Assembly: GCA_000708835.1 (NCBI GenBank)
Contig: DF237154.1
Span: 79,753-143,752, forward strand
DNA length: 64,000 nucleotides
From: Klebsormidium nitens
Lineage: Eukaryota; Plantae; Klebsormidiophyceae
Reading direction: 5' to 3'
Under the pieces are notes generated by a model, which did not search any database, was not told where the DNA came from, and saw nothing but the letters and a program-made list of their open reading frames with translations. A program made the position numbers and the translations under genes. The first letter of the stretch is position 1, and each line of letters opens with the position of its first letter. This document shows positions 1-64,000 of the stretch, one piece after another.

Positions 1-3000
1 TTGTTGGTGGTGGTGGCCGATCTAGCAGCTGAAAGGCGCTTCTGAATGTGGACCTGGCATTGTAAGCATGGCATTCATTTAGCTGCTAAGAGAAAGTGCT
101 GAAGGTGGCGGATCAGTCACTCAGTGCTGGACTTTCATACCATGTATGTCGAGGAAACTCTGGCGGCCTTACTGAGAAGAATGTATGCAATCAGATTGTT
201 GAAAGGCTAGACTGATTCCTGATCCTTCAAAATAAGGAATGGCATTGTTATCCATTTCGGGGGTGCAGACCACCCAGACCCTTAGTCAAGAAGAAGTTTG
301 GATTACATTGTCAACTGAACAGGAGCTGACCATAGAACGGGACTGGCATCCCAAGATTGCCTGAGATGTGCATCAAAGAAGCTTTTGCATTGTAGGACCG
401 ACAGGGAATGCTGTAAAGAGAACTTCTAAACGACCCTGTACGAGCAGCTCACTGTAGGCACCAAGATGCCTTACCTGCAAGAAGCGGCCAGCGAGCTTCG
501 TGCCTCTCGGGTGTCTCTGTCAATGCCACGCAAAGGCTGCTTCACAATTTGCTTCCCAGTGCTGAGGCTTCAGGTGATTGAAATGCTACTGCTCCTGCAA
601 CTTCAAGGTGAAGTGCAAATTCTGCCAGTGCTGAATAGGAACGCTTCAATGCTTCGTTTTGTTGAACGCCCCTTGCATGACAAAGAAAGTTCACTGTTCA
701 GGCCCTTCTTTCTCGGCCAGATTCTGGAATCTGCATTGTCGTCGAGCTTGTCTGCCGGATGTGACGATCAAGGGGCCGTTCAGTACCCGGTTCCACTTTC
801 TTCCGACAAGCTCCCAACCGGTCAGCGCTCAGCAGCACTCCGGTCGACAGCGCGCGCGCGGTCACACGTTGTAGGAGTGGGGGCTACCAGCCTACCGGTA
901 ATTGGCTTGCCTTTCTAGGCAACCCGAAGGATTCGTACACGGATTTGCTCGATTTCGCCGTATGCGGGGCGGCGCGCCCCGGGCGATTTCGGCCGGTTCG
1001 ACGTCGAAATCCTAGATTCTGCTCCCCGAAATAGGCAAATAGGGCGCAAATGGTTTGCAGTCTGGGCCTCGGGAGCAAAGCGGCGTAGCAGGTGGATTAT
1101 CGAAGTTTTCCGTTTCGATAGTTGCTGTGCCAAACCGTAAGGAAAGGAAATAGCCCAATTGTCCATGACACTGGGCACCGACGTGGGAACGTTCGATAAG
1201 GTGCAACACTCGGTGCTCCGCAAAATTCGGCTAGGCTCCGCGCTTTACGGTTCGTGACCCTGGGTTAGCGCCAAGAACTCTTTTTCGGCACAAAAAGACA
1301 TGCAAGTCCCCTACTCCCAAGTGTTAGTAGTTACGCGATCGCTCACCCGGTCGGTATCGGATACAAAACCGGCGACCGACTCAGGCAAGCCACGGTCCCC
1401 CGCAGGGGGACAGATCGGTTCACCGCTTGTTCCCGCCGCTCCCGGGATGATTCTTGTTTCAACCGGGCTGGTGGGCAATGAGCATGTACGTACCCCCGGC
1501 AGTCCATTCCGCCCAACGTTACGTTTCATTTATGACGAGTACTGGTTGTTTGAAGTGGATTATAGCTTATGAACAGGCATTGTCAGGGCCACCATAATGG
1601 CCCCATCATTCATGCGAGGCATTGCATATGGCCAGTTGTCTTCGAGGAGAGTTCTGCTTTGTGCTCTGACGACCTGACTCTGCCCTCGAAAGGATTTATT
1701 ATGCACAGCTAGAGCGCGAACCTGTAGCAAACGCCTCATGGGCAACTAGCATCTCAAAGAAAGACAAGGGAAGAAGTGACCAGCTGATGGGCGCGCAGAT
1801 CTAATTTCTCAGCTCAGTCTGCCAGCACCCTGACAGAACATTTCCCTCTGGGCGTCACTTCAAACCCTCCTCTTGGTTGGTCACAATACTCCCGCACCTG
1901 GGAAAGCAGGTTCGCCAAAATTGCGAGGTCAGTTAATGCATACCTCATCTCCACTTTATCATGGCATAGTGCAATGTGGTTGTTGCACCTTCGGTGAACT
2001 TTGTGATTCTTTGAAATAATCCCAATCTGAGATTGTTTCCGTTTGCATTTGACCGCTGATCGCCAAGTCTTCTGTGCCAGCTGATCAGGCGGCTATGGAT
2101 TTTCCGACATTGAGAGACTGATTTTTTGGTTTTCTTCCATTCATCCTTCCGCCTCAAGTGGGGAACTCTGCTGTAAGAAGTTGGAGATGTTTGCTGGCTC
2201 CTTTTCAGACAGACTTCATTTTTCACAAAATCGCTGCAAATTGCTAAGGTCACACGGTGAAAAGTAGCTGGTTACCTGGGTAGTGCCAAGACCCTTCAGC
2301 GAGCATATCAGAAGGTCATAGGGCGCAGCATTAGGATCACTTCATCATGCTAATTTGATGAGACGGCTTCTCGCTAGATTCAAAGAGCTTGGTTAAATGC
2401 TTTTGAATTTAGAGGGTTCTTTAGAAGAGGCTGTGGCCTTTATCTCATCTGCGATCGTTCTTGCAGATGGCGGTGTCACAATCCCTTCTCCAGAGCAGAG
2501 CAATGTCCTCTGCCTTGGCCAGCATTTCTCCTAGTTTAGCCAGCTCAAAGCACAGGTGGGCAGGCCAAAGTCAAAACGCAGCCCCTACTGCTGAATGCAT
2601 GTCAAGCGCTCGTGTTCTAATGTCAAACCTTGGGGTTTTCTTGCCGTCAAGAGCAAGAGAGACACAAAGGGGGACAGGGAAAGAGAGCGAGTGTGTGTTT
2701 GATTTGATCATCCTCGTTTGATGTACCCCTCCTGCCACCACTCAACTCGTGCTCCGAAGTTTCATAGTTTTCCAGGAAGGACTAGTGCAGATCTTGTTTT
2801 GTCTTCAGGGGCGAACCAGGTTATGGAGAGCCACAAAACCAGCTGAGGACACTGATTATGAAGAGCTCCACAGGGGTGTTCCAATCAGGTGCTTGGAGTA
2901 GGTTCAATCATTCCAGTGCCAGTTACTGTCCTCCTTCGCATCTCAGGCTCCCCTTAAAAAGCATATCTGGGCGTTTTACAGGTTTGCTTCTTCAGCCTTC

Positions 3001-3630
3001 GTTGGGGAGGGCTTATCTCACGCAAAGCTTGGCAAAGACGCCTTGCCCCGGCATGTAGAAGAGGGGCCGGCCAGAATTCAGGCCGTGATGGAATCAACGG
3101 AACAACAGGTACGCCTTTGTATATGCTCATGAATAGTGTTAAGCCAGCAGGGATATAGTATTGAAAAGAAAAGAATGGTGCAAGGATTGTTCTTCTTATC
3201 TCGGTTTTGGCTGTCTGCTCTTTGGTATGACCTGCTTCCAAGCTGGTTTGTAAGTGTCATAGCTTCTTGCTGTTTCTTGTAGATCCAAGGTTGCAGATCT
3301 CAGACCTCAGCAAAGCCTCCATGGAAAGACAAAGGAGAATCTTCAAAAGTCCTTCTGCCTGAGGAAGTCCATATAGGTACTCTAGGAGACTTCTTTCTAA
3401 GTGGTGCAGCAATCAGAGCAACGCCTCGCTTAATATCATTTGCGACAGGAACCTGCGCGCCTGGCTGTCAGGGCAAAGAAGATGTGAGGAGCAGCCTCGA
3501 GAACCTTAACGCAGAGGATGAGATATGAAAGCTCTGCCCTATGCGAATGCCCACGCATCAGGAGCTGACTCCACCGAGTATCTTGTCACATTCTTGACCT
3601 TCCATTAAATCGTTCAAACTTTCTTCCCAG

Positions 3631-6600
3631 CTCAGGAACCTGGAGCGAGCGCTCAAGGCCTTCCCGAGCGCCTCATCAGACAAGCCCCCTGTCTCCAGCA
3701 CGTGGGATCCCAAGCTTCCCCTGGACGAAGGCAGCTGCCCCCCTCGGGCTTGGTACACCGAGCGAGACGTCTTCGAGCTGGAAAGGAACTCAGTGTTTGC
3801 AAACAGGTGGCAGGCAGTGGGTGAGCCATTCCAGGGGCTTGGTGTTTCGGGCTTCATGCTTAGAAGATTCTACGTGTCTTTCTTGGAAAGGTGTCAGGTT
3901 CCTCTGGAGCCAAATTCATGGACATGGAAGCCCGCTTTCGAACTAGATTCTTTGTTCGTCGTTATATCATCGAATGCATGACAAAAGCAGGCTGGAATAT
4001 CCGGAAGTAGCGCTGTCAGAACGCTGTTCTGGTGTACTTGGCCCCAGCATCCGTGGTTAAGCTTTATCTTACGTAAGAAGAATTGGCCGAGCTTCAGGCC
4101 GCTTTCTGGTATTTCTCCTCTCTGTGAACTGAGACGAATATAAGGCCGCACGAAAATAAGTATGCCATCAGCAAGAGCAGTCTGTTTTGGTCCTCATAAC
4201 GCTGTCAAGGAGTCTGGACATCCGCAGTTTAAAGAGGAGGTTGACATCGGTTACTGGCCCTAGTTCTGTAGACGTTCTGAGAGTCACATGCATCCTGATT
4301 CTCTGCTCTTTGAGAACGAACAACGACCGTCTCTCGTGATCAGTCCTCTATCCTGCTCTCGAATTGAGGTCTATTCTTGCCCGTTCATTGGATGTGTTGC
4401 AGCTTGTTTCTGCAACGGCACTGCTCATCCACGTTCGCAGATTCGTCTGAGCTCAATCGTTCTTCAATGTGCCAGGGCCTTCCGAGAAAGTGAAGGAACC
4501 GGGGGCCTTCTTCTCCGGCAGGTGAGAGATCAACCTCGTTTCAAACCCCCCTGCAATTGGTTTTCAACTGAAGCACCTTGCTTGTCAAACAGTATTCGCT
4601 GTGCCTTTTGTGTTCAGTACTGTTGGTCAACTCGTTCTCAGAACCAGGAACGGAATGTTTCTGAGGTTGTAATCATCAAAACGGGTGCTTCGTAGGCAGC
4701 ACTTGACTATCGACTTTTGGGACGTCCACGCTTTTAGGCGCCTTTTTCTGTCACGCTCGACCTTGCCCCCGGTCGCAGCTTGCTTATTTTGAAGGGCATC
4801 GACAACTCGACAAGGATTGCAGGGCGGCGACTCTGCATCCACGGTTGCTATGAGATAGAAGCACGTCGGGGAAAAACGCCGAACTCAAAGGTGGCAAACG
4901 TGCTTGAGTCACCTCTAAGGTCCAAAACAGCCCGTCTAAGCAAAGTCTGTTGGGTGTGCAGTTTCATGGGCCTTCAGTTCTTGGTGTGCCGAACGCTCCA
5001 GGGCGAGCTGAAAGCGTTCTCCAACACGTGCCGCCACAAGGGAACCGTCATCGCACAGGGGGAGGGCACCTGCCGCAACTTCGTCTGCCCCTTCCACGTG
5101 AGCCGTCCAATCGGTGGCGCTGTGCATGGAGATCTCACTTCTGATTCAGAAGCGAAGACCGATCCGGACGAGCTTAGCCGTTGGGGTTTGCTTCTTTCCG
5201 TCTCGTAGTCTTGTTGAGGAGCCTCTCAAAAGTGATTTGTGTCTAGCATTGTGCCGTCAGTCAAGAGTGGGGTGTAGGTTCGATCGGCTTTTGCAGAGAG
5301 ACAACCAGAACAGGTCTTGAGTTTAGGTCTTTTAGGTTTTCTTAAAGAACCCGACTTTCCAGTCTGCCGCCTTCAGAGAATGACAAGGACATGTGGTTCG
5401 GGAGTCGGTGATGCAATAAAGATGGTTTGGAAGGGTCAGCCAAGTCCCGTTCAGATTGAGCAAGAGATCGGAACGGGCTTTGCACGGACCAAGATCGAGC
5501 CTACTCTTTTCCCGAGTATTTTCTGCCTCAAGCAGAACAAGTTATGAGGAAGCTATGCCGACCTTCTAGGTTCAACCCTTTCCCTCTCCCGAAAGCCGCT
5601 CGCGCAAAAAGACTCCATGCACCCAAAGTGTCGAACTCTATGACGTGCCAAGGTGACTTCAATACGTCTGGGTAGCTTCACTTATAATCGTATCTAAGAG
5701 AAGCCAAAATCTTGACGTCACTGCGTGGCCAGGAATGAATCGTTCTCTTCGCTCTGTGTTGCTTCAGGCCTGGACGTACAACCTGGACGGCTCTCTCATC
5801 GGCTCGAAGCACCACAAGCACATGAAGGACTTCAACCCCGAGGTACGTTTAGTGCCAGTACTATGGCTAAGCATCGTGCGGTCCTTCATAGTCATGAAGA
5901 GCGAGCATGACCTTTTCAACAAAGGGAGCATTCCATAGCTTCTGATGAGTGGCTTATGTATGCTTAGCTCTCAACTCTTTCGGGCCACATCGACTGACAG
6001 AAAGTGCAGATCCGTCCGTTTAGTTTAGGACGTTTCGAGAACTGCCCTCGAGCCGTTTCTGTGCTGTGAATCGGGCGCAAAAAGATCTTATGCGAGCACA
6101 AGAGTCCTATACAGTCTCAGCCGGCCCTCTCTCTGTTTTTCCTGACGACGCTGTTCAAGGCTCCGGCCCTCGTTGCAGTGGTTTGGTTCAGCTCACGAAT
6201 AGTTGCTGTCATCCCATGTATGAGGGCTTTGCAAGAGCACAGGCCTCGTCCATTTCTGCGGCACGTCAATCAGCTTGTGCCACGTCCCGCAGGAGCACAG
6301 CCTCTTACCGCTTGACGTGGCCATCGCGGGACCGTGGATTTTGGTGCGGATGCCCAACTGGGGGAACAAGGCGCCCGCCAGCCCGGTCTACGTCAACGAC
6401 GAGATGGCGCAAAATTGGCCCACCTCCAACGGTAAGCCTGTACTGCAGGAGCTCTCTTAAAGTTCTCCTCTTCTTAATTCCAAAAAAAGTTGTATTGCTA
6501 TGAGAGTGGGAATCAGTAAGAGGGCGGTACACGTCTGGAGTATCTGTCCGCTTAGCCGACTATGTCGTGGGGAACAAGTGGAAGCTCCAGTGGCAAAGCT

Positions 6601-9600
6601 GAAACAGGCCGGTTATGAAGCTGTGTGGCCGAGAGATTTGCAAGGATTGCCCTTGCGGGGGAAGCGTTGCGGGACGAGTCCATCAGCTAGCAGATATGCT
6701 TTTAATAGGAAACAGCATCATCAACTGTACCCTGCCGATTAAGTACCAGGGCCAACAACAACTGGAGTTGCATATTGAAGGGCGACGTCGGTTCCTGCCG
6801 GCCCTGGTTCCTTGCTATACTGGAGGCAGCGACGAACGGCTACTCGAACCTTTGGCGACGTCAGTACGTGACGTCAGCCTGACGCCATTGCATCCGTTGG
6901 CTCTGGCAGGGACTGCGGACTCGCGGGCGGTGCAGGAGTGGGTTGGGGAGGCAGCGGGGCTGCTGACGCACCACCGCGTCATCTCGGGCGAGTACAAGTA
7001 CATGAAGCGCCTCGAGTACGACATCGGATGCAACTGGAAGGTGGGCATGCTATCCTTTGGTATTTTGCGGGCAGACCATTCTCGAGCGACACATTTTGAT
7101 GTGAAGCTACACCCGAGCCCGAAATGTCGTGGAGCCGTCCAAATGCTTTGTCGTGCGCTGCCTTCAGAAAGCAGAGGATGCATCTGAGCCTTTCAAAGCT
7201 AGAAATATTCAACTGGCCCAGCCTTCTCCTTGCACGGAATATTGGACTTTGAATGCAGGATTGTTTCTTAGAGGCCCCGGCTCAATTAGCGCAAAGAGCA
7301 CTCGTGACCTTGCTCGTGTCATCTGGAGCTCTAATCTGCTGTGCGCAGAAATGTTTGGAAGCACCGTTTCAGGGTTTTACGATTTCAGGGCCGCCCAGTG
7401 GTTAGTCGTCGTGCTCTTGGCCAATGGGTCAGGAAATGGCCCGAGCTCTCTGTCACGACTGAATTGTCGACAGTGTGGTTCCCTGTCTTTAGCTTTCGCT
7501 TGTTTACTTGGTGCAGGCATACATTGACAACTACCTGGATGGGGGGTACCACATACCGTACAACCACAAGGAGCTCGCGGCCTCCGTTGACATTGACACT
7601 TACACCACCACGGTAAGGCGGCCAATCTTGCTTAGTTTATCTAATTCCATTAGCAGGAGTCACCATTGTGAAATGTGAAGTCGCTGACACGCTTCATCGA
7701 GTTTGCTCACAAGCATCATCCGACTCGCATCCCAACCGGACTTTTGTCTGATGTCTTAATCCATCCGCACAACTAGCGCCGGAGAATGTGTGGACGCCCC
7801 TTCGTCGTGATGAGTTAGAGTACCGCCGTATCGATCTCCAAAGAGAGCTAGGGGTCTGATAATTTCTCTCAAGCGGAAACGTCAATTGCTTTATGCATGA
7901 CGTCTCTTTGCGGGCCCAATTAAGGTGCCTGATGCTTGAGAACTGAGACAGGGCTTCGTAGAGAGTCCTTTGTTGGAAGAGCTCGCGCTTATAGGGCCTA
8001 GCTGGTACCCACTCAAAGCAGAAAAGCTGATCCCGTATTGCTGGAAGCTTCGACCTCGAGTCGGGCTGTTTTCACCTTTGCTCCGATCTTCCAACAGGGA
8101 CTTGTTCTGCTTTCTCCAAAACAATATCAAACGGTGAACCTCGAGAAGTCGGATCCATTCTAAGCCAGGGTTATTTCTCGCCACGTGGCGTGCAGTGCTT
8201 CTCCAAGGGCACGTTCCAGACGGTGGACGTCCGCAAGGTGGACGAGATCCGCGCAGACGCCCCGCAGGAGCTGTACACCCTGGTCTACCCTAACCTCCTC
8301 ATTAACCGGTGCGCTGACCACTTTCTAAAGTCAATGACATTTGTTACGAAGTCTACTGGCGTTGTCTTCTTCGGCCTGCAATGAGCAGCGTTGTCGAGTT
8401 CGAGCATCAAAATGCTCTTTGGAGGGAATCCGCCGGATGTATTGGAAAAAGCTGGTTACACAGCCTTTCACCTTTGAGAAGTATTCGTTTGTTTCTCTGG
8501 TCAATATTCTCGTTCCGCTTGATCCTCTGAATTCTTCACACCGTAGAGCTTACGTGCTGTAAATTCCAGCTGCAGACCTCGCAGGTCCTGTCATCCATCT
8601 ATAACTTCTTCCTCACATGGTCGGCTGTGCGTGCAGGTACGGCAACTGGGTTGATTCCTTTTGGGTGATCCCCACTGGGCCCACCAGCTGCCACGTCACC
8701 GTCGACTACTGGCTGGCCCCGCAAGATGCCGCCGAGGTGAGCTGGGGAATTCAAGTTGCCGTTATATGGCTTCAGGACTTCTGCCCGATTGGCATGGTTT
8801 CTGACTGGTTGTCCTTTCAGTCCAAGTGGTTGCGTCGTAAGTTGGGGGCCAATGCAAGTTGCAAGTGTCCTGGTTTAGTTGTTTTGGAACGCTGCTTGGC
8901 GGCTGCTCAACCCGTGCATTGTCTCGGCACCCAGCTTGGTCCTCCCTCGAAAGATTGTTTCTCCAATGAATTGTCTCAGATGCTCGAACGTTGACAAAGA
9001 TATGTTCTCCGACCGTATCACGCATGGAGTCGAATGACTTTTCTCTTACAGACAGCTGTAAGAGGGAACTCATTCGACTCCATGCGAAGTATGCGGTTCG
9101 TAAGCTGTCAGCCCGTTGTCTTGCGTTGTGGTCAGCCCTGTGCCGACATGTGCGTGACGATGTGCAGATCAGCGACGAAACCCTGGAGGAGAACTGGGTC
9201 CGCACTGATGTCCTACAGGTAAAACATCGGTAATCGATCCTTCAAGAGTCAGACGGGTTTTGTAAGTAGCATTCTCGGAAAAGAGCTCTCAGAAGGAAGG
9301 AAAATGGTGAACAATGTGTCGCCTTTCCGATGAAAAGACATTGGAAACTCGACGAGATCAACCCGATAACATGGCACGAGAACCCGTTCCGGTTTGATAA
9401 CAGCTCGAGTAGAAGCGAACGCCTTTATGACAATGTATTAATGAGCTTTGACCATCACCATCGCCGGCAACCCTGTAAGCGCCCAATTGATGCGCAAACT
9501 CAAACGGTGTCTTTTACTTGCTCAGGACGAAGACGTGTTCCTCTGCGAGGCGGTGCAAAAGGGCCTCGCCTCTGGCATGTTCGAGTCCGGACGATACGTG

Positions 9601-9678
9601 GCGCCGCAAGAAGAGGCACCGCACCACTTCCACCGACTGATCCACTCTGACTTCGTTGCTTATGAAAAGGATCTCTAA
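3631..9678 (+). CDS. CMO: Choline monooxygenase-like Rieske non-heme iron oxygenase. Exons 3631-~3820, 4476-4521, 4962-5097, 5768-5842, 6293-6431, 6910-7040, 7517-7612, 8196-8308, 8637-8736, 9168-9218, 9526-9678. N-terminal exons unresolved (possible ATG at 2467).
   Basis: Phase-compatible GT-AG exons give PPRAWYT..ELERNSVF..WQAVG, the Rieske motif NTCRHKG...CPFH-AWTYNLDG, mononuclear Fe ligands NWK-AYIDNYLDGGYHIPYNH, YPNLLINRYGNW, and C-terminal QDEDVFLCEAVQKGL..GRYV..E..HHFH. All are colinear with plant CMO. Confidence 0.85.
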
Positions 9679-10630
9679 CCAGCTAACTCCCTGCTAATCA
9701 GTCTGATACGGCTGGACTGGTCCCCTGATCAAATGACCTGAAGAGGTTTCCTAGCATGATGAACTTTTGTCTGCTAACGCCGAATTTTTCGAAGTTAAGA
9801 TAGCGGTCGATTGGGCTGCAGAAAGTTTGGGCTTGGTCAGACAGTCAGGCCACGGATTGCCTTTCGAACTTTCTCGTAGAGCTCAAGAAATGCTTCAATC
9901 GTTGACCAAGTGTAGGTTGAAAGCGATTTTCTGCGAGTATACATAGCGTCGTTTCTGCGTAGTTCATAAAGCGCGACTCTCGACTCTCTCTCATAATTGT
10001 CCTCTGATGCTCGCATATATCAGCCATACTTTGTCTAGGCCTTTGCTCGGATATCTCATCATGGCATGCTTATCGTCCCTTTTGCTGGTGGAAGATTGAA
10101 GAAAATTGGAAACATTCGAGTCAGCCTGGTGTCGAAGTGATTCGTTCCAGCAACTGCCATGCGCGGTAAGTCCATCATGTCATGGTCGTTGATTAAGCTG
10201 GAGGCTGGGTTTTATGCCGGCTAGGCCCTAAAATCATTGGTCAATTAGAGGGAGAGAAACTAAGCTGCATCAACAAGTCGGCGCTTGGAACAACTGGCAA
10301 GTTGCTGAACTGGGTATCTTGAGTATAATAGCTGTCATGACTCATGGGGCAGGGACGTCCTGACCTTCTGAATTCTTCTCTGATACTAATAACATGCATA
10401 TTAGACCAAAGATCTGCAGTTCTTCGCCCAATTTACAAGACAGGACTCGGATTCAGCGCAGTGCAATCATGACACGCTGACACGATGTGACGACAGCTCA
10501 AGCATTCAGGACCCGGGCCCCCGCGGCCGGCCTGCTCTAGCCTCTTTATCGGAAATTGGAATCCTAGCTGACGGCGTGATTTGGTCGCGAATCGTCACCA
10601 AATCTTGAGATTCTGGCGGTCCTTATGCCC

Positions 10631-10770
10631 NNNNNNNNNNNNNNNNNNNNNNNNNNNNNNNNNNNNNNNNNNNNNNNNNNNNNNNNNNNNNNNNNNNNNN
10701 NNNNNNNNNNNNNNNNNNNNNNNNNNNNNNNNNNNNNNNNNNNNNNNNNNNNNNNNNNNNNNNNNNNNNA
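10631..10770. other. Assembly gap (140 N)
   Basis: Run of N in the sequence. Confidence 1.
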
Positions 10771-11709
10771 ACCTTTCCGAATTTCAACTTTCCGAACGGG
10801 AAATCCGAATTTCTGACTTTCCGAACGCAGATAATTATTTAATTATTCGGAATCATTACCTTGGACTACGGTATTGCGGCCATCCGCTCGCCTGGGCACC
10901 AGGCGCAGCCACCGGGCTTGCCTAACTAGGTAGTTGGAACTTGGAAATCGGCCATGTGGCAAACAGAACCGTCCACCATTTCTCTGTGGAGCATCGGACG
11001 GTTCTCCTCCGCTGGATAAGTAAGGGGGTTCTGCTGCTGCTTTTACTCGTCTCTAGACTCGTCCGGTGCCCGGAGTCCAAGACCGGGCGGACGCTGGACT
11101 CACCTGCGGCAGAAGAGAAGCAAGTTCAAGCAACGACAAGCATCCGTCAGGATCCATCACAAGGATACGTCTCGTGTACCGGTACCTACCGTACTTCATG
11201 TGCTGATTGTGCTGAAGAAGAAAGGAGGAATTCTGAATGCTTCTAGCTGAGTTCTAGCAGTACAGCTGTTTGCGTCAAACTTGCCATCGGGTTCCAGACT
11301 CTCGGAGCGTGGTTCCTGATCTTGAGCCGTCCGATGCCTGCCTTGTCGTCAATCGAACGGTCCAAGATCAGGAACCATGATCGGAGCATCTGAAACCCGA
11401 TGGCAGCTTTGACGCAAAGAGCTGTACTATTATAGCTGTCGAAAGATACATTCATTCGGCAACAGCGGCCAGCTTGGGAGGCTGCGCAGCAGATAGGTTA
11501 CCTACATCAAAGGATATGCGAAGACATCTGCGCTGACTAGGAAGTTGGAGCCAAGCTCAAAATCGTCTCGGGGCGGACCTGCTGCGCCCCGAGGGGAAAT
11601 TGGCGGTGACTGGGGGCGGCTCCTCTGAGTTCTGGATAAGAGGCTGTGGTCTTTTGATTGCGCAAGCACTTTGCATCTGCTGAATTATTGAAAAGTTGGT
11701 TCTTCAACA

Positions 11710-14700
11710 ATGCTCACCCTAGCAGACATTCATAAGGCCAGGATTGTCGGCGATGGCGAAGAGATTGTCCTTCTTGGACATGTGAGTGGGCCTGTTCACT
11801 GCTTACAACTACACAGCTTTTATCCACAAAATCCAGAATTGGTCGAATTTTTCGCAGATACTGAATGTAAGTTGGTGATAGTCAAAGCTAAAGCGAAATA
11901 TTGTGGAAGTGGAGGAACTATTGCCATCCCAGAGGTTCCTGAGCTGTCAGCCAGAGTTTTTATTGCACCGTAGCTTGTTTGTTTTAAGCTTTCTTGCAGA
12001 TCCTGTGGCAGCTCCTCCTACTGCGACTCTATCTCGCTTGTGGGTACTGAAGGCGCAATTGTGGGTCTTAAGCAGATGCTGGGAGACTTGAACAATCCTG
12101 AGTCGCACGCAGTACAGGGTTTGAGCTCAATTTGTAGAGGAGGCGCCTCAAACGCTGATGGAGCTTCTTTATTGATCTTTCCGGACACCCTCAGCAGTTC
12201 CAAGCATTGAGCTTCTCATCTGGTTGAATGTTGTGGTTCATATGAGACGATATTTTCGCTTTCATTGGGGCAGTAAGTTTATCCTCTTGGCCACTCCGTG
12301 TGAGCTCATCTTTCCGGAGTGGATTTCCTTGACATCTCCAGGTCTTCCACACGTTCCGCTGTATCCCATTGGCAGAGACATATAACTCCTATTAATATGT
12401 GTGCCCTCATTTAAAAAATAATAACGTGACAGTAAAGTACGCAATGCCAGTCACTTCACTCTGCCCAATTAACGCCTTGTTCCGCCTGGGTGCTTTCTTT
12501 CTGGCTTTTGTGTTTCCCTGCAGGAACCTAGGCAACACGGCGTGGAGATTCGAAAGAAATTGCAAGAAATGCGACAATTTCACCTTTCATCTGTCTCGCC
12601 TTTCCTTCTTGAATCTGATTTTGACAAGCCCCCATTTCACAGGGCTTTGGCACAGACCAGACCGTGTGGCACAATCTGGAGCCCCTCCTGCTACGGCGTC
12701 GCTTCCGAGTCATGCTCTACAACCTGATGGGCCAGGGGACAGGTGTCCCCACCGGCTTCTCCAGCACATCTCTCGGCCACTCAGCAAACTCGAGGGTTTC
12801 GGTGGACAGCAATGGCTCGGACAGCCCCAAAGCGACGGGCAAGAAAGCCACCGCAATCGAGCGCGCGACCTCGGACGTGGCGAACGAGGAGTTTGAGCGG
12901 GAGCTCAAGGCGTTGCAGCTGTCGCAGCACGGTGGGGCCGGCGAGAGCCGACGGGGGATGTTTGGGAGGAAGATCAACGAGTCGTTCAGCCGGCTGTTCA
13001 CACGGAGCAAAAAGAAGAGCAAGGCCGGGGAAACGGCGGTGAGCGAGAAAACGCATGAGGAGGAACCGGTCGAGTTGCACCCGGAGGAGAGCGCCAACGG
13101 GGCAGCGTCCAAAGATCCGGAGTTCTCAGGGAGGCGGGATTTCAAGATTGAGGATCTTGACAGGGAGGGAGACGAGCGGCCTGAGCGGATAGACGAGGAG
13201 GAAACGGAAGGGATCGTGTCGGCCGAGGACTTCAACCATTCTCGGTACACCACACTGGACGCGTTTGCGGAGGACTTGATTAATCTTATGGACGAGATGG
13301 GGGTGAAGCAGTGCATCTATGTGGGGCACTCGGTGTCGGGCATGATTGGGCTGGTGGCGAGTGTCAGGCGGCCGGACCTATTCAAGAAGCTCGTGCTGCT
13401 GACGAGCTCCCCGAGGCAAGCCTCCAAGTTGTCCCCTTTGTTTCCATTATCAAAACTCACTAACGTGCTGAGCTGAGCTTGTATGGTTCGTCTTATCCTT
13501 CCTCTTGCTATCACTTGTCAAGGACCAGCAATGGGCGACTCGCTTTCAAGGAGTCTCTTGGGCTTGTCTCTGGTGTAGAGTATGAGGTAAGTGACAAAAG
13601 AGGTGTCATGCATGCAAGATCTGAGGAGAGGTCTTGGTCTTGGGCAGTTCGGAACGTCCTTCATTGTTTGATTGTACTGGACTTCTATAATTCTGAGGAG
13701 CAAGGTGCAAGACAGTGGATGGTCTTCTTCCCCCTACTCTGAGACTCGCAGCATGGTTCTTGTTGCGTCTTCTCTTTACTTACTTGTGAAATAGCTTGCA
13801 AGTGCTTGTATTCGACTTGATAAAAATCATTGACTCTGCATTGGGTGATGGTGCCAGCCCGTGTTGATTGATTGACTTGCTGCTCTTCTGGTTGAGCCAC
13901 CCGAATCTACTTTTCCAAAGATTGCTTAGCTACTTCCAAGGTACTGAGGTTGATTTCAAGTGCTTACTGACATACAGATTCGATGAGTGCTTCTTTGATT
14001 CATTGAAGTATTGCAGCTGCTGCGAGCTGGCAATCAGAAGACAGCACTAGTCTAAGGGTCAAAGTAAGGAATGTTATCCCCTTAAGAATCAAAGTCGCTG
14101 GCTGCCTTGAAAAGAGCAATTGTCTTGTGTCTTACTCTCTGCTTTACACTACAGTCACTGCAGCCGCTGTCTCCAGTGTGCATGAGTGTTGAGAGAGCTC
14201 CACAACTCGTTCTCTGTTCCCTGTCAAACCTCCTCTCATAAGCAGTCCCGCTCGGGAGAAGGTTCGCGTCCCCTTGATCTTGAGGTCCGCGCCCCCATTG
14301 TCTTTGCAATTTGTTTGTAACAAAACTTGCTTACGAATCTGGCTGGGGTCCCTCCTTTCCATGGTTCACGTATGGCTCACGTATGTGCACCTGCGCTGAG
14401 AAGTGTCCTTGTACTCTTCCTCCTCACGAGCGGCTACGGTTGTCATCTCCTTCCTCTTCTTAGCCGCCTCAGCTTCGACCTGTGGGTCCCGCTGTCTGCA
14501 GCCGTCGTTTTCCACTGCTTTTGCGTGTCTGTCGTGTCATCTTTGTGGCCTTGTCATTTGTTGTCCCGGGAGAAACACCCTTCTTCATCGTCCCTTAAAG
14601 TATTGCCAATTGTTTCCTTGTAGTGCAAGGGCGTGAGCCAGCTAGCCCTTCTTCCTTTTTCGCAGTGACACCTCTTTTTTTTCTCCAGGGTAAAGCTCAA

Positions 14701-15917
14701 CCTCCTCTCCTTCTCTTCTAGTTGAGCGCCGATACTAACCCAGTCTTTCTCTTGATTTCGTGCTAACCCTACTTTCATTCTCCATCCGCAGATATCTCAA
14801 CGACGGCGACTACGTGGGTGGATTCCAGGACGAGGACATCGATAACCTGCTGGCGTCGATCAAGACCAACTACAAGGCGTGGGTCCAGGGTTTTGCACCG
14901 GTGGCCATTCACACTCCCGACAACGAGGCGGTGGCGGATTACGCGGCGGGGCTACTGGACGTGCGGCCCGATGTGGCGTACTGCATACTGAGTACCATCT
15001 TCCGGTCGGACTACCGGCACCTCCTGCCCGAGGTGAGGCCACTTGCGCATATGCTGCTTATCTTCTCAGGCCTTTGCTTGTCTTACCTTGCATGGTCTGC
15101 TGTTGCCGTTCAAAGGGACTCGTCGGTGGGAGCAGAGGACTATTCTAACGCGGGCAGAAAAGGTGGGGAGCGAAGGGGATGGGAAGAGTGCAGAAGAAGA
15201 GAGAACTGGCGGAGGCTACGCATTCTCTTATTGGCCGGGTTGTCGAATTGTAGCTCAATGAGCTATCTCGTTGCTATAGCATAGAGAGCCAAGCCAACCT
15301 ACGTAATTGATGCGTTGGCCGTATTCGTTCCATGTTATACTTCCACTTCTGCTTTGAACGTGGAGTCGTCAGTGTCAGCGGTCTGCTTTTTGAGGAGGTC
15401 GTGTGCGTCTTGGCATGCCTTAGCTGGTTTTCATCGACACTCTGGAGCTCTTGGCTGGGATTCGCTTGCGCTTGCAAGGGCCCTCCGAAAGTCGAAGGAA
15501 GCGTCCAGAAGCTTGAGAACCTCCAATAGACGCTCTCGATGGGATTCAGCTTCTAGGTTTCTTGCTGGTGCTGGCACGTACATCCTGTTGATAGCGCGGC
15601 CATTGTTAGACTGACCCTCTTCATCCTGGTCGCTGTCAATAGATCGACATTCAAGTCGTCTTGCTTTGCCTGTGGACAAACAGGAGGGAACCCTGTGCTA
15701 AGCAGCGGGTCTTGCCCATGTGTAGGTGTCGGTACCGTGCCACGTGTTGGTGAGCAACAACGACGTGGCGGTCCCGCTCGGTGTGGGCGAATACATGCAC
15801 AAGCACCTGCCCAACAGCGCTCTGGAGGTCCTGTCTACCCACGGGCATCTGCCGCACCTGAGCTCCCCCATGCTTGTGAACGCGGCCCTCATCAAGCATA
15901 TCGAGCAATTACCTTAG
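11710..15917 (+). CDS. KAI2: KAI2/D14/RsbQ-family alpha/beta-hydrolase, 425 aa including a ~158-aa insertion. Exons 11710-11781, 12643-13415, 14792-15032, 15726-15917.
   Basis: Spliced product reads MLTLADIHKARIVGDGEEIVLLGH-GFGTDQTVW...YNLMGQGT [insert] FNHSRYTTLDAF...GHSVSGM (Ser)...SPR-YLND.DY.GGF...NYKAWVQGFAP...RPD..TIF.SD.R...PCH...NDVAVP (Asp)...GHLPHLSSP (His). Exon sum is 1278 nt, in frame. Orthology to KAI2 proper versus a sister clade is not established. Confidence 0.9.
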
Positions 15918-17650
15918 GAGGGCGCACAGTCTGTTGAGCTCGACGGTCAAGCCCCGACAGCTACTCCAGAGCAGTTTTGCATCCAAAGTGCTGCCAGAAA
16001 TGGCCGTGCATGCTGTACGAGGCCGTTGAATGGACAGGTCTTTGGCCATGGAGTTCTTACTAAATTGATAGCTTGACATCAAGCAGCGAAGGCACTAAAA
16101 TTGCGGGAGATTGTGAGCTGTCAGTATACCCTGCTGTAATCGCTGAATGGAAGGAAGCGTTTGAGTATTTGTAAGCTATAGGTCGCGGTTTCCAATAATG
16201 TTGTTGAGGGATGTACTAACGTCTAGACTTGTCAGTCTCAGGAATAGGCATGATCTACCTGCGAGCGAGCGCCGCAAGACCCATTAGCCAACCATTAGAA
16301 CGAAAACAGTTTGAAACCGCTAAAAAGCAGTAAGTTCTGAATAGTTGAGACGACGATGGCCGGCATCCACACACAGACACGTAGACAGTGTGACTATTTA
16401 TCCATTATTATGAAGCCGCTGGACCGGCATATAAAATTGTTTGTTAGTTTATTTGACTGTGCATTTGCAAAGTATGAGGACATTGCACTCGAAGACTCAC
16501 ACGGCCGGCGCTTGTTGCTTTTGTATGAGAACTGATGAGCCGCGTGTGCTTAACTAGTTACTAGTTGCCGAATTGGCATGGCGCGCCCCATGGAATGATT
16601 GTAGCAAAGTCGCGAGACCGTCTTGAAATTTCTGCACTTGATTCATATCAAGTTCGGATCGATTTCCATGGATATTTTCAGAAGCGTTGCATGTATACCA
16701 AGCTAAAATGTGTACATATGTGGCTAGCTGTCCGCGATCCGATGATCAGGTCAGATTTCATATTTGGTGCGCGCACATGGCCAGACGCTTGGGTCGGTGC
16801 ACGACCGTTTTCTTATAATCCATGCTATCGACTCGAATGCGTGTTTTGCAAAAGCGGCAGCGCGCCCGGTGCTGTGCTGCATGCACGCAACTCGCTCATC
16901 ATGAGGGTCGGACTGCGGCCCTCCCACTAGAGACGACGAGCATAGCACACCATCTTCAAGATATGTACCTAGGTCGTCTGAACAACTGGCCCATCCTCAC
17001 TACGCGCTTTATTGGTCAACTGTGTGTTTGGCAGAGGATAGAAATGCAGTGAGAATGTTTGCCACCTATATGTACATTGCCTGCTCTTTGTTCCTTGGTT
17101 CAACTGTCGGTAAGTACGTTCGAGTCTTCTTTCGTATGTAAGTAGCATTCTGTACTGTTCGATCTACTATGTAGTCGCTGCACATTTAAGGATCTCGTTG
17201 AGTTTCTTTCCTTGAATGACTGACGGCACGTAATGCTGTGTGTTTGAATGTTGCTGTCTTCTGCGTGCAATGTGTCAGGAGCTGTGTCTGCACCGAAATG
17301 GATCCGTGAACTGCATCTGATCCTTGATGATGCACCCCGTGACGTCCTACTTTTGACTATGCTATTGGGGGATCCCCCTTGGAAAGATTGCGGTGTTACC
17401 TTGACTACCTGCGATGCAATACCTGAGCGGATCGATGCACATGTGACGACCAATCAAGTGCCAACCCCTACTATGTCAATCCCCACCCTTGACTAAATAC
17501 ACCCACCATTCTTCGTTACCGCATTGCTAAACAACCTTCCTTGGAGAGTCAGCCACGTTGAAATTGCCTTCTAGCTTTCTCATCGTAAGCATTAAATGGA
17601 CTCCGCCTCATGACCTCAACTCGAGATTTCAACGATGGGCATCAGTGACG

Positions 17651-20600
17651 TCACGATGGCATCGAGCGTGGTTTCGGCGGGCAGCCCCCCATCTCGAGAT
17701 CCGCCATTTCGGAGATCGCTGGTGCCCCCGGTTCGCTTCGTCGTTGCCGGCTTAGCAGCTTTTCGTCCAGGGAACTCTTCCGCAATTTGCGGACCATGTC
17801 CCGGGGGCTGACCCGGCTTCTCGGCGGGCCCGGCGACTGCGAGCGGCGGGTGCGGGTCGCCTCCTTCTGGAGGAGCGCGGTCGGGGTAAGCAGCGCAACC
17901 GGCGACACGAGCGCGGCCGCCTCCGCCTGGTCCAGGCGCGCGCGTGCCATTTCTTTGATCATCGAGTGCAGCTTCTCCGCGTTCAGGGGCTTACTGGAGG
18001 GGGGTGGAAGCGAACAGCCGTTGGATCTCTTTTCTCGAAGGGACGTTTGTAAACGAAGCCGTCAGCCTTTCAACCCTGTTCGTAAGTTGTGCAGCTTGCG
18101 ATTGGATGACAAAACACATCAGATCGGCGCTTCCATCACACAAGATCCAAGTTGCGTTACATAAAGCGTCCCTTTCATTTGAATTGGAGCCCGGGTTCTC
18201 TAACCCCTCGTTTGAGGCCCCTTGTGTGTTGCATTCTTCCGTGGCAGAGAGGCTCTCTTGTGGCACAGCAGGGTGACGTAAGCCCATCTTGACCTCCTCC
18301 GGCTGTGGCTTACCACTCTCGTGGCCATTACATACCGCTGTCTAGAGAAACCCCTTTTCAACCACAAGTCTTGACAGCTCGGCCCCCTCAATTCCTGACA
18401 CCCTCGCACCCACCTGATGTAGGCGTCCATCCCCAGCGCGAGGCAGCGCTCCGCGTCGCCGGACATGGCGTGTGCCGTCATGGCCACGATCGGCGTCGGC
18501 CGGCGCTGCAGTCGCAGCTCCCACGCACGGATGGCGGCGGTCGCGGCAAACCCGTCCATGACCGGCATTTGGACCTGGGGGTTAAGCGAACCGATTAAGC
18601 CATTTGTATTTGGGCCAGAAGCAAGAACGAAAAACAAAGTCCAACCGGAGAAGTAACAGGACGAGTACCTTTCAATGAAAGACTGACGTGATTCACTAAT
18701 CCCAACCGACCGGGTTCCGAGCAGCACATCTGACGGGGAGAGAAAGCGAGACTGTGAATGCAGGCCGGATTAGCTACCAGCGAGGAAATCGATCCGACGG
18801 CTTACGTCCATGAGAATGAGATCGAACGGCTCCTTTTCGACCATATCGACGGCTTCCCGCCCATTTCCCGCCAGCTTCAACGTATGGCCCCACTTCGTAA
18901 GTAGCGCGGTCGCCACTTTCTGGTTCACCGCATTGTCTTCGGTGACCAACACGTGCAGGCTGCCCCGCAAGGGGGATCCCCGGGGCGCTTTTCGCGCCGG
19001 GGGGGTGAGCCCCGTGGAACCGGTTTGCCCGATCGCGGCGTGCACCGCGCGCAACAAGCTGTCCTCTTTGATGGGCTTCGCGCAGTGGCCCTGCGCGAGC
19101 GGCGTTAGAAAGCTTCAAACAGCCAGGACAAAGGAGTCTCGCTTCTGCTTTCTTTTCCATCAGCAGTTTGCATTCTCTCGACTGTACGCTTGACAGGCTA
19201 AGATTGTGCGCGAGCGAAGTGCCCACCTGCACCTGCAGCTCGCGCATCCTTTCCGCGTGCTCGGCGGCGGACAGCGCTAAGGTCAGCGCCACGACCGCCG
19301 TCTTCGCCAACAACACCGGCGCCTTCTCCCTGACGTCAGCAACCATGTCGAGGCCCCCCATCCCAGGCATGCAGACGTCAGCCAGCACAAGCCGGAAGGC
19401 CCTCCCCCCTTTGGCGGCGGAGTGTAACGCTTCTATGCCGGCGGGGCCGGACGTTACGACCGTGGGTGACATGCCCCAGGATGCGGTCATACCGCCCAAG
19501 ATGCGACCGCTCGTGACGTTGTCGTCCACGATCAAAACCGGCAGTTTCTGCGGGGATAGATTTCCTGAATCAGTAATTGACGTACTCAAATCCGCGTTGC
19601 AACCACAGCTCTTGTGCTGTCCAAACATATAGGCGGAAGTCTGGTCTAGCTCTTACATTGGTCATGTGCGGTTTTCTGTGCTCTGGGTCTTCGGGCCAGC
19701 AGTCTTCAGAATGTTTCTCCTTCCAATCTGACCCTTTCTGTAGATGGGAGCGGTTATAGATTTGATAAAGCTTGCAAATTTCGGATCTGACTGAGTACAG
19801 CTAGCTGCGTGATCTTCCCATCTCGCACAAAGCCACCGAGATAGGAGGCTGTTTGCTGTTTCCAGCTCACACCACGGTTTCTCGCACCTTACCTCTCTTC
19901 TGAAAGACAAAAGCTAACAGTTACAGAGTGTCCTGGACGCTCAACTTCGAACTTCGAGTTCAACCTCAAATCTGAAACCTCAGAATTTCGTTGCAGATCG
20001 CCGACTCGATCCTCTCGGAAGGATTTTTTCAGACCTCCCACCTCAGCGTTCTAAGATTCAACAAAAAAGAGTCAATCACTGCAGGTATGAAGCCGACCGA
20101 CATTCAGCGACTTCTGCGCGCGCGCGCACCTGGAGCGCCTCGAGCATTGCCGCGGATCGCTTAGCTGGCGGCGTATCGCTGAGCTGGAAGACGGCGGTGA
20201 ACAGAAAGTTGCTGCCCTGCCCCTCGTGCGATTCCACCCACATGGACCCCGCCATTGAGGCGGCCAGCTTGGCGCTGATAACTAGACCGAGCCCGGTTCC
20301 GCCGTACACGCGGGTGGTGGACGAGTCCACCTGGGAGAACGGACGGAACAGCAGCGACTGCTTCTCCAGCGGAATGCCAATGCCTGGACGGAAAGAAAAG
20401 GGGCGCGTTCAAACATAAATCAAGTCACAGAGAATAGGTAAGATCTGGATGAGCGGAAGCCCTCGAGGGCTTGGGGCGCCTGTACACATTGAGCCGTTTC
20501 AACTTACGCCGTGTAGTTTGAAATGCTCTAGCAGATGTCGTAAGAAGCCTTTCCAGCCTGTTGTTGAACATGAAACAAACCCACAGTGCGACAAGCTCTT

Positions 20601-23600
20601 CGGGAAGAGTTCTCTTTGAGACCGTACAAAGTGATCAACTTTATCTTGCATCGACTGTCTCCGAGCCGAATGGAAAACTGTGAGACCTGAACTGCCCACC
20701 ATGCTTTTGCTAGGCATCCCTGGCGAAGCTTTCAGGAAACAACGCGTAAGACTTTCATCCGAGATGACAACGGACGTTTTCAACATTTTTGTCGCTCTTC
20801 ATGAAGCGAAAAGCATGTTTCTAAAAGTACTGATCGTGGGCGCGCGCACCTGTGTCTTTGACGGAAAACTTGAGGCCGATCTGTTGCCCGTCTCCGGAGA
20901 TACTATCCAAGATAATGCTCACGAGCACCTCGCCGTGGTCCACGCCAGGGGCCGGGGTGAACTTGATCGCGTTGCCTGTTCATGAATAAGGTGTTATATC
21001 ATTGCCTTTTCCCTTCATCCAAGGTCAAACCCGTATGATCGGATTCTATTCCCCGACCAGACCTTAGACTGTATTGCATCGGGGCCTCGAAAAAGGGTGT
21101 TGTCTGCTTAGACGCATAAGTCATCTTACGTGAGACACCTGTCCGACCTTCTGGACACTCACAGACAAGACCAAGATCCGAAACAGCCGCCACGTGTCGG
21201 CTTAACGACCGGGTCGAATTGACAAACTACTCAAAGGTCTACCGATGACATGTCCTAAAACAGCCGCCCCGGGTCGCCCACAAGAACCGGTTGACGAGAT
21301 AACCCCACTCACCGATCAGGTTGACGAGGATCTGAAAGAGCCGCCCCGGGTCGCCCATGAGGTTGTCCGGCACGTCTGGCGGCACGTCGACGATGATCTC
21401 CACGTTGCGCCGGCACGCGCGCACAGCCAGCACGGTGGTCGCCGCCTCTAGTTGGTCGCGCAGGCTGAAGCCGACGCGCTCCAGCTCCAGCTTCTCCGCC
21501 TCGATCTTGCTGAAGTCAAGGATGTCCTGCGGAACGGCGGAATGGCGGACGGAGTGGTTTGGAGTGATAAAACATCTCGAAGTTTTGGTGCTCCTTCAAA
21601 GAAAAGTTACAAAACTCGAAGTTCATTCATGCAAGGTGGGGGACGTGTTGAAGGGTGAAACGGATTTCTGAAACAAGCAGATTGCTGCTATTTTACAACA
21701 GTTTCTGAAGGCCTTGTGAAAAAGCTGAACGTCGATGGGGACGTGTGCTTCTATTACAGATTATTTAGTTCAAGTGGCTTGCATCTCGGAGGATGATGCA
21801 AACGAGAGCGAACAAAAAACCAAGGTCTCCTCTCAACAATTTGACGAGCCAATTACCATTTTTAATGTAATTATCTAATTCTATTGAGCATCTCTAAACC
21901 GTCGTTGACCACATCGTTTGGAAAATTGATGCAACCCCAACAGGTGCTCTTCTGTTGAAGACCAGCGCTGGTCGTAACATGGTAAGCAGGTTGCATTGGC
22001 CTTACGTTGATGACGTTGAGAAGGTGCTCCGCGGAGAATTTGACGAGCTCCAGGTACTCTTGCTGCTCCGCGTCGACGTGGGTCTCCAAACACAGCTCTG
22101 AGATGCGAGAGAAACGCCGGCAATCAGGCTGCTGAGCATGCTTTTTGGAAGTAGCTATCCAGTAACAAGCGTCTTGGAACACGCTCCAAGTAAGAACAGC
22201 GCATCTTCTCAGTTTCCAATTCAAAGTTTCTGCCTCCGCCGGCCATGGCAGGAATCTGGTGAGTCCCCAGTCCCCTATACAATCTGACCCGAAACGACGA
22301 AACGCCCGAGGATCAATCCAACATAACAAACATAAAGGCCGCCGGGCATTGCCAACGTCATTCGCCTGAGATGATCTGAAGCCTGGCTGCTCTTTTCCAG
22401 AGGAGAAGAAGGCTTACCGGTGCAATTGATGATCCCATTTAGAGGTGTCTGCAAAACAAGAAGAAGTCTGTCAAATCTTTCTCGAGATCTGGGCTTGCGT
22501 TTTGAAGACCCTCAGAGGAGGATCTTACTTACCACAAACACGCGCTTGTGAAATACGGACACATTTGTCAAAGCGGCCGGACCTCTGTCTTCCTCCTTTG
22601 AATCTATCCCAAAAGGCCGGGCTTGCGGCCCAGTAGCGGCCCGCTCGCGCGCGCGCGCGCGCTCACCCGTATTTCGTGGCTCATGTTGGCGAGGAAGTTG
22701 GACTTGATCTTGTTCGCGGACACGGCCTCGTCTTTCGCATTCACCAGCTCCGCCTGCGCGCTCTGCCGCGACTCGATCTCCGCGGCCAGGTCCGCGTTCG
22801 CCCACATCAGGTCGCGCGTGCGCTCCTCGATCCTGCGCGGAACGACGCCGTCGGTCTAACTTAAAAGAAACAACCAAGCTCGGACTTTGGAGCAGAAAGA
22901 GAGATAACGGAGAGTTGCTTCAATCTTCTTTGGCCTTCGATGCCTGGATGATCAGCATCCAAACCCAAAGAAGCTCTAGTTACTCTTATTTTTCATCACT
23001 TCACCTCTAAAGAGAGACTGTGTGGACAGATGCGGAATTATGTCACTCACACACGTTGTGCAGATTTGAAAGTGCACGTACTGGAGCTGACCCTCTGCAT
23101 TTGTTGCAGCTAGTCTGGAAAGATGAGCAATCTACTTAGCCGATGGTCCCATCAACTCAATGCCAATGCTAACAGCAGGTTTTCTTCTGCAAGATTCAGA
23201 GCGCGCGTGTTCTTACCTGGACTCGAGCGTACTGTACAGCTTAGCCATTTGCTCCGCCATCTCGTTAAACGTGTTCCTCAGGCCCCCGATCTCGTCGTGC
23301 ATCTCCCAGCTCGCGCCCTTAGCGCGCGCGGACAGGTCCCCGTCCGCGAGCGCGCGCGCCACCTTGTCGAGCTTGGTGATGGGCGCCGTGAAAATGCGCG
23401 AGAGGAGGTACGACGCGCAGATCCCGAGCGCGAGCACGCAGGGGACCGTCGCGAGGATGATGGTGCGCATGTGGTGGATCGCGCCGTAGGCCTCGCTCGC
23501 GTCGATCTTAGCAACGATGCCTGCGGGAAAAGGGCAATGAAGTCTGAATACAAGGGCCGCGCCGGCCGAAACTTGCGACCGGAAGCAATAGACTGTAAGC

Positions 23601-26429
23601 TCAACCATCTCTGGGTGCTGAAATGCTCATTGCAGCGACCCAATGCGGCCTCGAGAACCGCGGTGACTGAACTTTTTGTAAAAAGCCTTTTGCGTCAGGA
23701 CAGACGTGGGTTTAGTAAAGATCAGAAAAGATGTACTTTCGCGGGAAAGGTTCCTCACCCCACTCGAGGATCCCAAGCGGCGCATATGCTGCCGCGACGA
23801 CCTTGCCCCGGTAGTCCTTCTCGTTCTGGAAGCCAGTCTTGTTCAAGATAGCCTGCACGAGTCCAAGTTCTCTGTCATCAGTCTGCAAGCCCTCATTCTC
23901 GTTTGAGCAGGTTGCCATGAAAAGGCGCGCAGAATTGGCCCACAGCGGAGCGTTGAAAAGTCTCTTCACAGTGGGTTTTCGATGTTGTAAACCTCCAATC
24001 TCGTTTCTGTGTGGCCGCTGATGTCTGCTAGCTTTCCGTTGCCCATTCCACAATTCCTGGTGCACACAAATCCTTGCATCATCAGTCGAATCCGGAGCAC
24101 CCGCTTCTGCACCAAGCGTCAACCCCGCAAGCACAGCAATCTTGAAACTTGACAACAACGATCATGCGTTGAACTGCTCAAAAGGCGCTGCGGAAATGTA
24201 GATCATGTATTCCCGAACGTACTAAACAAACTGCTTTGCCGCGGACTCGTTTCGCCCTAGCTCGCCCACCTTTTCCAGCGCCCGATCGGACTGCCACGGC
24301 TGCACGTGCGGCGCGAGCGGGTCCCGGCTGGGGGGCAGCACGAGGCGCAGCGCCCCGGTGCCCGGGTCGACCACCCCGAGCAAAACCTCCCCCGTCGACT
24401 GCAGCCCCACCCCGTCCAGAACTAGATCGTGGAACTTTTTCGCGTCCAGCGTCACGTGCACGTACCCGATCACGACGCCGCTCCCGACCGGGAAGATGAT
24501 GGGCGCGCTGGCGGTCAGGACGAGCCCCCGGGACGAGTTCACCGGGAGCGAGAACGGGGTGACGTCATCAAGGATGGCGTCAGCGGCAGTGGCGTTGGAC
24601 GTCCTGAGCAGGGCCGTGCGGTTGGCGTCGTAGATGACGATCGAGCGGACGTCCGGGAGGACCGACGCGGCGGTCCGTAAGTCGTTGACGCCCACCTGGG
24701 GCGGGGCGAAGCCATGTCGGAGGAAGAAGAAAGACTCCAGCTCCGTACAAACCTTATCGGATGGGTTCGATTGGCCCCTGTTTGCAAAAGGCCTTGAAGC
24801 TTGCGTTTTGCAGGTAAGCTCCAAACTGAGTGACCAAGACGACGAAGTGGGAGGCTGGTCCTTCACCCTCGCACTTCCTCCGGTACAACTTGACCTGCAA
24901 AGTGGAACAACGGAAAAGCATAGGTCGCGTCTTATCCAAGTATCAGGAAGCGGTCTGCCCATCGAGGAAGTTGCCCGCGCGTATCGGACGCTGACCTGGA
25001 CGTCCGAGGAGCCGAGGGTATCCCCCGAGTTGTGCCGCAGGAGCAGCGCGTTTATAAGCACGCGCGTCGCGATGAGGTTTAGGTTGTCGGCTTCGCTGGC
25101 GAAGTAGTGCAGCACCTCCTGCTGACGCAGCGTGACGACCGTCGTCAGCCGCCGCTCGATCTCGCTGTCAATCACCTTCTGGCTGTTGAGCCTGCGGGAA
25201 AAAAGGAACAGCGGTGATCAAATTTCATTCTTTTGGAGAATGAGGGTCTGCTCCTTAGCGCCAGGAGAAATATCCGCCGACAATGGTGGCTGACGTAGCG
25301 GTGTGCTTTTGGGGTATTGCAAATGGAGAATGGAAAATGGGGTAGCTAGCACAAAAGCTGGGTAAATCACAAAGGGCCCTCGTCTAGGGCCTTTGATTTT
25401 AAAAGGGTGAAAGTAAGCAACAACAATAGTGCTTCTCAAGGGGAGGTTGAGTCCAGCAATAATTATCTTCCCATCACACAAGGAACCCTGCCGGAGTAGG
25501 GCGGTGGTATGCTGTTCTCAGGATGGCTTGGTTGCTTGGAACAGTCACCCTTCGGAGCGCCTACTAAGTGCCCCTTACAAGCGCCATCCAGCAGCGGCTG
25601 AGCTCTGTCGCTTGTCCTCTTTGAAAAGGTATCCATCTCACAGATGATTTCTTGGACCCAAGACACGCAACGTGAACCACCAATTCGGAAAGAAGAGCTC
25701 GATGTAACTCTCGCGAACCTGACAAAGTTTGAATGAACCCCACCCATCACCAATGGACCAGACCTCAAGGAGTGCAAAACATTGGTCCTCATGACACCCG
25801 TCGAACAGATGCTCCATAAAGGTCGCACCCGCTGATGGGCGGACGCGCTTGTGCACTCACCAGAGGACGAGCGCCATGGACCCGGACGAGACCACCACGA
25901 GCACCGCGACGAACAGCGTCAGCTGCAGCGCGATCGAGAACGGCACGCGCTTCTTCCGTTTCGTGCCCAGGTCCAGCGATACCCCCGGCGCGGCCGTCGA
26001 CATCGCGCCTCCCCGCGTCCAGCTACGCCGAGCCCGGGTCCCGCGCTCCGACTCGGGTGCGCTCGCGCGCGGGCTGCGCGACTCCTGATGCCAGCTGCCG
26101 CGCGCTTGAGGATCATCGGAGGGGTGCTCTTCGTCGCTGGCCGGGGAGGCGGGTGTCTCGCGGGACAAACGGCTCGGGAAGAGAGCAAGCCGGGGGCGGG
26201 GCCGCACGGGGAAGGAGTGCGCTTCCGCGTCGGCACCGGAACGAGCGCCAGCTGGTTGCGCACTGCTCATTTCCTTCGGAGTTGTAGCTGAGGTCCTCTG
26301 ACCTCTCCTAAGATTCGGCATCTCCAGCTGTACGTCCGTTTGCATAACAAAGGTCTGCCCGCTTTCCAGGTTGACAGACGGCTCCGTGGGACTTCCCGCG
26401 GAGTCTGCGGTAGCTTCTTCTAGGGCCAT
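17651..26429 (-). CDS. Membrane hybrid sensor histidine kinase, TM-Cache-TM-HAMP-HisKA-HATPase_c-REC-REC, ~1193 aa. 15 exons: 26429-25861, 25191-24996, 24695-24270, 23852-23759, 23520-23217, 22832-22667, 22448-22418, 22097-22006, 21526-21313, 20975-20850, 20383-20130, 19547-19227, 19090-18806, 18574-18414, 17993-17651.
   Basis: H-box [20 protein letters not shown]; [10 protein letters not shown]; N-box [17 protein letters not shown]; G1 VKDTGIGI; F-box [22 protein letters not shown] (G2); two receivers (VLIVDD..VLAD..T..KP and VTEDN..ILMDVQMP..MTAH..SKP); HAMP segment [34 protein letters not shown]; two hydrophobic helices. All introns GT-AG; exon sum 3582 nt, in frame. The start codon is the least certain part. 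Confidence 0.92.
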
Positions 26430-27910
26430 CGCGGGCAGTCAGCGGTCCTCCCCAACTATAGTGTGCAACCCTCGTCCGAGGACATTATCCACACCATCGG
26501 CAGGTATGTCCTTGTGGACGTTTGGGGCTTTCGAAAAGCAACTCAATGTTTTGGTACGGGCCCTGCTTCCCAGTTGTAGATTGGTATTCCTGGGCCTTGG
26601 ACCTTACGAGTCTCACCCCGCTTTACTCACAAGGGCCGAAGTGCTCTGCAGGAGGCACAAGAAGACAGGCTTGCCCGTCAACCCGTCTTCAAGCTCTGAT
26701 TCGATGTCTTTTCGTGAAGATGCGAAGATTGGTTTAAGAGGTGGTGAGTCTCATTGTCTCAGTTTTGCAAAGGCAGTGCAGCATCCTTTTGGTTTCGCCA
26801 CAATGACTTCTGGCTTTGCTTTGTCTACGGCCCGGCTATGGAAGGACGCGCTGAGTCAGCCCAGGTGGCATTCTTCCAAGGTGCCTCCACACAGTGCCAA
26901 AGTGGACGATACCCCTGATTCTTAGGAATCAAACAAAAGCAGTGCCCATTTATAACGCGTTTGCAGCCCCGAAGTTAAGTCAACATGTTTATGTCTGAGA
27001 CCGCGCAAGTGGGCAAGTAGCTTGCTCACCTTTACTGAAGGATTGAGTGTAAGGCAGAGCCTCTGTGCAAAAGCAACTCGGTTTCACACTGATGCCCCCA
27101 TCCTTACTACGAAGTGGACGTCAGCAAAGACTCAATCTGCCGACTCGTTCTGCACGCTTGCATATGCGAATGTGTGGCTGCGTCCCATGCCTGTTTAAAC
27201 CAACCACCGAAAACAGCTTAAACGTCTTTGATCAGTCTAACTGACCATTGGCCTGTATGAAGGAGGCTGCTCTGCTCTGCAGGCTGTAGGTTCAGGAACT
27301 GTGACGCTTCCTTGGACAGTATTCATGATCGATCCTATGAGGAAGATTGAGGGCCAGGAAGTCAACCTCGCCTTGCCTGGGAAGTTCTGCGAGGTAATCT
27401 TGGAAACCCCTAGACTGCGCCACAACTATATTGAAATGGATATCAGAATCTGAGAATCTGATACACTAGACTTTGATTCCCTTCCCAAGCTGATACTAGG
27501 TGTTCGCATCACTCTAGTTCGCAAGATCTTAAGCACCCAGATGCGCCAGGTTAATTCTTTAACTGAAACTGAAGGGGACTATCGCATCATCTGACATGGG
27601 CCAGGCTTCCTGGCCACTCATATTGCAGCCTCGTCGTAATCGGAGGATTGTCAGATGCAATGATCACTGAGCACGTGTCTTCAAGCTACCTCGATTAGCC
27701 CATTGAGCAGCTATCATTGCGTCAGCATGTCGCGAGACCATGGCTTACGGTAAAGCTGGCACTGATCCAGCATTGCTCTTGCTGATAAACTGGTAAAGTA
27801 GGCAGCTATGCTTTCAACCCGTGGCAACATATGGCCGCGGGGCGCCACCGGAAGCAAATCAGTTAGGCAGCGATGCGCGCGCGATTCAGAGGTAACCCGC
27901 AACCACTGCG

Positions 27911-28373
27911 GTACGGTACCCCGTTGCTGATGGGCTCTCCTCCGGACCCTTCGGTTGGCGCCTGCCTGCCGGCCGGCAGCTCTGAACTGTTCAGGCTCAG
28001 CTTTCATCGAAATGAACCGCCATTTTGCCCTTAACTTCGATATAAGGTAGGTACCGGTAACCGCAGTCCGGACCCACCGATGCCGTGACCAGTCCCGAGT
28101 TGGTACCAGAGTAACCAGACCTTGGAACCGTACGGTATTAAATAGCGGAAGTACCTACGGCCGCGGTACCGGGTATCATCACGTGCGATGGTACTTGGTA
28201 CTCCCAGCACTTACCTACATACCTACCGTAGTATGTACCAACCGGGAGCGAGGTCGCCACGTGGACCAAGTTTACTGTACCACTTTCTGTGACCCCTTGG
28301 CTGCAAAACTGGTACCGTGTGAAGGCCAGTACGGTACCTAGGTACACATTAGCCTTAGGTCCACTTAGTGTAC
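27911..28373. promoter_or_regulatory. GTAC-dense intergenic tract between the divergent histidine kinase and RWA genes
   Basis: 16 GTAC tetramers counted in 463 bp, against about 2 expected for equal base frequencies. Regulatory function is not demonstrated. Confidence 0.3.
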
Positions 28374-28788
28374 AGGAGTCTCTGAGTCTGAGGTGGCTAG
28401 GTCCAAGGCTCCAAGCTCGCATTTTCCCATTCTCAGGGAAGCATTGTTGATCTGACCCGCATTCAAGCTGTCTACCTGGCCTGGCCTGGATGAGCTGAGG
28501 ACGCCGCCTCTCTCTGCTGGCGAGCGCTTGCAGCCCTCTAGTTGGGGCCAGAATATAGGTAGCTTCAACTCTTTGCATCCCACTGCTGAAGAAAGGAGTC
28601 CAATCAGACTGTTCCTGCTTTGGTGAGAGGCCCTTTTAAATGCTCCAAGAAACTGACTGACCTCTGAAGATGTCAAACGGAGCTGGTTGCTTACAGCGCT
28701 GAAGGGCACCTTGACTAGGATGAGAGGGTGATTCAATCAAGAGTCTGTCAAAACAATCAAAGGCGGGATCTCAGGCGAGGGTGGAAGC

Positions 28789-31700
28789 ATGGCTGCTACA
28801 GACATGACAACTTCCCAGGTAATGTGCTCAGTCTTGTAGATCTGTTGGAAGTCTTCTGTAAGAATGCTCTTTCTTTTGTGTCGCAACCTCCCTGTGACTT
28901 TTTGGAGCTGATTAGACATGACATACGACATACGAAGGTCCCTGTGACTTTTTGGAGCTGATTAGACATGACATACAAGAGACGAGACAGACCAAGCGTT
29001 TGAGCTTCCATCTTACATGGTGTGCCTGGTGCCTGGTGCAAGCTGCAATGTGAATCTTATGCTACAGGTGCCAACCAATGATTGCAGCTTCTGAATCACA
29101 AGCTGCCAGAACCTTTCCAACATGGCTGATCATGCTTCGCTGCCTCCTTTTGTTTCTTGAGATCCTAGGGTTTGTGTTGAGGCAATTAATATCTTTGATG
29201 CACCGAGAGCTCTAGGAGTCTCAGCATTGCTATCTTGCTTGATTGCCATGCTTGGTATGCCCTCCATCAGCCCAATCATAGTGTCTCACCATTGCCCGTT
29301 CACAAATATAAACCCAGCATTCACTCACAATAGTCAACCAATCATGTAACACAATGTGCTCAATCCGTGCAGCTTGCTTTCCTTACGGGCCTGCTGTATG
29401 CCACCATAGCCTGGGTGTATGCAGAGTGGTTGGAATGGAAAGGGGACGGCAAGCGGGAGGTTAAAGCGGACGAGGAGTAAGCGATCCGCACCGTGTGTGA
29501 CCCTTAAACTGTGGTTTCATGTGCTGGTTTCACCTCAGAACAGCAGGATGCAGCTTGCGAATCACTTCCCATCTGTCGAGCTTGCATCGGAGCTAATGTA
29601 CTTGAAAGCTGATAGCAGCCATGTTTTTATTGCTTTCTGCAACAACCACTGATGGGATGCAGCTCGAAAAGGCTTTCTCTGCATCTGTTTCCCCGGGCTA
29701 CGGGTCATCCTTCTTGCCGTTCTTCCTAGATTTCTCACTTCTCACGTCACTTGAACACCCAGTTTGAAGAGCCCTGAGTTGTGGCATTGCTTTCTGAGTC
29801 TAAATGTGTCCCCTGAGAGCCTTCTTCATGTACGATCACAGGAGCTTACCGCTACACACGACCAAGTCGCATGGGGGGGAGCATGACAGCTTGGTGAGCA
29901 AGGATGTGGTGCCGGCGTCCGCAGTAGAGATGGGCGCCACCGGACACTTGTACAGGTGGGGCATTCGAACCTAGCTGCATGGCGATGGGAATGACGGATG
30001 TGCTGAGGGAAGATGCTGCTTGCGCTGATTGTTTGCCCGGCAATGAGCTGAAGAGAGGGCGTGCTGTCGCCCACTCTTGGCATGTTGCTTGATAGGTGCT
30101 TGTATCCATCTCTGCAAGGAAACAGCGATGTGCATCTGATCAGATGACAAAGGGGGAGAATCAAGTTTAAGCACACATCAGCTACAGAAGGCTCCCTTCC
30201 ACTGGTGCACAGCCTTCCAGAGTGCCGCACAGAAGAGGGGGAGCCGGTACTGTCTTGTCGCGGAGTTCGCACTTCCATCTCTACTCATTCTGTGCCTTTG
30301 ACGTGGTTACAGAGAGTACAGGGAGACAGCTTGAATCCTCATGAGAGACGCTGCACACCACGGTATGCATTAATGCCCGCGACATTCCATTGCGCATGCA
30401 GATTTGCTACTCTCGATGGGGCATACCTGCTGGAGCATCGGCTCACTCTGCGCGCCATGTGAGTACTCCGCTTATAACGCTGTCCATTTGTCGTCCTTCT
30501 CGAACTATCTCAACCTTAATGACAACCTTATTGACCTTCGTTCGATTACGAATACCTGACCACCATACGCAGGTGCTGAAACCTTGAAATTGCCCCCTGT
30601 TATTACTGTATGACGCGAGACTCTCAGCGGGAAGCGACGTGCTGATGCCCATCCTTGTACCTGCAGTGTCGAGTTTGGTGGTCTGCTTGTCTACATGATG
30701 CTGTGCGACCGAACGAGCCTCTTCCCTGAAGCACAGCGGGTGAGACCCCTGCAGAATCATAACGCTTACACATCCCCTCGCTGATCTGCATCAGTTCGGA
30801 CCAGGTCGTACATTTCACTTTATTGCATTCCGTGTCTTGTAATGACTTGCAAAACCTGCGGCCTTTGCCCACGGTGAGTGGGGGCAGGTAACATGGTGTT
30901 GATCAGGCAGAAGCACACTGCTGGGAAGAGCAGCGGAAATGCAGGACGATAGCGGACTTCTCCTGTGGGGTCACATGCTCCAAGGCCTTTGATCCATTGC
31001 ACCCTTGAATGCACGAGCAGTCAGTGAGTAGTTGGAACTTCTTCGAACCCCTTGTCATTTGAAACGCAAGAACCTCAAAAGGCATCCCTTTTGGTCTTTC
31101 CTCTGACGCTGCTGCGCGGGTGCCCAGTCGTACAGCCGGGACCTGTTCATGTTCATCTACCTACTCCTCTGCCTGGCGGCGGCCTTCACGTCCCTCAAGA
31201 AGCACGCGGGCAGCAGCCCCAGCGTGGACTACTTGAACCGCCACCAGACCGAGGAGTGGAAGGGCTGGATGCAGGTGGGCCGTTCTTAGTCTTGACAGAT
31301 GCCAGATTATGTCGACCAGGGAAGGATCGAATAGCGCATGTGTATGCTGCAGGGGCAGCGAAACTGGGGGATCCCTGGTGTCTTGGCCTTCGATTTCTGG
31401 TGGGGTTGGTTGGGTTACCAAGCTGTAGACATTCCAACAGCTGTTCACTGAGTCAAAAGAGGAGGAGACACGCATGTCCGAGTTTCAGATCAGTGCCCAC
31501 AGGGGCTGCCGTTCTTAGATCAGCGGGTCCACTGATTGACTGGAATGATTGCCATCAACGGTCGAGGCAGCTTGGGATGATACAATGAGGCAGGTGCAGA
31601 TGGAAAGGTGGAAGTTGAAGACCTTCTTCCTCGGCCCTTTGTCATCAAGCACACGTTCTGCAATAACTGGCGACCTTAAGTCATGGATGGAAGCATCACC

Positions 31701-34700
31701 GACATCTGTGAAAGATACCACGGCGTGAAGCGAGCCAACTCTTGTCGCTGAGGAGGTAATTCCGAACAGCGATTCAGTACCGCATCTCACTCCTCCAAAG
31801 GTCTACTTTCAGTTGAACCCTTGCGCCTCCCTCACTTTGTCGTGCAGATCTTGTTTCTGCTTTACCACTACTTCGTGGCCAAGGAGATGTACAACGCGAT
31901 CCGCGTGTTCATCGCGGCGTATGTCTGGATGACCGGCTTTGGCAACTTTTCGTACTACTACGTGCGCAAGGACTTCAGCATCGGCCGCTTCTGCCAGGTC
32001 AGTCAGCATCTGATTGCAGCATATGAGGCAAAGGACACGGTTGTCCAAATCTAATCACTCGAACGGTTGTTGCCTCCGTTGATATCCTGTTAGACAGCCC
32101 CAGCCAACAAACAAAACGAGACTGACAGCTGCCTCGTTTCAGTTCGGGGCATCAACAGCTTGTGTACGAACGCGAATATGCTCACTCATGTGGCTCGGTA
32201 AGTCGAGCGGTAGCCGTTGCAGCAACCGTAGTTGTAACTCTTTGGGGATAAGGTGGTGAAGTCAGGCCAGAAAAAAGATGGAGAAAGCAGAACGGTACTA
32301 TGGCTGGCTTGTGCATAGCCAGTCGGACAGAGGAGGACAGGAGCTCCTCGCAACAAAAGAGAGGCAAATAATGTCAGCAACTTAATGTCAAGCATCCCAC
32401 ACTGTCTTCCTGGTTTTTGGAAGGTTGGAAAACTTCGTAGGTTGAAGCTCTTAATCATTCACCCGGATCAGCACAAGGCTTGCAATTGGAGAAATCTGGG
32501 GACTCGGGACTCGTGCGCCCTCGATTCCGCGGTACTTCAAAGCGGGTGGGGGTTCATCGAAACGTGAGTGATCACGTCAACCGTCACTCTCCTAACGACC
32601 CCTGGCTACTCCTGTGCGCGCAGATGATGTGGCGGCTCAACTTCCTGGTCTTCTTCTGCTGCGTGACGTTGAACAACGACTACATGCTGTACTACATCTG
32701 CCCCATGCACACGCTCTTCACGCTCATGGTCTTCGGCATCTGCGCCATCGGGGCAAAGTACAACGAGAACAACCTCGTAATCTACCTCAAATTTGCAGGT
32801 AGGGCTCGCTCCCTTCGCAATTCAGAGACATTTCCGCATGATCTGAATTCCGTTTATTACACACTGGAGGCGTAGCAGTAGCTGTATTTCTCGGTCTTCT
32901 CACTGGTCCCGTTCCGGCAACGCACTTGGTCGAACTCTGAGACTTGCCAAATGAATTCCCGTTCCTCGGGAAGAATCTGAATCGAGGCTGGCCAGCATTA
33001 CTTGGCGGCTAGCCGCTTGTTGGTTGAGAAAGACTGTCGCATACGAGCACGTCTTTGTCCCCAGAAAGGGGTTCGTTTACAGTGCTGATTCTGGTTCCTG
33101 GTATCCGCACGTGAGCTCCGCTTCGATCAACAATATCAGCGCGAGATTCTGCAGGGCCGTGCAAGATGTTACTCCCAACCGAATGGATTCTCCCTCAGAC
33201 CACTCTCTCAGAATCATCCGCTCCCCCTGTGCAGTGGCGGTCGCCGTCGTAATCGGTGTGTGGGAGATCCCCGGCATGTTCGACCTGCTTTGGAGCCCCT
33301 TCACGTTCCTGGTCGCATACAACGACCCGCGTCGCCCTAGTGATGACATCATGCACGAGTGGCGCTTCCGCTCCGGCCTGGACCGCTACATCTGGATCAT
33401 CGGCATGATGTATGCCTTCGGACACCCCGTGGTAAGGGCGCGATTCTGGAGTGGTAGGATTTAAGAGCCTGGAGGTTGAGGACTAGAGTGGGCGATTTGC
33501 CTGTGCGTTATCTGTATTTCCGCAGTTGCTACGATTAGTGGGAAAGTGGGGTGTTTTCTGCCTAGCATGGCCGTTTGTTTCTTGACTGCGAAGCCGATTG
33601 ACGTGAAACATACTACACGGCAGAGAAAATGCTGCTTCAGAAGCTAGAATGTCCACGCCGTACGATCAGCATTTCACTGCTCTCTGGGAAAGCGAAGCCT
33701 TTCTGTTGGCGGAGTGCTGGCTTGAGTAGCTCAAGAGTGTCTGAGACAAGCCGTACTGCGGGTATTTTTAAGTTGTTAGTGACTTTGTCGACTGGGCAGA
33801 GCATGTGGTCCGCAGCGGGCATGCTTTGAGGTTGTCGACGTTGCGTTCCGTGGGTTGCGAGTCAGCACCGGCGGAGCTCAAGCCTGGTCCCCTCTCCTGA
33901 GAAACACGTTCCGCTGTTTCGCCCTGCCAGCAGTCTTCTTTCCACTCAGCAGGATCGAGGGCAAGCTGCAAGAAGCAATTGACGAGCTGCAACGCGCCGG
34001 TTCGTTCTCAGGAGAGAATGTTTCGGCGATCCATGCTCAGCTGTATGCCTGACGGGTGCGGCGTGTTGGTGCGCAGGTGGAGCGGTGGCTGGAGCGATTA
34101 GAAGACCTCAAGAGCACCACCCGCCAAACAGTGCGGGCCGGCCTCACGATATCAGCTCTTGCGGTGAGCGATCACGGTTTCGATTCTCCTTAGGACATTC
34201 CCACCACTTGTGCTGCTATATGAAACTAAAACCTGGTTGTGATGACAGCGTATTTGAGGGTTTGAGTTCAATTCAAGTCGCACTTGCTCTAAGTAGTTCA
34301 TCTTTCAGTACGCCGCACTACCAAAGAGTCGCACCTTGCTTGGAACGCTCTCTCAACAAGCTCCTCGTGTCTAGTCGCTTCCAGGCTCCAGAATCGCCGG
34401 AGACATTTCTTACCTCGTGCTTCCAAACATTGCCTGTTTGCAGCCACACCTAACACCCCACCAATTCACTGAATCCTTCAACCGAAAAACCTTTCTTCAA
34501 CCTTTGACATATGGAAGTGCAAGTGCTCTTCTCCTCCAAATTGTTTGCGGCTTGTCACAGTCACCCTGCCTGACTCGCCTTCTAATACAGATTCCCTGGA
34601 TCTTAAAACCTCTGGCTTGCTGGTCCGCAGGTCGGATACTACTGGTACGTCGCGTTCTATTCTTTGGGCAAGCTGGAGTACAACAAGGTCCACCCTTACA

Positions 34701-36619
34701 CCTCCTGGATTCCCATCACGTAAGTACGGCGCACACCCTCCGAAATTCTTCGGCCTTGCACCATCTTTTGCTTGAAAGACACCTGTCCAGATGTTCCTAC
34801 CGTCTATTCAGTGATTCGACGCATTTCCCGGAGGCTTAGGCTTCGCATCATTCTTGGGTTACAAGACGCCGAAGCAGATGGCGTTCAATCTATGTTCGGT
34901 GGACTGGCTCGCGCCGTCACTTATTTCGTATGGTGCATTCATACGAGCATGGGAGCAATCCGCGGACACCCTTGGCATGACGAGGGTTTCCAATCGTATC
35001 TTGATCGTTTGGCCGGTCCTAGTAAGCCTGAGACTCCGACCGTAGGTAGTGTCCAGATGCCACACCGCGGTTTGATCGGTTTAGTACTTTGGGCGCTGCC
35101 CTCGGTCTGCCTCCCAGCTCGGATCTAGTGCGTTTTTGTCTTGCTATCATAAATAGCTGGGCTTGCAGACATTTTAGGGCTCAGCTAATAGCCACTTTGC
35201 CTGCCTGAATGCGTTTCGCCGCAGATAAAGTCTTGTCGGAAACGTTCAGCTTTTCCAAACCACGTTTTGCTTTTGGCAATGCAGAGTGTACATAGTCCTG
35301 CGCAACCTGCACCCGACGCTGCGCCACTGGAGCATGACGCTGTTTGCATGGTGCGGCAAGATCACGCTCGAGACCTACATTTGCCAGTTCCACATCTGGC
35401 TGCGGTGAGGGGCCCATTCGCGCGCCACATCTCAATTCTGATGTTTCTCAGCACGCTCAGCACGAGAGTTGACGCAGCTTACGTCCGTCTTGTGAAAGAG
35501 GAAAGCGATTGGGAAAGAAGCCGGATGACCAAGGGCGTATGGTTCTTGAGCCAACGCTCAGGTTAGCCAATCATGCGTTCATACGTTAAGGAAACACTCC
35601 TGTCCAGACGACTGGAGATTATGGATCGTGCGCGCACAAAGTTGGCGCCCAATCGCCCGCCATTCGCCTTTATCGGCAGTCCCAGTTCCCATTCGGTTTG
35701 CTGCTTACTTCGACGCGATGATTCGATTGATCCCATTTGCCGGATCGAATCTCCTTCCAGTTCCCCCTGATGCGGCAGCCGTGCTTACCGGATCGTTTGA
35801 CCACCAGCTTTCGAATCGGGAGTTTAATTGATGGGCACGCTCTCCGGTCGACGCCCGACGCCCTGTGAGACAAATACTGGAGGGTGAAGAGCTGCGGCGT
35901 TGCTGCTGGAGTCGTCGATCTCATTGTCTGGCAGCGGCTGGAAGAAGCGCGCACACCCCGTTGGTGGCTGACGCTACTGCGCGCGTTGCAATTGCAGGAC
36001 GAGCATTCCCAATGGGCAGCCGGTGGCCATCCTGTCGCTGCTGCCGGAGGAGTACCCGCTCCTCAACTTCCTCTTCGTGTCCGCCATCTACATCTTCGTG
36101 AGAGCCCAACTCTTATGCCTTCATTCTCCAAGACTTCTTTCCCAAAACTGAACGTAGGAGTCACATTCGCGGGGTAGGAGAAACCCTTAAGGGGCTCAAG
36201 TTGGCTCGTCTCTAGTGGGGTTCTTGTAGATACGAAGTGTGTGCACTTGCGAGCAACAAGGCTTGGCGACCAGAGTCGCCGAGCAAGCAGCACAAGATGG
36301 GTCAGTTGTATTACGTCTGTCTCTTTCAGCAGACTGCGCGGCTGGATAGTGCTTGTGCAGAGACCATCCTGTAATATAGTAGTGAGGAGGCTCATGGCCC
36401 GTTATGGGTGTTTACACGCCTGCTCTTCGCTGATTCCGGCTCTCAATCTTGCTGCAGGTATCGAACCGGTTGTTCCATCTGGTAAACACGTTAAAGACTG
36501 CGTTCGTCCCCGCCAAGAACAATGCGGTTCTGGCACAGACAGGGATAGGAATGCTCATATCGGGGATTGTTCTATACGGGCTCACCTTCGTCTTCATCAA
36601 GTTGCCCTTGAGCCTGTAG
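28789..36619 (+). CDS. RWA: REDUCED WALL ACETYLATION / Cas1p-type O-acetyltransferase, 534 aa. 14 exons: 28789-28818, 29373-29476, 29842-29955, 30402-30458, 30667-30739, 31128-31274, 31848-31997, 32624-32798, 33235-33431, 34077-34163, 34631-34719, 35285-35404, 35998-36097, 36458-36619.
   Basis: Contains [105 protein letters not shown] and [16 protein letters not shown]. Exon sum is 1605 nt, in frame. Confidence 0.95.
28890..28976. repeat. 37-bp perfect direct repeat (period 50) in RWA intron 1
   Basis: ccctgtgactttttggagctgattagacatgacatac occurs at 28890 and 28940. Confidence 0.9.
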
Positions 36620-37843
36620 ACGGGGTTGCGGACGGCATTCTAATCAGCAGATTCATAGGTCAAGCTTTATCTGTCAAATGGAAGTTTGACGACACGGAAA
36701 GTAAGCAACGGTGGGTGTATAGTACACAGGTTGATTGCGTGATGGCGCCTTTATTTATGAAGCGCACTGGTTGCCTGAACCAGTCAAACAAAAAGGAACA
36801 GCTCTTTCAGTACCAAGCATTATGATGACCCGCATTACAGATATGGCGTTCGCATCCATAAAACATTCGTGCATCACTGTTAGTTCTCGATTTCTTTGCT
36901 GAATTGCTGCTGCGTTATGTGCTAAAAGCCGGCCGGAAGGTCCGGCCCCGTGTGTTTGCTATGGTATCATGTGTCTCGAGACTACATACCATATCCATAC
37001 CATATTTACACACCATACCTTTCATGATCATGAAAAATCTTATGATGGAATATCTCGCTGGGCTGGGCGGCGGCCGCGCTTGTCACGGCCTTGCCAGTGT
37101 GCCGAGACGTTCTTCCTCTAGATCGCGCACTTTTCCGACCAGTACGTAGTGAGCTGCAATCTCCTTCCAAAACAGATCGACGCGTCGTCTGGTGCAACGA
37201 TTTTTGGCTCGATCTATGATCTTAAAACATACGCATGCTTTAGCCCGTTGCTAGTCATGGACCCATGTAAGGGACTAGGCAGCCTCAGTTTCCAATTTAA
37301 GTACACCGTCTGTGCTGCCAAGATGGTCCTGCGGTCAGTATTCTGGCTTTTCAACGGCTTCCGCACAGCTTCATGTATGATGTACGTAGGATGTTGGGCA
37401 GGAGACTATAATCAAGTGAAAGCATGCCATGTGGAACTTCGGAAAATGACAGGTCTATCTCATAAGCTTAGCTTGTGTCGTCGTTTGACTTCGAACCTTT
37501 AACAGGGTTGCTTCTAGCAGGGCTCGCAAAACCCTAAGTACATAATAAATCATGTACCCATACCGGTAAAACGGTCGGCTGTGTAATGAAACCATTTGGA
37601 CGGTTCGATCACGGCTGCCTCGACTTCAAACTCTTACAGGCGGCCATGGACGCGGCTTGCAACGTTTACAAGATATCAACACCAAGACGTACAACAGCTA
37701 AGGCCTGCACGGTTACCGTGTGCCGTGTACTTGAGATGAAACCTAGCTTCGGACTCATCATTCCTATGAACTCGGCACAAGCACACGTACGGACTGACGA
37801 CTTCCTTATGCCAATGATCCTCCGTATCGGCGCTCCCGCGCGG

Positions 37844-40800
37844 CTACACGCCCGTGAGTGCCTCGCTCTCGATAGCAGCCTCTAGCTCGCGTCTCCGCCG
37901 GTCCGCGAGCCGCGCCTCGACGCGCGGCCGCACCGTCTCCGCCAGCCGCGCCACGCTCTCGGCTTTGCTCTCGATCTGATCGAACGGCTGGAAGCCGTCG
38001 TTGCGCTCGGAGCCGAACTTGTCCGTGTCGGAGATGCGGTGCAGCGGGCGCCAGTAGTGGTTCACGCGCGCGTCTAGCAGGCTCAGCGGCTGCACCGCGT
38101 ACTCCAGCGGACCCTCTGCACCGGAACCGGAAGTCAGTGGAATTAAGGATTCAGCGGAATTTGGGGTGTGCTAGTTTGAACGAGCATAGACACTGTCGAT
38201 TGGAACGCCTCCGACAGGCAAACGAAGGAACCGGCGCCTTTAGTGGCACCCGAGGATCAATCGGATACTCCGTGAGAAGTATCCAAAACGGACGAGACCT
38301 GCAGATGAGAGCTTGTGAAAGGGTTTGGTTCTGCTCGCAAGTGGCACCGGCTTCCTTCCAGTTTGGGCCCCAGAAGGCAATCCGCTTGGCCCAGAATTTG
38401 TGACACGTTGTGTAGAAATCTGCTCGCACTAGTGATCTGGAGGAAACATATAACAGCGAGGATGGTCCCACTTCCATTCCAACGGTCACACGTCACGGGG
38501 CTTCCACACGCCAGAGAGCGAGAGCCCAGAGATGTTTTTACGTTGACTACGGCTATGTTGAGTTAGGTCACTGTCCGGCGAACGGTCGGGGTTGGCTTGG
38601 GGTTAAGGGTTGCATACGAGTGCGGAGGATCTTAACCTTTGGGTTTAAGATTTTCTTGTCTTCAAGCCCGGGAGACTGATCTGACTCAACTGAGACCTGA
38701 ATCGATCAACGCAATTGAAAAATCGGGAGGCCCTTTCTCACCCGACTCCTCGAGCACGTCCACGTAGTGCACGCCGTTGGCGACCACCTTCTCGGGCCGC
38801 ATGAACGTCTTGTCGCCGTGCTCGTGCTTGCGGCTGTGCCGCACGTACTTCTGCACCAGCGTCAGCCCCGCCTCCTCCACCTGCGCGCGCGCACCCGCTA
38901 CGTCACTCCGCGGCTGACCCCGCGGTTAAGCGAACTACCGTCAACCAGTCTCCTTCACTTGAATGTCCAGCAAGAGGTGTGGTCTGAGGGCACTCTTTCG
39001 ATTTTGCGTAAGGCGCGAAAGTAAAATCCAATTGCGCTTGCGAAGTTTCAGCAACAGGAAGAACTAGGTCATGGGCAGATTTTAAAGATGCAGAGGAAGA
39101 GTGTTGAATATACTCCCAAGCAAAGATTCCGAACGGCCTGTTATCAAGGGCCTTCTGGGATTATCAGCGTGCGCCTTATCGGGTGAAAATGCCCCCAGAA
39201 TGCTCGAAACGCATCAGCGCGAAACACTTCGTGGAACATTTGACCAAGGCCTGGAAATGCATCGCTACCGCCGACAGACATTCTCCAGCGCGCGCACCTG
39301 GGGCGCGACGAGGTAGCGGATGCGCTTGACGCGCAGCGCGGCCCAGTGGTCGGGGAAGTTGGCGAGCATGGCGCGCGCGCTGTAGCTGAAACGGCTGCTG
39401 ATCTGGACGTACTCGTCCAGGTCCACGAACATGAGCCAGCGGCTGCGGTGCCGGTTGCGCAGCAAACAGTCCACGTTCAGCACCGTCTGGTCGTAGTATC
39501 TGCGAAGCAACGAATCGGTGAATGCATAAGAGATTGGAAATCACTGTTTTGAGATGGAAATATATAGTTCAAGATGTAGCAGCGTCGGGTCGTTGTACCG
39601 GCGCGCAAGGCTTAGGTAAGTGCTTGGCGCTTTTGGAGGATGAAGGGAGGGCGTCTACGCAACGTCATTATCCGATTTTAGCAGGGCCTAGTGCTCGGGG
39701 CACAAACCGTGAAACCAACTTTTCGGCGACAGGATAGCCGAAAGCCGTGCCTCGAGGTCGCTACGTGACGTCAGGCGTTCCGGGTCCCAGGACGCCCACT
39801 TCAAGGTAATCAAGGTTTTCAGATACTGTACCGTCTGGTCGTCGTACTATATCTGCGCGCGGGTTTGGGAGTGCATGGGGTTCGGAGGACTATGGCTTCG
39901 AAAACAATTGGTCAAGCTTCGCAGAACGTCTTGTCAAACTAAAACTGCGTACGAACCTTTAAGTTGGCGGAATTGGAGGCCGATCACTCCTCTGCGCGAA
40001 CCTCCTGTAAGAACCAGGTTCCCCGCCTTGATCCAAGCAATGAGTGCCAACGGCAATATGCAGAGGAGACAGAAAAGAAGGCCACCGACTGTGCGATCCT
40101 TGGAAATCACCAAGAGGAGTGAACATCCCGGCAGGTTGCGCTTCAGTATCGCGACAACCACGACAACCACGACAACCCTTTTCCTCATACAGCCCCCCTC
40201 ACTTGTGCGCCTTGTCCAGGACGTCCGGCGTTGTGCCGATGCAACTGAAGCAGGGCCGCCGGCTGGAAAATTTTTGCAGGTCATAAGTGGAAATCGAGGT
40301 CCAGCAGAACGTTCTTCTAAACCCACTGAAAACCGAAGTCCGTTTTCAAAATGCTTCATGAGCTCTCGAAAAGCTGAGAAGTCGACGGTCCTCACTTGTG
40401 CGCCTTTTCGAGGACGTCCGGCGGCGCGGTGGGTTGCCAGTGGCGGAAGGTGAGCGTGCCGTCGTCGATGTACGGCTGCAGCGCCGCGCGCGCGCCGGGG
40501 TCGTGCGCGTACACGATCAGGTGGTCCAGCCCCGTCACGCCGCGGTGGTACTCGATCCACTCCACCCACGGCCGCTCGTCGACAGCGCCGAAAATGGGGC
40601 CCATGCACCCAGTCAGGAAGCGGTCCGTCTCGCCGGGCCTTGTGTCGAGCGTCGCCGGATCGAGCACCAGGCGCATGTCGAGCGTCGGGGGGGGGGGCGC
40701 CGTCGCCTCCCGCGGGACCGATGCGGAGCTGCGTGGCGATCATGTGGTCTCCCCCCATGGATTCCAGAAACGTCCCCAGTTCGGGGGGCAGCTTGCACTC

Positions 40801-43563
40801 GAGGAACATCGAGTACGCCGCGTTCACGTGCCCGCTGCGCGTCGCGATCGCGTCGTAGTTCACGCGCACCACCGCCGGGACGTCGAACTCGCCCGTCACC
40901 GGCAACACGCTCGCGTCGCGCGGGGCGCTCTCTGCGTCTGGGGCCGGCGGCGTCCGGCGCGCGTCCCCCGTTCGTTTCGTCAGCCGCTCCGCGTTCTGGC
41001 GGTCCCCGCCCCACCACACCCCTCCCACGCTCACCCGCCCCTCCGCCGCGTTCTTGTTCCACTGTGCGTGGTGCAGCGATGCTGCCCCCGCGCCGCTCCC
41101 CCGCCCCTCCCGCGCACCGAGCAGGCTCCGTGCTGCGCCCTCCTCTCTGAAGCCTGCCGTTTCGGTAGCGCCCAAGTCCGACAGACTCGACTTTTCATCC
41201 TCGCGCGCGTCTTGCTCTTCTGTTCCTAGCAGAGCTCTCGCGCCCGCCTGCGTCGTAGGGCTTGCTTTGGCCGCCTTACCGAGCCCCCAGCCCGAGAGGA
41301 GGTCGCTCAAGCCCCCAAACGGGACCTGGTCGGGAGGTGCTGCCGGAGGGGGAGCGCGCTCTTTGACGAATCCCTGGAAGTGGCACGTGACCTGCAGGTC
41401 CGTCGCCTTGATGCTGTTGCCGCCCTGCGAGCCCCACCAAATCTTGGGGGAGGGGTCCTGCGTGAACGACAAAAACCTGCGGCCAAGACAGGAAGTCTTA
41501 GCGCTGCCCTCCGGGCAAGTGCCATCCATTCATTCGTTCCGACTCAAACCCTTGGTGCAGGGAATGCCTTTAAGAGTGACAGTCGGGCTTTGCAGGCGAC
41601 TCCCACAAGTGCGGGCTAACTGAAAGCTCTTTTAGAGGGACACTCGATCATGCAGTTCTTAGTCATGCAGCAGCAGTCACACTTTTACTGCAGCCACTTG
41701 TAACTTCCGGTTCCACACAGTCTAGGCCGAGAGAGCGTGTCGGCACCGCCAAAGTGCCCACAGGTTGGTGCGCCTTGGATCTCGTTCGCTTAGAGCCGTT
41801 TCGCTCTCGGTCCAACCAGCCAACTGCTTAAGTCCTGGATCCGAGATCGGCAGCAAGCTTCTCTCAGTTCGGATGTTTGGGAGTTCATTAAGGTTAGGCA
41901 AGCGCTCAGACTGCTAAAGCAGTCGCCCCGCCCCGTTCTTCCTCACCCTCACCTGAGCACCCACTCCCCTTTGGTGCGCACCGCCGCAACTCGATACACA
42001 AACAGGTCCACCCCCAGCGTCGGTACCGCCACTTTCAAATGCGACGGCCCCAGATCGTCCAGCGTCTCGGCAATCGCCAAGCCCCGCTCTGCCGCCTTTC
42101 CCGGCTCCTCCGCTCGCTCGTTGCCGTCCGCAGACGCGTTTGCACTGGACGACGCACCTCGCCGTCTGTGTGCCGCTATAACAGGGGCCAAGAGTGCATC
42201 CGGGAAGAGCGGCAGCGGGCGCGGCTCGGGGCGTAAGCGCCGCTTGGCCGCCTGCACCACTAAATTGGGGTCGACCCCCTGGGGCATTGTTTCCTGCTCT
42301 GTCAAAGCGGCCTTCTCCTCGTCCAATATTTTGTTCTCTTCTGAGTGCTCATCAGCAGAATCAATCTCGCCAATGTCCTGATCCTCCTGCTCTGATTGTG
42401 CGTCCTCCCCAAACACGTTCAGGCCCGCCCGCGCCAGCCTGGCCCCGCGCGGCTTCACCACGCTGGCCGCTCTCACTGTCACCGTCTTCTCCAAGGGGTC
42501 CTCTTTTCTCTCATGAGAATCTATGTTTAACCCCAGCTGCGCTTGACTGTGCATTGAGCCGTGCATGATTTCTTTCTGGGGGTTCACTTCCCTAGCTGCT
42601 GCAGCCCCCCGCTCCATGCCGTCCAGCAGGCCCAGCTGCGCGGGGTCGTGCATCCGGAAGAAGCCCCTCCGGTTCCCGTCAGCGTCTTGGCGGTGCTCGC
42701 GCGATATATAGGCCGCCATGTGCTGTCGGCTGCGCAGCGACTGGGTGCGCTCCCCCCCCTCAAGCAGCGCCCACTGGTGGGACCCTTCCAGGGGGTGCGC
42801 AGACCTGTCTTCTGAACCCCCCGCCGAGCTCTCAGCTCCTGTCCGCTCCCATGTTTCTTTCGCACCCTCCAAACTCTTGAGACTGCTTTCCTCGAGAGCC
42901 ACTGGAAGCTCGCTGACGCCCGCACATGTAGGGCTGTCACCGGATGCTGGCTGCTGCACACAGCGGCTGTCTCCTCCCACCGCTGGCCACTGCAAAGAGA
43001 AGAGGCTGGGCCTGAGGCACCCTTGGTACAGGCAGCAAACGTGACTTGAACTTAACAACAGCGTTTGATGTAGGTGAAGAAGAGGGATGATCAGGAGCCA
43101 TTGAGCTTCTCATGTGAAATGAGCAATGGATGCATTTTTGGTGGAAAATCATCGAGTGGTGCGAGAGGGTTGACTTCACGGCAACATTCAAAATGACTCC
43201 TTAAGTTTAAAGTGTCTATTGCAACTTCATTGATGCTGCCAATTGTCGTATGCCCCTCCCAGGTTTCTGCAACCACAGCGGGAACGCGTGTTCTCTTGCT
43301 GTCAGACCAATGCCGTCAGGTGCAAACCTCACCTCTGTGCTTTCCCGCCAGCTGTGGCCTCCTCTGTGCACATCCCTTCGCTGAAGCTCCCCCTCCAGCT
43401 GCGCTGTGCACAGAGTCGCTGCCGCAACTAGAATGAGCAGCAGCACTCTGAGCAGGGCACTCCTACCGAAGCAGTGGAAGGAGGGGCGTGGCATCCTGGA
43501 CAGATGCACAGCCCCCAAACTTGGATTTCCTTTCATGAGAGCTGCCAAACTCCGAGCGGCCAA
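37844..43563 (-). CDS. GT92/DUF23-like type II membrane glycosyltransferase with a long disordered stem. Exons ~43563-43333 (start uncertain), 42989-41953, 41476-40396 (one-base frameshift at the G11 run 40687-40697), 39499-39298, 38880-38742, 38115-37844.
   Basis: N-terminal TM ALLRVLLLILVAAATL; catalytic part FLTGCMGPIFG...VEWIEYHRGVTGLDHLIVY...YYDQTVLNVDCLLRNRHRSRWLMFVDLDEYV (DxDE)...KTFMRPEKVVANGVH...VNHYW. All junctions are GT-AG and phase-compatible apart from the frameshift. Confidence 0.72.
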
Positions 43564-44489
43564 GCAGGTGGCTGCCCTGTCCAGCTGTCTGTGTTCACCT
43601 CCATGCAGCGATGTCCGGCAGAGGGGGGGCCCCGCCCAAAGTGCAACAAGGCATCGTTGTGCTCAAGCTTGGCCTGTCCTGGGAGAAAGCACACACTCCC
43701 AGCAAGAAAGCCTGTGCCACCTCAACAAGATTCACAACCCAGTTTGCCTTTCAAAAGCGAGGTCACTTTTCATGCCCGGGACTATTGGAGCTCTTGCAAG
43801 GGGTATCTAGGAACCCACATCTGCTTGCAAGGTTGTTCTTGGACCAGCTACATCAGGAGGTCGAAGTCGCCAATATTGTTGCTAGCTGTACCGATCAAAA
43901 GTACCCGACGATTTAAAAGTAGCCGTCGATCGTCATCTTTATGCTATCGAAACCGTCCATTGTAGTCTACGCGCGCAGCAGCATTTCATAGGGCCGTCCT
44001 CGTTTCTGACGGAACTCAGTTTGATAGGTAACCTAATTGAGGATCGGCATGCATACGCCAGTGACGGTCGGATGGCCAGTATGTAGCACAAGCCGGCTGA
44101 ATCTGAAAGTACCGGTTTGCTAGGGCCCCATTGCCGGATAAGTACGGCCAGTGTATCTACTGCTCTAGATCTGCAAAAGATGGTCCATCAAAATCTGAGT
44201 CTGCTCGTATGATCAGGCTCATGAGTGCTTCCGCAAGCCACAATGACACTGTGAGTCACATGCTCCGTCCTTCACCATTGCGAGTTCCCTGAAAGTCCAC
44301 AGCAAGACAGGCAAACGTCACAAGACTAAACAAGTGCCGCGTTGGACTGTCTGGCTCCCCATTCTTGTTCAGATGCAAGAATGTGAGTCTTAGCATGCAC
44401 AATAGCAGGGGATAGTCCAGCAGGACGCTCATGCCTCACTGAGTCTCTCGTCCATTTCTGCACGTCGTAAACACACCCCGCGGCGCGGC

Positions 44490-47400
44490 ATGGCTGCTGT
44501 GAGCAGCATGGGGACGCGGCGCGTGCCGGGCGCACTCCCTCGCAACGTGGAGCGCCACTTCACGGTGCCCGGTATGCTGGAGGAGCGGACCGCCACGCTG
44601 CGCATGACAGAAGGGGGATCCCTCGAGGGCTTCCAGTCGCGGCTGGGCCTGGCAGACGGGCCGGCTTCTCCGGAGGCGACGGAATTGGGGGGATCCCTCA
44701 ACCGGGGCACGTACAAGACCACGAACTCGGTATATGGGGAGACGTGGCGGGCGGGGAGTGGAGGAGCAGCGGAGATGGCGCCGCAGGTGAGCCTTAACAG
44801 GTGGACGGACTGATGGCAAAGTCAAGGAACCGTAACATGCAATGCGAGCAGTAAAGTCGGGGCTTGTTGCGAGATTGCGAGATGTCATGGAAAGTGCCCC
44901 GATGACAAGGTCGGGTAATGCTTGCTCACGGTGCTTGGTTTGCAGCATCCGCAGTTGCAACAGCTTAGTCTCAGAGGAGTCCAGACAAAACGATGACGAT
45001 GGCAAATTCCGTTGACATACACAGTCACCACTTAAAAGCTCTTGACATTCACATCCTTGCATATTGAACGTAAATAGCGTCAGATTTTCCACGCTCGTCC
45101 ATGCAACCAATATCCAATCAGGGCACAAAGCTGTTTCCAGGGGCGCAACTCCTGAGGTCTCGTTTCACCTTGACAGACAATGTCTTTGGCAACCAGGCCA
45201 GGAGAGATTGTAGCAGCAGATCAAGGCACAGACGCGAATGATGGCAGGAGCATTGGCAAGCGACTCGTTGCGGACAAACAGTCGTGCTTTCTGCATCAGA
45301 GCTGCCCATCCAAGACGAAGCACTGCTGGCCAACGTGAGAAGCCCGCATCTGGCTCAGGAACAAGAGTTCATCCCACCCAACCAACTTGCTGAAGTATCT
45401 TTTCTGCAGAGCGGCAAGGAGAACCTGGCTGGCGCCACCATTGGCCGCCCCATCACGGGGCGGGACGCCATCGAGCTCCCCCCCTCCAAGTACCCCCCCC
45501 CAACCTCGTTCCCTGCCTTCCCCAACAGCCCCACGAAGGCCCTGTCCGGCCAACTGTCACCGCAGGCCAGCAATGCGGGCAGGCCCGCGCAGCAGGGGCA
45601 CACGACGCAGGGCAGCACGGACAAGGCCTCCAAGCGCTACGCACAGGTGGGCAGCGGGGGAGGTGCTCTTAATTGTTGCGGGACAGCTGGCCTTAACGAC
45701 GGCTGCCCTGCATCTCTCATAGTCGCTCGACAAGAGTCGGACAGCTGCCCACTCAATTTCTGGATGGCCATTGACGTCTGAGGAATGCCGTGATCTACAC
45801 CGGCACTTGTGAAACGGCAGGCACTCAAAGCTCACCTTGACTGGACTCTGTGTGAATCCAGAATCTTCGTGCGTTCTGAACGGAGTTGCGGCCTCCGGTA
45901 GGCAATCCTGTCTTTGCTTCTTTGGCGCAATTCTGTCATCCGACTCGAGTGCGCCAGCTGGCCGGGAGCCTGCCTGTGTGCGGCAGGTTAACTCAACGCT
46001 GACGGTGACGTGTGTGGTGCAGCCGCCTGTGCGCGAGTGGGAGGCGGCCCTGGAGCAGACGCTGGACGGGCTGGCGCCGCCGACGCGGTGCAACGGCTAC
46101 GGCCAGGCACTCTCCAACAGAGCCAAGGTGGGCCCGCCAGGGATCCCTCGCTCCTGTACATCCCCCTGCTTCACCCGGATGCAATTTTTACACGGAACAG
46201 AAGTCGAGCGCTTCCATCGCGCAGTTTGAACATGAGTCTGCAAGTGTCGAGACAGAGACTTGGATGTGGATTATCAGGTCGCGCGATCGGAGGTGCTTGG
46301 TGACGAGCGATTGAGGCCTGCAGCATTGTAGCCTGGGCGAAAGGTCCGGATGGTGCAAAAAGTGCGACGCTCATGAGGAGATGGTTTGTCGTGTCAGCGG
46401 ATGCTTTTCTGTCCCACCGTTTACTTTGGTTAAGGCTAGAAGTACAATCAAGGTGGTCCATATGTTTCCCTATCAGACCCGTTTCTCTTTCGGCCCTTCA
46501 GCTGGCCCAGCCTGCCATCCGCGGCGCTGGTTCCGCGGCGGAGCCGGCTCCCACCGGCACGTTCCGCGTGAAGAAGATCGTGGAGGAGGGCTGCAACCCT
46601 GGCGCGAGCGTGGAGCACGCCGCGTATGCGCAGCCGCAGGCGCCACGCGGGGACGGCACCTACCACGGCAGCCACACCGGGTACACCTCCGGTGAGGGGG
46701 CAGGAACGACACAACTCGAATGACGTAACCACTGTTGCTCTTTTATTTCGAGAGCTCAAAGAGTGCGCTCAGCACCTTCTTATATTGGAGTCGCAGTGAG
46801 AGATGTTCGATGAATTTCCGGGACCGATTGACCGAGGGCGCCAGGTGTTGCTCGTTAGCTGATGCGGGGCCCACTTCCTGGCCGGGCAGACCTTGAATCT
46901 TTCACCCGAAGCATATCTCAGCTAGGTAGAGCGTGCCTTGCGAGGTGCATGCTTAGTGACCGCAGGAAGTTCCTCAGCAAAGCTTCAAGGCGGGTCTTTG
47001 ACAACGACATGTCTAGCGAAAGATCGGCAAAACCCCGTCGCTGTTTGCGAGTGGCTGCCGGTTCCCACGATCACAGCAAAGGGCGACGCGCGCTCGTCCG
47101 CGTCCCGTGCGCCGCCTCTCTGCTGAGCCTGCCGATCTGATGTTGTTTGCGCGGCGTGTCTTCGTCCAGGTTACGCGCGCAACAACCCGGCACGGAACGT
47201 GATCCCCACCGCTGCCGACGCGGCCGCCCAGAGCGCCGTCACAATTGAAGACGTGCACCCCTCAGTTGGTACGGCTCGAACGGCCTTGCCAACCTGCTTT
47301 TCTTTCCCTTTTTTAGACAGACATTTCGCACCCAGCTTCCCGGACTCTTACGAGGTCCCATTTTCGAGACACAGCACTCTTTTCCCAAAATCTGAGCGGC

Positions 47401-47753
47401 ACCAGACAACCGAGTGCTTGGCATCCAGCCGCGCTGAGCGTTTCCCCTTCCGCAAGCGGCAGCGAATGGTTCTGCACTGATAGCCGCCCCAAGTCGCAGG
47501 CCTTGTCTTGTCACGGCAACTGGAAGTAGCCAGTTTCCAACCTTAGATGCAGCTTTTCATACCGTGATCTTCTGATCGTCAAAGCCTTGACGGCTGGCGG
47601 CTGACAGCGTGTGGTGTGCGCGGTGCAGCTGCGCGGCTGCGGTTGCGGGACCCGGTGGAGCACGCGGGGCTGCTGAACGCGGACGAGTACGCCACCACGT
47701 ACAAGCACACCATCGACGCCACCGCCAAGAAACTGACACGTGGCGCCCACTGA
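44490..47753 (+). CDS. Hypothetical 350-aa low-complexity protein, possibly a ciliary microtubule inner protein (SAXO4/PPP1R32-like). Exons 44490-44786, 45410-45646, 46023-46127, 46502-46691, 47170-47268, 47629-47753.
   Basis: Six GC-rich GT-AG exons sum to 1053 nt in frame, so the gene model is well supported. The functional call rests only on short motifs (TYKTTNSVYG, SGYARNNP, HPSVAARLRLRDP, YATTY) and is weak. Confidence 0.7.
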
Positions 47754-49306
47754 GCGCAGCCGGGCAGGGCAAAGCGCCAGATCTTCCGGAGAAGTCCGGA
47801 AAATGCTTCTGGCCGGAATGCGTCAAGAATATAGTGGCTCGTGTCGACGACTCAAGTTGGCTGAACGATGTAACGTTTTCTCTACTGTAAACCACATTCG
47901 GCAACCAATTCAACGGAGACACAGACTTTCGGAGGTTGCTGACCTCACATTCCTATAAAAGTCTGGCCTTCACATGGTCTGTGTGATTCCAGCAAGGCCG
48001 CATATAATCTGGTCAATTACGACGACATAACCTGTCTACATACGAGTCAGAGCCTTTGTTACGATGGACGACCTTGGTCTTTGAATGCAAAGCCGGCGAG
48101 CGGAGAGCCGGATAAAGAAGGCTTAGGCAGGTTACACGGATAAAAGAAGGATAAAAGAAAAAACGGAGTCAGAATTGGGAGAAGTGTCGGGGAATAGGGA
48201 GGCAGATCACTGAAAGCCGTTGTGCCTGAAGATGGCGCAAGAGAGATCGGTTTGGCCCAGGTAAACTGGAATTTAAAAGTCACGGCTCGTCCGACCACAA
48301 CGCCGCTTCCGCCTTATTGCAATCGCTTCGTGTCCACCTTCAAAGATGATATATGTAGAGCAGGCTCGAAGCTTGATGATCCTTAGCAACGTTTCGAGCT
48401 CGCGATCGCACTCATAATCCGTCCTCATCGCTGAGGGGCTGATCGTGCGAAAAATGACCTGCCCGAGTCATCCGATAATTTGATCGGACAATCCAGGTCA
48501 CCTCCGTCCGATGTCTCCACAAGTTTGCAAGTTGATGACTAAAAGGTCCGAGTCAAAGGACGCGTACGGTGCAGTTGCAAGCTCCATTTCCCATTGGCCC
48601 AACCAACGTACGAGCTCAAACCGGTTGCGGCGCATGATCCGAGGCTCTCAAAGAATGAGAGCTGGATTCAACGGGGAGTCCGTGTCCTAGCAGATTTATG
48701 AACCAGAGTCAGGAACAACGCATCGATCTGGTGCACATATGCATGTGCACATGCGTTGTTAGGAGCACCGAGCGGCCGTTCCCCTGCCAGGCTGCCCTGC
48801 TCAAACATAATGTTGTTCTTGAGAACACCCTCTTGCTTACTACCTAGCTAGCCCGCTGTTCTTGGACTGAACTTGCTGGAGTTTGAATGATCAACAGCTG
48901 GCTGCAGCTGCAGGTCGGAGCCTGACAATAATGAAAGACTGTCGGATCGAATGAGTCCGGCAGATATGTGCATCCCATGTGATCCCTTGTGCGTTTATCA
49001 ACGGTTGCGAACGTGTGATGTGCACATCGGGCGGTTGACTTTCAGCGTAGTCCTGCGCGCGCGACCCACAGGCTGCTTTGATCTGCCTGTTCCGACCGAC
49101 AAAGTCCTCCGTCATAAAGGCAAAGGCAGGCTTGGAAAGTTGAGCTGCGTTCATATTTGTCAATGTTATCTTTTCAAGCAGCTGTGCGCTGAGCTTTCCT
49201 GCCGTAACGCTTCTCGTTGCCAAAGCTTCAGCTGCACTTTCTTTGCATTTGGCAATGTGCGCTTGATCGTTCTCAGCCATGGTGCTGCCTCCCCGCTTGC
49301 TCGAAC

Positions 49307-52300
49307 ATGGCCAAGCTGGCCCCCGCGTGCACCACCCTCTCGGCGCGCCCCGCCATGCTGGCGCTGCTGTTGTGTATGGCAGGGTCGGTGTACCTGCTGC
49401 AACTAGAGCTGCCGCAAGACAGCGCATCGCTCGACGATGCTCTTCACGACGCCCATTCGCACGCCAACAAAGGGTACGGTGTCGCAGCAGCTGGGCTTCT
49501 TCCACGGAGAGGCACGCGGGGGGTGGCAAGCAGGGACTGCCGGCAGTCGCGCGACCGCTCGAGCTGTTCTGGAGAGCATTACGGAGAGAGTAGAGAGGAA
49601 GAATTGCTGGAAGCATCAGTGGAGCCAGGGCACCTGCGAGCTGGGCAGGATGGAATTACTGCCTCAAGTGGGAGTGGGCAGGAAACGGGGGATAGCAGCA
49701 AGTTTGGGGAAGGGCCAGCGGCAGCTAGCCATGCTGGTAGGCAAGCGCAAGGCGCAGCGCCTCTCTGGCTTAGGGAGCCTGGCCGCAAGGGGGGGAGTGT
49801 AACTGGCAGTGCCACCAGTGGCCATCAGCAACGAGCGCAGACTGATGGTATAGGAAAGGTGCACGGTAGAGCTAGTCAAAAGTCAACGGGTGTACATGTT
49901 GGCTCGGAAGCAGTTGGGTCCACCGTTGTGGGTCCAACGGGTGAGCAAAATCAAGTGACACGGAAGGAAGCTACTACAGAGTCAGGGCCCGCAGCACAGA
50001 GCTCAAGGGGTAGGAGCATTCGCGGGCTGCAGGCGCAGGTGCAGCAGTGCATTGTAGAGAGGGGAGGCGGCTTGCGCGCGGAGGCGGTGCTGGGGGATCC
50101 CTGCAAGGTCCGCGTGATGCACCCGCCTGGGGTGGCAGCTACATGGGTGAGCCACCCCCACCGCAGCAGAGCCTTAGTCCAATATATTTCAGAATGGGAA
50201 GAACTGACCGGTTTAAACTGTGCCAATGTTGACTGTCGGCTTTCAAATAGTTGAGGCAGTTGACAACCCATCTCGTGCAAGAATGCAGGTCCAGACCCGG
50301 CAGGAAGGCCCACCAACATGGCCGCACCACTGGTCCTGGCCTTCCTTTCTCTGTTCCCTCTTCTGCAAGGCATTGCACGGAACATTGTCATGACTTGTGG
50401 GATACCTTGCCCGTCCATCTTACTGGCCCCTAACTCAGAATCAGCACCAATGGTTGTGCCTCTGACACAATTGTTCCTTTGGCAACTCCCACAAGTGTTC
50501 CCTTGGCAGGCGGACAGCAGCGGGGCGCAAAAGGATGCGCGCGAGGTGGAGCTGGACGTGTGTGCGGTGGCGCGCTACTGGGCGGTGCTGCGCAACAGCA
50601 GCTTGGTCCTCACCAAGGAGTACCTTGATGCACACAACGCCACAGCCGCAGTCATGCACCGCATGCGCCGCCACAAGAGCGACCCGTGAGCACACTCAAC
50701 ATGCTTCCCATACTCGTTGCTGCTGTTTCTGAGTTACTCTTGGGCAAGCGCAACCTAGTTCGGTGCTGGCAGAGTTATGCACTGCGTCTGACTGGGCTGG
50801 GATCAGGGGTAGCGTCTCGCAGCCGCCTTCATTCCCCACCCAGATCGTTATGAAGGGCACCTGATGTGTCTGCACTGCGATTAAATCGGCCTTCAAACCC
50901 CTTTGAAGACCAGTCCCGGAACGGCTGACTGGCTCAGCGTGCTTTTCGATAGTTTCGCAGCTGCACGATTGCAGAGCGCCGATTGGATGCCTACCGCTGT
51001 TTGGCCAGGGTGTATCGATAGAAGGAGTACCAAAGCCTAGGCCAATGAGGACCCTACGGTGATCCTGCCAAAGCTGAACGACGTGCAGCCTATGCCAGTC
51101 TGGACGAAGCACTAGTGGCACCCAGCACAGAAGCTGCTCTTGGCGGGAAGACTGCTGCTTCGGCCTGAATGAAACCAAGAGTGTGCTTTGCTTTCTTCAG
51201 CCAACCCCGTGCGCTGCTTCCGAAACAGGGCCACTGCTCTGTGTGTCGCATGCTTGTTCGAGAACGGCGGGCATGACGATCCGTGTCTTCCGCTGTGCAG
51301 CGATTCCTGGTGTCGCCCCAAGCGGTGCCTGCACATTCTGCGCAGCCAGCTCCCCGACCGGCCGCCCTTGCCCCCCGGCTACTTCCCGCGGTGCGCTGTG
51401 GTGAGCTCTTGCGGCCCACAAAAGCCCCTCAAAACTGGAGCGATCAAAACAGTTGGCGTTTCGGGAACCGCAATTCCGTCAGGTCGGAGATGACATCTGC
51501 ACTTGAGATGGCCTTAAAACATAACCAAAGCGGGGTATTGCCGTTGATCTAAACCATGTTCTTGGCTTTCCTTGGGGCTGTATGTTTCAAAACAAAATGT
51601 ATAGAGTGTAGTTTAAGGACACAACTGGAAAAGTTCGGCAGCGGATCCTTCCTAAGTTCTGCAAAGGTCACCGCCTATTTTCATCGTCCATCTTCACGTG
51701 CTCCACTCTGCTCAATTTGTATCAAGCTCAATGCGTCTTCTTCCCCGACAATGCAGGTGGGCAACTCGGCGGATCTGCTGCACACGCGCTTCGGCCCCGA
51801 GATCGACGGCCACGACGCAGTGTTCCGCATGAACGCCGCGCCGACGCGTGGCTTCACCGCGCACGTGGGCGCCACGACGACGTTCCGCGTGGTGAACAAC
51901 CGGGCGTGGGCGGTGGGCCTGGGGGCCGTCAGCGAAAGCGCGGCCGAAGTGCTGGTGGCGCATGGGCTGTTCCACCCGGATATCTTCCAGGAGCTGCGCT
52001 ACGGCCTGCCGCGCAAGAACAACGCCACCAGCGGGTTTGCCCAAGAAGAAGAGGAAGGGGAAAGCCGGGGGGGAAAGGAGGGCGCCGGCGGAAACGGGAC
52101 GAGCCTCGACGATGATCTGCGGGACGAAAATGCTTTCGGGTCCAATTTGAATCGAAGCTTGGGTAAACAAAGTATGAGGTTGGGCCGGAACGGTACAAGA
52201 AACGGGGGAACTACTGGTGAGAAGTCTGGCGGGCTAGAGTCGGACGGCGAGGAGAGCGGTCCCGGCGAGTGGGGTCCGCCGCTGGCCAACCCGGTGCTGT

Positions 52301-52536
52301 TCCTGGACGGGGCAGCCGCGGGCGCGGGCGCGGCGGAGGGCACGGGCTTCCGCGCGCTGCAGCTGGCAGCGAGCGTGTGCGGTGCCGTCAGCCTGTACGG
52401 GTTCAGCGTGGACGTGGGGTACGCGCGCTGGGGCAAGTACTTCACGGCCCGCGACGGGCCGGGCCACGCGCCGCTGCGGGGGGTCATGTACTACCAGGCG
52501 CTCGAGTGCCTCGGGGTGAGCGCGCTCGATCTTTGA
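49307..52536 (+). CDS. GT29 sialyltransferase-like protein, MGP2/SIA2-type, 631 aa. Exons 49307-50146, 50510-50685, 51301-51400, 51757-52536.
   Basis: Signal-anchor PAMLALLLCMAGSVYLL; QQCIVERGGGL...DPCK; LTKEYLD; sialylmotif L RCAV-VGNSADLL...GPEIDGHDAVFRMNAAP..F..HVG...FRV; S-like GTGFRALQLAASVCGAVSLYGFSVDVGY; C-terminal W.KYF...GHAPL.G..YYQ.LECLGV as remembered for plant MGP2/SIA2. Exon sum is 1896 nt, in frame. Confidence 0.88.
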
Positions 52537-52687
52537 ATTCCGGACCACATTTGCAAACGGACATGGTTTGCTTGAAGCTCTTCACCACGAAAAGTTCGAC
52601 TCCAAACGATTGAAGCGTAAAAGTGGTTCAGGCGTCGCTTTTACACTCATGAGAGCTGGACGTTCCTTCGGCATGGTTTGACTTTGA

Positions 52688-53542
52688 ATGCCCCTAAAAT
52701 GTCCTTATGACTATATTTTATCGTCTCTTTTTCTGCCCATCGACTTGGCTGTCCCCTCTCCCCGCCACCGCATCCTGCAAAATGCATCCTCTTACAGGGA
52801 CCCCCTCTTCTTCTGCCAGGTCGTGTCCCTGCACTCCGCCGCCCGCTCATCTCGCTCGCACGTGGCTCCACCTCCGCCGCTTCTTGCCGATGTCCTTGCG
52901 GCGGTGCAGTCCGCCGAAATTTCGAGACCGCCCTCGTCATGCAGCCGTTGGGCGGCCGCATTCACACCGCGGTCTCGCACCCGCACCTCATGCAATAGCC
53001 CCGTTGCGCTGCCGCTCAAGCCGGCCGCGATGCGTGCTGCCAAGTTTGACGTGATCGCGGGCCTGCACGTGCACGCCGGCAACATGAGCGGCCTCTTGCG
53101 ACCGCTTCGGGAGGACAACGGCGCATCCGTAACGCGCTCCGCAAGCATGCAAGAGGCCATCCATTCAGCAGCCTTGGATGATGCCCTCACCGACCTCATC
53201 GAGAAGGACCTGCCTCGTGGGAGAGTGCAAAAAGCAGTCGACATTGAACCGGGGCGGCTGCTACCGGTAACACGCTACTTGGAGCATTTTGATTGGACGC
53301 ACCACGTGTGCGTCATCAGACTTCCTGAAAAAAGCAACCGTAGAGCGTACGGAGACTTTGACGGCATCAGCCACGGGCGAGAAAAGGCGGACCTACAACA
53401 GGTACTTGGACCGGAGGGCGGCGCCCGAAAGGACAACAAGACCCGACTCGGCACAACATATGGAAGTTCTGCGGAGGGCAGTCAAAACTTTGATACAGTT
53501 AGCTTAGGTTGGCTGGTGCATTACCAACCCAACTTGTGTTAG
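52688..53542 (+). other. Unassigned 284-codon intronless ORF at the edge of the transposon zone
   Basis: Open frame in the ORF track. The C-terminal half looks globular, but no family motif was recognised. Confidence 0.3.
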
Positions 53543-54439
53543 TGGACTAGTTGCTCGTGGACTTGGAAGGTTCATTCATGCATCGACTAGCAGGGTTGGA
53601 TGTAAAAAGAGACTACCCATGTCGTAAAATCTCAAAAGCATATGAGACACCGTTACAACGCGTGAATGTGGGGTGGCTGCGAACTCACAGGAAGCGGCAC
53701 CGGAGTTGTGAACACTTTGCAATATGTTTGTGAGTCGATCAAACGTTGAAACGTGTAGTCGTATAAGGCAGCTGAGCCCATAAAAAACAAGCTCGCAAAT
53801 CTAATCAGTACGAGACAGAGGCAGACTTGTGTTGATTGCGACTTGTAGAGCAACACATTTGCTTGCGCGCAACTAGTTGAAACCGCGACCTTCGCGAAAA
53901 ATCGGTCCGCTAAGGTGGTGGGCGCTTTCTCAATGGACCAACGATGCCCGTCTGTGGCATAAACGGCGTTACACGAAACATCGTTTTCATTCGGCTATGT
54001 CAAGAAACTTAGCTCGTGACAAAACCGGGTTGCAAGCTATATTGACTGCACAAGGTTTCAAAGATCCTTAACGGTGTTTTGGCAAGCTAAGCTCGCTTGC
54101 GGAATCTTATGACGATTTTCGAGACATATTCGAGACTTGCGTATGCTATAATCGCATTCATCACTGTACTGAACACGTTTGAACCACTTGAAATTCAAGT
54201 ATAGCAACTTAGTGGTCAAAAGGAACGCCGGCATCTTATGTTCAGCTGCTATAATAACCATCTTTAAGCAGAATCCGAGCAAGGTGTTAACGCCTGACTC
54301 CTTGAAGTACTATATCTGGCATAATGAATTTGAGGCGCGAATTCGTTGCGCCGTCAATAGCGACCGGGAAACGGGTCATGCCTTGGGCGTAGGAGAAAGC
54401 TAAAGGCATGTTGATGTTTTGCCAAGCGAAGGCAACTTT

Positions 54440-54670
54440 GCCAAGTTCGGAAGGACACCTGCTTGGTCGTGAAGAAAGCCGAGAGCCGGTGCTGTGGCAC
54501 CTAAATTCGGGTGACCCTAGCTCTCAGAGCTTGGCCGAGATGGTCAAGGGCCAGGGCCCGTTGGTCTGGAGTGTGGGGCTCAAATCCAAGGCGTTCGAGG
54601 GCAAACTTTACTTCGATGTGTGAGCGTTGCATCATGGGGAAGCAAATCAAGACTCGCCGTTTCCCAAGAA
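54440..54670 (+). mobile_element. Degenerate Ty1/copia GAG-pre-integrase (HHCC) fragment
   Basis: VLWHLNSGDPSSQSLAEMVKG followed by CERCIMGKQ..TRRFP. Confidence 0.7.
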
Positions 54671-54849
54671 CTCAGGGGACTTCAAGAGGGAACGGAGTTC
54701 CTTGAGCTCGTGCACTTGAATAGTTGCGCAATGCCCATGCAGGTGACGTCAACGGAAAAAGCAAGGTAGTTGGCCACTTTCTTTGAGTGACTGATAGGCA
54801 GCTTTTGAGGTGCAATAGATGAAGCACTTCGTGGGAACCGGCCGCCACC

Positions 54850-56110
54850 ACTTCCGATTTTTTGACGAGCTCCCAGGTCCCATTCTCATACAAAGATTGC
54901 ATCTCCTCGTCCATTGACTTCCGCCATAGTTCACTCTCCTCTCCGCATACGTCTTTCTGATAGGTCTGCGGTTCTGGGTGCTTCCCCGCTTTTGGTTCCG
55001 CCGCTAAGTTAGCGCGGTACCACTCCCCCAGTGCGCGTCTTTCACGCGCGGGGTACCTCTGGGCAGTCGGTGTTTGCATTCCGGTATCCTCCTCTATCTC
55101 TTTCGCCTTTGCTTTGGCCCTCGCGCACAGTTTCGAAGTCAACCCTCATTTTGGCGCCCGTTCGTGAAAGCGCGCGCGGCGGCCGCGGGTCGGAGGCGCG
55201 CGCGGCCGCGTTGCCCTCGCACAGAAATACGACTTTTGACCCCTGTTGAGCCTCCGTGTGAAGCTGTGCGTTGTGACCCTCCGCCGTCTGGGAACCGTCC
55301 GTGGGGTCGAAGCCAAGCTCGACAACCCCATCCCCCCCAATCCCTTCGTCAAAGATGACGTCCGCGGGATGATTACTTTCCGTCGCGGTCTTGGAGCAAC
55401 CTATACGCCTTCGAGTCCGGCTCGTACCCCACGAACACGCATCGCTTGCTAATTGGAACTAGCGTACGCCTTAGCTGCTTGGGAACGTGCCACGCAAAAT
55501 GCTCGGCTCCAAAAATCCTCATATGCCCGCCACATTCGACTTTTCACCAAAGGAACTTCCAAGGAACTCCTCCCATTAGCGCGCACGGGCGTCCGGTCGG
55601 CAAGTGTAGTTGGCCGTCACCACGGCTTCCGCCCACAACTCTCAGCGGCCAACCCCGAGTCCTCAAGCCTTGCCCCCGTCTTCCGAAGTTCTCTTCTAAA
55701 TCATGGTTAAGCCGCTCCGCCGATCGTTCTGCTCGGCCGTGTAGGGGGCGGTCTTCTCGTGCACCATCCCCTTGCCCCAGAACACGTCTTTGAGGGCCTT
55801 GTTGACATATTCCTTCCCTCGATCCGTCCGCACCGACCTGATCTTCTTCCCCGAATGCTATTTCAACTGGTTAATCACGTGCTCGGTCACCTTGGCCACC
55901 TCGCTCTTTTGCTTCATGGGGACTACAACCGAGAGCTTGCTGTAGTAGTCCAAAAACGTGGCAAAGTACCGGCGGGCCCCCGACCGAGGGGACCGGCATC
56001 GGCCCGCAGACGTCCATGTGAACCAGCTTGAGAGGCCCTTCATGCTCACCGACTCAGCAACTCTGGGAAGGGAAGCCGCGTTTGCTTCTCCATGATGCAC
56101 TGCTCACACC
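54850..56110 (-). mobile_element. Degenerate Ty1/copia pol segment (integrase core, SH3-like region, start of RT), inverted relative to its neighbours
   Basis: CEQCIM.KQ; LVHMDVCGP; RYFATFLDYYSKLSVVVPMKQKSEV; IRSVRTDRG; LWAEAVVTANY; KRCVFVGYEPDSKAYR; EPQTY...WRKSMDEEMQSLYENGTWELV. Several frameshifts. Confidence 0.9.
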
Positions 56111-56142
56111 GAGGTTTTGAGCGCCCTAAGCGCCCCCGGTTT

Positions 56143-56162
56143 NNNNNNNNNNNNNNNNNNNN
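56143..56162. other. Assembly gap (20 N)
   Basis: Run of N in the sequence. Confidence 1.
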
Positions 56163-56229
56163 TTGATTTCCGTAGAACTTCCCTGAGATAGAGATTTCTG
56201 CCAAGCTTCTTGGTGCATGAGCAAGGATT

Positions 56230-57123
56230 TTAGCTGCCCAAGAAGAGGGCGGTGGTGGGTCGGACTCTGCGGTAGCTTATGTAGCTCAGCGGAAAGGGAG
56301 CAAGGAGAAGAGCCACGGCGAGGATGAGAGCCGGGGCAAAGGGCCCAAGTGCCACAATTGCCGTGAGTTTGGTCACATTGCCCGGAAGTGCAGCAAGTGT
56401 TATGCGGATAGGCGGGAGCTCAAACCGGAGCAGAAGAAGGGAGCGAAACCTTTCAAGGGAGTGGCTTTCAGCCTGATTGAGGGGGTAACTGCCAATGAGT
56501 GGTTCGTCGGTTTGGGTAGCTCCCAGCACCTAATTGGGACAAGATCCTATTTGAGACCCTCGAGGTATTTGGGGGTGTAGGTGCTCAAGAGTTCACGTTC
56601 GGAGACAAGGGAACCTTACATGGGCAGACTCGGGAGCGGCTCGGTTGAGCTGCAATGCGCGACTCCGACCGGAGAGTGTTTTGTCACTCTCCAATACGTG
56701 ATGTACGTCCCAGGGGTTGCGGCAATCTTGATCTCGGTGAGCAAAGCAACCAAGGTCGCGTCTGGGTTGTTAAAATAGAACGGCAACTGTGAGCTTAAGG
56801 TTGACGAGGCTTAAGAGAGACAACGGGGTTGTTGAGCTGAGCTTCGACCCCACGGAGGTTTCCCAGTGGCGGCCGGCGAGCGCGACACCCGCGCCCGCGC
56901 CCGCACACGCGCCCACGCTCACGAGCGACCGTGGCCGCGCCGCACGCACAAATTCCAAAACTGATCAAAGTGGGCAAGTTTTGGAAACGATGCAAGAGAG
57001 CAGACCGGAGCCGGAAGAGATTGCGGATTGGCATAGGGATGCTAACACCGGCTGCTCAGAGGTACCCCGCGCGTAAGAGACGCGCACCTCGGAAGTGGTA
57101 CCGCGCCAACTTGGCAGCGGCTA
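56230..57123 (+). mobile_element. Degenerate copia gag zinc knuckle, protease and pre-RT spacer fragments
   Basis: KCHNCREFGHIARKC (CCHC knuckle); NEWFVGLGSSQHL (degenerate protease); QRYPARKRRAPRKWYRANLAA (paralogous to the minus-strand copy at ~55000-55060). Confidence 0.75.
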
Positions 57124-58364
57124 CACGGGACACGTGCGGTGCGGAATTTGGGAACAGCAATGTTCTCGGTCCGCGCGACGGTATACCGGGTTCCAACCTA
57201 GGTACCGTCGATCGACCGTGGGTCCGATCGGCATACATTCCCGGGGTTTGAACCTGCGCGCCACCCTCAAATTACCTGCAATATTTATCTTTTCGCCGAA
57301 ATTTCTTCAAAATTGCCCCAATCTGCCCTTGAAAATGGGGTTTATGTTGTCCGCCATAGCCCTTGTTAAAGAGGCGCATCAAGTCGCTGCTTTTCTAAGG
57401 AGGTAGGGGCCTTGACCTTCTCAAAGGTTGGCATGATTCCACATGCATGAGCCGCAAAGACCATCAAAGTGGAGTTTGTACGTATACAACAAGCCAGGTG
57501 CTGGCGCTTGGACGCCATTCCTTTCCAATTGATTTGAGCAACTTGCAACTGGGGCCCTCTTCCTTGTAAAGTTTTGCGCGATTAATTGGCCGCTTGCGGG
57601 CCCGCAAGGCCTCTGCCGGAGACACTCACTTGGTGGTGGTCCATTGGGGCCAGGCCGATAGAGTGTAGCGGATCCCGGGGCAACGGCACCGCGGTCCGCT
57701 AGTACCTACCCTATCATTCGTAGGTAGTACCAGGTAGTACCTACTCCCCAAATCGGTAGGTAATAACCGTATTACAAGTTTGTTTTTCGTATAACGGGAC
57801 CGATCCTACCGTACCTAGTCTACGACGGTCTTCTAGTATCAGGGCACAGACTACGATGGTACCTAAGGTAGTACGTAACTGGGTAGGTACACGATATCAT
57901 GAGTTGAACTACTGACCCTGAACTTCTGCAAAAGCATACGTCTACCGTACGTGAAAGTGGGTTTATCATTGTGGTACATGGGTAAGTAGTAGGTGCTACA
58001 GTATCTGCCTACAAAAAATACCGCGGTGCTGGACCCCCGGGAAGACCGCCGGTATGGACAGTACGTAACAATCAGTCTAATGCAACCTACCTCCTACCCG
58101 AGCTGCATTGCCAGACTACAAACATTACCGGGCATTTGATCAAGAAGAATGCCCCAAATCTTAATGCAGGCAATTTACCGAGAACGTTCCCCGGCTCCGC
58201 GCAAAAGTGCCGAAAGTTCGACCTAGCCCCGACCTGCACATTTGCCCGAACCAGGTTCTGGACTGCAAGCTATTGCAAGGTTCGGACCCCGGGCGTTGCA
58301 CAAAAAGCGGAGGTTCAACCTCGGAATTTGCCGGTTTAGAAATCCGCATCGGACATGTCCTGTA
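57124..58364. mobile_element. 1241-bp non-autonomous TIR DNA transposon (TA target duplication, Tc1/mariner-like behaviour) nested in copia pol
   Basis: Left end TA|cacgggacacgtgcggtgcggaattt; reverse complement of right end TA|tacaggacatgtccgatgcggattt. Removing the element and one TA restores the copia frame AATEAGKH, which reads AAEPKAGKH in the paralogous copy. Confidence 0.8.
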
Positions 58365-59995
58365 TACGGAAGCGGGGAAGCACCTTAAAGGAACGGGGAA
58401 GCACCCAAAATCGTAGTGTTATCACTGCAGGAAACCGAAGGGAGAGAAGAAAGTGACCTCTAGTGGAAGTCCATGGACGAGAAGAGGCGTACCCTGTTGG
58501 AGAAAGGGACGTGGGAGATCGTGGCAAAACCGGAAGGGGTCAAGCCGGTGCCCATAAAGTGGGTCTACTCGGATAAGTCGGGACGCTCACGGGATTGTGG
58601 AGCGGTACAAGTCCCGGTTGGTGGCAAAAGGCTGGTGCAAAAGCAGGGGATTGACTTCGACGAGGTCTACGCCCAGGTGAACAAGCACACGACGTTGTGT
58701 GCGCTGCTTGCGGTGATTGCGGAGCTGAATCCGGTGGACGTCAAGACGGCGTTCCTTAACGGGGCGCTGGAGGAGGAGATCTACATGCAGCAACCGCAGG
58801 GATACAAGCAAGGTGGGCCGGAGGTGGGCTGCCGCCTCAAGCGCACATTGTACGGGGTGCGCCAGACGCCGCGTGCTGCGTGGCACATGCGCTTGAACCT
58901 GAAGGAGGAGCTCGGGAACCTCGACTTCGTGGCGTCCATGGGGGATGCAGCGCTTTCCACGGGGCTTGAAGCCGGGGATCGGGTCTACCTCGTGGTGTGG
59001 GTGGACGACATCCTTGTGGCGGCCCGTGGAGCGGAAGGATTTGCGAAGGTGAAGGCGCACTTGGCGGAGAAGTTTGACGTGCACGATCTAGACGAAGCGA
59101 CGTACTTCCTCGGGATGGAGTTGACGCGCGTCAGGGAGGCGCGCACTATGAAGCTGACGCGAAAGAAGCTGACGATGGTTGGAGGTTACGGACTGGCGGA
59201 CACGCGGGTGCTAGAACGGGGGACAAGTTAACGAAGGAGGATGAGCCCCTCGACACAAAGCGGCTTCCATACAGCGAGTGTGTGGAAAGCCTGCTGTACC
59301 TGATTGTGTGCACGAGTCCCGACATCGCACGGGCGGTGGGCGCGCTTGCACACTACACGGCGAGGCCGTCGGAGGCGCACTGGCGGGCGGCGCTTGGCGT
59401 TGTGCGCTACTTGTCGAGGACGGCAGACCACCGTGTGACCTCTGGGGGGAGACTCTCGTTGGTTACTATCACATGCGGAATACGCCGGTAACTCGGACAC
59501 GAATCGGTCCACAACGGTGTACGTCTCCTGAAGTAGGGGGGGGCGGTGAGCTGGTCGAACAGGCACCAGCCAACGGTGGCGGCCTTGACGGTGGAGGTAA
59601 ATACATGAGCACCGCGCAACCGGTGAAGGAGGCGTTGTGGTTCCGCAAGCTCGGGGGGGATCTCGAGTTGGACCTCGGGACGGTCCGGATCTACTGCGAC
59701 AACCAATGGGCAAATCGGGCACCTGAAGCATCCGATCGCTTTGCAGCGATTGAAGCACATTGACGTGGTTCATCACTTTGCATGGGAGCACGTGGCACGC
59801 AAGGAGGTCGCGTTCGCGTACTGCAGAACGGAGGACATGAAGGCGGACATCATGATCAAGGCGCTGGCACCGGGGACGTTCAAAAAGTGCAAGAGCGAGA
59901 TAGAGATCGCACTATCATTAGTGTTTGGGGGAGTGTTGAGATACGAGCATTTAAGGACCGAATTTCTAAGTGACTCTATGGTTTTAGGATCACGA
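58365..59995 (+). mobile_element. Degenerate copia RT-RNase H, polypurine tract and start of a 3' LTR (TGTTG at 59934)
   Basis: GTWEIV.KP.GVKPVPIKWVY; QGIDFDEVYA; DVKTAFLNGALEEEIYMQQPQG; LKRTLYG; WVDD; YFLGME; SLLYL..CT.PDIA.AV; KEALWFRKL; IYCDN; KHIDV.HHF; MKADIMIKAL; then gggggag followed by TGTTG. Confidence 0.93.
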
Positions 59996-60052
59996 CGTCG
60001 ACGGTAATTCGAGGGTACCTAGTAGTTACGATTACACGGTTAAATGCGCGGA

Positions 60053-61030
60053 TTACAGCGTTACACCCGAATGACTTGGCGATAACTGTCAATATTGTGT
60101 AGGCTCGATAACAGCCGCTGATGTACGGTATAGAGTGAAATTTTCGGACCTACTAGGTGACGGTCCACTGAGCCTACTAGGCTACAGTGTAGACCAAGAG
60201 ATAGGCCGTGACTTGGAACACTCCATATACATTGTGTGAACTTGATTGATTGAATATCACTTCCAACAACGGTGTGTTTCAACACCACACCCTTGAGGAG
60301 AATTTCCCGCTTCGTTTGCTCCGGCTTGTGCTCTCGCTTGTCCGGCTGCACTTTCGGGTAATGTGACCTAATCCCCCAAAATAATAGCACTTAGGCCCCT
60401 TGCCCCGGCTAGCCTCATCCATCCCGCACACCACAGCAACACATTCCGAGACACCCGGGGCTGAAAACCCCTTGCAACAAGCGCCTCCTCCCTCAAACGC
60501 TTCTTCTCAGAATGATATCACAGTGTTCATTCGTCTTCACTATCAAGCAAGGTTGCCAATCTCTTGTCTAGGCAACAGCTTGAGTCTAAAGTTTCCAGTC
60601 ACTGAGCCTAGAGTGTCTGTTCTTGAGTTTACTACTCTTGGCTCTCTCCTGGGCCGTCCGATCTACCTGAGACAGAGGTCTACTCGAATCCTACCGTCGA
60701 TAAGCATTCGGCTAACTCCTAGCGAGTCAACCATTTCTAACAGTTACAGCGTTACACCCGAATGACGTATTGAGTGACCGCCGTAATAAGTTGGTTCGAG
60801 AATAGCCGTTGACATTCAAATTTGCGCGAACCTTCCGGACTCGCTTATTCGCGGTCATCTGAGCCTACTAGGCTATTAGTATAGACCTTGATTAAAAGTG
60901 TGACTCTTCTTGAGTGTGTCTAGCATAGCACTGAGACTACATACCTTTAGCGCCGCTAGACCCCGAATACTCGATATAAATTGTATGAACTTGATCATTC
61001 GATCATTCAGTCCCAACACGCCGTGTTTGA
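60053..61030. repeat. Diverged direct repeat (copies start at 60053 and 60744), origin unknown
   Basis: An identical 23-mer ttacagcgttacacccgaatgac starts both copies, followed by colinear similarity (e.g. ctgagcctactaggcta, gaacttgat). Confidence 0.75.
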
Positions 61031-61714
61031 ACTATCAACGAACCCTTCACACAATTCCGGTTCTAGTCCCTTGCATGTACCTTTCCCAGATTCTTAGTCT
61101 ACGTCCACGACCCACTAGTCGGTTCAACGTTATATGGACTCCTTTCCATCAACCGGTCGCTCTACTACTCACAATACAGCCTATATTCCACTCGGACTTG
61201 TGACCGGGGCATTATACTACTGGTGGTCGATAGTACCGTACTATATAGTGATTGGGGTATTGTACTACTCGAGTCGACTCGCATCTGAACGAATTACAAT
61301 CCGAGTCAACACGCAATCTGACAGTTTGTTTCAACGACACAAACTTCTAATTCTACGGTCGATATTACATACCACAAACCACAATCCTACGGGCGATATT
61401 ACACGACACAATTCTCGATCCTACGGCTCAACTAAATGTGCGTCAATCAACCGCAATTGTCGACACTCCCACGCGCGGATATATTGTCCCGCTCACACCT
61501 AGCCTCTTCTACCCACTCTCTTCTTGGACTTGGGCGTGATCCACCGCTTTTCAATCGGCGTGTCCCAGAAGCTTCCGGGTGCCGCTCGCGCGCTATCCAA
61601 ATAACGTTTTCCACCCGTGTCCGGCGATACTACCTGCTCCGTCTCCTTCAAAGCCATCTCCGCCCGTGCTCTCAAGCCGCTTCCGCTATGGCCGCTCCCA
61701 CGTTTTCCGCTGCG

Positions 61715-62390
61715 TGTTGAGATTGAGGTTGGTTAACGGCCATATTGTGGACATTAAGGACAAAGAGAATACCTACTTGTAAGACGAAGATGAAAGAGAG
61801 TGTGGGCTTGACACATTAAAATGAAAGAGGTTGAAGGCTTGGTAGATTATGAGAGAAGCGATTGAGGACTTGACAGATTAAGATGAAAAGGATTGAGTGC
61901 TTGATAGATAAGGATAAGAGGAGGTTAGTGCTTGGCAGATTAAGATAAAAGAAGTTGAGTGCTTGATGAATTAAGATGAAAGGGATTGTGCGTGTGCTTG
62001 GCAGTTTAAGAATAAATAGCCAAAGTAGTCGGCACATAAAGACCAAACAGATTCGGAAAAACCTGGGAGATTAAGGACCTGGAAAACGTAGATGCAGGAG
62101 ATTAAGACCGGATTTGTGTGGACTGTTCGAATGGTAGTTGGTTGAAGTGAGTGAAGCTAGCTAGACCGTCGATTATAGTATCCACGTATCGAAGGGCTAT
62201 AGTAGACTTGGACCAGATTAAAGTAGATCTAGCAACGGGATTGAACTTGACTTTAAGCATTGTCGTGTGATTGATATTCATACCTAAGAGATGCGGGGTG
62301 GAAGTTAGGGCGCTCCTTTTACAAAGGCGCTTGTGTGTGAGGGTGGTTGAATCCCTCGTAGGCTCCAAGCATGAGCATGTGATTTCAACA
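61715..62390 (+). mobile_element. Copia 5' LTR (676 bp, TGTTG...CAACA)
   Basis: TGTTG at 61715 and CAACA ending at 62390, directly followed by a PBS and gag. The right end is well supported. The left end is inferred from the terminal motif and from the shared TGTTGAGAT with 59934. Confidence 0.7.
61752..62015 (+). repeat. Degenerate 31-bp tandem array (8 units plus a partial unit) inside the LTR
   Basis: Units start at 61752, 61783, 61814, 61845, 61876, 61907, 61938 and 61969 (35 bp). Approximate consensus gattaagatgaaaaggattgagtgcttgaca. Confidence 0.9.
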
Positions 62391-62402
62391 GGTTATGAGC
62401 CC
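62391..62402 (+). other. Primer-binding site GGTTATGAGCCC (half-tRNA iMet type)
   Basis: Lies immediately after CAACA and matches the GGTTATGGGCCC-type PBS of Drosophila copia/Ty5/Osser-like elements with one mismatch. Confidence 0.75.
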
Positions 62403-62519
62403 ACAACAACGCTTTCTAGATAAAGGAGGATGATGACGTTGTTATGAAGTTGAGGAGGAAGAGCTTTGGGTGAAGCTTGGGTTGAGTTTAGCGGTACAAG
62501 AAGCATTACCGCAAGGTAG

Positions 62520-63647
62520 ATGGCGGGGATTGACAAGATAATTATCCCGCAACTTGAAGGTGAGAATTGGTCGGTATGGAGGGCCAAGTTCCGAGCCCTT
62601 CTTGAGTACAAGGGGTTGTATGTTGTTATTGAGCAACCGGAGTCGGTGGAAAAAAGGAAAGCATCGGGTCAAGCAAAGGATTTGATGATCCTCCACACTC
62701 AAGATGCCTATGTAAAGTTGTTCATTGGGGAGTCCACAGCTGCCAAAGCTTGGAAGAAACTTGAGGAGAACTTTAAAACGACAAGCAACGCAAGGGTTGT
62801 CCAATACAGGAAGAAGTTGACAAGCTTGACGTTGATCCCGAAGAAGAGCATTGTGGAGTACGTGGGAGAGTTCCGCGATATTAAAGTGGATTCGGAGACA
62901 GTGGGTCAAACCGTTTCCAAGGTAGAGTTGGCAATCCATGCCTTGAATGGTTTGCCGAAGGAGTATGCAACTTAGTTGACCTGGTCTAGAGTTGAGTGAG
63001 GAGGAGTTGACGTTGGACATAAACCAGCCTAAGCTCATGCGGAAGGAGCAGAAGTTGAAGTTGGCAGGGAAGCTAGAAGCTCTGGAGGAGAAGGAGTATA
63101 GGGAAGGCGTTTGTTGCCAACCGGGAATGGTATGAGACCGTTAACAAGGGGTTAAGTGAGCGGGGAGGTTTTAACGGAGGGGTGAGGTGTGAAAGCAGTC
63201 CCCACGCGAGGACGTGCTATGCTTGCGAAGAAAAGGGCCATGTCCGAGCCCATTTCAGGAAGCGGAACGTGGAGTGCTTCAATTGTGGGGAAAGGGGCCA
63301 CATAAGCTCGGTGTGTGGTCACATAAGCCCCGAGGTGGTGCAAAGGCGGTCCTCACGAGCTGTGCATAGCTCGTGAGGACCGCCTGGACCGGAGGGAGTT
63401 TGCCGGTGTAGCGTTTACAGCGTGGCGCAAAGAGGCGCGGGTGCCGGCAGATGTGTGGCTGGTTGACTTGGGAAGCACTCAACACATTGCGCCAGATAAG
63501 AGGCACTTTGCAAGCTACGAGCGGCTTGCACGTGCGGAGAAGATTGAGGGGCTTGTAGGAGAAGCCTTGACGACGGTGGGGATGTGGAAAGTTTTCTTGG
63601 AGTGTGAGACGCCAAACAGAGCGGGCAAGGTGACTATCGTGATGTAG
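62520..63647 (+). mobile_element. Copia gag-protease, disrupted and truncated
   Basis: IPQLEGENWSVWRAKFRALLEYKGL...AAKAWKKLEENF...LNGLPKEYAT then a stop at 62975; knuckles CYACEEKGHVRAH and CFNCGERGHISSVC; protease-like WLVDLGSTQH. Confidence 0.9.
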
Positions 63648-64000
63648 GGCATCGGTATAGTCTAGCCTCGAACAGCCGTCATACATGTAACTAATCATGC
63701 AAAAGAAACAGACATTTTTATCAGGCATTTATGTACCTGCATTCCATGCGTCGTTCCCCCCAGATCGGGAGAAGACGTCCCGACAAAGCTCGCTAATTTG
63801 AGTCCGTCTTGAATGCTATCCCACGGGACCGCTACGGCGCTACGCGCGAATATAGGTATTTCCGAGATTTGATCTCGACCGCCGCTCGGTGCGACCTACA
63901 AATTACCAAATTCATCGACCTCCATAGACCTCCGTAATATCGGTAGAACCTCGGCCGGATCGAGGTACCACGGTGCAATTATCGAGACTGTGTGACGAAA

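Follow-up and report, generated by a model that had tools for sequence, protein, structure and literature searches.

A KAI2-like hydrolase gene of the streptophyte alga Klebsormidium nitens carries a long stretch of additional codons in the middle of its hydrolase core, and the question that this locus raises is whether the stretch is a genuine part of the protein and, if so, what it might contribute to it. It bears on an open issue in the evolution of plant hormone perception, namely how a KAI2-type receptor worked before the MAX2-SMXL pathway and what its role is in streptophyte algae. The gene was analyzed within a window of 64,000 nucleotides, the whole stretch examined here (contig DF237154.1 of assembly GCA_000708835.1, positions 79,753 to 143,752 of the forward strand). 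Published family surveys record a single KAI2-like gene for Klebsormidium, one without a large insert. In the literature searched, which for Hori 2014 comprised the main text, we found neither this paralogue nor its insert described, in keeping with a preliminary description made from the DNA alone, according to which no such insert is known to have been described for the KAI2/D14 family.

A second, divergent KAI2-like paralogue in Klebsormidium

The gene consists of four exons (Table 1) and is a divergent streptophyte-algal paralogue of the KAI2/D14/RsbQ family of α/β-hydrolases. With exon 2 alone as the query, a search at E ≤ 0.001 recovered 59 PDB sequences, almost all of them KAI2, D14, DAD2, HTL, or RsbQ proteins. 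When the full-length protein is aligned with KAI2, D14, and bacterial proteins of the family, the approximately 265-residue core and the four-helix lid region are collinear, the sole gap outside the insert being of one residue. Ser254, Asp375, and His403 align with the canonical S95, D217, and H246, and the initial identification of a KAI2-like hydrolase with an intact Ser-Asp-His triad thus stands. The collinear core (267 residues here) and the triad are shared with the land-plant KAI2/D14 proteins and the charophyte 'proto-KAI2' (PMC5490202), as are the pocket aromatics F26, Y124, F134, F157, F194, and W153. Two intron positions, at SPR/Y and before VPCH, are common to this gene and Closterium KAI2. 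A phylogenetic tree computed without kfl00006_0340, the Klebsormidium KAI2 of the published phylogeny, tentatively places the gene as sister to Closterium and land-plant KAI2 (support 91/86, unstarred) on a long stem of 0.91 substitutions per site, which sets it apart from the KAI2/D14 proteins. It is distinct from kfl00006_0340 and constitutes a second, divergent paralogue.

The bacterial RsbQ-like proteins, including RsbQ of Bacillus subtilis, share the fold and the triad with the Klebsormidium protein and are about 54% identical to it over the nucleophile-elbow segment, but they lack both the insert and introns and have a loop of 15 residues at the corresponding place, whereas the Klebsormidium gene has introns in common with streptophyte KAI2 and probably groups with it.

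Position 11710 is the first available ATG, since an in-frame stop occupies 11689-11691. A spliced RNA contig of about 2 kb was recovered from four runs belonging to four different studies, with all three introns removed at GT/GC..AG borders, and intron bins have a depth of 0-4, compared with 18-238 along the spliced contig. The window's own annotated protein was not among the matches in the protein search.

Table 1. Coordinates of the gene and of the features of its insert (positions in the window; residues numbered in the 425-residue product).
Feature	Positions	Strand	Details and basis
Exon 1, coding part	11710..11781	+	Met1-His24; spliced contigs from 4 runs join 11781>12643; frame translation
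Intron 1	11782..12642	+	GT..AG, 861 nt; GC 0.46; spliced contigs
Exon 2	12643..13415	+	Residues 25-281 and two bases of Arg282; unbroken contig piece 12643-13413 in 4/4 runs; both flanks match PDB entries
Asn51, at the position of AtKAI2 Asp50 / OsKAI2 Asp51, a reported D3/MAX2-interface residue	12721..12723	+	Alignment; interface list in PMC11350264
Insert of 158 codons, Gly58-Ile215, strand 4 to helix B loop	12742..13215	+	ORF, PDB-flank alignment, RNA contigs, dN/dS, phmmer, GC3, loop-length count
Entry segment GVPTGFSSTSLGHSA, residues 58-72	12742..12786	+	13/15 positions invariant in six sequences from three lineages
Predicted helix 1 SDVANEEFERELKALQLSQ, residues 101-119	12871..12927	+	Helical in AF2 over exon-2 residues 77-95 (L002 orthologue: 79-88)
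Basic amphipathic stretch RRGMFGRKINESFSRLFTRSKKKSK, residues 127-151, with predicted helix 2 at 130-143	12949..13023	+	AF2 helix in both models; conservation
Acidic linear motif DPEFSGRRDFKIEDL, residues 182-196	13114..13158	+	13/15 positions invariant between lineages at dS ~1.6
Acidic tail re-entering the core (…PERIDEEETEGI)	13159..13215	+	Net charge -4 to -5 in 15-residue windows from residues 193 and 198
Catalytic Ser254	13330-13332	+	Alignment to family triad
Intron 2	13416..14791	+	GC..AG, 1376 nt, at SPR/Y; spliced contigs; position common to Closterium KAI2
Exon 3, lid region	14792..15032	+	Spliced contigs and alignment
Intron 3	15033..15725	+	GT..AG, 693 nt; spliced contigs; position common to Closterium KAI2
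Exon 4, coding part	15726..15917	+	Asp375, His403, TAG stop; spliced contigs
Asp375	15762-15764	+	Triad residue by alignment
His403	15846-15848	+	Triad residue by alignment

The additional segment is an expressed, in-frame part of exon 2

The preliminary description placed roughly 158 extra in-frame residues between the blocks MGQGT and FNHSRY, within a single exon, and predicted a protein of normal size (about 267 residues) upon their removal. All of these points hold. MGQGT ends at 12741 and FNHSRY stands five residues past 13215; an open reading frame at 12664-13476 crosses the segment without a stop; and the spliced product less the segment comes to exactly 267 residues. Residues 2-26 and 183-254 of this frame match solved KAI2/D14 structures (best E=4.8e-22, to PpKAI2-like H), while nothing was aligned to the 158 residues between these flanks in the PDB comparison. 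Exon 2 contributes helix A, strand 4, the insert, helix B, and the nucleophile elbow GHSVSG. In all four RNA runs the contigs that skip the three introns continue without a break through the segment, and its third-position GC content (GC3 of 0.79) is close to that of the other exons (0.82-0.83) rather than of the introns (0.41-0.51). The segment is, with high confidence, a translated and expressed part of exon 2 that leaves the core intact and is itself constrained more weakly than the core.

An intron missing from the mature transcripts is contradicted by the contigs, which retain the segment, and by its exon-like GC3. A subtler version of the same idea sees the segment as an exitron or a retained intron, the 267-residue form as the functional protein, and the contigs as a record of just the unspliced or retained version. 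In-frame GT..AG pairs do occur inside exon 2, such as a CAG/GTGTCC donor at 12743 that is followed by several in-frame AGs, and the RNA evidence consists of assembled contigs, a form of data that drops rare variants and in which rare isoforms without the segment would be invisible. Against this, no joint within exon 2 is seen in the four runs even though the same contigs are free of all three true introns; the candidate donor is not conserved, the corresponding sequence being ACTGGCGTC in the L001 orthologue and ACCGGGGTC in the L002 orthologue; the candidate acceptors have poor pyrimidine tracts (0.33-0.53 as opposed to 0.67-0.80 in the real introns); and the exon-like GC3, the frame kept over all indels, and a dN/dS well under 1 are those of coding sequence. 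We therefore give the exitron very little credence.

As to the origin of the segment, exonization of an ancestral intron finds no support because Closterium KAI2, the one outgroup gene examined, lacks an intron at the site. An intein, a mobile element, or a borrowed domain was likewise considered and set aside: the segment has no match in Pfam, no relative among 1.84e9 protein representatives, and no second copy in the window.

Conservation and selection

The insert is present at the same place and in the same exon in orthologues of two related lineages, namely L001 (88% amino acid identity) and L002 (61-63%), and in three further members of the L002 cluster (sequences L001-L004 derive from the Logan runs SRR23617307 and SRR14092359 and the JGI samples 3300060284 and 3300060285). 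L001 is syntenic with the window, the next downstream gene included, and the whole of exon 2 aligns between the two at 85% nucleotide identity, whereas the introns are unalignable. Across all lineages the insert measures 153-159 residues, and the indels within it are all multiples of three. Its dN/dS is 0.18 and 0.31 in the two orthologue lineages, as against 0.05 and 0.07 for the core, with dS equal in insert and core; both values depart from neutrality (Fisher p=1e-11 and 5e-8, respectively). With its frame kept in two diverged lineages at these ratios, the segment is far more than a chance open frame. The alignment of the insert is shallow, with six sequences from two deep lineages.

The insert appears to be restricted to this set. 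An exhaustive phmmer search of the same 1.84e9 representatives returned its own orthologue cluster as the only matches; the ESM Atlas offered no look-alike (the best at 0.82, below the useful range); and a metagenome scan with the motifs EFSGRRDF and PE[RP]I[DL]EEE gave 552 pattern matches, none of which was confirmed. The host loop, measured from the Met of MG.G to the Arg of RY, is 15 residues long in 109/109 relatives, bacterial ones included, and 173 residues long in the Klebsormidium protein (168-174 over the six insert-bearing sequences). This sets the protein apart from KAI2/D14, in which the previously reported inserts are short, such as the 5 residues in fern DDKB. The comparative data show that the loop was expanded in a Klebsormidium-type lineage and that purifying selection, weaker than that on the core, has maintained the expansion. 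The fixed loop length is itself a family characteristic, as distinct from a defining feature.

Alternatively, the insert could be a tolerated, mostly functionless expansion of a surface loop, constrained merely to avoid harmful sequence and to re-enter the fold. Its nonsynonymous rate is about four times that of the core, its middle third (residues ~152-181) is impossible to align with L002 at the nucleotide level, it is modeled by AF2 with low confidence and has no homologue elsewhere, and a dN/dS of 0.2-0.3 is equally characteristic of disordered linkers that are tolerated while keeping a few motifs. On the other hand, at a dS of ~1.6 several blocks are near-invariant, namely 13/15 positions of DPEFSGRRDFKIEDL, the hydrophobic face and basic residues of helix 2, and A.ERATSD; the length is steady; dN is significantly below dS; and none of the 109 other relatives tolerates a change in loop length. 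On balance we consider a largely functionless loop rather unlikely.

A probably disordered arm with conserved motifs

The serine-rich start, helix, basic amphipathic stretch, and acidic tail noted in the preliminary description are all present, with a helix predicted over ANEEFERELKALQL. AF2 models were computed for exon 2 only (257 residues for the window protein and 252 for L002), and in both almost all of the insert has a pLDDT below 50 and the two predicted helices occupy matching positions. Disorder-promoting residues make up 66% of the insert and charged residues 37%; there is no Trp, Tyr, or Cys; and order-promoting residues amount to 16%, compared with 40% in the core. Within this background, the hydrophobic positions of helix 1 are retained in the alignment with the distant orthologue. 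The basic stretch is the 18-mer with the top hydrophobic moment of the insert in three orthologues (0.68, 0.61, and 0.77, with charges of +5, +5, and +4), its pattern G.FGR.I.ES..RL..R.K.K.K being invariant, and PE.I.EEE..GIVS is conserved in the acidic tail. These predictions indicate that the insert is probably for the most part intrinsically disordered and that it contains a pair of short amphipathic helices, of which one is strongly basic, together with an acidic 15-mer that is nearly invariant.

A compact novel folded domain, for instance a helical subdomain packing on the lid, would accommodate the several conserved blocks and the two consistently predicted helices, and the AF2 models rest on a shallow alignment with the rest of the core absent. 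Nonetheless, such a domain fits poorly with the depletion of order-promoting residues, the abundance of charge, the absence of Trp, Tyr, and Cys, and the low confidence of two independent models, and we judge it quite improbable relative to a disordered arm.

A more specific reading of residues 127-151, in which the preliminary description saw a possible nuclear localization signal or membrane anchor, is that they form a calmodulin- or membrane-binding amphipathic helix or a nuclear localization signal, which might couple the receptor to calcium, the membrane, or the nucleus. The hydrophobic moment (0.61-0.77) and net charge (+4 to +5) are compatible with such roles, as are the hydrophobic residues F, I, F/L, L, and F/L at i, i+4, i+8, i+11, and i+12 in all lineages and the retained K/R-K/R-x-K/R pattern, with KKKSK, or RKEK in L002, as the putative signal. 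The resemblance is one of pattern, and disordered regions often contain basic amphipathic helices of this kind; we consider the reading unlikely.

The insert may adjoin a remodeled partner-binding face

Standard α/β-hydrolase topology would put the turn between strand 4 and helix B on the same side of the sheet as the lid and the active site. The insert begins 8 residues after the Asp50 position, and from this distance and the general topology of the fold we infer its placement relative to the D3 face. The Asp50 position is occupied by D in 109/109 other relatives and by N in the Klebsormidium protein and every insert-bearing fragment that covers it. The modeled D3 contacts of OsKAI2 are D30, D51, E174, and N181 (PMC11350264), and these correspond to D, N, D, and D in the Klebsormidium protein; E174 is E in 108/109 relatives. 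The differences from KAI2/D14 at or beside the reported D3/MAX2 contacts comprise Asp50 to Asn, Glu173 to Asp, Asn180 to Asp, and Phe174 to Tyr. The replacement of Asp50 may, though, simply reflect the rebuilding of the loop as opposed to a changed partner. Asp50 is invariant also in bacterial relatives, which have no MAX2.

Based on the turn's inferred location on the lid side, 8 residues past Asp50, together with the Asp50 to Asn change and the two further altered contacts, we propose that the insert might serve as a flexible arm, for docking or regulation, on a remodeled partner-binding face. Such an arm would either bring in a partner specific to the lineage or fold back and so gate the receptor, in an alga for which no clear MAX2 has been reported from the genome (Bythell-Douglas 2017, PMC5490202); it would not be part of the catalytic machinery. 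The preliminary description had suggested a built-in targeting or partner-binding module. A role in docking or regulation is plausible in view of the conserved motifs and of an insertion point next to a reported D3/MAX2-contact residue, but we hold that part tentatively, at somewhat less than even odds. Taken as a whole, the explanation that joins an expressed insert, disorder with motifs, and a docking or regulatory arm on a remodeled face is the one we moderately favor.

RsbQ acts via a separate partner, RsbP, and not via an F-box protein, so this family can use different outputs. A bolder form of the proposal is that the paralogue, in an alga lacking MAX2, replaced F-box docking by an output module of its own. 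Ligand-driven lid movement would uncover or free the basic helix and the acidic motif, and these would go on to bind an effector specific to the lineage, or else calmodulin, a membrane, or importin. We regard this as speculative and doubtful; were it true, it would amount to a pre-MAX2 or alternative signaling route for a proto-KAI2 receptor.

What the locus offers in any event is a second paralogue, expressed and under strong constraint, in which an otherwise invariant loop by Asp50 has become a conserved, motif-bearing arm of 158 residues. Should the insert be inert, it would be merely a well-documented lineage-specific disordered loop. The insert and its three motifs can be used as baits for algal partners, and forms with and without it can be compared for ligand response, localization, and stability. 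In its charged low-complexity composition, low predicted order, conserved islands, and evolution faster than that of the host domain, the insert resembles the disordered loop insertions with short linear motifs of other eukaryotic enzymes; it differs from these in that the host is a hydrolase of the hormone-receptor type and in that the insertion site borders the face through which signaling proceeds in land plants.

Gene structure and the in-frame insert

The window gene belongs to the KAI2 family as a paralogue whose conserved, predicted disordered insert is confined to one lineage and occupies a site that is structurally invariant elsewhere and relevant to signalling. A stop-free ORF spans the 158-codon segment, and both its flanks match solved KAI2/D14 structures (best E 4.8e-22): on alignment to these, ORF residues 2-26 comprise helix A and the strand 4 segment ending in MG.G, and residues 183-254 comprise helix B, the nucleophile elbow, and strand 6. 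The 158 residues between them neither align with the solved structures nor match Pfam. With the other exons located by three-frame translation, the spliced CDS of 1278 nt gives a protein of 425 aa, of which 267 remain once the segment is subtracted, confirming the earlier observation of ~158 extra in-frame residues inside a KAI2-like core that is ~267 aa long without them.

Assembled RNA contigs from four sequencing runs, each belonging to a different study, were mapped onto window 11650-15950 (see table). One ~2 kb contig per run skips all three introns and passes unbroken through exon 2, within which the RNA contigs of the four runs show no splice joints. The intron bins hold only small contigs at a depth of 1-4, versus 18-238 for the spliced contig, indicating that the runs behave as RNA; none of these small contigs, which probably derive from pre-mRNA or traces of DNA, joins an exon. 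This evidence is at the contig level, where rare variants are dropped, and speaks for the dominant assembled form rather than minor isoforms: in that transcript the segment is kept in all four runs, as expected from its proposed location within one exon. GC3 of the segment is 0.79, close to that of the other exons (0.82-0.83), with the introns at 0.41-0.51 at the same phase. In-frame GT..AG pairs are present within exon 2; the orthologues do not preserve the best donor, and pyrimidine tracts are missing from the candidate acceptors. On these grounds, together with the unbroken contigs, we reject an intron as the main form of the segment.

Coordinates of features of the window gene and of related contigs
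Feature	Sequence	Position	Detail
Four-exon gene	window (+)	11710-15917	
Intron 1	window	11782-12642	GT..AG
Exon 2	window	12643-13415	
Unbroken in RNA contigs	window	12643-13413	
Stop-free ORF	window (+)	12664-13476	
Codon at D50 position	window	12721-12723	Asn
Insert	window	12742-13215	residues 58-215
Best donor within exon 2	window	12743	CAG/GTGTCC
Intron 2	window	13416-14791	GC..AG; donor AG/GCAAGC
Intron 2 donor	L001	about 2578	AG/GCAAGC
Intron 2 donor	L002	about 904	AG/GTAAGC
Intron 2 donor	L005 (Closterium KAI2)	about 1869	AG/GTAAGG
Intron 3	window	15033-15725	GT..AG
Small intron contigs	window	13488-13638, 14023-14287, 15097-15283 and others	
Conserved downstream region	window; L001	17219-17968; 6912-7627	76% nucleotide identity
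Hybrid histidine-kinase gene	window	17651-26429	
Retrotransposon-type ORFs	L003; L004	31-2910; 10172-11871	integrase, chromodomain

Distribution and selection

A word-indexed search with exon 2 recovered 189 family members, only two of which contain the segment, namely P0001 (88% identity) and P0002 (61-63%); the 90% cluster of P0002 adds three further members, two from JGI metagenomes, all insert-bearing. The window's own 425-aa protein is missing from the protein-search matches, though its length is within range. When the 158 residues were searched with phmmer against 1.84 billion cluster representatives, the only match was P0001, the insert's own orthologue cluster; the ESM Atlas gave nothing usable for the insert, and a motif-based scan of metagenome contigs found no further insert. 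The window protein was also aligned with all retained matches of 200 aa or longer. From the Met of MG.G to the Arg of RY, each of the 109 other members, among them land-plant D14 and KAI2, Closterium, and bacterial RsbQ-like proteins, has exactly 15 residues, and the six insert-bearing sequences have 168-174.

The contigs encoding P0001 and P0002 (L001 and L002, respectively) are genomic and share the four-exon structure. All of exon 2, including the insert, aligns between the window and L001 at 85%, and the introns show no blastn alignment. L001 is collinear with the window through the next downstream gene; the conserved downstream region reaches the start of a hybrid histidine-kinase gene, and gene order is thus kept between the two species. 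On two metagenome contigs with the L002-type orthologue, retrotransposon-type ORFs lie within a few kb of it.

Nei-Gojobori dN/dS is 0.18 for the insert and 0.05 for the core against L001 (dS 0.55 and 0.51), and 0.31 and 0.07 against L002 (dS 1.58 and 1.62). Within this shallow sample of two deep lineages, the insert deviates from neutral expectation (Fisher p = 1e-11 against L001 and 5e-8 against L002), with a non-synonymous rate ~4 times that of the core (p = 1e-5 and 1e-18). Gaps among the insert orthologues are whole codons without exception.

Anatomy of the insert

The insert is 66% disorder-promoting and 37% charged, with no Trp, Tyr, or Cys, and order-promoting residues make up 16% of it versus 40% of the core. 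AlphaFold2, run on exon 2 only with a 35-row alignment, gives pLDDT of 68-94 for the hydrolase flanks and below 50 almost throughout the insert, with predicted helices at protein residues 101-119 and 130-143; the L002 orthologue presents the same picture, with helices at equivalent places. Conserved across lineages are the entry segment (GV.TGFS.TSLGHSA), SDSP, A.ERATSD, helix 1 (EE...EL), helix 2 (G.FGR.I.ES..RL..R.K.K.K), DPEFSGRRDF..EDL, and the return segment (PE.I.EEE..GIVS); the middle (residues ~152-181) shows no conservation. Helix 2 (Eisenberg moment 0.61-0.77, net charge +4 to +5) exceeds every other 18-mer of the insert in amphipathicity in each of the three orthologues. The likely helix and the basic amphipathic stretch of the preliminary description thus find counterparts in helices 1 and 2.

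Family placement

Ser254, Asp375, and His403 align with the family positions, upholding the intact catalytic triad noted earlier, and most pocket aromatics are likewise in place. Introns 2 and 3 interrupt the gene at the codons where the two introns of Closterium KAI2 lie, which argues for shared descent with streptophyte KAI2; at the insertion site Closterium KAI2 is uninterrupted, lending no support to a former intron as the source of the insert. Having spliceosomal introns and a syntenic orthologue, the window gene is an ordinary nuclear gene. A maximum-likelihood tree built from 44 sequences, with the insert columns removed and kfl00006_0340 left out, groups the three insert-bearing proteins as a clade (100/100) that has a long stem (0.91) and is sister to Closterium plus land-plant KAI2 (91/86). 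Klebsormidium genomes were previously reported to yield one KAI2-like sequence each, and MAX2 was not found in the Klebsormidium genome (Bythell-Douglas et al., 2017; PMC5490202). The sequence in that supplement, kfl00006_0340, differs from the window gene throughout; if the window is from K. nitens, the latter is a second Klebsormidium paralogue, of which we found no description in the searched literature.

The insertion site and the proposed partner-docking face

Strand 4 of the canonical α/β-hydrolase topology has its C-terminal end on the active-site and lid side of the sheet. The insert starts 8 residues past the position of AtKAI2 D50. A model of OsKAI2-D3 on the AtD14-D3 crystal structure identified conserved polar contacts at D30, D51, E174, and N181 (PMC11350264), corresponding to AtKAI2 D29, D50, E173, and N180. 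The first is Asp in 109/109 other relatives and in the window protein; the second is Asp in 109/109, bacteria included, and Asn in the window protein and in every insert-bearing fragment covering it; the third (Glu in 108/109) and the fourth (Asn in 91/109) are both Asp in the window protein. Adjoining E173, Phe174 (107/109) is Tyr. We propose that the insert might be a flexible arm, bearing three conserved interaction-type elements and anchored at or beside the face that docks D3/MAX2 in land-plant receptors, and that this face would have been remodelled in the insert-bearing clade. Since bacterial relatives likewise share an invariant Asp50, its loss here may just have come with the rebuilding of the loop. 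Judged from sequence, we infer a partner-docking or autoregulatory role as the most economical reading of the insert, making its earlier interpretation as a built-in module plausible.

Intron 2 donor

The intron 2 donor is GC in the window and L001, and GT at the same codon in L002 and Closterium KAI2. This GT-to-GC change is recent, and the GC-donor intron is still removed in all four RNA runs.

Follow-up and report, generated by a model that had tools for sequence, protein, structure and literature searches.

The minus strand of the window, a 64,000-nt stretch of contig DF237154.1 from Klebsormidium nitens, carries at positions 26429-17651 what we take, with good confidence, to be a working nuclear gene from a streptophyte alga of Klebsormidium type, encoding a type-II membrane hybrid histidine kinase of about 1,193 residues. 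Sequence comparison places the gene in an uncharacterised and vertically inherited streptophyte family that extends over Klebsormidium, Zygnematophyceae, Selaginella and ferns.

Gene model and signalling domains

The gene consists of 15 exons and 14 introns, all with GT-AG boundaries and consistent phases, and the exons sum to 3,582 nt of coding sequence (1,193 codons) with no internal stops. The predicted layout is a cytosolic tail, a first transmembrane helix (TM1), an extracellular sensor of about 270 residues, a second transmembrane helix (TM2), HAMP, HisKA and HATPase_c domains, two receivers (REC1 and REC2) and a C-terminal tail. Chance can be excluded as the origin of this model because three full-length homologues match all exons colinearly and because an orthologous contig from a related Klebsormidium-type genome (L001) keeps just the exons, at 75–96% nucleotide identity, and not the introns; its reading frame is likewise free of stops. 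The gene is under purifying selection, with dN/dS values against this orthologue of 0.04–0.06 for HAMP, kinase, REC1 and REC2, and of 0.51 in exon 3, which encodes the distal sensor.

Exon 1 (25861..26429) begins with the start codon at 26429-26427 and encodes a Ser/Pro/Arg/Ala-rich cytosolic tail of about 160 residues with a basic patch (KRKKR), followed by TM1 (about 25946-25863, residues ~162–189), which has hydrophobic window scores of 2.0–2.5 and aligns with TM1 of the homologues. The exon 1 donor at 25860 reads GTGAGT, and the dN/dS of this exon is 0.70. Beyond the sensor exons, per-piece Pfam scans identified HAMP, HATPase_c and Response_reg (three pieces) above or near their cut-offs, and the kinase H, N, G1, F and G2 boxes were all found. 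Exon 5 (23217..23520, dN/dS 0.04) encodes the final sensor strand (an 11-residue peptide), TM2 (about 23470-23390, in-frame residues ~17–43, assigned by hydrophobicity) and HAMP (about 23407-23246; E=1.9e-8, 35 bits against a cut-off of 25), in agreement with the first-pass annotation, which had been made from the letters alone and had proposed a TM2 followed by a HAMP. The signalling coiled coil and the H-box (SHEIR, within a ten-residue peptide) are located in exon 6 (22667..22832), with the phospho-acceptor His codon at about 22678-22676. Exon 7 (22418..22448), a micro-exon of 31 nt, extends HisKA helix 1; all 10 of its in-frame residues are the same in the orthologue, and its motif is common to the Selaginella protein P0043. 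HisKA helix 2 is encoded by exon 8 (22006..22097), while exon 9 (21313..21526) completes HisKA (with a ten-residue peptide) and begins HATPase_c, as far as the N-box (LVNLIG|N). Exon 10 (20850..20975) runs from the rest of the N-box (NAIKFT) to the G1 box (KDTG|), and exon 11 (20130..20383; HATPase_c E=6.3e-14, 52.8 bits) includes the G1 (IGIP), F (FRPF) and G2 (GGTGLGL) boxes and then the end of the kinase.

The acidic pair (VDDN), phospho-acceptor Asp (LADVCMP, about 19379-19377) and Thr (VVALT) of REC1 are encoded in exon 12 (19227..19547; Response_reg E=1.5e-8, dN/dS 0.06). REC1 is completed, with its Lys (AKPIK), in exon 13 (18806..19090; Response_reg E=1.7e-8, dN/dS 0.04); after a linker comes REC2 (TEDN), whose first half is encoded here and whose phospho-acceptor Asp is specified by the last codon of the exon (18808-18806). 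The middle of REC2 (VQMPVMDG ... IVAMTAHA) is found in exon 14 (18414..18574; Response_reg E=7e-7), and exon 15 (17651..17993) encodes the REC2 Lys (S-KPLN), the last helix and a low-complexity tail of about 95 residues before the stop codon at 17653-17651. An HPt motif is missing from exon 15, which is the least supported part of the gene because the orthologous contig stops before it. With DD/D/T/K in REC1 and ED/D/T/K in REC2, both receivers do keep the acidic pair, phospho-Asp, Thr and Lys as originally claimed, and the set of catalytic residues of kinase and receivers is complete.

The extracellular sensor

The sensor is predicted to be a glycosylatable, extracellular double-Cache domain of bacterial type (dCache_1-like). 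Exon 2 (24996..25191, dN/dS 0.11) encodes its long N-terminal stalk helix, including a 17-residue peptide, and aligns with helix 1 of the modelled homologue described below. Exon 3 (24270..24695) encodes the PAS-like module distal to the membrane and the beginning of the proximal one, with an 11-residue motif and three N-glycosylation sequons; its donor (24269, AAG|GTGGGC) lies close to the point at which conservation with the orthologue ends (24264). Exon 4 (23759..23852) contributes proximal-module strands (a 31-residue peptide); its last 19 residues are followed by a split Gly codon and the first 11 residues given for exon 5, and the junction sequence RALEK|AILNKTGF agrees at every residue with the A-x-x-x-A-[IV]-x-x-x-[TS]-G pattern of the homologues. 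The peptide that had been quoted as a dCache-type sensor end does exist, encoded across the boundary between exons 4 and 5, and the predicted fold is a double Cache. At one position the Klebsormidium protein has DAK, where a NAT sequon is invariant in the eight full-length homologues that were aligned.

The Pfam dCache_1 match to the window's own piece, in exon 2 (model positions 3–54), reached no better than E=0.066 because introns split the domain, so that homologues and structure are the basis of the Cache assignment. In the homologues dCache_1 was detected with E-values of 4e-9 to 1e-4, covering positions 2–238 of 240, although the scores of all streptophyte homologues (22–37 bits) as well as that of the window piece (13 bits) were below the gathering score of 45. 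Bacterial dCache_1-HAMP proteins aligned with a fern member over the whole sensor and HAMP (E 1e-31 to 1e-21), and the family profile matched the solved dCache sensors KinD, Tlp1 and Mlp24. An AlphaFold model, built for the Mesotaenium homologue P0014 (residues 78-342) and not for the joined protein of the window, had a pLDDT of 92.7, and its best 50 Foldseek matches were all bacterial dCache domains. Comparison of this model with solved dCache sensors gave Z scores of 15–19.5 and an rmsd of 3–4 Å over 210–240 residues; like the model, DvhD (9rc2), PctA (5t65), Tlp1 (4wy9), KinD (4jgo) and DctB (3by9) consist of a stalk helix and two PAS-like modules, but they share only 9–18% sequence identity with it. 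Exon 3 folded alone (pLDDT 78.5) gave a PAS-like module that had dCache/PDC sensors as its best, though weak, matches (E about 2e-3). In the ESM Atlas, the clusters closest in sequence features and those closest in shape consisted of bacterial Cache/HAMP proteins.

CHASE (PF03924) was not found in Pfam scans of the window and the homologues, and the AHK4 structure was absent among the best structure matches of the homologue model. A CHASE sensor, which the first-pass annotation had named as a refuting outcome, is excluded. The amino-acid binding motif of PctA (Y121, R126, W128, Y144 and D173; PMC8915833) was looked for in exon 3 and was absent.

Relatives in streptophytes and bacteria

The family is not restricted to one alga: there are full-length relatives in Zygnematophyceae, two in Selaginella and many in ferns. 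Public protein sets include Selaginella LOC9658361 and LOC9635761, Spirogloea SM000128S26243, Mesotaenium ME000202S02767 and 'histidine kinase' entries of Adiantum and Ceratopteris, often with an automatic dCache_1 plus HAMP annotation. When the sensor exons of the window were compared exhaustively, by phmmer, with 1.84 billion representatives, the matches came from ferns, zygnematophytes and a chytrid, together with a bacterial protein. In a TM2-HAMP tree of 100 columns obtained by a quick search, a single branch (SH-aLRT 98) set off the streptophyte rows, with the window inside the streptophyte clade, and the order was Klebsormidium, zygnematophytes, then Selaginella and ferns, as in the species tree. 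Together with the purifying selection, this distribution bears out the earlier interpretation of the 14 spliceosomal introns as a sign of an old, integrated gene. The streptophyte relatives belong to the same family, given that all exons align, the architecture is the same and they form one TM2-HAMP clade; the Klebsormidium protein branches first, has a sensor identity of only about 30% and does not have the large REC1 insert carried by zygnematophyte members.

The predicted architecture as a whole was shown to be colinear with bacterial dCache_1-HAMP-kinase-REC-REC-HPt sensors. In the bacterial protein P0049, which has HAMP, HisKA, HATPase_c, two REC and HPt besides dCache_1, the dCache_1 score of 53 bits exceeds the cut-off. 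P0049 and Selaginella P0043 align in two segments, one of 758 residues (31% identity) and another of 188 (40%). GTDB matches have mainly the kinase half in common. The metagenomic proteins P0049 and P0048 have the same domain order all the way from TM1 to the second receiver, colinear and with the same predicted sensor fold. The algal gene differs in having no C-terminal HPt, in its 14 spliceosomal introns, and in the addition of a disordered N-terminal tail of about 160 residues, N-glycosylation sequons in the sensor and a low-complexity C-terminal tail. The streptophyte family most likely descended from such a bacterial gene by loss of HPt and gain of introns, and the two-receiver layout is no special trait but inherited from the bacterial relatives.

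By analogy with bacterial families, a small extracellular ligand, other than a PctA-type amino acid, would bind one Cache module and move the stalk helix along with TM2; through HAMP and the coiled coil, this movement would alter autophosphorylation of the H-box His. The phosphoryl group would then pass to the Asp of REC1 and/or REC2, and onward to a separate HPt protein and response regulators.

Known plant kinases and alternative readings

Streptophyte kinases with a Cache sensor were known before, since published work assigns AHK1, poplar HK1a/b and yeast Sln1 to hybrid kinases with a TM-dCache_1-TM layout (Upadhyay 2016, PMC4822843; Makhokh 2023, PMC10093795), and for this reason the contrast originally drawn between the Cache sensor and an 'AHK1 type' was flawed. 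These proteins share the ectodomain, followed by kinase and receiver and an HPt phosphorelay (PMC4822843, PMC10093795), but are drawn without the HAMP present in the Klebsormidium protein. The CHASE receptors AHK2-4 are hybrid kinases too, and combine a two-module sensor from the Cache clan, outside the cytosol, with a pair of receiver-type domains; the Klebsormidium protein differs from them in having a HAMP and in keeping the REC1 phospho-acceptor Asp. Of the distinctions first proposed, just two remain for the family, the HAMP and the intact first receiver, with AHK1 compared by its published description.

Given the overall topology shared with AHK1 and the AHK1-group members reported in K. 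nitens (PMC6324907), the gene might represent an orthologue or co-orthologue of the AHK1/CKI1 lineage, a dCache_1 osmosensor type, with an ancestral HAMP that was lost in land-plant AHK1; it would then fall within a plant clade that has already been characterised. We regard this as unlikely: the phmmer search with the window sensor returned no AHK1-like protein, although AHK1 ectodomains are reported to be well conserved across plants; the family and AHK1 are separate genes within the same lineages (Selaginella, ferns); both the sensor with HAMP and the whole protein are nearer to bacterial proteins; and REC2 scores higher against a fungal-type receiver (128 bits) than against AHK5, AHK4 or CKI1 (62–81 bits).

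Highly improbable is identity with the 'NarX-like nitrate/nitrite sensor' kinases reported from K. nitens (KniteHK29, KniteHK44), Selaginella (two, SmoelHK12/15) and Physcomitrella (PMC6324907), in which case nitrate would be sensed via a NarX-type P-box domain. The order TM, sensor, TM, HAMP is the same, the two Selaginella members found here equal in number those reported, and TLRQQ in the stalk helix faintly resembles the NarX P-box. However, the sensor is predicted to be beta-rich with two modules and not a four-helix bundle, the family profile matched NarQ in HAMP only (positions 306-365), and no PilJ/NarX-type Pfam match was obtained at E<=1.

A relic in decay or without expression, or a bacterial contaminant, in place of a working algal gene would fit the lack of a full-length annotated protein with such a sensor from the genus in protein collections. 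The gene was also absent from all runs listed, and four same-species-labelled runs gave no transcript contig of it and contained only short paralogue motif pieces. This reading is extremely improbable in view of the frame intact in two genomes, the low dN/dS of the signalling exons and the retained catalytic residues, and contamination is ruled out by the spliceosomal introns and eukaryotic neighbours. Homologues were present as intron-free contigs of 4–5 kb in several sequencing runs, which suggests that homologues of the Klebsormidium gene are transcribed.

Gene structure and selective constraint

Positions 17000-27000 of the window were read in six frames and the junctions were then read base by base. 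All coding pieces of the hybrid histidine kinase gene lie on the minus strand, in 15 exons at 26429-25861, 25191-24996, 24695-24270, 23852-23759, 23520-23217, 22832-22667, 22448-22418, 22097-22006, 21526-21313, 20975-20850, 20383-20130, 19547-19227, 19090-18806, 18574-18414 and 17993-17651 (exons 1 to 15, respectively). Introns have GT...AG borders in all 14 cases, most with a pyrimidine-rich run before the AG, and phases are consistent at 14 of 14 junctions. The exons sum to 3,582 nt, encoding 1,193 codons plus a stop with no internal stops. This reading confirmed the fourteen introns claimed in the first-pass annotation, and the peptide quoted there from the end of the extracellular region was correct and straddles the exon 4/5 junction. 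Alternative exon 3 donors at 24228 and 24223 and an exon 4 acceptor at 23882 were rejected because the junction 24270|23852 fits the homologues without length change and conservation with a related contig (L001, below) stops at 24264. A donor after ELQ in exon 12 was rejected on its wrong spacing to the KP motif in comparison with homologues. Introns 6, 10 and 11 (minus strand; 22666-22645, 20849-20839 and 20129-20114) share an unusual donor-side feature, each opening with GTG and then a run of (GC)n (GTGAGCGCGCGCGCGCGCG, GTGCGCGCGCC and GTGCGCGCGCGCGCAG, respectively).

A phmmer search with the sensor piece identified two fragments of about 80% identity on L001, a 15-kb Klebsormidium-type genomic contig from another sample that carries an orthologous gene. 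In a blastn comparison of the gene with L001 the predicted exons aligned at 75–96% identity and almost nothing aligned between them; every exon represented on L001 has an open frame. Relative to L001, dN/dS was 0.04–0.06 for exons 5, 6, 8, 9 and 11-14, encoding the HAMP, kinase, REC1 and REC2 regions, with the two receivers equally constrained. Values were 0.11 for exon 2 (stalk helix), 0.17 for exon 4 (proximal sensor strands), 0.16 for exon 10 (the piece from the kinase N-box to the G1-box), 0.51 for exon 3 (distal sensor module) and 0.70 for exon 1 (N-terminal tail). The evolutionary rate of the sensor exon is approximately tenfold that of the signalling exons, in line with expectation for a ligand-binding surface under retuning. 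Bacterial contamination was excluded by the spliceosomal introns and the eukaryotic neighbours, which encode a KAI2-like hydrolase and an acyltransferase resembling Cas1p. Judged from its sequence, the gene is sound and intact.

Two non-coding patches were also conserved with L001. A 77-nt patch inside intron 3 (24037-23961, 73% conserved, the remainder of the intron being unaligned) might have a regulatory role or belong to an alternative exon not yet recognised. A second patch, of 44 nt at 26663-26620 (86% identity), lies some 200 nt before the start codon and may belong to the 5' UTR or to a promoter element.

Domain architecture and the sensor fold

Pfam searches were run on single stop-free pieces of the gene, and whole-protein analyses were carried out on natural homologues. 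HATPase_c was matched with 52.8 bits, Response_reg on three pieces and HisKA at the start of the domain only. The domain order and residues were read directly: the kinase motifs are complete (H-box SHEIR, N-box NLIG/NAIKF, G1 DTG/IGIP, F FRPF, G2 GGTGLGL), and the receivers contain VDDN, LADVCMP, VALT and AKP (REC1) and TEDN, LMD/VQMP, AMT and SKP (REC2). The protein therefore has the H, N, G1, F and G2 boxes and the receiver D-D/E, D, T and K residues of a class I hybrid histidine kinase, and both receivers are intact, as first described, in retaining the acidic pair, Asp, Thr and Lys. REC2 scored highest against a fungal-type receiver (128 bits), compared with 62–81 bits for the receivers of AHK5, AHK4 and CKI1, for which the PDB entries are receiver domains only.

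Hydrophobic segments in exons 1 and 5 bracket approximately 270 residues containing four N-x-S/T sequons, so that the sensor occupies an extracytoplasmic position between two transmembrane helices; a basic patch ahead of TM1 indicates that it faces outward. The HAMP domain reported after TM2 was borne out by Pfam: PF00672 matched exon 5 at positions 1-51 of 53 with 35 bits (E=1.9e-8), exceeding the gathering cut-off of 25, and begins immediately past TM2. A family profile (A1), which also includes bacterial dCache-HAMP rows, matched the structures of AF1503, NarQ and EnvZ chimeras in its HAMP part, and the solved dCache sensors of KinD, Tlp1, Mlp24 and McpH.

The proposal of a bacterial-style double Cache sensor was likewise supported by Pfam coverage of homologues, by bacterial matches and by a predicted fold, the gene's own dCache_1 match being below threshold. 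PF02743 scored 13.2 bits (E=0.066) on the window piece, short of the gathering score of 45 bits; streptophyte homologues gave 22–37 bits (E 4e-9 to 1e-4), also below the cut-off but covering profile positions 2-238 of 240, and P0049, a colinear bacterial relative, exceeded it with 53.3 bits. An exhaustive phmmer search with the window sensor piece among 1.84 billion representatives returned 15 proteins at E<=0.001. The full-length matches were Adiantum, Spirogloea, Mesotaenium and transcriptome proteins with the Pfam layout dCache_1, HAMP, HisKA, HATPase_c and Response_reg. A search started from a fern member matched bacterial dCache_1-HAMP kinases and a chemoreceptor over the entire sensor and HAMP (E 1e-31 to 1e-21, 26–30% identity).

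An AlphaFold model of the sensor of the Mesotaenium homologue (P0014:78-342; pLDDT 92.7, pTM 0.88) begins with a long stalk helix, after which come two PAS-like modules. Its best 50 Foldseek matches were all bacterial dCache domains, VIA-align gave Z scores of 15–19.5 across 210–240 residues against dCache sensors, and the nearest ESM Atlas clusters were bacterial Cache/HAMP proteins both by sequence features and by shape (TM 0.77–0.86). Exons 2-5 of the K. nitens gene align along the full length of this model, and exon 3 folded alone gave a PAS-like module (pLDDT 78.5) whose best matches, although weak, were the same dCache sensors. A two-module dCache fold is therefore predicted for the K. 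nitens sensor from the homologue model to which its exons align.

The amino-acid sensing motif of dCache_1AA domains has been defined in PctA numbering (PMC8915833) as Y121, R126, W128 ... Y144 ... D173. This motif is absent here: no Y-x(3-5)-R-x-W was found in exon 3, the sole Trp of which is near the exon end, in the proximal part. An N-A-T sequon in the distal module was invariant in all eight aligned full-length homologues from zygnematophytes and ferns (alignment A2; N270/T272 of P0009, a zygnematophyte-like homologue), and the equivalent site (exon 3, about 24455-24447) has D-A-K/T-like residues in Klebsormidium and bacterial relatives. The sequon may mark a glycan site specific to eukaryotes that was acquired once Klebsormidium had diverged.

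If the protein works like bacterial dCache-HAMP kinases, a ligand bound by a Cache module would displace the stalk helix and TM2, a displacement that the HAMP domain and coiled coil would convert into altered His autophosphorylation; the phosphoryl group would then pass to a receiver Asp and on to a free-standing HPt protein. Ligand binding itself is presumed on the same analogy, as are the direction of regulation and the way in which REC1 and REC2 divide their roles.

Relationship to bacterial and plant histidine kinases

The gene encodes a bacterial-type dCache-HAMP hybrid kinase, and several plant proteomes already contain uncharacterised proteins of this kind. Additional searches brought in two genes from Selaginella, a second one from Spirogloea and numerous paralogues from Adiantum and Ceratopteris, none with a functional name. 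Matches listed in word-index searches were family members and bacterial kinases only, the latter saturating the listings, with no AHK1, CKI1 or CHK among them. One Adiantum nelumboides protein (P0004, MCO5548017.1) is truncated past the G1/F-box region and continues without kinase similarity, like a fused foreign ORF; a disrupted paralogue or an annotation error is the probable explanation.

The bacterial metagenomic kinases P0048 and P0049 contain dCache_1, HAMP, HisKA, HATPase_c, two receivers and HPt (Pfam); of these domains, only the HPt is missing from the plant members. P0049 shares 31% identity with the Selaginella homologue P0043 over 758 residues from TM1 to REC1 and 40% over a further 188 on through REC2, colinearity indicating that the two-receiver layout came down together with the remaining domains. 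In a quick-search tree built on 100 columns of the TM2-HAMP region, a branch with SH-aLRT 98 separated all streptophyte rows from the others, and their order was that of the species tree: the window gene first, in keeping with a Klebsormidium-type position, then Mesotaenium, a transcriptome row and Spirogloea, then Selaginella and ferns. The pattern fits one ancient acquisition with vertical descent thereafter. When GTDB genomes were scanned with P0049, the matches were Chloroflexota, cyanobacterial and proteobacterial kinases that mostly had the kinase half in common, and no donor lineage could be named among them. We tentatively propose, with a little less than even confidence, that these proteins form a distinct streptophyte receptor lineage with dCache, HAMP and two live receivers, separate from AHK1, CKI1, CHASE and ethylene receptors, which arose from one bacterial gene acquired before Klebsormidium split from the land-plant line, persisted in zygnematophytes, lycophytes and ferns and may have disappeared in seed plants. 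If so, it would be an orphan receptor for extracellular small molecules in early-diverging plants.

The closest alternative is direct orthology to AHK1. The first-pass annotation was right in what it observed and partly so in its interpretation; its contrast of Cache with the AHK1 type does not stand. Cache domains in eukaryotic kinases have been published (Upadhyay et al.; PMC4822843), and Makhokh et al. (2023; PMC10093795), citing Upadhyay for AHK1, described and mutated dCache_1 in poplar kinases of the AHK1 type; 'Cache' and 'AHK1 type' therefore do not exclude each other. Cache sensors in plant kinases being already in the literature, this kind of system is not new. AHK1, HK1a/b and Sln1 are drawn without HAMP (PMC10093795, Figure 1 legend), and the K. 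nitens protein has one between TM2 and the kinase. Compared with the published description of the AHK1 type, the family stands out for its HAMP, for a REC1 that is intact and for its nearness to bacterial proteins. No AHK1-like match to the window sensor piece was found in the exhaustive phmmer search of 1.84 billion representatives, and the family coexists with AHK1-bearing lineages. Together with the likeness of REC2, this indirect evidence argues against direct orthology to AHK1.

Kabbara et al. (2018; PMC6324907) reported 67 kinases in K. nitens, mentioning neither Cache nor HAMP for the green lineage, and a 'NarX-like' sensor group (K. nitens n=2, Selaginella n=2, moss n=1). Since both sets include two Selaginella members, this group may be the streptophyte dCache-HAMP family, in which case the NarX label would misfit the fold and need correcting. 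NarX and NarQ have a periplasmic four-helix bundle and P-box, whereas the P0014 sensor model is beta-rich with two modules; NarQ structures matched the family profile in the HAMP part only, and no PilJ-type Pfam match was found in window pieces or homologues. The distinction from CHASE cytokinin receptors (AHK2-4 type) drawn in the first-pass annotation held in the HMM scan and among structures, PF03924 giving no match to window pieces (E<=1) or to nine homologues (E<=0.01), and the AHK4 sensor structure being absent from the 50 best structural matches of the P0014 model.

Accounts of plant two-component signalling usually centre on the receptors for cytokinin and ethylene and on those of the AHK1 type. 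Klebsormidium retains, under strong purifying selection, another complete receptor type of bacterial style, with a double Cache, HAMP, kinase and two phospho-accepting receivers, and this type has kin up to ferns. dCache domains have defined small-molecule ligands that can be found by standard thermal-shift screens, which makes the family a practicable starting point for finding a new extracellular signal in early-diverging plants; the main value of the K. nitens gene is as an entry point to this orphan receptor family.

Transcription and neighbouring genes

A sequencing-run search listed no run with a stretch of the K. nitens gene, and contigs of four runs labelled as the same species matched 20700-26500 only in kinase-motif pieces of 19–39 nt from other kinase transcripts. 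P0009, the closest of the zygnematophyte-like homologues, is encoded by one uninterrupted frame of 1,165 codons on contigs of 4.1–4.5 kb (L002-L004, from SRR8128903, SRR8128905 and SRR8128906), which suggests that the family is transcribed in their source.

A check of neighbour genes found no HPt or response regulator adjoining the kinase gene. At 12664-13476 (plus strand) an alpha/beta-hydrolase piece (PF00561, E 7e-11) belongs to a KAI2-like gene. Two open pieces at 32480-33464 (plus strand) show similarity to PF07779, the 10-TM acyltransferase domain of the Cas1p type (E 1e-7 and 5e-5), indicating a multi-exon O-acetyltransferase-like gene.
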